A DNA stretch of 54,858 nt, filler included, from Dirinaria sp. TL-2023a (lineage: Eukaryota), in assembly GCA_051941275.1 (NCBI GenBank). It is 4 parts of 4 records of this genome, joined end to end, with 100 filler letters (N's around TTAATTAATTAA, not from the genome) between each part and the next. Parts side by side here need not be neighbours in the genome. Positions count along the whole stretch, not along the records: positions 41,234 to 54,858 come from JAVEBF010000669.1; 3 more parts are not named here. One strand, 5' to 3'. Shown in pieces: positions 1 to 54,858 of this stretch; within the stretch, counting starts at the first letter, position 1; each line of letters starts with the position of its first letter. The notes beneath the pieces were generated by a model that was given only the letters and a program-made list of their open reading frames with translations, was not told the DNA's origin and made no database searches. A program made the position numbers and the translations under genes.

Positions 1-242
1 CCCCCCAACCCCCCCGCGCTTTTGGAAGCTCTGAGAGCGCGGCGCCAAGTCATATAAACACAAGGTCAAAACTTCCCACATCACATGGCTTGCCGCTATG
101 AGACAGGAAGAGAGCACGGAAGAGGTAGGTAGGAAAGCAAGAAAGACGGGATTCATCTTCCCAGCTATGTATGTACGTAAGTATGATTCTCCTCATTCGC
201 TGGCTAAAACAAAAATGACTGTTTTTTTTTTTCTGTGTGGTT

Positions 243-2342
243 TCACGATCGTGACCGACTTGCTGCTGTAGTAGTGGTCCCAACACTACCGACTCGACCG
301 CTTGTCTTGCGAACGCCACCTTTCATCCCTTCTCGACTCTCCGCGCTCTTCCTGACGGGACTGGACCGCATCTTGCTGATCCCCAGAGTCCCGCTGCCGT
401 TGCCGCTCCTGGAGGTCGCCGGAGGACCTTTCGGCGGCGGCGGCGGCGGCTGCGACGACGTCCGCTCTGCTGCTGCTGAAGTCTGCTGTTGACCGGAAGT
501 CTCCATATCCGAGTACAGCGGCGGAGAAGCGTTTTCCTTTGCCGCCGCGGCGCTGTATTTTTCGTTCGTGGTCATCGACGTCGTGTAGCTGACCGTCCTT
601 GTGGTTTCTCCTGCTGCTGGCGAGGTCGAGCTCGTCCGCCGGCTGACCGTTTTCATTTCCCACTCTTCTTCTCCCCCACCTGCGCCTTGACCGGGGCTCT
701 GACGGTGACTTCGCGCCTCGACGGTTTCGGTGTCCGGCTTCGTGACCTCGTTCTCCACGCCGAATGCTGCGGACGTTGTTCTTGAATAAGGGTGATGCCG
801 AGCGTCCACCCGGCTGGTCTTCCGAGGCTGCCCAGGAGTCGGTGCTGGTAGCACCTCGTCTATTGCGTTCGAGGCCGAGTTGACATGGTTTGAAGTCATT
901 TCGCCTAGCGCAGAGCGACTGCCTTGTTGGGTACCGTTAGGAGGTGTGGCGGTCTGGCCGTTGCTGGCAACGTCGTGCTTGTAGCGCAGTGTTTTTGTAG
1001 GCGTTGATGGCAGAACAAGTGCAAGCTTTTCCTTCATAGTGTCCTCCCACCACCATTCACGGAACGTGCCCTGATTCAGATGCAGCCAGTGCTGCTGTGG
1101 TCCTACGACCATCCCTGGCCGCATGAATCGCATGAAAGCAATGACTTCGTTGGCGGTAAAACCGTGACGGTAAATAAGATATGCGCCAATCAGGCAGCCT
1201 GTGCGGCCCAAGCCGGCTTTGCAGTGGACAGCGATTGCCTTATGTTTGATTGTAATCATGTCGTGTGCCAGTTTGATGAATTTTTTGACCATAAGCAGTG
1301 GCGGGCAGGTGCCATCGTCGAAAATCATGTCCAGATGATTGATACCTAGAGCGGTGAAGTACGAAGGGGAATATAATTCAGAATTCAGGCGGACAATGAG
1401 CCCCACATTCCGTTTGGCAAAATGTGATAGTACGTTTTTGAAGCGCTCTGGAAGGTTTGACTTTTTTACAGCAGAAGAATTCTTGGGCAAGGCAGCGAAA
1501 GCGGGCGAGTTCACAGGCACAGGAGCAATTGGCTCGTGTTGTGGAGACGCGAGCGCAATAAAGCAGGGTGTCAGCCAGTTGAAGTCGCCTTGATCTACCC
1601 TCTCATAGCGCTCATACCTTTCAATGGGTTAGCTCAGTTCAATGTGCGAAAGGATGTATTACTCACTCTTCCAGGCTGAAGTCCTTGAACCCACACAGGC
1701 CTTCTTCTTTTGCGCGCCATACGCCATAGACGACGTCCTGCACGCTGATCACGAAATCTGCTTGGCTGTAACCGGCATCACGAAAAGGCATCAAGGGCGG
1801 ATCAGCTTGCGCAATAGGCGCCAGCGCCAAGTGTGGAGGCCACGATTGAATCAGCACCATGTAGCATGCAAGTAGGCATGCTGCATTGGCGCGGCTTCTA
1901 GAATCAGGTTTGCTCCAGAAAACCACGGGTCTCTCTGCATTGGCCGGGTCTCCCAAGATATTATGTAGCTGGACAGCGAAACGGTACAGATGTCCGATAT
2001 GCAGTGGGCCGAAATCGGCATGGAAACGATTATACAGCAGGTCGTCATCGCACGTGAAATACACAGGTGGGTTCCCTTGAACGTTGGATGACGCTGCATC
2101 GGGCGCTGGTGTGGCTTTCGAGGACCGCTTGGTGGGCGACCTTGCTGTAGTGGCAGGATATGGAAAAGGTGTAGCCTCGTTTGGGGGTTGAGTGTAAGCC
2201 GCAATGTAGACACGATCTGTCCACCGGTATTAGTATTGAAGGGGGTCGGCGCAAGGATTTGCGTACTTTGAATATATTCGATCACCTGGCCATAGCTAGT
2301 GCTTGCAGGAGACACAGTTGCTCTTGCCGCAAGATGCGGCAT
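243..2342 (-). CDS. CDC14: Cdc14 dual-specificity protein phosphatase (3 exons; introns 2217-2266, 1618-1666)
   Basis: Catalytic HCKAGLGRTG motif, 'FHADFGPLHIGHLYRF' N-domain and 'RFMRPGMVVGPQQHWL'. Both GT-AG introns have CTAAY branch points and restore the frame (IQ-N-RVY; EE-YERY). Confidence 0.96.
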
Positions 2343-3629
2343 AGTGCTGAGTATAATCTGACTCCTCGGTAAGGTAGGTAAGGCAAATAAGACTTTAAGA
2401 GCTAACGAGTCCGCGAGTCAAAAGATGGAAGCAGCGACTTTGCGAAGAGCAGTCACCAGCGCTTGCAGATGCTTGATGATTACTTCGAAAGGATAAAGTA
2501 GCCACCAGTCGAGATGCCAGACTTCAGTCAGTGAACTGGAAGCGCAGTGGGTCTCTGGTCCCTCAGTGCAAGGATCGGGGATTTTATCCCAGCTCTGTGG
2601 TCGAATAATACTAAACAACAAATACATCAAGTAAGGTACCGTACAATAATGAGCGAAGTGTGTATTAGATGCCAAGCCAACGCAACGCGGCTTTGCATAG
2701 CAACCGGGCCGTCAATTTGTCCGGGCGACTGAAGCACGCGATCACGTGTACGGACACAGAATTAGATAAGTAAGGTACCTTATTTTACACATCATGCAAA
2801 TGATTGGCCGTTTCATATGTTCTTATTTCCTCACGGATTCATAAGATACCTTATTTGGCTATCTCTAAAATAGAAATTGGTATTTGAGAAGAATTTCAAC
2901 CTTACAAGACTTTGAGTCTTATATCTGTGGCAACTCTCCCGAGTCGAGCGATTGCCAGTTTTTCAGGGTTGTTGATCAAGACCTCGAGTTTCAGATTTGT
3001 TACGTAACCTAAGAGGGTGAGATCATGATCAGGCCAGATTTTTTTTTTGCGATGTCTATAGAGGTCTAAGTCCAGTCTATTTCATGTTCGGAGCAACGGT
3101 GCAACAATAATGCTTACCTGCTGGAGTAGACAAGAGCAAACAGGTGTAAGTAATGCGTTCAAGTTAAAAGCCCGCAGCGATCTGAAGATAGGAAGAGCAT
3201 CTTGCTCTGTGTTCAAGATGTCAGACTTGGAGGCTGGGAGTCCAATTCGAGAATTTGCACGGTTTATTTTCAATGGCATTGCATTCGTAAACAGTGCAAC
3301 TGCGGTCCACTAATACCCTAACGCTGATCCTTTTCACCTTTGGGGCTTCCGGTTTCTCGACAAGGCTCTTGTGTAACCACACCTGCCAATCGGATTTACA
3401 TACATGTAAGGTATACTTTATGCATCCTGTATCCCAAGGCACCTTAGCTGTCTATCAATCCACGCCCCATCTCAAATCAACCTCAGCCGCGCAGCCTGAT
3501 AAATGAGCACTCAGGACATACAAGGCAATAGGTATAATGATGCAAGCAGCAAATGCTCTCACCCGTTGCACTCGATCATCCTGATGTCGAGGTTTTCGTG
3601 TCGATCTCCGATACAAACCGCCGCCCAAC

Positions 3630-6020
3630 ATGCCTTTGCCTACTCATTTCCAGCTTGCTGTCGAGCTCACTAATTCGTTCCCTGCGCGCGAGATTGCTGG
3701 TCAAGCTTACCATCGAGTCCTCGGTTTCGCTCGAGATCTGAAACGATCAGGTTCAGATCTAGTCGTCGAGGAAGATCTTGCCGCAACTTTCGGTCGGGGC
3801 CAAGTCAACAAAGAGGTCGAAAAACGCTTCAAGGCCGCTGTTCTAAGAAACACCCACCTCCACCCACTGTATCGGAATAGCGAAGTAGGCCTTGATACCA
3901 GAGCTGGTCCAACGCTCAATCGAGCCATTACCGATCCTGACCGCTATTACATGTCCACAGTGATTCAATTATCATTGCTTGGATGGGTCCATGGTCGGAA
4001 TGGTCTGGCCTCGACCTTGGCTGAGTGTATGAATAAACGCTTCGAGATGCAGTTGCCCGAAGCTAGGCCAACGCCTGGATACGAAGGAATCTTTGGTATG
4101 CTGGAAGCGTGCAGCTCGCAGACCAGCGATTTCAATTGGAGCAATTATTTAATGTCTGTGGAGGCGCGACTTGGACCAGGCTGTATAAACAACGACAGGC
4201 GTTCTGTGTATCTTCGTCTGAAGCCAGAGACATTGCTGGCGACGATGGATTACTTCTACATTACTCAAAAGTTTCCTGAGGACCGGCAGATCATCTTTGG
4301 GCATTATGAAGGAATCTTGACCATTATTACTTGGGCATATCATGTCCTTGATTTGACAGTCCTTGTCAAAGGAGCTCCGGGTGGAGATGTGATATTTGGC
4401 AAAAGAATTCATTTCCCACAAGTCATTATTGTGTGGAGCCCGTATCAGGACGAACAGTGGCAGGAAGTTTGCCTCCTCGACAAGAACTCAGAAGTTGTCT
4501 TAAGAACAGAAAAAGACGAAATGACTTTCACATGTCTCGAGGCACGCGAGAGACTTCCATTGCAGAACTACGGTACTATACTTCTACACAGAGAATTCAA
4601 CCGGTACGTCTCCGTCTTAAAAAATGAACCTGTACATACGGATGCTGCGCAAATGATAGTGGCCATGGCTATCGTAGATTCGAGGAAATTGCTTCGTACC
4701 GCTCCCTATGAGAATGTGACCTTCTCTCCATTGAGGATAGAGCGATGGCGAATCATCAATTTTGCCGGCATCATCTTCCAAGACTTGACTTTAGACATAA
4801 GGGCTGTTGATGCATTCGCTGATGTTCTGATCAACGATGAGGACTATGCACGTGGAGGACCTTTGCCCAGATCACTCGAGCTACATTTAGAAAAGACCAA
4901 ACGATGGACGCAGGGTATACCTAGCAGCTGTCTTGGCTTGCTCCGCAGACTTGCTCGTCTCACTCTGGTCTTTAGTAATGTTGCAGGCGTAGAAGATAGC
5001 GCCAATCTTCCATTGATTGCCGATCTCAGTCATCTTGACTGGTTTGCTTCGCCTAATCTAAGTTTCGACAGCAGTGACGCAGTTCCGGAGTCAAAGTTTT
5101 TGAATCTGGCGGCTAGTATCTTACTCGGAAATCGCAGCTTCCATCAGATCAATAAAACCGATTCATCGATCGATGATCGAACGTTCCTCGTTAGTGATTA
5201 TGGCTGGAGTGTTTTCGTGAGTGCTGTTGGAGACGTAGATCCCGCATCGATTCACCCGGAGCTGCTCTATTTGAAGAAAGGTGTCCCTACAAAGCTACGC
5301 ACCGGCGAACGCAGATCGGTCATCAGAGACGCTGATCGAGATTTGTTTTCTAGCGATCAGATGTCTCTTACTCCAACATTGGCAGTAGCAGACAGAGGGA
5401 GATCCTACAATCCGCGCTCAATATACCGCTTCAAACAACGTGCAGAATACTATGCCGTGCTCAAGGACTCCTTTCAATTGAATATTCGGTTCAGCGGGGA
5501 AGAGTTACGCCCAATCAAGGACACGGATGAGGCCGTACGAGCCAGGAATGACGGCGCGGCTCGTGCCTTTTTCGAACTTCCTCTCGAAGAATCATTAGCC
5601 AGTTCATCCTCCACAGGCGAAAGGTGGCAATCCTTTACGTACACGGTGTCTTACCGGCAACTCCATCGATGTTTGTGGGACATGATCTACACCCCGCCGT
5701 GCAGTCATTCTATAGGAGCTCCAAAGGGAACACCTACACCGACAAGCCACCAGACAAGGCTGGGTTTAGGGATAGCAACGGGGAATATTTTTGGTTGGGT
5801 GGATGAACAAGACGAGGAACCTGGTAGACCCGAGGTTGGCGCCCCAGAAAGAATAATCATTCTTCTAGTCAAGGATGATCGATTAGCGAGATGGCTAGCG
5901 GTTGCCGAAGCGGCTTCCAGTCGAGCCAGGCGGACGATGTTGCGAACTCAGGAGTGCTGTGAAGATTGCGCTCTGGATGCTGTCAACCAGTTCCCGGGAA
6001 AATGGTTCCTCATCATCTGA
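3630..6020 (+). CDS. Uncharacterised 796-aa fungal protein, intronless
   Basis: Long ATG-initiated ORF with globular-like composition and a C-terminal CCEDC...WFLII motif. No recognised domain. Confidence 0.8.
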   Translation: MPLPTHFQLAVELTNSFPAREIAGQAYHRVLGFARDLKRSGSDLVVEEDLAATFGRGQVNKEVEKRFKAAVLRNTHLHPLYRNSEVGLDTRAGPTLNRAITDPDRYYMSTVIQLSLLGWVHGRNGLASTLAECMNKRFEMQLPEARPTPGYEGIFGMLEACSSQTSDFNWSNYLMSVEARLGPGCINNDRRSVYLRLKPETLLATMDYFYITQKFPEDRQIIFGHYEGILTIITWAYHVLDLTVLVKGAPGGDVIFGKRIHFPQVIIVWSPYQDEQWQEVCLLDKNSEVVLRTEKDEMTFTCLEARERLPLQNYGTILLHREFNRYVSVLKNEPVHTDAAQMIVAMAIVDSRKLLRTAPYENVTFSPLRIERWRIINFAGIIFQDLTLDIRAVDAFADVLINDEDYARGGPLPRSLELHLEKTKRWTQGIPSSCLGLLRRLARLTLVFSNVAGVEDSANLPLIADLSHLDWFASPNLSFDSSDAVPESKFLNLAASILLGNRSFHQINKTDSSIDDRTFLVSDYGWSVFVSAVGDVDPASIHPELLYLKKGVPTKLRTGERRSVIRDADRDLFSSDQMSLTPTLAVADRGRSYNPRSIYRFKQRAEYYAVLKDSFQLNIRFSGEELRPIKDTDEAVRARNDGAARAFFELPLEESLASSSSTGERWQSFTYTVSYRQLHRCLWDMIYTPPCSHSIGAPKGTPTPTSHQTRLGLGIATGNIFGWVDEQDEEPGRPEVGAPERIIILLVKDDRLARWLAVAEAASSRARRTMLRTQECCEDCALDAVNQFPGKWFLII

Positions 6021-7087
6021 TGACCCAAATCCTCCTCGCGATTGGTATTCAGAAACCCAAGCGACTGATCATTAATATGACCGAATCCGAGAAAAGACGG
6101 TGAAACCGACAATTCGTACTCGAAGTACAGCGATAATTAAACGAGAAAGCTTATCGTTCGAACGAGATTGCCAGACTGACCGCGTCGAGTCGAGCTCTTC
6201 AGGTCGTGTTACGAGCATAGATTAAAGCGACCTCCTACGCACGGTGTATACATATGTATTAGTGCTGTGTGATGGTGGTTGATGTAATCTTAGGACCGGT
6301 GCAGAGTCGAGTCAGCGCTGATTCCAAATAAGACATTCGTTGGAATCAGCCCTACCATAGGCCGATGATATCCCCCACCGGCGTGAGCCATATGTATGCA
6401 GTTCACCTTAGCATACCTAGACTTTCCTCCCTCAATGCTGTTCATGTTGCGTGTACACGTATTCCATCAACATCAACATCAACTATGGAGGAGGGGACAT
6501 GGATACAATTGGGGTGCGGGAAGAGAAGGCAAGGCAAGGCGATCCTTTCTCGAGGTGATAGCTACTATTCAGTACTTCTTCCTCATTGATCGAAGAGTCG
6601 TCAACCCCTTGCTTAACTATTTTTCCGTCACTTCGATTTTATCTACCTTACCCGCGCCTTGTCGCAAGGATGTTTTAAGCAAACGCCATTTTTTGTATTC
6701 TTGGAATTTATGGAAAGATCTAGAAGCTGAATGTCCTACTCGAAGTTTTGTGCGCAAAAGAACGGAGTGGCCATGCCTTTCACTTTTCCATTTCGCAAAC
6801 TCTCTCGCACTCTCATGCTGCCAAGTGTAAGATTGCATGCAGCTTCTTTCTCTTCTTCTTCTTCGATCAAAAATGGACAAGTCTACATAATCAGTGCACG
6901 TACATAACTCAGCTCAGAACCCCCCCAACACACGCGATAAAAGGGGAAATTTTCCACAGCAGTAATACCATACGTACCTAGCCACACACAAAGTTCGTCG
7001 CTGCTAAAACTATGTCGATTCTCGGGATCCTTTCGGTCCTTTTAGCGGCTAGATAATAGCAGATCACTTTGAGTCGTGTTCCTGAGC

Positions 7088-8300
7088 TTAGATCCCGGAG
7101 ATGAGAGCTGATTGATTATCGTCGCCGGGCAAGAAGGAGAAGCTGCGTTGGTGGTTTCTAGGATGATGAGAGTCGATTGCTGACTGTGGGGTTCCCTGTG
7201 TTTCGGATGTATGTGTAGGCGTGAAACGAGTCCCTCGCTTTTGCTCAGCGGGTTGAGTACCGCTTGTTTTGGGGCCACTAGTGGTTCTTTTGTGCAATGA
7301 GTTCGCTTCTCTGAGCTCGTTGCATGTATCTAGGACCTCGTTGTGGATCTGGTGCGGGTGGCATTGTATTCGGCTGGCTAGGCGTTCCGTCAAGCGGGAA
7401 ATCAGCAGCGCTGGATGGGACGATGCGGGATGTTCGGTCCATAGCGACAGGTTCTCGGGGTCTGTTGTTGGGGCTGGGAAAGCTTCCTTCTCTGGTAGCG
7501 TGTTGCATTTGCGTGGGGGAGCTGGTTTGTGGTGGGGTGGAGGGGTTAAGATTGTCTCTACCTTCTCGTCTGCCGCGAGCACGGCACGAGTAATGAGCGT
7601 CATGTTTCGAGATGGTGAGATGTACTGCCGGCGCGTGCGATCTGCGGTCGTTAGTTAGTTAGCGGTATGAGCAAGTTGTGCTGTTGTCGTAGGAGAGAGG
7701 TATACCTTTTTGGGGGCTGTTCTCGCTGGAGCTATGGATGGGATGGCTATCAACATGCGCCACCGGTAGTCGAGAAACAGGAGCTGCGCTGCTGCCTGAT
7801 TGAAAGCCCTGCTGCGGGGATAAATCCGTCCCACCACTGGCTGCTTCTTCAAGCACGGCGCGACCGGCCACTTCTCGTTTCCGCAGATACAGCTCCATCG
7901 TCTGCCGGAAACGCTCATTGTCCTCCATGTGGCTCTCAATTTCCTTGCGCAGTTCCTCCAAGAGCCGCTCGTTCTCCTTTCCGAGCCGACGGTGGTCTTC
8001 GACGAGCCGTAGGATCAGGTTGTTGTAGCGTGCTGGCAGGTCGCCTATCGGGTTGTTCAGGACGTGCTGTTGCAGCGTGTGGCTGAGTATGGTGGGCACG
8101 GGCTCGTAGGCTTCGTCGATTTCTTCGCCTAGGGTTGTCCAGTCGAAAGATGGGACGTCGCTTTGGTCGGTTTCTCCGTTTGTGCTGAGATAAGAGGCTA
8201 ATCTGGATTTGGGCCGTGGCCGTGTTTTGAGAAGCTCGCCGTCGTTAAAGGTTAGTTTCGCTAAACATTCATTGGTAGCACTGAAGTTTGCTCCCAGCAT
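7088..8300 (-). CDS. Uncharacterised protein with coiled-coil segment (2 exons; intron 7642-7705)
   Basis: ORFs 7659-8300 and 7088-7603 join in frame through a GTATAC...GCTAAC...CAG intron (QK-D-RTRRQY). Confidence 0.65.
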
Positions 8301-10018
8301 CGTGGCTTTCGCTGGTGAGTAAGATTTGCAAGCAGGATGTGTTGGATCGTTAGCGGTTGGAGGACTAAAGGAAGAGTACGGTGATAGTTCACAGCAGGTG
8401 ATTATTTGCTTTATTGCCTTCCGTAATCCTTTGGAAAATAAGTTGAGTTATTTCTGAACATAGAAGGCAAAAAGTGTGCTGCAAGTGAAAAAAAAGACGA
8501 ACTTCTTCGGCGTGCGCCAAGCAGGCTTAGAAGGTAAGAGATGTCAATTACTTTGGTTGGCGTAGCGCAAGTACCTACGTCACAATGCAGGGACCAAATT
8601 GCGCGAGGCTATCAGGTCAGCAGAGGTGTGATGGGTTTCTGGATTATTGTGTTACAATATGAGCAGTCGACCTATATTAACACTTACGAAACGTTCCGTA
8701 TCACAAGGCAATGTGACTGTAGTGAAGGAGACCGAGATCCTGCGAGACCAAAGGGATCACAGGCCTTACCGGAACAATTGCTATGATTGAGGCTCGTCGG
8801 TTGCTACATTACATATCCACGGACAGTTGCTATCAGGATGTAGAGACGCTACAATGATACGCGCAGCAATCAACTATCTGAGCTATGCAGGAGCTGGCGG
8901 AAGATGGAGAGTAGGATTGAACGTTGACACCAGCACCATTTCAATCCGAGGCTCCATCATTTGCGCCATCCTGAGCGGTAGAACGGGTCAGGACCAGGAT
9001 ATGTTTGACAACATGGTGTTCCAATTGAGCCGCGCTCTGAATGGTGGAACAAAGGTAATGGACATTTCCGGCTCACTGATATTCCATCGCTGTTGGGAGA
9101 CATTGGCTCGCTCTTGATCCGACATACTTTTCGACAGATTCAGTCAAAGCAAGGCGTGGCGCAATCACTGATTACAGTTAGAGTGAGTCTTCAAGTGGCG
9201 CTGGTCTGGGTGGTTATGGGAAGGAACCTCGTCAATTAGACTTCACACTCTCCGCGAGCGATGGATCGTTCTCCATTAGACGCACTTTTGAAATTCACAA
9301 ATATTCCACTGGTATGCTTTGAGTTTTGTAACGTTATTGATGAACTAAACTAAACGAATGAGGTACAAAAAGGCGCGTTACGCGCTTAACGCGCTTGTGG
9401 CCGAGCGGCAAAGATCGTTCTTCCTGCGAACCTCACTCTGTCCATAGACTACAAGTCTATTGTAGTCTATGCTCTTCATCTGTGCCTGGAAGATCTCGTT
9501 CTCCGATTGGCGTTTAACTTGGTTGAAATAATCGACGTATTGTGCTCGTAGGAAAAAAAGAATGTTCGATATTGCTCCGCTAATGAGTGATTTGTGTCTT
9601 CCTTCTTTTGCTACTCTGATCGGAAAAGTCTTGCGTACCATAATCCTCGCGGCAACGGACTCGAGCGTAGCGTCGAAGAGTCCCATGGATCAGTCTGGAT
9701 GTAATAAAATGATAGACACTCTATCATCTTCGCAAGCAGGGCTGCCACCGAAGAACACTATCCGACACACCAGTTTTTGTGCCCTGCCCCGCCATTCGGA
9801 ATAATATCAATATCGAAAGTTAGAAAATCTCGAAAGCCCATTTTTTTCAGGGCATAAACGAGAGAAGAGGTGGAATGGCCATTTGCTTAAGACTCCGTTA
9901 GCGCTTCGATATGTACCGTATCCTGAGCCTGCAGGTTTCGGGTATGAGGTATACTGCATGCGCTGCGGCGCTGCACGATGTTTAGAAGGTGTGAAGGAGG
10001 TTTAGATGTATTGGCTGC

Positions 10019-12294
10019 CTATTGGCGGGGCTGACCAACATCCATGGGCTTACCGCCGTTTGTGCGCGACTGAGCTTGCGAAGAGCGGCCGATCAAGCGG
10101 CTTGCAAAGAGGCTGACTTTTGATTGCGGCTTCTTCTGCACTCCTTGATACGGCGTCAAATCAAAACCGTCGGTACGGCCCGGGGATGGCCGCGAAGCTT
10201 TCATCATCTGGGGCGGAGTTTTCAAACCAATACTCTCTCGCGTGAATCTCATGAGGCGCTGGCCAGTGGTAGGGAATTGCGAGGAGATGTGTGCGAGGTT
10301 GAGGCGCGCTTGAGAAATTCCCCGAGTAGCTGCGTTTGGATAGCGAAAGTCTGGATCGGGCGGCGACGCCAGGATCTGAGCTTCGATGGTTGCTCTCATG
10401 TCGTCATGCCAGTGACAACTCAAGTCACGGACTCGTTCTCCATTCGGTGCGTCCACGGCATAGATTGACAAGCTTCCCCCAAAAAGAATCTTTCTCAAGT
10501 TGTAGGCGAGGTCGGGGCTACCGTCAGCCATTCTCGGGCCGTCATAGGGAGGAGGGTCGAGTTGCATTCTATCGACAGGAGCTGGGTGTGCTTCAACTGG
10601 CTCTAAGGTGGAGTACTGTTCAATAGTAGACGGATATTCGAACTGCTGGTGCTGATCGCGGTCAACGGCCATTTGTTCATCCACGTATCCCTTTCCATCG
10701 ATGGGAACGGGGTATACTTCAACTGGCTCTAGCGTGGAGAATTGTTCGACAGTAGACGAATATTCGAACTCCGGTCGTTGAGCGCGGTCAGCAGCCGTTG
10801 ATTGAGCCATGTGCCCCTTTCCGTCGACGGGAGCTGGGTACACCTCAACTGGCTCTAGTGTGGAGTACTGTTCGATAACAGACGCATATTCGAACGCCTG
10901 TTGTTGATTGTGGCCAACGGTCATTGGCTCAGCCATGTACTCTTTTCCAGCTTTCTCAGCTTCTTCGTCCTCTTCAGTCTTTGTTGGATAAGACGCTTCG
11001 TCTATGTCCATGCTCTCGGTACCACGACGGAATAAGCCCTTTTCTTTGCAGGGACAATTTTCCGTTGGATCGAGAGTGCAAAGAGCAGCACACTTGCACT
11101 CTTGATCACACATGCAGGCCATCTCGGGAGCAACGCGATTGACTTTCTTAGCAGGCTCCTCGAGGTTGTAAATGCTGATATGTCGATAAGTTTTGTTCTT
11201 TGTCTCATGATACTGAGCTCGTTGTTGGTCACGGCCGCGTTCGTGAACTTCTTCTCCTTGTGCGGTATTATCGTGGTGATCAACGTGTGATGCTTGGTTT
11301 GTAGCCATGTTATTTGCTTTTGATCGCTTGCTGTGTTTGAGCGTGATTGGGATGCTTTCGTTGCTGATCCGAAGGACCTCGTGCGTTGATACAGGGTGAC
11401 TGGCAAGGAGTCGTTTGGCTCTTGTTTTCTCGAATTCTTCAAATTTAACGATGGTGCGATATTTCTCGGCCAAGCCGCCAAAAATCATGCCGCATGCCAT
11501 GTTGCGGACGTCTCGCAGGCCACATACTTTGTTAGTACCACGAGAAATCGGTAAGGTGGCCTTTGCTTCCAAGTTGCGCTTTTGTTTCACAAGTACGGCT
11601 CGATTCATGATTCCTTCGACTAAAGGATCATACAAGAACTTCTCGTGCTGTGCTAAGGTAGCCTTCCATGCACCAGCCTTGATTGGATCTGGAAGGTCCA
11701 AGCCTTTGCTATCATATTTGAAGAAGTCGTCGCCGGGATGGATGAAACCGTTCGCTAAGCGAATGTTGATCTCGTGTAGTCGTTCTTGAAGTTTGGCACA
11801 GGTGGCATAGTACAAGTCCTCGAGCTCAGCAAGGTCATTGATGTCGATAGAGGTCCAGCCCTTCGAGAAGACCTTCTCGTTTCGAAGAACGAAGAAGATA
11901 ACGTCATTGGGCCCCCATGAGAGCTTCTATTTTTCCGTTAATAAGATTGAACTGGCCTGAATATCGAATGGACTTACAGTTGGAGCAATGACTTTGCTAG
12001 CCTTGTAAAGGTGCACAGCAATGAGGCGGAGATGACAAGCAATGTACCCTTCCGGATGCTTGATTTTGCCCAAGGTCGCATAGGCGCCTTCAGCAGAAGA
12101 ACAATTAGCCTTATGTCCGAAACAGTGTGCATTGCTTACAAGCGCCACGGCATTGGTAGCATAGGCCTCGCTGTCATGGGTTGGCTATGGAGTGAAAGCT
12201 TACCTGCGAAAGAGTACTCCAGCGTCACCCCTGGCGGATACGGATCTGGCAATTTGCCGACAACACGGGCTTCAAACCCGATTGCTTTAGCCAT
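10019..12294 (-). CDS. Uncharacterised protein with Cys cluster and 42-aa tandem repeats (3 exons; introns 12088-12203, 11927-11977)
   Basis: ATG in good context (ACAATGG) at 12294. Two GTAAG...AG introns give a continuous frame into the 598-aa ORF. Confidence 0.72.
10571..10894 (-). repeat. Coding tandem repeat, 126-nt (42-aa) period, about 2.6 copies
   Basis: TCAACTGGCTCTA recurs at about 10593, 10719 and 10845. The protein shows FEYxSxxEQYSTLEPVExxPxPxD three times. Confidence 0.92.
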
Positions 12295-13239
12295 TGTGCT
12301 GAAGATTGAGACAATGCTACAGCAGGTTCTGGTTCTTGTTGTACTAAGGCACCTCTCTCGTCTTACCGCGAAGCTGCTCCGATGGCTTCGGTCACCTACT
12401 CGCTTAAGCCAATTGGATGGTGTGACAGTTGCAAAATGATAGCAAGGAAAGTTCTAGGAGTTGATAATGATGATGGGCAATAGCTCAATGTGTGTTGTGT
12501 GCGCTGAGCAAGCAATTGCAGGTGAGTACAATTGAATTGTCCGTGTGGGAATGTTTTGCAGAAAGGAGAGAGAGTCAATGCTCATGTGTTGGAGAACTAC
12601 AGGAGGCTGGAAATATGTCACTCGCTACCTTACTATGGGGTGTGGGACACAAGGCTAGCGTTAGGGGCCACGCTAGTTCAGGATTTTCTACATTCACAAG
12701 CCCGCAAAGAGGAGAGCGTGACCCACGAGATATCCACATCTACAGAGCCATTCTACAACTGCAAAGGGTAACCATCTACGCAGAACCCGATGCTCTACTA
12801 TGCAGAAGTTCTAAAGAGCTGGCAGCGTCCTTCCGAAGCTTTTGGAGCTGCAGCGGAAGTATCTTGAACGCTGTATAGCTCTGATGTTGGCATCTCACAT
12901 CTTCTAGGCTAAAAATTAAGCGAGCGCACTGCCACTGCTTGTGAATCGCTGTAGCCGCCCAGGTTTGGGCCCCCTTTTCTCTCAAGCACGTGAAAATTTG
13001 CCCTAAGCGAGGGCTCAGCCACCTTACTTCGCTTAGCAGCAGGCGCTTGGAATGTCATGTGCATTGGTCGACCAGCCGAGGGAGCCGAGTTCGGGGTTTG
13101 CGGTGGCAGCAAGGAAGATATACATGTAGGCAATTGGGCAGAGTTTTGCCTTTGTCCTGTCGAATAGTTCTACCGTACCGGTTACCGCTAGAAGATTTTC
13201 TTTTTCTTGGTATCAGTCTTACATGTACACGTACAGCTC

Positions 13240-13240
<1 letters not shown>

Positions 13241-13271
<31 letters not shown>
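13241..13271. repeat. (AG)15 microsatellite
   Basis: Uninterrupted AG dinucleotide run. Confidence 0.95.
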
Positions 13272-13276
<5 letters not shown>

Positions 13277-13663
13277 CTGTGCAGACTGTAGGAGGATGGC
13301 TAGGGCAAGTACTCGCGCTTAGTTCGAACTTCTTTCTACACTTCAGCGTTCATGTATATACCTCGCTTAACATCCCTATTTTATATCTTGGCACACGATC
13401 CATAATTCAGACGCATACATTGTAGAAGCTATTAATTCAGTTCGTCATTAAGCCTACATACATTAAATATGCTTGTAGCCAAAATTTCATTTGCTATGTC
13501 ACTAGAGATCCTGATTTCCATCATACACGGACTCGGCGCCCAACTTCTATTGCCAGGATATTGAAATCGATATTATTAGCATGTTCTCTTAATCTGTTAT
13601 TGAACACAAATAAAGTATGTTTTATCTAGGTTCCTATGAAAGAAACAATTGACAGCCCGCAGT

Positions 13664-13763
13664 NNNNNNNNNNNNNNNNNNNNNNNNNNNNNNNNNNNNN
13701 NNNNNNNTTAATTAATTAANNNNNNNNNNNNNNNNNNNNNNNNNNNNNNNNNNNNNNNNNNNN
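13664..13763. other. Artificial contig linker N44-TTAATTAATTAA-N44
   Basis: 100-nt spacer with a 12-mer giving stop codons in all six frames. Confidence 0.98.
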
Positions 13764-14160
13764 GCGGTTTGAGAATTCATATTTTTCTTTTCGAGGGCGA
13801 GGAGACGAGACACCTACCCTAACTGTAGTACCTTAAGGTTCTAAACCTCGAATGTATAGGAGATAAGGAAATGGATGAGATGGAAAAAGATGGGGATGAG
13901 ATAGCTGGAGCATTGGATTGAAAGCTAGTAAAGGAGATATTGTGGCTTCGCGTGTATTTGGAGTGCGCGTCAAACAAAGCATTTGGGGGGATTATAACAT
14001 CCGGTGGTAAGGGGTCAAATTGGTTTTATCCTTACTGGCTTGCACTGCATTGCTCGATCAACATAAGACATAAACAGGAACGGTTCTTCTTGCGCATTAA
14101 TATTGAGGGTATCAAGCTGACGATTAAATAAAATGGGGGGGGCCCAATCTTTGCTTCTAT

Positions 14161-16072
14161 TTAATTGTTTCTCTCTCCACGAGGGCTGCCCGTCCTTTCC
14201 TTTTTCATCAGCCCGGCAAAGAAATTAGCCAGGGCTTCATTCTGCGCCTTTGCATCTTGTTGCTTCTGTGGGGTCGACGTCGACGTCGTCGGCGTGTGCG
14301 ATTCTTTGGGGGAACCCTTCTCTCCTCCGGCCGTTCTCGCCGGGTTCCTTTCTCGGCTCTTGATCCTCTGCACCATATCCTCGGCATCCACCTGGATGCC
14401 ACCCACGTTGAATTGGACGGGCCCGATGTGCTCGTGTACGCGGCTATCTTCGGATAAGATTTGACGGCTGGGATCGTTGGATGAGGTGTAAGTATCGCCG
14501 GTCGTTGCGGGCCGCTTGTTGGACTTGTCTCTATGTCTAGCTGCAGCTTCCTCTTCGTCCCTTTTGATATCTTCGATCCTCTCTTGCTGTGATGCCAAGA
14601 ATGCCTGGGTGCTTTCGCATTCTACTTCGAGGCCGTCATTCGCCGAAGGAGAACCTTGTGGCATCCGATCCTTTTGCGGATCTCTAATCGTTTCTTCGTA
14701 TATGGGAAGAATGCTGCCTTCTGCGATTCGCGACTTTACCTTGGGCTCTTGATTATTCGATTCGCCGTTGGTGGTTCCATCAGACGCTTTCGAATTCTCC
14801 GCCGTAGCCACTGGTAAAGGCGTCTCAATGTCGACACCCCAGCCTTTACTAATTCCCTCTACATCGAATCCATCTCGAAGGACACGAATCTTAGCCCAAG
14901 AGTCCCAGCTTGGTGGAATAAGGATCTTATCTCTGTCAATTACATTGTGCTTCAAATTTGTTTTTTTCAGGAGCGAGTGGATGCCGAGACTTGAATGGAT
15001 GAGTATTGGAAGGGAATTTGGAACAGAGATGGATGTGTAAATAAGGGAGGCGCCGTCTGATATTATTAGCGACCAAATTCGGGCTCTTTTGTCGGCGAAC
15101 ATACGTTTCATTAGAATTGTCCGAAGGTACTGTAGAACAAAGTCGAAGTCCTCTTCGTGCCAACCTCTGTTCTTTTCGAGAACGTCTATCTTGTCAGCCT
15201 AGAAGTTTGGATTAGCCATGCCAACCATGAAGCTCCTCTCGAGGATCAGCATCCTATGGCTCGATAACGTACACCATGACACACTACGCAGAGTGGAAGA
15301 CCCAACGAGTCATCCCATTCTCCTGGGTCCAAAGGTAGATTAACATTGCTGTCGCCCGCCACGTTGGTACCGCTGGTATCGTAAGCCGCCCTGCCTCTCT
15401 TGCCCTGCTGCCATTCTCTCATAGTCGTTTCCATGCAGTCTTGCGCTTCATTGTCAAGATCAGACGTCACCCCTTTCATGAATCGTATCCAGTTGCGTAG
15501 TTGGCGCACCCAGTGCCATGGTTCTGACCAATCTAACAGAACCACTAGAAGTGATTCCGGGATCGACCGCGCCGTAAGCAATGGCTTAACCAAGGGGGCA
15601 AAAGCGGCTGACGGCTCGGAGAGGAGGTATATCGAAAGTCGTGCGAGGAGATCTGCTCATAATTAGCTCAAGGCTGGGACTCGGAAGGATCATGGACCTG
15701 GGTACCTTCATGGTCGGCGTCAAGGACGTCTTGATATGTGTAGCCCAAAGCAAACGCATTCGCAGTAGGCGGTTTCTTCTTGTACCTATCACTCGGTCGT
15801 TTCGTGGTATTTTCAGGAGCAAGAGTGTCAAGAAACTCCTTTTGAGTCTCCGGTGAGCCACCTATCAATGTATGAGTCTAACTGCAGCACCGGATCAATG
15901 TCTGCAGACCTAAGACGATTAAATTCTTCTCTGGAAGTTTCCTGCCAGATGCAACGCTATCCAGCATTGACGACCACATATTCTCTTCAGAATCTCCATT
16001 GTTTTGCGACTGGCCATTACTGATCGCTTGAGAGACACGGCGGCCTGATCTGAAATCAATCTTTCGACTCAT
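14161..16072 (-). CDS. dli1: Cytoplasmic dynein light intermediate chain (5 exons; introns 15862-15909, 15653-15705, 15199-15272, 15057-15104)
   Basis: Motifs 'WSSMLDSVASGRKLPEKN', 'FALGYTYQDV', 'LDWSEPWHWVRQL', 'DRDKILIPPSWDSWAKIRVLRDGFD' and C-terminal 'NEALANFFAGLM'. Splice phases are consistent. Confidence 0.92.
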
Positions 16073-16224
16073 TCTCTTGGATTTCTCAACAAGTTGGAAT
16101 TGATCATTTTCAACGCGTTATGCGCGTTCCGGATTTAACGCCTTTTAAATCCGTGTTCTTGTATCTAGCATTCTTAAACTTTGAGTCGGCTCTCTGAAAG
16201 GCTTTTGTAACCAATGATCATACC

Positions 16225-16932
16225 ATGAACACCATACGAGAGATCCAAACTCTGAACAAGCGCGAGCTAGAGCAAGGAGTATCAACAGAAGCATCTTGGC
16301 ACACTGACTACCGTGACACTGCCTACGTCTATATCGGTGGACTTCCCTTCGACCTTTCTGAAGGCGACATCATTACCATTTTCTCCCAATACGGCGAGCC
16401 CGTCTACATCAACCTCATCCGGGACAAGGAAACAGGAAAATCGAAGGGCTTCGCTTTTCTCAAATATGAAGACCAGCGCAGCACGGATCTCGCGGTTGAT
16501 AATCTTGGCGGAGCTACGATCATGGGCAGAATACTGAAGGTGGATCATACACGATACAAAAAGAAAGATGAGGACGAGGGTATTGATCTAGATCTAGGCG
16601 CCGGAATGGAAAATGGAGAGGCGAAAGAGTCGGAGAGTGAAGAAGAGCGTAGACCACTGTTGAAGGAGGAGAAGGAGCTGGCAGCATTGATCAGAGATCA
16701 TGACGAAGACGACCCTATGAAAGAGTACTTAGTCAAAGAGAAGAAAGAGGAGGTTGCTCAAGCTTTATCCAAATTAAGGAAAGGGCACAAGTCGAAAGAC
16801 CGAAAGGAGCACAAGCATCATCACCGTCATCATCACAGGCATCGTTCTCGGAGGCGCAGCAGTGGGCCTGACACTGATGATGAGCGAAAGAAGCGTCGGA
16901 GGCATGAGAGAAAGAGATCGCGGAGCCCTTGA
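16225..16932 (+). CDS. IST3: U2 snRNP/RES complex RRM protein Ist3/Snu17 (RBMX2)
   Basis: 'SWHTDYRDTAYVYIGGLPFDLSEGD', RNP1 'KGFAFLKY', 'STDLAVDNL' and a His/Arg-rich tail. Confidence 0.94.
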   Translation: MNTIREIQTLNKRELEQGVSTEASWHTDYRDTAYVYIGGLPFDLSEGDIITIFSQYGEPVYINLIRDKETGKSKGFAFLKYEDQRSTDLAVDNLGGATIMGRILKVDHTRYKKKDEDEGIDLDLGAGMENGEAKESESEEERRPLLKEEKELAALIRDHDEDDPMKEYLVKEKKEEVAQALSKLRKGHKSKDRKEHKHHHRHHHRHRSRRRSSGPDTDDERKKRRRHERKRSRSP

Positions 16933-17502
16933 GCGCCGTCGCAAAACAAGCACGACAATGACCGCTCGTTCGTGCATGAGGGAACATTACCGCAAAAACG
17001 ACGACCGCATCCCAGACGAGATTCTGAAAAGTCATCTGATCTTATCATGCTGGCCCCTGCCCTCAGCGCACACAATTCGCCCAGCAAAGTTTTGCCTGCA
17101 TTGAAAGTAGGTCAAGAGGTCAAGCTAGCGTTGTCTGAGGAGAGGATGAAAGTACCGATCTTTTTGGCAGAAGAGCAATAAAGAAGCCAAAGGAGGATCC
17201 TATACAGGAACCGTACTTTTTTACTTCAATCTGAGGTCCGCTCCAGCCTTTCTCGAATGGTATGTCGAGCTTCTGGAATGGCTAGACCACGAACCTCGAA
17301 ATCGCTTCGAAGGTAAAGCCGTGATTAAAAAAGTACAGAGAAAAAAGAGTCTGCCTCTAATGCTAAATCAACCAGCATATTACTTGTACAGAAAGAAATA
17401 CTGGCATTCTCGCCATAGCGAAGCACTTTTAATCCGCCCCTTAAACTACTCATTATACATTGATTACATCTCTCGTAGCTCGTAGTCTGGCAGCATAAGT
17501 CA

Positions 17503-18862
17503 TCAACTACCCAGATACCGTTTCCAACCTTGCCGTATGCACCTTCTTCTCCCATCATCACCCTCGCCAAGAATGAACTTCTCCCATCTCCCGTCTCTTC
17601 CTGCACCAATCACCAAGATGGTATGATCATCGGCCCACCCAATAACGCCCTTTTTCGGCTTGCCGCCCGGTATTCCTGGGATCGGTACGTTCTCGGCAGG
17701 TCCTTCCAGCCCGCTCTTCGGGTCATCGTCAGTTTCGAAGTGGGCGGACGCAAACGAATAGATATCTGAAAATACTCGGGGCATGAGCGGAATTTTCCCC
17801 AACAAGCCCCATTTCTTGTTATTGCCCTCTTCACCACCATCTGCACCTATTGAGCCGTTTAAGGAGCGAAGCGACCGACCGGCTGGAGAGTCGCTGCGTG
17901 TTCCATGCATAAGATGTGGGAGGTCGAAGATGTGGAGCGTAGACTTGTCAGATGTGAGAGCTAGTAAACGGCTTGACGGGCTTATGGCAATAGAGAAGAC
18001 GACGGCGTGGTCGACGCCTCGGCGAAGCTCGCCGGTGCGGGCGCAGTTGGATGTTGAGAATGTCCGGACGAGTGTACCTGTCTCGCTTGCTGTGGCCAGG
18101 ACCTCGCCATCAGGACTTATTTCCATCGCCCGCAACGAAGAGCTGTGTGCGGGTATGATGCTGATATTCCCGGTCGCAATTTCAACTAGCTGGACTTGCC
18201 CGGGGGTGCGTCCTGGGAACGCCACGATCTTGGAGCCGAGACAGCATAACCCCAGTGGATTATTTGCTGTCTCATATATTGAGAGTTTCTCTGGCGGAAC
18301 GGAGAAAGCGTATACATGCACGCTGTTATGCAGGGCTATGACGATCCTTGAACGGGAAAGGCAGACACGGTTGACGGGCGACCGAAATTCCAGGGTGATC
18401 ACAGCTTTCTGCTTCGCATCATCCCATATTATGACCTGTCCGAGTATCGTGAGCCGGCTACCATTTCCAAGAAGTATCGAAGCAAGCGCCTTACCGACCT
18501 TGTTTTGAGGAAATTTGGGCTGCTTTCCTCCACCTACAAGGGCGATGTAGTTGGCCCGACCGAGCATTTGTGCGGCGCCGATGCCGGCATTGAAGTCTAT
18601 GGCCCCGAGTCGTTAGCAAAATCCGAGTTCAGTCAGAAAGATCGATGAAGGTGGAGCACAGTACCTCGAGAGACTTTGAGTTCGCATGGCTCGGAATTAA
18701 AGACTTCAGATATGTTAGAGGCCTTTCCCTATGTATGAGGTTGCAGCGCATACCACAGAAGCCGGTGTCCAATCCAACAGAAAAGCAGCTACTGTCCTGG
18801 TTGAACGCTACAGACAATGATATAGGGCCCGCCGACTCATCAATAGCTCGTCTTGTATTCAT
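17503..18862 (-). CDS. HSV2: PROPPIN WD40 phosphoinositide-binding protein Hsv2 (4 exons; introns 18704-18753, 18597-18664, 18436-18498)
   Basis: 'FNQDSSCFSVG', 'ALVGGGKQPKFPQNK', 'LATASETGTLVR', the LRRG lipid-binding motif and 'SDKSTLHIF'. Confidence 0.92.
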
Positions 18863-19275
18863 GGTTGCTGGCGCGGGGCGCTCAGCGGGAAATGGCCGCA
18901 GTGACTGCTTGCAGTCAAGGATGCTGTTGATGTATTTCTCATTGGTGTGAATGAGAGCAAGAAATTCTAGCGCATCACTGCGGATTAAGGGCAATATTAA
19001 TCAAGTGTAGTGCGGAGAAAAGTAGCAAGAGCAACATTCATAATAGTGTGGTAAACACTACCTAAGCCTAAGGTACTGACGTTCCAGTGGCTCCTCTGAG
19101 CGCTATGACCGCGGCGACCCAGCGCTAGTGGCTTGGCACAGTTGCCAGCTTGCTTCCCCTTTATGATTTTCCGTCCTCGAAGGTAGCTCCCAGTACTTCC
19201 CTTCCCACCTGTCAAACGCAAGATTAAGAGCCACTTCTCATTGTGATATACAGTAGCCTTCAATTGCCCTGAAAG

Positions 19276-20705
19276 ATGTCTAACCCACACAGTGCTGTAC
19301 GTAAAGCAGAGTCTCATGTTACACCGACTTGAAGCTCCTCGAAGGGCGTTATTTGCTAACTGGATGCCTCCCAACAGATGAAGATGCGTCGCAAGAAGAA
19401 CGTTAAGAAAGGCATTCAATTTTGCATGATGGTCTGCGGAGCCTCAGGTACAGGTCGCACAACTTTCGTCAACACGCTGTGCGGCAAGAAGGTTCTACAA
19501 GGCCGAGACGATGACGATCCGGTAAACGCTCATTTGGAGGAAGGGGTAAGGATCAAGCCAATTACAGTCGGTACGTAATATGCAAATACCATGTAGCGGG
19601 CGTGCGATCATTGACACGATTCTAGAACTGGAATTGGATGAAGAAGGCACACGCATCTCCCTCACAATTGTCGATACGCCAGGCTTTGGCGACCAAATCG
19701 ACAATGAGGCTAGGTACGAAAGTTTCGTGCATTCGCCCTGCGCACTGTACTGATACGCTGCCATCAGTTTCTCCGAGATTGTCGGCCACCTTGAACATCA
19801 ATACGACGACATCTTAGCGGAGGAATCTCGCATCAAGCGTAATCCAAGATTTAGGGACAACCGTGTACACGCTTTGCTATACTTCATTACACCCACTGGA
19901 CATGGGTAAGCACGACGCGCTATGGAACTGCAGAAAATCGCTAACATCATGTGATAGCCTCCGCGAGCTGGACATTGAACTCATGAAGCGTCTTTCTCCT
20001 CGCGTCAACGTTATCCCAGTCATCGGTAAAGCAGACTCACTTACGCCACCCGAGCTAGCAGAGTCGAAGAAACTCGTCATGGAGGACATCGAACACTACC
20101 GCATACCTGTCTACAACTTCCCCTATGATGTAGAGGAAGATGACGAGGACACTATCGAAGAAAACCAAGAGCTTCGAGGGTTAATGCCATTCGCAATCGT
20201 CGGGTCGGACGAAGTGGTCGAGATCGGAGGGCGCCGAGTGAGAGCACGACAGTATCCATGGGGCGTAGTGGAAATCGACAACCCGCGTCATTCTGACTTT
20301 TTAGCCGTTCGCAGTGCTTTACTCCACAGCCATCTGGCGGACCTGAAGGAGATCACCCATGATTTCTTGTACGAGAACTACAGAACAGAAAAATTGAGCA
20401 AGAGCGTTGAGCCAGGGGCAGCCGCGTATGTTATCCTCTCATGATCCTCTGCCTGTTACTGACTGTTGCACAGCGACTCTTCGCTGAGCCCTGAGGATCT
20501 GGCATCCCAGTCCGTACGTGTGAAGGAAGAACAGCTGCGCCGCGAGGAGGAGAAGCTGCGTGATATCGAGTTGAAGGTGCAACGCGAAATCAACGAGAAA
20601 AGACAAGAGCTTTTGGCACGTGAAAGTCAGCTGAAGGAGATTGAGGCTCGTATGCAGAGGGAACAGAGCGTCTCAATGGATGACACGAACGGCGAGCTTC
20701 CGTAG
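19276..20705 (+). CDS. CDC11: Septin Cdc11/AspA (6 exons; introns 19297-19377, 19571-19625, 19714-19767, 19906-19957, 20426-20473)
   Basis: Polybasic RRKKNVKK, Cdc11-type P-loop GASGTGRT, DTPGFGD, GKAD, septin unique element RQYPWG and a C-terminal coiled coil. Confidence 0.95.
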
Positions 20706-21153
20706 TAGACCATGGCAGAACGTGCAGGCGGCGGCAGTGATGATGGTTCAATCTCGAGGCTCCACCGCCTTGGGTGGCGAGTTAATTTCTTTGCTAAGAG
20801 AGTAATGCTATTGAGCGACTGGTAAATATGCTACCCAACAAAAGTCCATTCGGTCTCATTGTTCCTACAACTCTCAGAACGCAAATTGAAAGCACTTTCC
20901 TTGGGTGCAATATTCATGCTCGTTGAATATCAGGTCACTCGGATATCGAGGAAAGCGCTTTATCACATGGTTTGGCCGAACATAGCTAGCGCGCCAAGAA
21001 CTCTTACATGACTGAGGGAGGCGGGACTGTCGTACAGTAGTAGTACTGCACTTCTACCCTACGTTACAACTTCGCCTCAATCCTTTCTGATCACCTTCTC
21101 TCCTTTACCTTACCTACCTCTACATCCGCCACACTTGAAAACGGGACAGCATC

Positions 21154-22081
21154 ATGGCAGCCAATACCAAATACCAGGCAGCGCCTCAGCGCGACTCTTT
21201 CGAAGAAGCAAACTACACCCAGGCTCCTCCGTCATACCAGGCTGAGGCTAGCAACAATCCATTTGCCGCACCACGAGGCGAAGATGATAATGTGCCAGAC
21301 GACTTCAAGGTATGGCGCTGAGCCTTAGAGCAGCATTCCCTCTCAAATCCGCTGACCCTTCGACAGTTTGGTGGTTCGGTGGCGGAAGCCACTTTGCCCG
21401 TCAGAATGCAGTTCGTGCGCAAGGTGTACTCGATCCTGTATGTGAGCCCATACATTCGAACAAGAAGAAGTTGCTGACTTTAGCAGTACTGTTCAGATCT
21501 TGTCCACCATCGCCCTTAGCTCTATTTCCTACGCTAGCACATCGTACAAAAATTGGATACAAACGAATCAGTGGATGATGTGGGTATCGCTTTTTGGGGC
21601 TATCGGCTTTATGCTTCTAACCTTCTGGAAACGTAAATCGTACCCGACCAATCTGCTGTTCCTCGGAGGCTTCACAGCGCTCGAGGCGTACTCGATATCC
21701 GTGATTGTGTCCTTTTACGAAACAAAGATCGTCCTCGAAGCACTGATACTTACGGCGGGCATATTCGTCGCCTTGACACTCTTCGCTTGCCAGACCAAAT
21801 ACGACTTCACGTCATGGATGCCGTACCTATTCGGTGCTCTCTGGTTCTTGATATTGTTCGGATTCGTGTCTATCTTCTTTAAGAGCAATAGCACGATGGA
21901 ACTCATCTACGGAGCTGTGGCTGCGCTCATCTTCAGCGGCTATATCTTGGTGGATACGCAACTTGTCATGCGTCACTACCATGTAGAAGAGGAGATCGCG
22001 GCCGCCATATCCCTCTACTTGGATATCATCAACCTCTTCCTAGCTATCCTCAGGATCCTGAACAGCCAGCAAAACAACTAG
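21154..22081 (+). CDS. BXI1: Bax inhibitor-1/TMBIM family membrane protein (3 exons; introns 21310-21366, 21438-21486)
   Basis: 'DNVPDDFKFGGSVAEATLPVRMQFVRKVYSIL', multiple TM helices and 'DTQ...AAISLYLDIINLFLAILRIL'. Confidence 0.93.
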
Positions 22082-22941
22082 GTGCGCACCATGCAAAGCT
22101 TAGGGTAGTCGAAGGATGGGTGGCACCAGTATTGAAAGCCGGACAAAGAGGCGTGAAATTACTTTGTGGTAAACGATTCGAGCGGGACGGGACACATCGA
22201 GGTTTTATGGATATCTGCTGGAAGCGACTGGCGTGCACGGATTTTCTTCCAAATTGTAGCAAGGCTGATCAGGCCACAAGTTGAGAATGAAGAAGGCTGC
22301 TACGCCTTGCTACTATTTTTTCAGTGATTGTAGCAATGATACAAAATATGTCAAGTCCAGGCAGATTGATCAATTTGATAATTTTGCTTGCATATTATTA
22401 TTGCACAAGGCTTTACCCGTAAATTTGATTGGTACATAGACGGCACATCAATATCAGGTATCTGCTAGTACTGCCCGAGCTGCTGCACTTGCTACCCTGG
22501 CTCGCTAAATTTCCCCTGCAGGAAAATGGCTTGGGACTCGACGCACCTAAAAGGCAACCCAAGATTCCCACAATCTACCTACGCCCAGTAGTAAGGTACA
22601 TAACTACCACACTCGTTCTTGACGATCTGGCAATCGTCGCCCGCTCGTTTCGCATCTCTCTTCCTCTGCATGCATGTGTCCCCCTATTACCAAGAACGCG
22701 ACCAATTGATACCCTGCCTCTTCGTTTCCCCCCTTCAATATTCATATTCCTACTTACCTTGAAGCCCTGATCGATATCCATCGTACTACTCCAATTGAAC
22801 ACTATCCTTACGCACGACAAGCACCTACAGGTCGCTTTGTCGCGCTTCTCCGTCCTGCCATTAATGCCTACCTGAATATTGTGGAAAAGACCCAAGAAAT
22901 ACAGTCTCTGAATAGACACAAGCCTTGGATCATCCCTAGCC

Positions 22942-24612
22942 ATGGGCTCGACAGATGCTCAACGACTGGAAACACCACCGGACCACGACCAGCTCGACTC
23001 TCCCAAAGCGCACATCTCTTCCGATGTAGGCAATCAGTACGGCAGTAGCAGCCTGACCGAGGGCAAGCTCCATAGTTTGAACAACGAACAAGCCAGTGCC
23101 TGGCACAAGCAGTCGCAACCTTACAAGATACCCAAGTCCAAGCACAGGGGTAAGCGGAAAGCTGAAAGTTTGCCAGCCGCGCTTAGTCAATGGATTGTGG
23201 ACCATCAAATTGGTAAGAGCATATCTATGAGTGTGCTTATGAACATGAGCTTACCCTGAGGATCAGGTTTTGCAGTCAATCTGCTCGTTTTGCTCGCTCT
23301 GACACATCTTTGTTTTCCCAGGGCCCGACGGCATACTCGCAAATTCTTTCAGCTCTCATACTACAACCCTGGCTCTGGCAAGTATACTCTCGGCTGGGAT
23401 GACCTACCCTTGGTTTTCTATTGGATCGTTGTCTTCACCGGTCTTCGAGCCGCCGTAATGGACTATATCCTGGAGCCATTGGCCTTTATGGCGGGCATAG
23501 AGAAGAAGAAAGAAAAGGTCAGGTTTGCAGAGCAAGCTTGGATCTTTCTCTACTCTAGCTCGTTCTGGTCGCTCGGCATGGTAAGCAATAGGCTGCGGAA
23601 GTGACATACTGGTGGCTGATTGACGGTTAACTAGTATCTCATGTACAACTCGAAATACTGGCTCAACCTGCGCCATCTGTGGACCGATTGGCCAACGCGT
23701 GAATTGGATGGGCTGTTCAAGTGGTACTATTTGGTTCAGTTCGCATTCTGGCTACAGCAGATGGTCGTGGTCAATATTGAGGAAAGAAGATCGGACTACG
23801 CGCAGATGTTCGCCCATCATGTGGTTACCTCTGCGCTCATATTCACGAGTTATGGTTATCACCACGGTAGGGTTGGCAATATGATCATGTGTTTGATGGA
23901 CATCGTGGACATCCTACTTCCGGTAAGAATTGGTATACTGCTTTCAAGACCTGGGCGCTGACGAATCCAGCTTGCGAAGATGATGAAGTATATGCAATTC
24001 CAGCTGATCTGTGACATCACTTTCGGTTTGTTCATCGTCGTATGGTTCGTAACTCGCCATGTCTTCTACCTCTTCGTTCTGTGGTCTCTGCACGCCGACG
24101 CTCCTCAGATCATCAAGTACGGCTGTTATTGGGGTCCTACTCAAAATCTCGGTGGCCCTATTGAACCTCCAGACAGGTTTGGTCACCTATTGCAACCATT
24201 TCTTAACCCCGTAGGTCTGGTTTGTTGGAACGGGAAAATAGCGGATTCATTCATGGTTACACTATTAGCGCTGCAAGTGATCCTTCTACTGTGGTTCGTC
24301 ATGATCATTCAGGTTGCGATCAAGGTCATTAGAGGCGGCGAAGCTGAAGATTCTCGAAGCGATGATGAAGAATCCAGCGAGGAAGAGGCAGATCCTTATC
24401 AATCAGCGAAATCCCACACCAACGGCTCTGTTGAGTCGCTACCGTACGAGAAAGAAGTCGGTGTAGAAGGACTCGATTTGTGCATTTCTTATCGAAGAAC
24501 AAGCCCTCAGAGGAAGTTTAGGAGGGGCGGTGGTGCTGCAAGTGGAGTCACCATACCAAGTGACCGCAAGGAGCTACTAGGAAGGATAGGTTGTGACAAG
24601 AAGGGGTCGTGA
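22942..24612 (+). CDS. LAG1: Ceramide synthase, TLC/Lag1 domain, probably BarA-like clade (4 exons; introns 23213-23266, 23581-23634, 23923-23970)
   Basis: Lag1 motif 'EERRSDYAQMFAHHVVT...MDIVDILL', 'RFAEQAW', acidic DSRSDDEE and C-terminal DRKELLGRIGCDK. The clade call is from memory. Confidence 0.92.
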
Positions 24613-25024
24613 GGAAATATTTGGGGTTTCCGGGATTGGTTTTCCTGCGCTATACCACCTATGAGCACACTAGAAGCTTGAGATAGAGGGAATGGAATTA
24701 AAAGTTGTGGCATCCAAGCATCTTTCAAAATAGTAGACAAACTACATGTAACTAGCTGGTCAGTGGGGGGGCAACCAGTCCATTGAAGGGTGTAGGCCCG
24801 GCGCTTGGCCCTTGATTTTGGGGGGTAGATATCAGAACCTCAATCGATATTCGAACAGTTAATAACCTGCCGTCAATCAATAATTCCCTGACCAAACTCC
24901 TCGCTGTCCCAACTACATTCGAAATCGCATTTACCGCGTGCTTCCTACTTACTTGAACATGCGATCAATTACATATTGCTAGCCAGAAAGCACAGTTACG
25001 AGCTTCGCACCACCAACAACTACA

Positions 25025-26461
25025 ATGCCTCCCCGACTACCCAGAGCAGCAGCAGCGCACACATCTTACCAAACCCAACTGCCCCAACCACTCCTCCGCT
25101 GCGCCCAATGTCTGCACAAAAGCCGACAGCAGCAGCAGCCCTTCTCCAGCACCTCTCCCCACTCCACGCGCCTCCGCCGGACCATGTTCAAATGGCTCAA
25201 CGGGCCCGGGGCGAACTTCAAAAACCCGCTGCCCGGCTCCACGAACTACCTGAACGCGTACGACTCCCAGGGACAACTCATCCGAGCCATGGAAGACGGC
25301 AGCATCGGCGGTCGCAAGTACAACCAAAACGACACTACTCCCCCCAACGCCACAGACGACGAAGCGGACATGCCTTCGAAATCGGAGATGGTGAATCTCA
25401 AAGGCAACAAACCCCTCCCGCCCGAGACCCTGGACGACTTGCTCCCGTTTCCCTTGAATCGCCAGTTCCGCAGCGCGCCGGTCCTGAGCGAGGAGTTCAA
25501 GGACGAGATTTATCAGAGGGTCGTCACGCAGGGCCATCCCGTGCGCCGGGTTAGTAGTGAAATGAATGTGGAGATGAGGCGCGTTGGTGCGGTGGTCAGG
25601 TTGAAGGCTTTGGAGAAGCAATGGGAAGAGCAGGTATGTTGTCATCCCATCTCGTCCCCCCTTTTTTTCTCTCTATTTTTTCTCTCCAATGTTCTCCCCT
25701 CCGGCCCAAGTGTTCTACATCTATTTAGGCCCTTGCAATGATGAGGAAAACCAAAATTCGATTAGTCTTGAAGACTTATCCTAACCATGGTTACGCAAAC
25801 AAATAAATTACAACTCTCTGAACGCAGACCTGCCTGCCTCCTCATTCCCCTACTCTCCCCCCCAAAAAACACCTCCCCTGCATTGTCTAACATCCTACCA
25901 CAGGGCAAAACCCTCGCCCTTCCCTACGCTAATGCCATCCTGGCCATGCTCCCTGTGACGCACTACGACCGCGCGCAGGGCAGACCCCGCCGAATCCACG
26001 AATCCATCAACGACCTCCCCGTGCACACCTCCACCCTGCGACAACTCTTCCTCCCCGCGCCCGAATCCCGGCACTTCACGCGGCAAGACGCCGCTCGGGC
26101 TCTGGACCCGGGCCTCCTGCCCGCCGACGCCCGCGTGCCGCACCCGGAACTCATAGCCGCGGCGCGAGACCGCGCAACGGGGATGGGGAACACGGAGCGC
26201 AGGCAGAAGATGGCGGAACGGGAGGAGAGAGAGAAGGAGGTGCTGAAGAAGAGGAAGGAGAAGAGCAGGGCGAGGGAGGAGAAGGCGGTCACGAAGGTTG
26301 TTCCCGTGGGCGGGAGATGGGAGTTTCGGTTTCGGGATGTGAAGGCGGATGTGGTTGAGGGGGAGCGGGATCGGAGAGGGATCGGGAGTCGGTATGGCGT
26401 TCCGCCGCAGGATCGGAAGAAAGGGGTGGTGAAGATACCCAAGAGGGTGGTTCCTGTGTAA
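25025..26461 (+). CDS. MRPS35: Mitochondrial small-subunit ribosomal protein mS45/Mrps35 (2 exons; intron 25634-25903)
   Basis: Arg-rich targeting-like N-terminus, 'PFPLNRQFRSAPVLSE', 'RRVGAVVRLK', 'ESRHFTRQDAA' and 'RYGVPPQDRKKG'. Confidence 0.88.
25734..25826 (+). ncRNA. Intronic box C/D snoRNA with two rRNA-antisense elements
   Basis: C box ATGATGA 25738-25744, D' TTGA 25768-25771, C'-like ATGGTTA 25787-25793 and D box CTGA 25818-25821. TTCGATTAGTC(TT) and AAATTACAACTC are complementary to conserved LSU rRNA segments recalled from memory. The host intron is unusually long (270 nt). Confidence 0.8.
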
Positions 26462-26599
26462 TCAGTGGTGTAAGATAGGCATTGTTATTAGCAGCATGTG
26501 TGTGGAGATGGGCTTTCTAGACCGGATATATATAGTCCGTCCCAGTCTTCTCTCTTTTTTTAAAACCCCCCCTCTAATTCCCAAGAAGAAGAAACAAAA

Positions 26600-26888
26600 G
26601 TCCCCAAGAAAGACATACCTTACCTTAAGTATAAGTTATCCATCCATCCATTGGGAGCGGAAAAAGGAGGAAGCCAAAGAAGGATTAAACCCAACCCCTT
26701 TTCTTTTCCCCCCTTTCCTCCTGCTGCTCCTGCTGCTGACCATCCATCCCTCAACCTCAATTCCTTCCTTTTCCGGTCTATTCTCTTCTCTCCTCTCCTC
26801 TCCGTCTAACTATAGCTACTCCCTCTCTCTTATTATTAAGATCTAAATTTCCCTCCCCTTCTCCACTCTTCCCGCCCCAAGAAAGGAG

Positions 26889-26921
<33 letters not shown>

Positions 26922-27405
26922 CGTAGTTTTTCAAAAGTCAGCTCTGCCGAGAGAAGAAGGGAGGGGGGAGGAATGATATCAAGCGAACAAGGCACTCAGG
27001 GGAAAAAAAAGAAAGAGAGAGAAAGAGCAGCAGGGGAGGGATAAGGTACTTAGGCTCATGCGTTCCTATTTGAGTTGGGATTCAGATATGGCTCATATCA
27101 TATCATATCATCTCTGTCTATCTGTCCGTCTGTCTATCTATCTACATTCATGGTTCGCAAAATCTTCATTCTCCTCTAGAACCCCCCTGTTTTTTTTTTT
27201 TTTTTTTAAAAAACACACACAAGGTGAATGAGTTGGAGGATTTTAGAACATTCACCCCCAGAACAGGATTTCAGAGTTCAACAATAAAGAAGAGCGAGCG
27301 AATCTACCTGAGTCTAGTGACCATGTGGCTTTTCCTTCCCTCCCTTTTTTTTTTTTTTTTTTTTTCAAAATAGATTTCCGCTTTTTATCTTGGGGGGGCC
27401 AGGAG
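26600..27405. repeat. Low-complexity contig end: poly-A, poly-T, (ATATC)n and (TCTR)n tracts
   Basis: A-run at about 26889-26917, T-runs at about 27190-27207 and 27345-27365, and short tandem repeats at about 27095-27145. Confidence 0.8.
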
Positions 27406-27505
27406 NNNNNNNNNNNNNNNNNNNNNNNNNNNNNNNNNNNNNNNNNNNNTTAATTAATTAANNNNNNNNNNNNNNNNNNNNNNNNNNNNNNNNNNNNNNN
27501 NNNNN
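27406..27505. other. Artificial contig linker N44-TTAATTAATTAA-N44
   Basis: Identical to the linker at 13664. Confidence 0.98.
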
Positions 27506-28111
27506 CCTCAAGTCGATAGACCGGTCGCCAGAGCAGATACGCGTGGTCCTAAGTATCTTACTTAACTTAGATACAACTTCGCCCCTTTGGTGAGCTTGAT
27601 GAACTAAGGTCTATAGGGTATTTTGCGCACCCGGGGAGGGGGAAACCATGGTCCAAATCGACTATCATACGCTTGCTTCGGATGGCGGGATTGGTTACTA
27701 AAAGGAATCAACGACGCTGAATGGGGGCCAATTAAGAGTCTTTGACAAGGTGAAGTCTCGGAAAACTCGTGGGAGTTAGAGATTCAAGCATTTTTGTTCG
27801 CCCGCCTTCCTGCATTGGAATTGGGATGGATTATTGTACATTCGCTGTATTTACCAGGTAGTTGTGAAAAGTAACATTAGGCGCGTTCGAGACCAGGAAG
27901 AGTAGTGTGGTAAGGAGAATGCCGGAAGCGTCAGAGACCTGCCCAAGGCTTGATGTTAATATGTAGGGGCTCGAAGCCTGGTCGAATTGTGAGTTCTGGA
28001 ATAACAACTCACTGTAGCCGGTGCTAGCGCTTGAGATGCAAGGACCCTAGTACATGGCATGATGGACGTGTGAGAGTGGTCGCACTGTAATGTACAATAT
28101 TATCGTCATAG

Positions 28112-29598
28112 CTACTCTTCCTCTTCTCCATTCGCACCGAAATCGCTACGATTACTTCCTTCCTCTTCTTCACTAGTGCCTTCGCCCTCGCTCTCCCCTT
28201 CGCTCCCTGGGTCGAAGTTCTCGTCGTCTTCCTCATCGTCCTCATTCTCATCATTGGCAGCAGCCTTCTCCGCTTCGATAGCGGCTTTCTCCAGCTCTCC
28301 AGGACCATCGTCGTCCTCGGCGCCCTTTTCAGCTCTGTTCCCGTTGATATTCAGCTTCTTGGCACGGCGCTGCTCCGCCATACTTGCATCCGCCAGTCCA
28401 TGTCGCTTAATGTAGCCATCTATCCCGGGAAATTCTGCTTGGTCAATGATGGAGAACTCGAAATTTTTTAGCTCGTCGCCTGCCTCGGCTACACGGGTTT
28501 CGATGTTTAGGCTGAAGGTGCGTTGTACAATGGACGAATAGGATATGGAATCGATAGCATCGAACGCAAAGAAAATAAGCGGCTTTTTGAACGCCCAGAC
28601 GATGCCGGTAGGCAGGAAGAAGAGGAATCCTTCTTTGTTTCCTTGATGTGCTTTGACGTGCCCCGTATTCTGCCCTTTGCTCTGTGCTTTAGGTGCCTTG
28701 CCTGATACTTCATCATCTTGTGGCTCGATGACTTGGAGTTTCTGAGTTTCAAGCTGTTTGTTGAGGACGCGTACCATTACAGTCTTGATCGATTCATCCG
28801 ATACAGTCTTGATATCATCGCTAAAAGTACCGGGTTTAGCTTTTGTATCAGGAACCGTCCAAGATATTTGATCCGGTACTTCAGCAATTCCATTGGCAGC
28901 CATAATACCGAGATTCTGCGTAGGGAAGATGCAGAAGGCATGTTGCGGCTGAGCCTTCTCGGGCAAAGGTAAGCACACAACATGTTGTACCTGACTCCAC
29001 TTGACGCCGAATTCTACCGCATTCGTTACGGGATGGCGAGCTCGTAGGCCTGCAGTTGCATCACCAAGCTCGAGCGTGAGCTTCTTGCGCTGAGGGATGG
29101 TAAATGAGAGCTCCTTGACAGTGCTATAGGAGCCAGAACGCCACAAGTCGCGGTCTTGTTCGATACTCTCATCATCGCCATGTTCAAGCTTTCTCTTCTT
29201 GCTCGGATTTCCAGTACTGTCGACCACGCTCCCAGATCTTTCGGTAAGGTCTTTTATGATGTTCTCTTGCTCTTTTATAATATTCTGCTGGCTAATGGTA
29301 TAGGATGCTATCCCATCAAACAGTGCTCCGAGTTTGTGGTCGCCACCTATCAAGACATTATATGCATTAGCTTTCGATGTAGAAATTCGTTCATGGCACA
29401 GACATCAGATACCCTTTTAATTTTCCTGAACCGACCGTCCGATATACGGAAGACATAGATTGGTAGCTATGCTATAGAGTAGAAAATGGGTAGGTTGGGT
29501 TTGTAAAATTCTATAAACTTACGGATGGCAGCAAGTATCTCATCCTGGAGCCCTGTGGAGTTCCCAAAGGCCTCGCGTATTTGATCCCCAAGAGCCAT
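28112..29598 (-). CDS. RTT106: Histone chaperone Rtt106 (2 exons; intron 29347-29522)
   Basis: 'LSFTIPQRKKLTL', double-PH motif 'HVKAHQGNKEGFLFFLPTGIVWAFKKPLIFF', 'YSSIVQRTF', 'LADASMAEQRRAK' and an acidic tail. Confidence 0.9.
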
Positions 29599-30275
29599 AA
29601 TTTACCCTCATTCAGGAAGGGCGGTAAAGCTTGAGAACAGTCCTGTTGCTGTATTAATTAAACAGTCTCATGATGGATTGAAGGGATGGCGGCCCGCCTC
29701 ACCGCATCGAATCTTATCAGCGGCTCGGGCCGTGATGAGCTTAATTCGATCCAGAAACGATGAAGGATGAATGAATTTGCAAGTCTGGTACTAGCTGGTA
29801 TCAACGCCCTGGGTATGAATAGTCTTGGATTGATGTTACAGTGGGCTGGGATGAGCAGGAATAAGAAGCACAGAGTAAGACATCTGTGTGATAGATGATG
29901 CCTTTGTTATGATGGTGGAAACTAAAGCTTAGCTTGGCCTTGGCACTGGCCCAGATGCTGTGGAGTGGCAAAGTGCTAGCATTTGCTATTATTCTCTTAC
30001 AAATCTTCTCTTACATAGCTACACGAGCAACATAGCTTCCTTGCTAGTAATCAACCCAATGCAATAGTGCTACAGACACTCCTTTAATCTTTCTATCTCC
30101 CAGTGTACATCAGACAAGCCCGGCCGGCATTCTCATCATACAATCCTTAATAAGCACAGTTGACCATTCATAAAGCAGTCGCAAATAGCTGGGTATCTCA
30201 TAAGCAGATTCGAAAAAATGTAGCAACGGCACAGGCAATGAATTGCCGCCAGTCTGTCCTCGCCTCAGACAACAG

Positions 30276-32918
30276 TCAATGACCGCTGAGGTAGCGGCTT
30301 GGGCCGGCATTGTTCTTACGGAGTTTCCTCCGATCATGGATAGTTAACTCGACCAATTCTTCGGCAAAGTTCTTCCTATCTTCTGCAGGACGTTGACTTG
30401 TGTTGAGCACGGCCATCTCGATGTCCTGGGTATGGGCCCCATGTGCATCATCAATGCTCGTGTTGGCAGTACCGAGACGTGTATTGCCGGATGGCATATG
30501 CACGAGATGCCTTGTCGAAGAATAATCGCCCGCAGGAGTCTGTCTTCTAGCCCTCCCAATAAAGGGAAACCTATGACTTCGAGTTAGGCGCTCTGAAGGT
30601 TGGTACCGATTGCTCCGATTCCAATTCCCATTCCCACTTGACGGTGGTGACAGTCTGATACTAACCATGGTTTCGCAGGCGGAGTCTGCTCGTTTGATTC
30701 GTCCGCCAAAGCCTTCGCGAACGTCCTTCGCGAATTGCTCGTTATCAGAGAAACCCAAGTATACCTTTTGTGCAGTCAGGAAGAAAGGGCACGGAATGTA
30801 TTCGAACCTCTTGTCCACATTTCCGAGACCATGAACATCCGTGATAACCCGGCAGGCGATGATATTTGCATATTCAAGCGGTTGATGATTGCTCACTTGA
30901 GGGCAAGGGGCTATCAAGCACCGGACCAACAACTTCGCTTCATCAAAGAAGCTGTCCTTAAGTTGTATTCGAAGCTTGTTCAGGGCGTCAAAAAACATGG
31001 TGCAGAACGTTTCCTCCTCGGGGTTATCTGGAGTCCATACACTGCGCATCTTGACCAAGCAGGTTGTAACCGTCATCCCATCGAATCGACTTAGGATGCC
31101 CATTTGGTCTGTGGAGAGTTTCTCTATTGGCAACCGGATGCTGGGTAGTAGGTTTTTAGCATCCTTCCGGACAAGGACATCGAACCCTCTCCGAAAGACA
31201 GGGCGTAAAGCGAAACAAGCAACATGAACGCCTGCTTCAAGAAGCGTCTCTTTACCAGCAATGCCGCGCATCTGCTCAAGTCTTGGGAGGAGTTCTCCAG
31301 TGGGGACCTCGAAGCTCTCCGCTAGATAATCGACAACATGTGCAATAGGAGCGAACCTATAGCCTATGGCAGCAAGCCTTCCCGCTTCGGATTTTTCAAT
31401 TCGACGAACGAGGAACAGAAGCTGTCCTTGGCCCATGTCGTCGTCCGGGACGTCTCCTTGTTCGCCTTGGCTAAGGTTTGAGGGTTTCCTTCGTCTGATC
31501 CATGAGAAGATCTTTTTCGCGAGACGTTTCAATACATTACTCTTGGTGACCGTGCCAGTGATGCATATGTGGCCAAATAAGATGCCCATATTGTCTGTCG
31601 TGTCATGGAAAGTGGCTGCAAGATTGCCTGCCGCAACACAGAACAGTTGCTTAAAAAACGTTGCGTAATGCTTGTTTCCATTACTGGGCCCAAAGTCCGC
31701 ATTTGTAGCTGAGGTCTTGTTTTCGGTAGCCGTTTTGACATTGTCATACATAGCAGGAAAGAACTCGTGTATTGCCGTCCAGCAATGTGTAAGGCGAAAC
31801 AACCAACAGAAGACTGGGTGACCGACGCCGAAGGGTTCATCGAATGCCTGAAGTCCAGCATATTAGCAAAGAACCTGTCGAGCAAGAAGATTCTACTTAC
31901 ATCCTCACGGTAGCAATCTGTGATCTTCTCACAGGGCAAGAGGCCATCAGGGTTGACCATGAGTCTATCTTCAGTATCAAAAGTTACGCTCGCCAAGATC
32001 ACCTCTCTTGCTCTGGTAGCAGACTGTTTCTTAGACCGCTGCCCGAGGATCGCAAATGACATCAGGACAATGCAACATCCGAGTGCCTGGAACAAGTCAG
32101 CATTCACGCCTGCGTGAAGCGAAGTTGAGACGCCACCAAACTGCAGACAATAATTACGGTGTCCTTCCGAGACAGAATGGCTGAACCTGCATGGGGTGGA
32201 ATCTTGTATTGATAGGTTGTGCCAACGCTGGCCACCCAGTGCATCCCTGATACTGCTGCCGCCAGTAGCTTTGCACAGGCAAACCGTTTTAGCCAATTAT
32301 TGGTCCAATTCGAATTGAGGTAGAAAAAGAGGCCTAAGGCGACGGTGCTTGCAGCGACAGCGATCATCGCGGCACCGACGATGTTTGCAGCGGCGTACAC
32401 TGCCTTGTAGTCGAAGATACTTACTTGGCCCAGATAATGCATTCCACAAATACCCAGGCCAACGAGGAAACCTCCAATGAGAGTTCTGAGGATACTGACC
32501 TTAGATATGCTGAAGGCAAAGAAGGCTCCAGCAATGATGGCTATTGGCATGATTAAGGATCCAGCCGTAAAGCCACCATTGTACACGATTCGCAAGCTTT
32601 TGTCGCCGTCCGCCATGATGATGGCGCAGATGCCAATGTAATGCATCGACCAGATGCCAACGGAACTCATTGTCAAAGATGCCGCGAGTAGCAGATACCT
32701 TTGCCATGTCAGCATCAATGCGTAGCCGGCAGATGGTAGTGGCAGTGGCAAGGGAGGAGTTGGTCTCACCAGTTGTATAGGCCGTGGATCGACGTTCTCC
32801 TCTGGAGGAGCTCCAGTGCTGTCCAGCATCCGATGCTACTGATCAAGTACGAGAGCACGATAAATGATGCTTCGTAATGGAAGTCAACCACCTGTCCGGC
32901 GGACGGATGGTTGTCCAT
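30276..32918 (-). CDS. MHYT-domain membrane sensor protein (4 exons; introns 32699-32769, 32087-32136, 31848-31900)
   Basis: TM helices carrying 'GIWSMHYIG', 'CGMHYLG' and 'SGMHWV'. Splicing links them in frame to the long soluble C-terminal ORF. Confidence 0.88.
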
Positions 32919-34411
32919 GGCCGACGACGGAGTCCCGGAATCGACCGAGTCTATCGCAGCTAAGACTCCAGCTGTTATTATGGGGAGTCGAGTCAGTGAA
33001 GAAAGTGGTTACTTGCCGCTGTACAGTGGTGTTCTAGAATAGGAGGAGTTGAGGTGAAAGCAAGGCCTGGATGTCCACCGAGGCCTTTGTGGATATATGA
33101 AAGTACTGTAAGGGTATTAAGCAGCCCAAATGCTTTGACGCGTTGATATGGATTACAGGTAGATGCTCGAGGGCATTGAGGTTTGGAGGAAGAGGGAGAA
33201 AGGATGAAGTTCGAAGAAGATTTGAATCAGATGATGGGTGAGGGCAGAAGTGGGCCCGATGACAGCGACATCGGTCTCGGATAATCGAATACAGGTATCC
33301 ATTCATGGCACAAATTACCCTGAATCGGACTCGCTAACACTTTGCAAGGACATCTGATTATGGATGCATGGGCCCTATTCCATTTTTTATGCTATTTGAA
33401 GCAAAGCTTGTGCTGTGCAGCCGACAAAAATTGTCACTCAAATAGCAGTCAGGCTATGAAAGACCTATCAAAATCTCATGATAGGCATTAGCAAGAATAG
33501 CATGGGCTTCGATAACGTGCCAATCTCAGATTCTAGTGCATATTGATCACTTGCAAAGCCGCCACGATCACCGAATACTATGTAAAGAGAGAAAGCGCTC
33601 AGAGGCGCCATTTGGGGACTCATTAGCAAGTCACGCTTAACTCATTTGACATTTAGCAATTTATATGCGCTCTCAGAATCTTCAACACCCCCTTGTGGCC
33701 CAAGGTTCGGATTGTCCATCACATATTTCAAGGTTTTCGAGCTTTGAAAGTGTGCCTATCCCTTATGTTCTGACAGGGAGATACTTGGCTTTTATGCACA
33801 GCTGGCAGTTTATGAACCATGTACCAAGCTCTCGGGCCAATGCATCGCCGTAAATCGGCAGGGTTTTGAAATACTTACATGTTCCGGCCTCCCAGGTCCA
33901 AGTTCTTCATTCCCTGCAGATTTATGTTCTTCAGTCAGGAATCAGCAGATTACTAGACTTTTCACAAGGCAAGCACCCCATTCTATCAAATAGCAATGAC
34001 TTCTACCGCAGAGCAAGCTCTCCCCCTCAGACCGATTGCCTACACTTCCCTCTCCTGGGCTTCGGCCTACCCAGGCCTTGTTGCGATCAAGCTTGCATGC
34101 ATGAAGGACTGCACATCCAGGTTGGTTTCCCCGGTTTCGTGCATGCATATCCCTCTGCGGCTCTGCAGCTCGCCTATCATCCCTGTGCTAATCGATATTG
34201 CAGTCTTTATCTGAGGAGAATGAAGAGGAGAGCCCTTCGTGCTCTGGGCGAGAAATCAGGTCAGTGAAATGCGTCTATTGTTTCTCCTTCCCTCCCTTCC
34301 ATCCCTTCCCTTCCGTTTCTTGCTAAAGACAACTCAAAGGATTCTCGCACCGAGCCGTGCTGTCGATTGGTTGCTGTCAGGTGAATACCGTCTTGATCCC
34401 GATCCAAGCAT

Positions 34412-34516
34412 CAGCACCACCACCACCAGCAACAGCAACAGCAACAGCAACAACAGCAGCAACAGCAACAACAATAACATCAGCAACAACAATACCATCA
34501 GCAACAACAACAACAG
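34412..34516. repeat. Imperfect (CAA/CAG/CAC)n trinucleotide repeat, intergenic
   Basis: About 35 CAN-type triplets. The poly-Gln frame contains a TAA. Confidence 0.9.
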
Positions 34517-34994
34517 AATCACCAGGTGAGAAGAGAGAGATGACGGGCCATTTAATCATACAAAGGATCCGATTTGTCCCCCCGGCTCCTGACTGGCAAA
34601 GAGACATCATCAGTCTAAGATTCGGTGGTTCGCTTACATCACAAACATCGGTTCACTGAAGTTCGAAGAGAGTGAGCGGTGGATGAGTGGATGGTGGATG
34701 AGCTATGCAGACAAAGCAGGTACATCGGGCCACGGTGTTGCTACTGGCACTTCAAAGTCCAGAGTTGTTTTCCTTTATCCTCCTACTATAGAGTACAGTA
34801 CTTCTTATGCTTTGAGAAGAGCGAGCTGCTTGGGGAGATTTACTCGCGAGATTTGCACTAGCTTAGACCACCAATCTATTTGCCTTTTATCATTACTATA
34901 GCTAAGAGGGCAGGAATCTCAGAAACCATTTTCTTCGAAGTTCTATCCATCCCTACTTCATTCATCCAAGTAAATGCCCGATGATCCCATCCCG

Positions 34995-36206
34995 TCATGA
35001 GCCCCCATTCACCATTTTTTCACTCGCAGGCAGCGCAAGCCTACAATGCTCCCTCGAAGCCTGCGCAGCATAAGCATCCATAATCACCAAAGCAGCCATG
35101 GCCTCCACAATCGGCACCGCTCTCGGCACCACACATGGATCATGCCTGCCCTTGGCTTCCAGCGTCCCAGTCAAGCCATCGTAAGTAACCGTCTCCTGCG
35201 CCTGCCCGATAGTGGCGGGGGACTTGAACCCGACCCTGAAATAGATCGGCTCGCCGTTCGAAATGCCGCCCTGAACGCCTCCGGAATGATTCGTCTTCAT
35301 CTTCAGCTGCGTGCGGCCCGGTCTCCGGGGCACATCTTCGGGCCAAGCGACGAAAGCATCGTTATGTGCCGACCCGGCCATCTCGCACCCTTCGAACCCG
35401 GACCCGAATTCGAAGGCCTTGGTCGCGGGGATGCTCAGCATCGCGTGTGCGAGCTCCGCCTCCAGCTTGTCAAAACAGGGCTCCCCGAGCCCGACGGGAC
35501 AGTTTCTGATCACGCACGTCACCGTGCCCCCGATACTGTCTTTCCGGTCGCGGTACTCGGCGATCTTCTCCGCCATGCGCTTGCCCGCTTCCGCGTCCGG
35601 ACACCGTACAGGGAGAAACTCGTCGACGCGAGTCCGCGTGATGGAGGATATCAGTTCGAGAAACGCGGGGCTCGAGGATGTGGTTGGGAACTCCGGCGTC
35701 GGGCGGAAAAGATGCTCGCTGCCGACTGAAGAGACGAAGGCCACGATCTCCACGCCCAGGGCTTGGCAGAGATATTTCTCCGCTATCGCCCCCGCCGCAA
35801 CACGGCCGATGGTTTCTCGCGCGCTGCTCCTACCGCCCCCGCTACTCGCTTTGACGCCGTACTTGTGCAAATACGTGTAGTCGGCGTGGCTGGGGCGCGG
35901 GTACATATCCATCGTGTTCCCGCCGTAGTCTTTGGGCCTTTGGTCTTCGTTCCGCACCACCAGTGCTATGGGTGTGCCTAACGTGATCCCGAATTCGGTC
36001 CCGGATTGGATTTCCACCCGGTCTTTCTCGTCGCGAGGTGTTGATAGCGCGCTTTGCCCAGGCCGTCGCCGGGTCATCTGAGGTTGGATGTCGGCTTCTG
36101 CAGAGAGCTGAAGCCCCGGTGGACAGCCGTCTACTATACATCCTACGGATCTGCAATGTGATTCTCCGTAGGTTGTGACTCGGTAGAAACGCCCAAAGGT
36201 CGACAT
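34995..36206 (-). CDS. ARO2: Chorismate synthase, intronless
   Basis: 'MSTFG...TTYGESH', 'PRPSHAD', '[18 protein letters not shown]', 'GGISNG' and '[11 protein letters not shown]'. Confidence 0.98.
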
Positions 36207-36758
36207 GCTGGGCTATGTGCGCAAGATTTTTTAATGACTCATAGGCTCTTTTTTCTTTTTTTCTGGAAAGGAAATGGAATAATGAGCTGTGAAGTGAGGG
36301 TGAAGTAAATGGCTTGTAAAATATAATAGTGGTGCTTGTAAGCTGACTGTGCGCGTACGAGTACCTTATAATAACACTTTTCGTGAATGAAAAATTTTTG
36401 GAGTGGAAGGTTTACATTAATCTTCGCATCAGAAATTATTCAAAAAATTTTCTCAGCACCTGGCACAGTCCCACCTCGAGTTAAAAAATCCCAATGAGGA
36501 ATATTTGAGGTTCTACAGATGATATATTGCAATGGTGTCTGCCAATTGCCAAAGTTTGAAGCTTTGAGTGGGTTCCCCCCCCGATCTAGGCCTTGGCTAC
36601 CGGAAGCTTGGCTCTTGGCTGCTGATCCGCCGCAACGAGCCTCAACTAAATGACCACTAAAAATCCCACCCATAGGTACCTTACTTAATCAGCCCCGATC
36701 TTCAGGATACTAAGGTAAGGTAAGGTGCAGTATCACTCAGACCTCATGTAGTAACTCC

Positions 36759-38228
36759 ATGCCTCGATGGCCGGCAGTTGCACGCTCAATACGCCTCTAC
36801 AGCACTCTTCCCTCCTCCCATTCTTTGAGTTCACTAATTAGCAACCCAGCTCACAAGTACCAAATCTACACATCTCAGAGCCGGGACCCCTTCGTAAACC
36901 TCTCAATCGAACACTACCTCCTTCAGAAATCCCACAAGGACTCCACCATCCTCTTCCTCTACGTCAACAAACCATGCGTGGTGATTGGCAGAAACCAGAA
37001 CCCTTGGCTGGAAGTGGATTTGAAACTGCTGAATGCAAATGGTGGGTCGAGCAGCGCGCCAGAGTCTGGAAGGGGAAGTGGTGCTGGGGTCGTGGATCTA
37101 GTGAGGCGAAGGTCCGGAGGGGGAGCAGTATTCCATGACGAGGGAAATGTCAACTACAGCGTCATCTGCCCCCCAGCGGCATTCACGCGCGACAAGCATG
37201 CTGAGATGGTCACCCGGGCGTTGCGGGAGTTCAATCCGCGTGCCAGAGTCAATGAGAGGCACGATATAGTGCTCGATCAGGGAAGTCTCCAAGAGGAAGC
37301 TTCGAGGCCAGATCCGAATGATATGCACAGGACGAGCTATGCGACCAGTGAGAAGACGCCTTTAAAAGTGTCGGGGTCGGCGTATAAGCTGACTCGGGAG
37401 AGGTCATTGCATCATGGCACATGCTTGCTTCGTTCGGAGAACTTGGGCACAATTGGGAAGTTTTTGGCTTCTCCAGCAAGAAGTTACATCAAGGCGCGAG
37501 GAGTAGAGAGCGTCAGATCGCCTATAGGCAACGTGTTCGGTGAGAGGGACGGGGAGGAGCAGGCAAGTTTCGAGCGCGAAGTTGTAGGGGAGTTTGCGAA
37601 AATGTACAGCATCAATGGAGATATCATTGCTCCTTTGTTTGAGGAGTCTAAGATACCTCGTGTCTGTATCGATCATGAACGCTGCTACGGACAGATCGGT
37701 GGACAGTTGACCGATGAGGTCAAGAGTGGGGTGGAGGAATTGAAAGTTAGTTACTCGATTTCATGGACGGTTTGTCTGTGATTGTTGACGTGCTCCCATC
37801 ATGTAGTCTCTAAACTGGACTTACTGCCAGACGCCTCAGTTCATTCTGTCGAGCCATGCCTCTGACGAAGACGCAACTGACCGAGCACCTTTGCCACAAA
37901 ATTGGCCTCCGTCAGTAAGTGCCGGATGATCTCTGCTCAATAGCAGCTTCGGATAGTTTTGCTAGACTAGTGACTAAAACATGTGTCGATGCAGGCTCGA
38001 GTCTATGTCAAAGCCCGTTCGGGAATAATTACCTCGACTAAGATATCCGTATCTTCTGATCCTCGCACTGCTCTCGAAGAAGAGCAAGAGTTTGAGAAGA
38101 CACTAGGAAACCGGAAAGTGCACGAAATACCCGGCTTCAGGGATATTTTGTGTGAATCGACCAACAACCGGACTCGAGATGACACCTTGGTAGTAGCAGC
38201 GTGGCTGGACAAAATGTTCGGGAAATGA
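36759..38228 (+). CDS. AIM22: Mitochondrial lipoate-protein ligase A, Aim22/Lip3 (3 exons; introns 37746-37806, 37915-37994)
   Basis: 'VVIGRNQNPW', 'RRRSGGGAVFHDEGNVN', 'KVSGSAYKL', 'HHGTCL' and 'WTYCQTPQF'. Confidence 0.92.
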
Positions 38229-38277
38229 AAGCGCACAGAGCTTTCATGAATGGGCCATCCACTGAAGCTCCGAACAA

Positions 38278-39800
38278 TCAAGAATGCTTATGTTGCTGTG
38301 GTAAGGCTTTGATAATGTCCTCTGGGAGCACGTTGGCGAGATCCTTCCACCAGTCTCCGCCTATAGTACCCTTGACCTCGGCCTCGACTCCAAACTTGTA
38401 ATTTCTGACGGACTCCACCATCAGGTCGACGGGTTGAAGTGACGCGCAGAGCTTTCTAAACCGTTGATCGAATCTCACCCGTCGTTCATCTTTGGTCAGC
38501 TTACCGACTTGGAGAAATGCCTCTATGGATGCAGTCGATTTATCTGAGCCAAGCGGGCAATGCTTTTGCCGGCTGAGGAAGAACTCGATCACCTTCTCGT
38601 CTTGGCGAAACGTTAGCTGGTACATGGCCTTCATGTCGAGTTGCATATACTCGTATTTCTGAAAGTCGGGCAAAGTGTGGCTTATGGATTTTCAGGTCAG
38701 CATGTTTCTTTTTGGCAATAAAATGCACGGTGCCACTTGATTCGAGAGTCCCCCCCGCGAGAAGGGTCTTGTATGTTCAGACAAGAAAGATATAAGAGAA
38801 AACATATCACCAACATTTGCTCAACCCCCCATTTCCATACTTCTTCACCACTCCCGATCCAAATCAGCAACGTGGACCGTATCTGATCTCTTTGCTCGAC
38901 AAGAGGAGGGTGTAGGCTGAACATTTCTTCTCTGAGGAATGCCACGTCCCATAGCGACTGGCGGATATGTTGGGGTATATCTTCGGGGATATCCTGGCCA
39001 TAGGCGCATAGAGTTTTTGGCAGCTGAAGACAATGAGAGTAGTCGTCGGAAATACTGTTTGTGAGTGTTTGAACATCTTTGGAAAGCCACTTGCACTGAC
39101 GCGTTGTCTCTGCTAAAGCGGTGAGGGCCGGAAGGCTCTTGCGTGGTCGAGCACCTTTCTTTGGTTTGTCCTTTATGCCCATCACTTTGACGGGTGCGTT
39201 GAAACGCTGCCTCAGACTGATGTCGGGTTCGGTATTGAATTCAAGCCCTCTACCCTCCGAATCTTCTTCCTCAGGCCCGATCGCATCCTGGATAACCTGT
39301 TCGGGAAACCCGAACTTCATCTCGGTATTGAACAGAATCGCCGAGCTGCAACAGCGGTTGATCACATTGCTCAGATGCTCCACGTCGAGGATCAAGCTGA
39401 AGACTTTCGAAAGCTCCTCCGGTATATTGATTATGGAAACATCGGGGCACTCGCCTTGAAGCAACGCTTGAAGAACGCAGTTCTTGTCCATGTAGCTTTG
39501 AAAATCATCCAAGCTCTGGGCTAACTCTGCTTCCGCAAATTCTTCCCAGTTCTCCAAATAGGAAAGGCCCCAATGATCCGGCATCCCGTGGTCAAAAGCA
39601 TTTTTCTCGAGACGCTTAGCTTCTTTAGCTAGCACCTTCTTGAGATTCCTTGTCACTTTGTCAAATTCGTCCGCCGCAGCATAAAATTCACGAGAATTTT
39701 TGCAGCCAGAGCGAGATCGTTGATCAGATTCATCGTCCGGATCCTGCTTAAAGAAGGTGTGAGTAGCTTTTTTATCTCGGTTTTTCTTTCTGGATGGCAT
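38278..39800 (-). CDS. Uncharacterised protein (probably 2 exons joined by a ~56-nt intron near 38681-38736)
   Basis: A 367-aa ORF and a 131-aa ORF lie on the same strand. A GTGGCA...GCTGAC...AAG intron joins them in frame, but the donor is non-consensus. Confidence 0.6.
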
Positions 39801-40264
39801 CTCATCCGTCTTTAGTTATTTAGCACTAGTAATATCGTATTTTAGTTTCGTATAATAAAAAGAGCGACAAACTGTTGATAATTTCTGCGTCGCAAAATTA
39901 TATTGAATCTGCGAGTTGTGATGTCGACAGAAGTGAATGTGTTATTGTTGTCATTTGTACGCGCCTTCCACAAAACTTGCTTTCCAAAAGAACAAAGCAT
40001 TGCAAACCATCCCTTCACTCTTCGAATTTCATCTCAAGCAACAACTTCCCAAGAACACTGCCTCTGAAAGCTGGGGTTGGTTACTAATCAGTATGAGGAA
40101 TTTGAATATTGAGTGCAGTATCTGCCCTGATCATCAGAGGCATCTTACAAAAAGACTTCTTCTCAGATAGGACAAACTACAAAGCCACCTGTATCTGAAT
40201 CGCCGATACAGATGAGTCTCACACAAGCAATCAAATGGAAGTTATGATCTTGATCGCACGGTTT

Positions 40265-41133
40265 TCATACCGACCATGTTCTGACTGCTCCATCTTCTCC
40301 AGTGCTAACTATGATTTCTTCATCCGGGCTCAGATGAGCCCAGCATACATGGTTGATCTCGGACACATCATGAGCATCATGAACCTGAGCCAGAACCGAC
40401 CATCCTCCTTCATCCTGACCATAAACAACTACCTTACCATCTCCCCCCACACTCACAATCCTGCCCGTCTTCCTACTCCACGCAATACTGTAGATAGCTC
40501 TGACATGTACCTGCGGAAGCCGACAATCCTCCACCCACTCCTCCTCCATGTTCCCAGATCGAATGATACTGAGTCGCGACTGTTGCGGCGCTCCTCTCTC
40601 CTTCATCACCCGCCTCCAAATCCGAATTGTCAAATCATCAGAGCAACTAGCCAACCTCGGCACCGACTTCTTATTCCCAGACACCTCATCATCATCATCA
40701 TCATCATCAACAGCAGCTCTAATAACCCCCTCCCACTCAACCGCCCACACGGTACTGTCATGGCCCCTCAAAACCGCCACGCAGCCCCAATCATCCACAT
40801 CCTCCCTCCATAGCCGGATCTCATCGTCATAGCTCGCGCTCGCGAGCAGTGCCTCCTCAGGATGCCACGCCACGCACTTGACATCGCCCTCATGCTCCTG
40901 CAGGACCGCGACGGTCTCGTAATCGTCCTCGCCAATCTCTTCCCAGATCCACACGCTCTTGTCCCGCGAGCATGTGGCCAGCAGATTCCCGCCCGCCGAC
41001 CACGCGACCGATTTCACCTCCGACTCGTGCCCGTCGAGGACGATCGCGAACCGCCATTCGTCCTCGCCTTCTTCTTCTTCTTCCTCTCCCATATCCATTT
41101 CCATATCCCTATCCATAACCATATCCCTATCCC
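40265..41133 (-). CDS. CIA1: Cytosolic Fe-S assembly WD40 protein Cia1, 5'-truncated at the contig end
   Basis: 'LDGHESEVKSVAWS...LATCSRDKSVWIWE', 'HEGDVKCVAWHP' and 'LASCSDD'. The frame stays open up to the linker. Confidence 0.93.
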
Positions 41134-41233
41134 NNNNNNNNNNNNNNNNNNNNNNNNNNNNNNNNNNNNNNNNNNNNTTAATTAATTAANNNNNNNNNNN
41201 NNNNNNNNNNNNNNNNNNNNNNNNNNNNNNNNN
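41134..41233. other. Artificial contig linker N44-TTAATTAATTAA-N44
   Basis: Identical to the other two linkers. Confidence 0.98.
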
Positions 41234-41344
41234 GAGTTGAAGAGATTGGCGAAGGTAGAGTGCGTCTTCTAACAGTAAGACTCAGAAAAGCAGCTCACAA
41301 CAGCGGAACAGACTCGATCTATCGAGCCCAGTCCTTGAAGAAAA

Positions 41345-41792
41345 CCGATAATAGCAACTACTTTCAGAGTAGTAGTATGCCCATCAAATATGCACAGCAT
41401 AAGGACTGTTCAAGATGGCAACTCTTACAACTCAGCACCACCGAATGGATACCAGGGCGAAGCGGTGCAGTACCCAAAATCAACATCAACAGATGACTTC
41501 GTCCGAACAAGGACAATACCAGCAGCGACCTTACGACCAAGAAACTCACAAGGGTCAACCGCAGTACAGTCAACAGCAACAGTAAGTTTCCAAGCTTTAA
41601 CAGTGATATAAACCCCTCTGAAATTCGATCTAGAATCTATGCTCAGGGATATAGTCCGTATCCTCCTCAATGAGATCAACAGCCTGCTGAAGGCGAACGT
41701 GGTCTTGAAGGGGCCATCACCGGCGCCTTAGCTGGTGGTTACGGTGGTCATCAAGCGGATCATGGGTTCCTTGGAGCCATTGGAGGTGCTGG
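41345..41792 (+). pseudogene. Degraded Gln/Tyr-rich glycine-zipper small protein
   Basis: Reads 'AEGERGLEGAITGALAGGYGGHQADHGFLGAIGGA' after an in-frame TGA at 41671-41673. The upstream Q/Y-rich part needs frameshifts. A GTAAGT...TAG intron lies at about 41582-41633. Confidence 0.6.
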
Positions 41793-42681
41793 TGAGCACA
41801 GTGAGTTAAAGATAGTATCTCTATTTATTCGATTCCATTCATGACTGTTTTCGATCTGATATTCTCTCTACTACAATCAGTGAGCTGTCTACCACTTGCT
41901 TCCCAGACCCAGGAATCCTGATTTACAGAGAACGAGCGAGAATGAAAACATAAAAATAGCAGGAATAACCTGTAAGCTTATTTAAAGCTTAGAATGAGCT
42001 TGATATTATTGCGATCCTGGAACACCATGTAGTAAGATAAGCAACCGAGTCGCTGACTTGGTTCAGTTGGTCTTCTTGGTAAGGTAATTAACTTCTTTGT
42101 TGCCGAGGGCTTTGACCTGGGTAAAACCTATCTGATCTAGAGTCAGCAGGGTCCTGGCATCATCGCGCAGATATGTCGAATTTAGAAAGATATGATGAAT
42201 TCTAGAAGGTCAATTGTATACATGATATGATCATGTAGTGAATGTGTAGATGTTTGTGAGTGATTAATCAAGGTATGTTGTCGACTCAATTCTGGTTGCG
42301 GAAGTTCAGTATTATTAGATTTAGCCTTCTGTCTTAATCACACACAAAGAGTTTTTTTTCTTTCACCACGTATGCTTTGCTGTTCCATTTCTTTGATAGT
42401 TACTGGGTATCAATATCAAAATTGGCCGACTACTTCATCCCTGCTTGCATGAACAAAAGTCGGCTGGCGGTCATTGCAAGCTCATAGTTCAGAGCACTTA
42501 TAAGATACATTGAACAAGCGCCCCCCCTTCGAAGCCCGGCTGCATTGATTTTAGTATTCGACATCTTTTATCCAAAATCCGGCAGGCTGGTATCCGCACT
42601 ACGTACGATTAAGTATATTTCTTCCGCTTCTCCGAAAGACGGACTTCTTTTCTTTCAACAAAACCACGACTTTTGTCCAAC

Positions 42682-43026
42682 ATGCTCTTCCGAAGCACCG
42701 TCGTCTCTTTCTTAGCTCTTCTTCTGGCGAGTCACGCCATGGCACTCGCCAGCGATCCCAGTCTGGAATCCCCCTCGATATCTTCCTAAGTGCTAGCAAC
42801 GCTGACGGTGTTCTCGCAGTTGACGCATGCAATGCCCCGAATAATGGCCAGAAGAAAGACAAGGACCGCTGTAGATACAGGAATGAACTAGACGGCTCAG
42901 TCTGGCATGGTCGTAAGTAACCTCAAAAAAAAAAAAAAAATTTGTACCGAAAATAGCTTGCTCATACAACAATCAGACTGTAGACCTTGGGGCGGTTTTT
43001 TGTTTTGTGAGTCGCGAGGTGACTAG
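42682..43026 (+). CDS. NFAP2-like small secreted antifungal-protein homolog, 73 aa (exons 42682-42760, 42820-42912, 42977-43026)
   Basis: Spliced product is MLFRSTVVSFLALLLASHAMA-LASDPIDACNAPNNGQKKDKDRCRYRNELDGSVWHGHCRPWGGFLFCESRGD. It has a signal peptide and CAAC-ATG context. Two introns (59 and 64 nt) keep the frame. It aligns with the recalled NFAP2 sequence. Confidence 0.8.
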
Positions 43027-44116
43027 GATAGGGGGTCAATCATGGTGTGCTCGTTGGAATTTTACTGTCGTGGAGTTTTGAGGGTGCTTCGAATGCACAG
43101 AAGCACCATTTTTGTCATGTCAGAGTCGATACAAACTCAGGATAAAGTACTGCCAATTGTGACTGGCTACCACTTGATAGAGCTCGGCGTGCTTTAGAAT
43201 TCTTGGTTGTGAGAAACTCAAGCGCTTGGATGCAGGAAATCTCGCAGAAGAGTCGATGTCAAGTCTCTCAAGCCGTACGACGAATGGCAGCCGATGAGTC
43301 TGAGATTACTGTAGATGTATGTTAGCTGTTCGTGAATCTTTGAGTGTCGTGCCATATCTACCTATGCAAGCAAGACCTTCTCGTTCAATTCCTCCCTTGG
43401 CTTCGTTTTGCCCGTTCTAAGGCCCAGCGCTCCTTTTCCTTCCTCTCATCCCCTTGATCCGCACTCCTGTTATGACTCAACATCAAAGGTTTTTGTAGGA
43501 TATATTTGCCCTGCCATCGCTGCTGAGGAGCTTTGGAATATCCACTGACTTGCGTGCCTGATAAATATTGGATCACATGCAATCGGAGTTACTCTACCTC
43601 CAAAAATTGATCGAAGTAAGACTGAAACGTGAGAATCTTCGACGACATCTTATCGTTTCCACCTATCGAGTCATTTCCATGCGGAAACAGAAACCATTTT
43701 AGAAAAACATCGTTATCTGTTCCTCCGCTGGTAGAAGAGTTTCATAGCGGTCGCTTGCGCTCTAGACCAAAAGGGCGCGCATTGAGCGCTGAAGTTATAG
43801 GATGCTAAATTCATTACTCAAATGAAAAGGAAGCATACATCCTACTCCTTACCAATTGAAATAATAGATGTCCTAGGAATGTTTGTTGAGCACATTAGTT
43901 CTGGTCGTGAGTCTATTGCCTAGCCCTATGGAATAGAAGTACGGGCTCGTATACATAGCGAGTATGCGATGCTGCCTTTTGTGATCTTTAGGCGCCATTA
44001 TCAACAGATGTCGCGTAGATTGGATGGTTAGCGACGGGTGCATGCGCGCTTTTGTATACGAATTCTTCGATCTCCAACTATTTGTTTATTTTCACCCTTA
44101 AGTATTGGTGGAAAGA

Positions 44117-45234
44117 ATGTACTTAACAGATTGGCTATGGCAGACAATTCTTTTCGCCAAAACGACACTGCTAATATTGAATCCTGCTCGGGCTTCAAAT
44201 CTGGGCGTACCAAACGATACAACAGCGAGCAATGACAGAGTAACCTGCGGTAATGTGCCGTACGGCCACCCACGACTCGATAGCTGCGAAAGGGCCATGG
44301 AGGCTATCCCAGATACTACAGCTCGAATTTTCACATTCGGCATTCGACCAAGAGCGTCTTTGGTTTCAGTCGTCGTTCCGTATCGATTTATGAGCCGTGA
44401 GTCGTAGAACCAATCACATGATGTCGTAGAACGGGGATCCTGCAAGTACTGATAAGAATCTAGCTGATGGTCGTTGTGCGGTCGAGATTGGATTTTCGTC
44501 CCCAACGAGTACGCTCGATCTTGCGTATCCGCATGACATCAGAGTAGCCGTAGGAAATGTCATATCGAAATGCGTGGAGGGCCGTAGCATCGGAGGAGTT
44601 GTTACAGGGTTAGGTGCGTTAGACCCAGCCAATACCGTTCATAGTCTGTCCCAGTCCCATGCAGAAGCTGACGATTCAGCAGGAGAAACGCATAAGCTGC
44701 AGGCCCAAGTGTTGCGGTATGAGCCACATGTCGGATGCTTTGAAGTACCGTCGGTCGGACCTATGCTTGTGAATCGCTGCAGAGCGCTGCTGCAACAGAT
44801 TCCTGCGTCAAATAACGTGCAAGTCTTCGGCAGCGAAGGACTTGATATTGATGTGAAGCTTCCGCTGACTTACAAAGAGTGTAAGTTAATGTCGCTTTTT
44901 GCACAGCTTCATGTCTTCGATTCTAAGACCCTTGACATTATCTGTCAGCTCAAGGAGAATGTGCAATGCGCTTCACAATGACAGACGGTCCTGTGAGATG
45001 CCAGTGGCATGATCTCTGGTCGGCAGCCGTGGCCACAACATGGATGTGCGCTTCAAAAGGCGAGGCGGGATGGGCGAATCTCTATTGTATGTGCATAGCA
45101 CTTTCAACCTCCACCCCTGATTGTCCTTGCTGACATTGCATTTAGGGCAAGATTCGGTGTTCAAGATACTGCTATACAAGCCTGTAGGGTTACGAACTTC
45201 GGCTAGCAATGCCACTGCATTAGAATCGTCCTGA
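44117..45234 (+). CDS. Putative secreted 284-aa Cys-containing protein with two tandem KP4/Ecp2-like repeats (5 exons; introns 44397-44463, 44614-44682, 44881-44948, 45087-45145)
   Basis: Four GT-AG introns with branch points give an 855-nt open frame. The duplicated pattern is C-x12/13-C...FG...P...C...C..G. The hydrophobic N-terminus is a weak signal peptide. Confidence 0.72.
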
Positions 45235-46422
45235 TTCTTGCCTCGCAAGAGAATAATGAATGGTGTATGTTTACGATCTTCAGAGCTATGCTCGACTTTC
45301 TCCTGCAATATACGTCGCTTTTGAAACACAGTTCGCGGTGTCACATCTGAGAATTCGTAACTTGTCCGATTGTATGGCTCAGTAATGGGGGAGAATCGTA
45401 GAGTTGTTCAAGTGGCGCTGTGAGCCGTCGATGATTGTCTGCATTACTGACTACATTGTAATTAAACGTAGCAGAGAGGCTCTCTGAAGATTCTTCACGG
45501 CGATAAACAGAATATCCTTTGCGGCTTGACTTACTCGCATTGCGACGAAACTCATACTATTGACGACTCGCAGAAAGACTCCTGGGATTGACCTGTTATT
45601 GTAGCAGTCTTCGCAATTTTTTTGCTAATTTTGTCCGCAGAAAATAGCTGTTTTTACTCGCCACCCCTTTCTCCTAGATACATCAAGCATGGTTAGCACG
45701 CGTATTGAAGAGATCCAAATGGAATACGGCCGAGCGTCTGGATGAAAGTATACCCTTACATGATCTTACATTTTTCCAAGGTTTGCTGCTCTGATGAACG
45801 CCAAGATATCTCAATATGTCAAACCGGGAAGGATTTTTGGGTTTGAACTGTACTTTGAACAAGAAGCAATCGTACTTCCTTACGCTATCCAATGGTTAGG
45901 TAATGAATTTTTCTCTACTCAATAATGCATGGTCGTAGTAAATGCCAATGACGATCATTCGAAGATTCACTAAATATATCCACCACGGTTGAAGACGGTT
46001 GGGACGCGGGTCGCTTATATTCAAGTCTCAAATGTATCACACGAAAGACCTACGGAGCTACGTATCTTATGTAAGGTAGGCTAAACATGGCATACCCCAA
46101 GACACATTTAAGGTTGACCTTGATGCCTCGAGATGTCTCGGGATCGTACTTACTGTCCCATCTAAGACATCTGCGAGATGCAATGAATTGCACAACCATA
46201 TGCTGCACAGCAAGGCAGTGTGCGTACTGGAGCTCACACAGCGTATCCTCGAGCCAAATGATGCCGAGTCCTCAACCCCCTGGTCCGGGACGATGTCTCT
46301 GGCCCACATCTGTTTCACTGTTCAGCGAGACCTTGAGTGATTCATAAAGAGTGTGATGGCCTCTTCGATCATGGAGCCAGCAATTTCGTCGCACGCGTCT
46401 AGAGTATTCCATAGGCTCTACT

Positions 46423-47958
46423 ATGAAGGTACTTCCGTTACTATTATCTTGCTCATTTCTTATCTTGTACCGTGGGCATGCGTCGCCATTAGCCTCCCAG
46501 ATTGGGGGATCCAATGTAACGAGGAGCGCTGGGATGGGTGTGGATGCGAGTACTGCTGCGGCGATGGAAAAAAGCGCTTCTGCAGCGCCTGATTGTCTGA
46601 ATCCACAAAAGAATCCAATCCCCGCTTGCTGGGACCAGCTCAACGTGGGCGATTATCTGCAGGATTGGTGGCAGGAGAATCAAGCGGATTGTGATCAGAA
46701 CTACGAAGGTGATGGGTTTGCATCATGTTTTCAGCAGAAAGTTGGCCGAGGAGTGCTACTCGATCAACACTGTGAGAAAATCGGAGCAGGCAACTGTGAT
46801 CGACCGGGCAACTTCAGCGCCTACAAACCACAAGAGTACTACGTTCTGATGAGCATTCATGGCGTATGGCAATGGTTCAACAACGCATTCGAAGCGTCCG
46901 GCATCGCGGATGGAACGGCAAGTGACCAGGTGGGGAAAATTGTGCAAACCATCAACCCGGCTGTCGCTCCCAAAAATGGACTTGGCATATTCCTCCAGGT
47001 TCTTACAGCCGCATTCGCTTTCATTGATCTTCCTGGAGATGTTGCTGGCGCGGCAGCAACCACGGCGGTGACAGCGCTTCAACAGGCGCCTGGCGTTGCT
47101 CACGCCATCTATGCACCGGATGGCACTTTGGGCTCGCAGATCGAGCAATGGGCCGACCTTCAGAACCAGCTAGCCACTGTCATCAAATCTTTCCAGGCCA
47201 ACGTGGCAAACGGCCTCAAAGCTGCGCAGACCAGCTATGAAGACTTCTCCGCGTTTGTAGCCAAAGGCGTTTTCATCGCAAGCGAGTCGTCGCTCAACAC
47301 ATCCACTGCGATTCTCACTGAGTACTTGTCGACCTATGTCATCTCGCAAGCGTTGAACGCCTACAACACCCAAGGCAAAGACGACAGCGCGGTGACCGGC
47401 TTCAAGGTCGAATTCACTCCTAACACCATTCCTTACAACCTGCGCACCAACGGCTCGCTGCCCACACAATACAGCAAAGTCTACAATTGCGTGAACCCGC
47501 CGGACCAATACGGTCTATGCGGCGCGTATTGGACGGATGGTACAGACGAGTACGCACTGGTCCAAGACTCCGGCCCGGCATTCCAGTATTCACAAACAGG
47601 CTCTCCGCCGCCCACTCCGAATGCCATCACCACTTTAGTCGGCAGTGGATGGACCACCGGCCAATCTCTCTTGGAGGGTGCAAAAGATTGCGCCATCTAT
47701 CAGGTCGTGACAGGGAACGATTCCACTCCGTACGTTGACCCGCAGACGCTGGTGCCAAAGTGTATCTCCAGTTTACCAGTGTATATGTGGGATCAGCCTG
47801 ACTGTATTTACTCGTGGTCGCAGACGGAAAACTGTGCGGCGCTTTTCCTCAGTCCGGATCCGGGATTCCATGCGACTCAGCAGCCTACGGGGCGGGATAG
47901 GTTCAAGCAGCCCGGATACCAAACCGCTGAAACTTATTTGGAAGGTATTGGGGTGTAA
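46423..47958 (+). CDS. Uncharacterised 511-aa secreted protein, intronless
   Basis: Signal peptide MKVLPLLLSCSFLILYRGHA-SP, a Cys-rich N-terminal module, a central helical region and a Cys-containing C-terminal region. Confidence 0.82.
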   Translation: MKVLPLLLSCSFLILYRGHASPLASQIGGSNVTRSAGMGVDASTAAAMEKSASAAPDCLNPQKNPIPACWDQLNVGDYLQDWWQENQADCDQNYEGDGFASCFQQKVGRGVLLDQHCEKIGAGNCDRPGNFSAYKPQEYYVLMSIHGVWQWFNNAFEASGIADGTASDQVGKIVQTINPAVAPKNGLGIFLQVLTAAFAFIDLPGDVAGAAATTAVTALQQAPGVAHAIYAPDGTLGSQIEQWADLQNQLATVIKSFQANVANGLKAAQTSYEDFSAFVAKGVFIASESSLNTSTAILTEYLSTYVISQALNAYNTQGKDDSAVTGFKVEFTPNTIPYNLRTNGSLPTQYSKVYNCVNPPDQYGLCGAYWTDGTDEYALVQDSGPAFQYSQTGSPPPTPNAITTLVGSGWTTGQSLLEGAKDCAIYQVVTGNDSTPYVDPQTLVPKCISSLPVYMWDQPDCIYSWSQTENCAALFLSPDPGFHATQQPTGRDRFKQPGYQTAETYLEGIGV

Positions 47959-48872
47959 AATAAGCCTTTTCTGATGTAGGATAATGCATCGCCCATAGTT
48001 GCCATGCTAGTGAGCAATAGGTGTAGGCCCTGAAAGCCATTTGAAGGTGTTTAGACGTCCTGATTCTCTGCGATTTAAGTGCGTTTTATATGACAGGTAT
48101 CTTACATTTCCTTGCTTTTGTGAAACACTTGCTGTATTTATTAGTACTGCCAGGCTCAAGTTTCATTGCCGTGTAATGCACAGTATTATTTTTGACTCGT
48201 CTCTTCAGCCCAATGCTTCAGAACCCAATCCTTTTTCTGTTCTGGCTCACAAACTGCGATATTAACAAAGAAGCAAACGTTCCAAACTCTCAACTTACAG
48301 TGCCCACTTAAAGTAATGCAGTTCGTTCCACAATACCTTGAGAGCTCAATAGAGGTAGAGAGAACTGTTCGTATGTGCGCAATAATGCTATAATTATGAG
48401 ATTGCTCTCAGGATATCTCTCTATTACAATCCCAAGAATGGTTGGAGAATCTTAGAAATTCATTATTGCATAAATCAGAGACTGCGTAGAAACCGAATGG
48501 CTTTCGCGATATCCGTCGTTGGAAGCAACGATTCACAAAATCTTCTCTTGCTGCTACATTATTGTCCGTCTCTCAAATTCAAATGTCTCCTTGAATCATC
48601 AAAAATTTCGCTGCGTTCTTATCGTTTCGTATGCAAATTAATCTTTACAGGCAGAGCTTTGAGCATCAGTCCGAAAGTGTCTGATAAGGAGCGTATCTTG
48701 ATGATCTTCCCAAGCAATCCGTGAAAGAAGGATTGTTCGAAACTATATTATGGGTTCGTTCAAGGTTCCTGTTGTTTCCTACTGGCATAGCACTTATCTG
48801 TGCCAAAAAGCGAGTAGAATATGCCACCAAATTTGGATCTATAGGATTCTTTTACGGATGAAGGAGCGATCT

Positions 48873-51800
48873 TCAGCCTAACGGCCGGATTGGATGTGGG
48901 CCCGTCTTTCTTGAGCCGAGCCTCGAGCCAAGCTTCCCGCCGGCCCAGACCTTGATTTTGGTTCGTGTTGAGTGTAGCTTCTTATCGATTATTTTCTGGA
49001 GTGACATGACATGGACCGGATACTTGTCTCTAAAGCCCTCCAAGGTATCGAGATTCCGCTTATAGGCTTCTTTTCTATCGCTGGAATTTCCACGTAAGTC
49101 AACGTCGTAGTTTATGAATATGTCCAAGATTTGTAGCCACTTCTCTATATTAACATTCGTCTTCGCTGCAGCCTGAGCGCGATGCAGAATATGCTCCCAG
49201 ATAGGAAGCGGCTTGTACCCAGACTGATCGTTAGGGTTTGCGCCACATTCGAGAAGCAATTGAGCAGTCTCCGGACTTGGACAATCGGGATTGCTAGCCA
49301 TGTCAAGTAAAGTTATTCTTCGAATGATCCGATCAGGATCTGAGAGGTCCTCTTTGAAAAAGGTGGCGATGTAATCTGGATCTTCGGGGTGTCGAGCTTG
49401 TGCGTTGAGGACCCAAAATCTAACGTAGTGGTGAAGACCATAGAACACAGCAACGTCCGCAAAAGAGTAGAAATTATCAGAGGGGACCGTAGTATCAAGA
49501 TATTGAAACCATTGTCCGTCGAAAGGCCCAGTCCAACGTATAAGATGGCGTTGCATCACCACATTGAGGTCATTGAGGAGGTTGACTTGGGCTTCCGTAG
49601 TGAGAGATTGCGCTCGTTGTGCCAAGAGTAATGCGTGCGTTGCTGGTTCTACCAATTCGCTTTTGAAAAGGCCGTAACCCAGCGGATTACTGACGAGTCT
49701 CCCAGCAAGCTGGTATAACAGAATGATAGATCGGAGTAGTGATGTACATGGATCGAAGGGGTTAGTCACCGTATATTCTGTCATGGTACTCCAGACCTCA
49801 CTTTCTATGAAGTCTCTCGCTGTGCGATGGAGGAAAGCAACCTCCCAAGTGACTTTTGTTCGCAGGGTCGTTTCGGCATCTAGAGCATCGACTCGATTCC
49901 ATACAAAATCAGGTACCTCGAGTAAACCAGCACACCAGGTCTGTAGGCGCCGTCTCATAACGTCGCATAGAGTAGACAGATTTCTTGCTAACCATACTTC
50001 GGACACAGAGTCTACATCGACGTTAGGCTTCTCCTCTACGGCTAGAGCAAGCAGCAAAAGTGTGACTTGTGTCGTACGTTGGTTGTCGAAGCTGCGCTCG
50101 CTTTGTATGGAACGCATTGTTTGAACCATTTGGAATATCTGTGAGGTCCGACTTAGGTAAAGCTTGTCGACTTGGCCAAGCATGTGATGGTATAGGTCAA
50201 TAAGGTCGGATGGTAGAGCCCCGAGCCGAGCACGGAGGTGTGTCATTTGATCATCATTACTCAAACCATCTAACAATGATCGAACAACCAGCTTGACCCA
50301 TAAGAAGACTCCTTGGGCTTTATTACAGACCTCTTCCACAAAGTCATACTTCTGAAACGAGTCCAATTTCACGTTTTCCTGTATTCTAGGATCGGTATCC
50401 AGTTTATCAACGACGTATCGTCTAATATCTCCAGAAGTCAAGTCCTGTAGGCGGAGACCCGGGCTTTTCTTGAATGATTCTTCGAACAAGAGTAGCGGGC
50501 GGCTCGATACGCAGACTTTGATGAATCTTGAAGAATTAAGACTCCTGAGCAGCTGAATCATATGTTGGCGGTCGTCACCATCCTCATTGCCCTCGAACTC
50601 ATCAAGCCCATCTATAAACAGGCATATATTCATGGGCATATCCACTATATCAACAAGGCGTCGTAATGCATCCTGTAGCCGGGGGAGAGCCCACCACCGC
50701 CTTGGAAGATCTGACAGGTCTGTTACTGTTGGGCTTTGTAGAAAAGCATGTTCGTCCGGAAAGACCGAGGGAATAAGCTTTGGCTGGTATTGTAGGATCT
50801 GGAATAGCAGGGAGCGAAGGAGGCCCGCCTGCGATCTCTGCTCTGGAGTCCCGCTGTTCCAAAAGAAGAACGTTGCGACTAACACCGGCTTCGTTCCCGA
50901 CCACAGCGATAACACTTCTGAGGTCATTTTATGATTGTATATGTACTTCATCAATGTTGACTTTCCCGAACCAGCTTTGCCGTTGACCCAATATATGCCT
51001 CTTCCATCTCGAAGCCAATGGATAAAATTGTTCCACGGTAGATTTCGTGTTTCGTGGCGTGGTTCATCGAATATCCATTCGAATGTGCTGTGATATGCGT
51101 GTGCGACCTCGTCTTGACGGTCTTGCATAGCTGGAAAGCTGAGGCTATCAAGCAACGTTCGAGCTATCCGAGCTTCTGTTTTGTGTATAACGTCGACCGG
51201 TGGCTCATTATTGCCCGTCGATTGCAGGAATGAAGCAGATGTTGCTTGTCCTAGCCCTTTGTGTTGTACGAGATCGAGAATCATAGCCCTCGTTTGCGCT
51301 TGCTCGCTGATTATTACACCCTTTATCTCTTTTGTATGATCTTGAAGCGCTGTTGTGAAAACAGATCGGTTTAGGATCAATAGGTCGACAATGTTCTGCG
51401 CTGCGAGGTTCAGTTTGTGAAAGTTTTGAGAAGCCCGGAGAGTCTGAAGATCGATATCCCGTCTGCATTGATATTAGCATCTTGGTCCCGGAATATGGAG
51501 ATATAGCTATCAAGAGCTCTCACTTCATGGAAACCAAGATAGCTGTGTCAAGCTCCGATATGTACGCTTTCAGTCTCTTCATGAGCGCATCGAGCTCCTC
51601 TTTAGTCCACATAATCTTGATTGCCTGCCGAATACTACCCCAGACTGATGGCGGTCCTCGTTTCTTGATTGCTTCCAGTCGATCCAGTATATCCACAGCA
51701 ATCATTCTGCAGGCTTTTGAGATTTCAATGAGTCGCTTCGAGCTCTTAGACACCGATCCGCGCGAGGTTGTACGATCCACGGATTCTAAATGATCATCGA

Positions 51801-51975
51801 GCTCACGCACTGTCCCTAAGAGACGGGTGGTGACAGTCTCCATTTCCATATTCTCTTCAGAGGCTCCTGAAGCCGAATTGTAGACATGGTGGGCTTCCGC
51901 AGTAAGTTTGCACCCGAGCTGGACGAATTGGACCACATTGCCAGCAAGAGATAAGGCAGTAAAAGGTTCAATCAT
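48873..51975 (-). CDS. NACHT NTPase (fungal NLR-like STAND protein) with SesA/HeLo-like N-terminal domain (2 exons; intron 51463-51523)
   Basis: N-terminal 'EPFTALSLAGNVVQFVQ', 'STFEWIF', Walker A GKAGSGKST, Walker B CLFIDGLDE, 'VSSRP', 'AQGVFLWVKLV' and 'FLHRTARDF'. Confidence 0.9.
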
Positions 51976-52412
51976 CTCAATCGTCTCGCTGTGGATGCTT
52001 CAAGAGGATGACCACCGCAAGTGTGGAAGGAATGGATACAACCTGAGAAAGCAATAAGGTAGACATGACTGAAGTAGGCGCAAAGGAAAAGCCTCGAAAC
52101 ATGGGGTTTCGGTAGCTCAATCATGTAGAAGTTCACAGCCTCTTTTGCAGATCAAAATTTAGTGAACGAACAGGGCAGGCAGTTCGGCGTTGAGGCTGAG
52201 ATGCAAGGGTCCTGCCGTGCATGCGAATTTTTATCAGACTAGCAATCCATGAAGCGATTACAATGATTAATATTCAACAAAAACAAAAGAGACAAATGTA
52301 GTTATGCAGTAATAAGTGAAAAGGCATTCTTCAACTGCGACGAGTACTATTTCAGGAGTACTTCTTTAAAATTTGTAAATATATTTTTTAATATCAATTG
52401 CTGAATTGTATT

Positions 52413-52483
52413 GCGACAATGGTTTAGTGGTAAAATTCGTCGTTGCCATCGACGAGCCCTGGGTTCGATTCCCAGTTGTCGCA
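52413..52483 (+). tRNA. tRNA-Gly (GCC)
   Basis: Acceptor stem GCGACAA/TTGTCGC, anticodon arm CGTCG-TTGCCAT-CGACG, T-arm CTGGG-TTCGATT-CCCAG and a downstream T-tract terminator. Confidence 0.96.
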
Positions 52484-53624
52484 ACTTTCTTTTTGATTTT
52501 TTTCCATACCAGTCTTTGGAAGTATCCTTGTGACAAGATGAAGAAAAATTTATTTGTCAGATTCGTCAGGATGTCTGGACATTCATCACTTTCGGTTCTG
52601 ATAGGAGGGTCTGCTGTCTGACGAGCTGGGCTTAGATTCTTGGCTCTGTTGGGCACGGCTCCTACGGCTCCCATGTCTCCTGGCCGTCTTCTGATCGACA
52701 GGTAGAGTGCCTTACTTCTACGGGTACCTACGCCAAATTCCTCACGTCCCGAAAATGGGTAGCTCTGTTACGAATTCCAATTTCGACACCTCTAAGATGG
52801 CTTTCTCTGCTCGACGCAAGCACTCAAAGATCCATTGGGTGGAGAGGCAAAGGATACCATGATATGATATTCGCCCTTACGCACTTCTGCTTTCGAACCG
52901 CTACACTGCGCTTTGGGCGCCTGCCATCTGCATCCAAAATAATCTAAGTTGATAGATTTCCCGCGCTGGCAGGCCATTTCTGAACGTCTTTCTTCAGATC
53001 GACAACGCAATCCAAATTCGAGTCTACAAGTTTTGCTCCATTATTTTCACCTGATGCAAAGAAGAAGCAAAAGAAAAAAGAAAAAAATTGAGACGCAATA
53101 TCCTTTAAGCAATTGAAGATTTTCCGGATTTCCTATCAAACAAAGAAGTTACTCAACTCTACAAGATGGCTATAGACGAGGCTGAAAAGTCTGAAGAAAG
53201 CGATGTTCTGTATGAAATCGGGCGATGTGTTGAATGGCCATATGTAAGTTATCTAGCCCGGTTTCTGCGCGTAGCATAAATCCACAAGAACCCGCAGAGA
53301 GATGCAGCAGTATTGCGATTGGGGGCAAAACAGCCAGCCCTAGAGATCTGATGGTACCGTGCTCCTAACTTACACTCCTGATGTTCTGTGTCTTGCAAGT
53401 ACTACAGACTCTGATACGGGCTCGAGACCGAAGCAGAGGAATGACACCGGCTTGGATTTTCTTGTGACGTATATGTCGATCGACTGTCCCGGACTGGTTG
53501 AATCAAGTTGAATTTGAAGCAGATATTCTCCATTAAGCTTTCCCCCTGTAGCCTACAGTCCGGTAAAGGTATAATTATTTGCACTGGCACTAACAGTGCC
53601 CAAAGGCCTGCCCTGATGACGCTT

Positions 53625-54858
53625 TCAGGATTCTCGTATTGCCTTCGGAAAGTCCCCAACGCCAAGCCTAAATTTCTGAGACCAGTATACTGCTGTCTCG
53701 AGAGTTAATGCTTGTGCGGCGGCGCAAAAGGTTTCGGGATTTACCGTTGCTAAAGACTGTGTAAGAATCGGCTATCAAGGCAGTCAGCCCATAATCAAAA
53801 TGGTTCTGACCTGAATTGCGGACTACCATTGTTCAAAGAGCTTTTGGAATCTGCATCCTTCTCACTAACTTCATCGCCGCACCCATGTTCAAGCGCCAGG
53901 TCGTGTACAGCTTGTGGCATGTAGGCATGGTCTCTGGCTAAGTTGGCAATCTGATCAGCATCAGATGATGATTGGCGCGGCGAATACATACTACCAGAGT
54001 ACCTTGGGCTAACGATATCCACAAGGTGATGCAGCTCATGTAGGAATATAGATCCCGTGGTTTGCCAAAGTAATGTGGCATTGTGTGTTTGGTCGATGCC
54101 CTCATGCTTGAGCGCCTCGATATGTGAGAACATATCGTCCAGACTCCGCAGACTCAGTGCATCAATGTTCGAACCATTTTTCTGGACCAAATTCCAGAAG
54201 TAATCGCAGAATCTGGCAATTGAGCGTTAATTACTAAGTATTTGATTTGCTCATTGCTTGTAGCAGACAGCGCACTCACACAACGTAGTAATTATTCTGA
54301 TCCAGAGGTGTTTTAGCAAGAGCTAGGATTCCAAAGACCATAAAAACTTACCCAGAACGCACCTGGGTAGTTTTGGGAATAGGCAATTGGCCCGCCAGAT
54401 CCATCTGCCTGGCACAAAGGCAGACCATCGCCGGTAGGTGGCCCATATCGAGCCGTCTCATGATAGTACACATTAATATGGGATTTGAAGGGAATAGTGC
54501 TTGGATAGAAAGCATTTCGGGCGTTCGTGAGGGCAGCTATCCGATAGTGATCAGCCATTCTGCCCAATAGAAACCTCAAATACGTTGGATGTACGCACCT
54601 CTCATATCACGCTTAGCTCTCTTGCTGCCACAGTTGTGGGTGCCAAATGCGTATTCCGCGATAGTCTGCAAGTTGCCGCCATAGGACCATTCATCCCCAG
54701 CCTTAGCAAGGCGATGTGCGTCGGTCCAAGCCGTACCCAGAACGTGCTTTTCGAACTCTTGAGACGCTAGTGAGCCCTAGCACTCGCTTCAGCCAGCACG
54801 TATAGTCAGCAACGGCGCCGTGGCCGGCTTCCCATACCTTTGCATTGTAAAATCTTAA
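53625..54858 (-). CDS. M35-like (HExxH+D) zinc metallopeptidase, multi-exon, 5' end outside the window
   Basis: Hand-spliced: ...AWTDAHRLA...NNYYVVFCDYFW...GSIFLHELHHL...DHAY...NNADSYTVF..., with the stop at 53625-53627. Confidence 0.72.

Follow-up and report, generated by a model that had tools for sequence, protein, structure and literature searches.

A putative four-cysteine NFAP2-type peptide gene in Dirinaria sp. TL-2023a

A small three-exon gene and its surroundings

The window, i.e., the whole stretch of 54,858 nucleotides (filler included) from Dirinaria sp. TL-2023a (GCA_051941275.1) that was analysed, consists of fungal DNA with spliced housekeeping genes, among them those for a dynein light intermediate chain, a septin and chorismate synthase. 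A peptide gene is located at positions 42682-43026 on the plus strand, and its three exons join to 222 nt, which correspond to 73 codons and a TAG stop codon. A three-exon model had been proposed for this gene in an earlier note on the same DNA, and reconstruction gave identical exons at 42682-42760, 42820-42912 and 42977-43026. The predicted mature peptide consists of 52 amino acids with four cysteines at positions 9, 23, 38 and 47, eight Lys/Arg, eight Asp/Glu and two His residues.

Exon 1 comprises the start codon, a predicted signal peptide of 21 residues (42682-42744), the codons for mature residues 1 to 5 and one further base. The predicted mature peptide starts directly after the signal peptide, with no propeptide in between; cleavage two residues further on would also be compatible with the A-x-A rule. 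The predicted intron 1 (42761-42819, 59 nt, phase 1) has the weak donor GTCTGG, a branch-like GCTGAC and a CAG acceptor, and its retention leads to a stop in the frame of exon 1. The dynein light intermediate chain gene of the window had been said to use the related donor GTCTGC, and this was borne out: a Leu-Gly-Gly-Ser-Pro run in that gene is interrupted by 48 nt that contain an in-frame stop. Exon 2 encodes C9 (42828-42830), a changed loop and C23 (42870-42872), and extends to the Gly before C38. The predicted intron 2 (42913-42976, 64 nt) lies in phase 1 in the codon preceding the third cysteine; it starts with the consensus donor GTAAGT, contains a run of 16 A, a branch-like GCTCAT and ends with the acceptor CAG. 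A gamma-core-type motif, G-x-C-x8-C, spans this intron (42909-43008), with C38 at 42979-42981 and C47 at 43006-43008. Exon 3 encodes a putative C-terminal hairpin and a five-residue tail with a terminal Arg-Gly-Asp (43015-43023), which is followed by the TAG stop. Such a triplet arises somewhere in the sequence in 6.6% of shuffles and is also found in two relatives; it may be of chance origin and is not taken as significant. A Pfam search with exon 1 and exon 2 gave no family match for either.

Several other genes and frames of the window are worth recording. Just upstream, a spliced gene at 41339-41800 (+) encodes a Gln-rich and then Gly/Ala/His-rich sequence; it carries an in-frame TGA at 41671-41673, has no evident C-terminal continuation and looks broken. 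Its product is reminiscent of fungal glycine-zipper/CVNH proteins at their N-terminal end. Downstream, cysteine-containing frames at 44430-45130 (+) are split by a likely intron; the part at 44430-44978 matches no Pfam family, and the locus perhaps encodes a lineage-specific secreted protein. A frame of 533 codons at 46357-47958 (+) has a signal-peptide-like start, several cysteines near the N-terminus and no Pfam family, and together with the peptide gene it forms a small patch of unassigned, probably secreted proteins. A gene at 48876-51473 (-) encodes a NACHT/NPHP3_N/DUF7791 protein, which is fungal NLR-like. Elsewhere in the window, a fungal gene with an MHYT signalling-repeat domain (PF03707) is found at 32107-32835 (-), and two long frames of 811 and 635 codons at 3585-6017 (+) and 10022-11926 (-) have no Pfam family at E 1e-4.

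Kinship with NFAP2

The peptide had been likened to NFAP2 of Neosartorya (Aspergillus) fischeri, a class IV fungal antifungal protein (PDB 8RP9; PMC5025423, PMC10273333). The NFAP2 sequence used for this comparison is identical to that in PMC5025423 and PMC5845869, and the disulfide pattern abbcac agrees with the bridges C9-C40, C11-C15 and C23-C49 given in PMC10273333. When exon 2 alone (30 residues) was compared with 177,635 PDB sequences, NFAP2 (8rp9) was the sole match up to E 10; at E 4.3, this match can serve only as a lead. Relatives were collected by scanning JGI metagenomes with the DNA pattern A-C-N-x-P-N-N-x8-C-x-(F/Y), in which positions 11 and 15 were left free. The scan returned 27 loci, namely 16 NFAP2-type genes (about 11 different ones) with 50.6-67.3 bits and 11 chance matches with at most 17.8 bits. 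An alignment of the eleven metagenome genes and exon 2 of the window was then used as a query, which matched 159 proteins, 120 of them among the matches listed. Of these 120, 85 represent complete precursors with six cysteines, on which the counts out of 85 given here rest; 35 sequences were partial, unspliced or irregular and were dropped from these counts. The family profile was built from the 85 mature peptides, with the window sequence left out.

Against this profile, the spliced mature peptide scores 43.2 bits, and none of the scored shuffles, 4,956 plain and 4,988 with fixed cysteines (5,000 of each were made), reaches this value, the maximum being 14.8 bits. The complete family members, which themselves built the profile, score at least 63.5 bits and are all above the window peptide. 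Exon 1 reaches 32.3 bits against a profile of family signal peptides, whereas none of 2,998 shuffles with a fixed Met scores as high (maximum 23.9). The encoded peptide has a hydrophobic core with a Kyte-Doolittle 9-mer mean of 3.04 and aligns to the N-termini of the family, so that both the core and the profile match predict a signal peptide of the NFAP2 type. Exon 3 alone matches the C-terminal family profile only weakly (6.3 bits), a score that 48 of 2,526 scored shuffles with fixed cysteines reach as well. In pairwise comparisons, the best matches of the peptide, P0055, P0105 and P0028, show 20-23 identities over 52 residues.

The gene structure points in the same direction. Intron 2 agrees in codon and phase with 16 of 16 family loci in the metagenomes (about 11 different genes), and the acceptor of intron 1, which lies 5 nt upstream of the Ala codon in the A-C-N motif, is shared with 10 of these 16 loci, the other six having no intron there; the introns of the family loci are predictions from splice signals and open frames. 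That the set of relatives represents the NFAP2 family follows from two comparisons with 8rp9: a profile of the exon-2 parts of the family matches it at E 3.1e-10, and the predicted model of the six-cysteine member P0105 matches it in Foldseek at E 2.5e-5. A wide fold search (VIA) with the P0105 model returned only 8rp9 above Z 3 (Z 6.2, rmsd 2.2, 52 aligned residues; next row 2.8). Both sequence similarity and the two intron positions thus place the gene in the family, and the homology to NFAP2 that had been claimed earlier is upheld by the profile score, the family intron positions and the family-type signal peptide; this kinship is firm. The position within the family is another matter. In a tree of 83 rows, the peptide is found on the longest branch (1.34) inside no well-supported group, and neither a sister group nor an order of events is claimed from it.

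The peptide shares with NFAP2 the type of signal peptide, the length of 52 residues, the A-C-N-x-P-N-N motif, C9, C23, the G-x-C and L-x-C positions and the gamma-core; the strict GxC-x3-9-C pattern is present in the window peptide and in 64 of the 85 relatives. With the NFAP2 family, the gene has in common both intron positions and a basic mid-N-terminal segment. In contrast to NFAP2, the peptide is devoid of the C11-C15 bridge, His17 and Gly20 are replaced by Lys, the net charge at pH 7 is 0 instead of +5.2, with 31% charged residues, a propeptide is absent (13 residues in NFAP2), and there is a short tail ending in Arg-Gly-Asp. A similar architecture, in which the signal peptide is joined straight to the mature part, is seen in neutral or acidic six-cysteine homologues (P0076, P0103, P0105 and P0119 from Hypoxylon species, and P0082) with net charges of -3 to +1; unlike the window peptide, however, all of these keep C11 and C15.

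An NFAP2-like predicted fold is not confined to fungi. The ESM Atlas model of P0105 overlays unnamed small bacterial domains (Atlas rows 1-5) at TM 0.67-0.70 over 42 residues; these rows comprise bacterial proteins of 92-95 residues as well as a domain of a kinase and of an ArnT-type glycosyltransferase. No sequence link between the bacterial domains and the peptide is evident, and the window gene carries the introns of the fungal family. A derivation from such domains, i.e., a horizontal origin from bacteria, is ruled out by these introns.

The missing cysteine pair and the charge of the peptide

In the alignment with the relatives, the peptide has Ala (GCC, 42834-42836) in place of Cys11 and Gly (GGC, 42846-42848) in place of Cys15. 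It had been stated earlier that exactly one disulfide pair is lost, and this agrees both with the alignment and with PMC10273333, according to which C11 and C15 of NFAP2 are partners. Both cysteines are present in all 120 relatives among the matches listed (of 159), from a search that leans towards such proteins, in all 16 metagenome loci, which were retrieved with a pattern unbiased at these positions, and, by eye, in all 35 homologues in Table S1 of PMC5025423. With four cysteines, the peptide does not show the six-cysteine abbcac pattern, and it is for this reason filed as a variant rather than as an ordinary member of the NFAP2 family. The chance that two lost cysteines are partners is 3 in 15, and the paired loss, which would fit selection against a free thiol, is modest evidence on its own. 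CpC or RIP-type mutation was considered as the cause and rejected: changes from TGY to GCC and GGC require transversions, and no CC depletion is found at the peptide locus, where CC/GG is undepleted (0.95).

The remaining differences are not scattered. Of the columns conserved at 80% or more, 12 of 16 are kept, compared with 7 of 33 variable columns that match the consensus (Fisher p 0.0005). The four altered conserved positions (11, 15, 17 and 20) all fall within residues 11-20, and every conserved column outside this loop is kept. Judged from the alignment, the fold core has been held and a single loop was rebuilt. In NFAP2, the C11-C15 bridge sits in a flexible loop (PMC10273333), and since the lost pair staples such a loop, the core could plausibly fold without it. 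Simulations described in PMC11351017 show that region 10-20 of NFAP2 inserts into anionic bilayers; there, the C11-C15 bridge was proposed to act as a "fingertip" and to take part in pore formation, with the neighbouring lysines as electrostatic anchors. As all changes at conserved positions lie in loop 11-20, an altered target or mode of action, as suggested in the earlier note, is plausible.

The earlier note had also presented the loss of the cationic charge as a special trait of the peptide, and this did not hold up: K+R-D-E is zero or below in 37 of the 85 six-cysteine relatives (median +1), and NFAP2 lies at the cationic end of the family. A net cationic charge is therefore not family-defining, although the window peptide, with a net charge of 0, does lack it. 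Its eight Lys/Arg residues equal the family maximum, which is reached by 3 of 85 relatives, so that its basic residues have not been lost, but acidic ones have been added. The charge layout can be read directly from the gene: mature residues 13-27 (42840-42884, +) form a basic patch with six Lys/Arg and two Asp residues, i.e., a net charge of +4, which overlaps the active segment 13-23 of NFAP2 (PMC5845869). A net +4 in this stretch is reached by 5 of 85 relatives and exceeded by none; segment 13-23 itself has +2, and the flanks have -2 each. The charge calculated for the window peptide alone is -0.1 at pH 7 and +3.1 at pH 5, with a pI of 6.9. The peptide is the most charged of the set (31% compared with a family maximum of 27%) and the most Arg-rich (5; family maximum 4). 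With a GRAVY of -1.11, below the family minimum of -0.98, it is also the most hydrophilic, and its composition is unlike that of the alignment. The predicted absence of a propeptide does not distinguish the peptide either, as the part preceding the mature peptide has 22 residues or fewer in 8 of 85 relatives.

The earlier note had further postulated a four-cysteine NFAP2 subfamily. One four-cysteine gene was indeed seen; a second one, however, was not found by searches with exact words or exact motifs, which are weak tools for a small spliced fungal gene. A six-frame profile scan detected no second copy in the window, the next best hit (E 0.016) being an unrelated long frame. A search for proteins that share three words with the exon-2 frame gave no candidate, and the 30-residue exon 2, a weak query, gave no match at E 0.001 among 1.84 billion representatives. 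An alignment of the three exon pieces with P0105 yielded seven candidates and two matches, both with six cysteines. The pattern free at positions 11 and 15 retrieved no four-cysteine gene from the JGI metagenomes (all 16 true genes have six cysteines), six loci in prokaryote genomes, all of them chance matches, and none in viral contigs, and no four-cysteine member was present among the 120 matches listed of the 159 from the search for relatives. An ESM Atlas feature search with exon 2 returned only unnamed bacterial clusters at 0.87-0.90 and was rejected because of low recognition. No four-cysteine or lichen NFAP2 was found in a literature search that covered mainly open-access papers, and none is mentioned in the accessible parts of PMC6062912 and PMC11818080, which provide the family context. 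In the main text of a preprint on lichen antimicrobial proteins (10.64898/2026.09.03.749242), the term "NFAP" is absent; its supplements may hold the orthogroup of the gene.

Among the relatives, P0079 is an ordinary six-cysteine NFAP2 homologue whose name refers to a MAG of Candelaria pacifica. As this genus comprises lichens, lichen fungi may hold both kinds of NFAP2. Eight further six-cysteine homologues (P0050, P0054, P0056, P0082, P0090, P0104, P0111 and P0120) are named from Basidiomycota (Lentinula, Trametes, Cubamyces, Daedaleopsis and Stygiomarasmius); the homologue list of 2016, Table S1 of PMC5025423, comprises Ascomycota only.

Possible function of the peptide and its alternatives

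The reading that accounts best for these observations, and to which about an even chance is given, is that of a working gene for a secreted two-disulfide NFAP2-type peptide, most likely a membrane-docking antimicrobial with an unstapled loop. The gene would have descended from a six-cysteine NFAP2-type gene and would encode a secreted peptide of 52 residues, whose beta-sheet core would be held by C9-C38 and C23-C47, the equivalents of C9-C40 and C23-C49 in NFAP2. The N-terminal loop would have been rebuilt, thereby losing the C11-C15 staple and becoming more charged. The peptide is envisaged to dock on anionic microbial membranes via the basic middle patch of residues 13-27, assisted by two Trp residues, while its acidic ends would balance this patch and leave no net charge at pH 7. 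With the hydrophobic disulfide fingertip missing, insertion would probably be weaker than that of NFAP2, leading to lower potency or another target range. Disulfide pairing, fold, secretion and membrane binding are here inferred by analogy with NFAP2.

Membrane docking is favoured because the patch at residues 13-27 tops the family range and segment 13-23 is kept basic. According to PMC5845869, the NFAP2 fragment 13-23 disrupts Candida membranes by itself and remains active if its thiols are free and even if its sequence is shuffled, which points to charge and hydrophilicity as the basis of its activity; it acts at 50 ug/ml, compared with 1.56-12.5 for the whole protein. On the other hand, the docking model is weakened by the proposed role of C11-C15 in pore formation (PMC11351017) and by the requirement of all bridges for full activity in fungal antifungal proteins (PMC10273333), and also because the assays in the literature surveyed cover NFAP2 only, which represents the cationic end of the family. 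The reading as a whole is weakened by the profile score, which is below that of all complete members, the weak first donor, the weak exon 3 and a pair loss that chance would produce in 3 of 15 cases; moreover, the searches turned up no close relative on which selection could have been measured.

Alternatively, the NFAP2 scaffold might have been reused in a non-lytic way, as a secreted ligand or signal whose target, a protein or part of the cell wall, would belong to a partner cell, which in a lichen could be the alga or a thallus microbe, with the rebuilt loop as the new binding face. This can be entertained only tentatively. It would explain why all four changes at conserved positions lie in the functional loop 11-20 and would suit a peptide that is the most charged, most hydrophilic and most Arg-rich of the set, of unusual composition and on the longest branch; however, the basic patch that carries the activity of NFAP2 is kept and even stronger, nothing found here points to a partner or receptor, and the terminal Arg-Gly-Asp is matched in shuffles and relatives.

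A wider proposal sees in the peptide the first member to be noticed of a lineage of NFAP2 peptides with two disulfides in lichen fungi. In this lineage, a charged open loop would have taken the place of the membrane-piercing fingertip, and a scaffold for killing yeasts would have become a pH-dependent or receptor-directed tool for dealing with the photobiont or the thallus microbiome; the two-disulfide core would correspond to a minimal fold that bacterial exported domains also use. This proposal is rather doubtful.

A gene under relaxed selection or one that died recently is unlikely as well. In that case, decay would account for the missing staple, the drifted loop and the weak first donor, and folded peptide would be produced in small amounts at most. 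The donor GTCTGG, the status of the gene as a singleton and its long branch are compatible with decay, and the in-frame stop of the upstream neighbour (41671-41673) shows that the area contains at least one broken gene. However, the frame, start, stop, both introns with their branch-like sites and the even number of cysteines are intact, no conserved column outside the loop is changed, and the dynein light intermediate chain gene of the window is spliced from the similar donor GTCTGC. In 5,000 neutral simulations, the start, the four splice dinucleotides and the open frame together survived 0.2 changes per site in 3% of cases, which, combined with the longest branch and the kept residues, argues for long selection after divergence, as judged from the sequence. 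Decay that set in recently would leave fewer marks: in the same simulations, 68% of cases survived 0.02 changes per site, and 39% survived 0.05.

It is highly improbable that the gene yields a peptide in which the four cysteines pair otherwise or which is mostly unfolded, so that it would be NFAP2-derived in sequence only. NFAP2 with wrongly paired disulfides is unordered (PMC10273333), and the structural model at hand is that of a six-cysteine relative; the four cysteines, however, keep the spacing of the family as well as the surrounding strand-forming positions (Tyr25, Gly36 and Leu45). A chance array of short frames resembling NFAP2, which the exon-2 match at E 4.3 and chance DNA-pattern matches of up to 17.8 bits might suggest, is refuted in practice by the joint weight of three findings: the peptide scores 43.2 bits after splicing, both introns sit where family introns do, and the signal peptide is of the family type.

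What is new here is a divergent gene that, by its sequence, belongs to the NFAP2 family and departs from the six-cysteine pattern at a telling place; the family itself was already known. NFAP2 has attracted study as a lead against Candida, and the window gene represents a natural deletion of exactly the C11-C15 bridge, in which the core is otherwise conserved and the basic patch is kept. As the bridge is absent while the patch is present, a single experiment could separate the contribution of the fingertip from that of charge, and the peptide thus offers a natural test of how NFAP2-type peptides kill. That most of the NFAP2 family is not strongly cationic also raises the question of which role the other members have. 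Finally, little is known about the peptides that lichen fungi secrete, and the gene supplies one concrete candidate.
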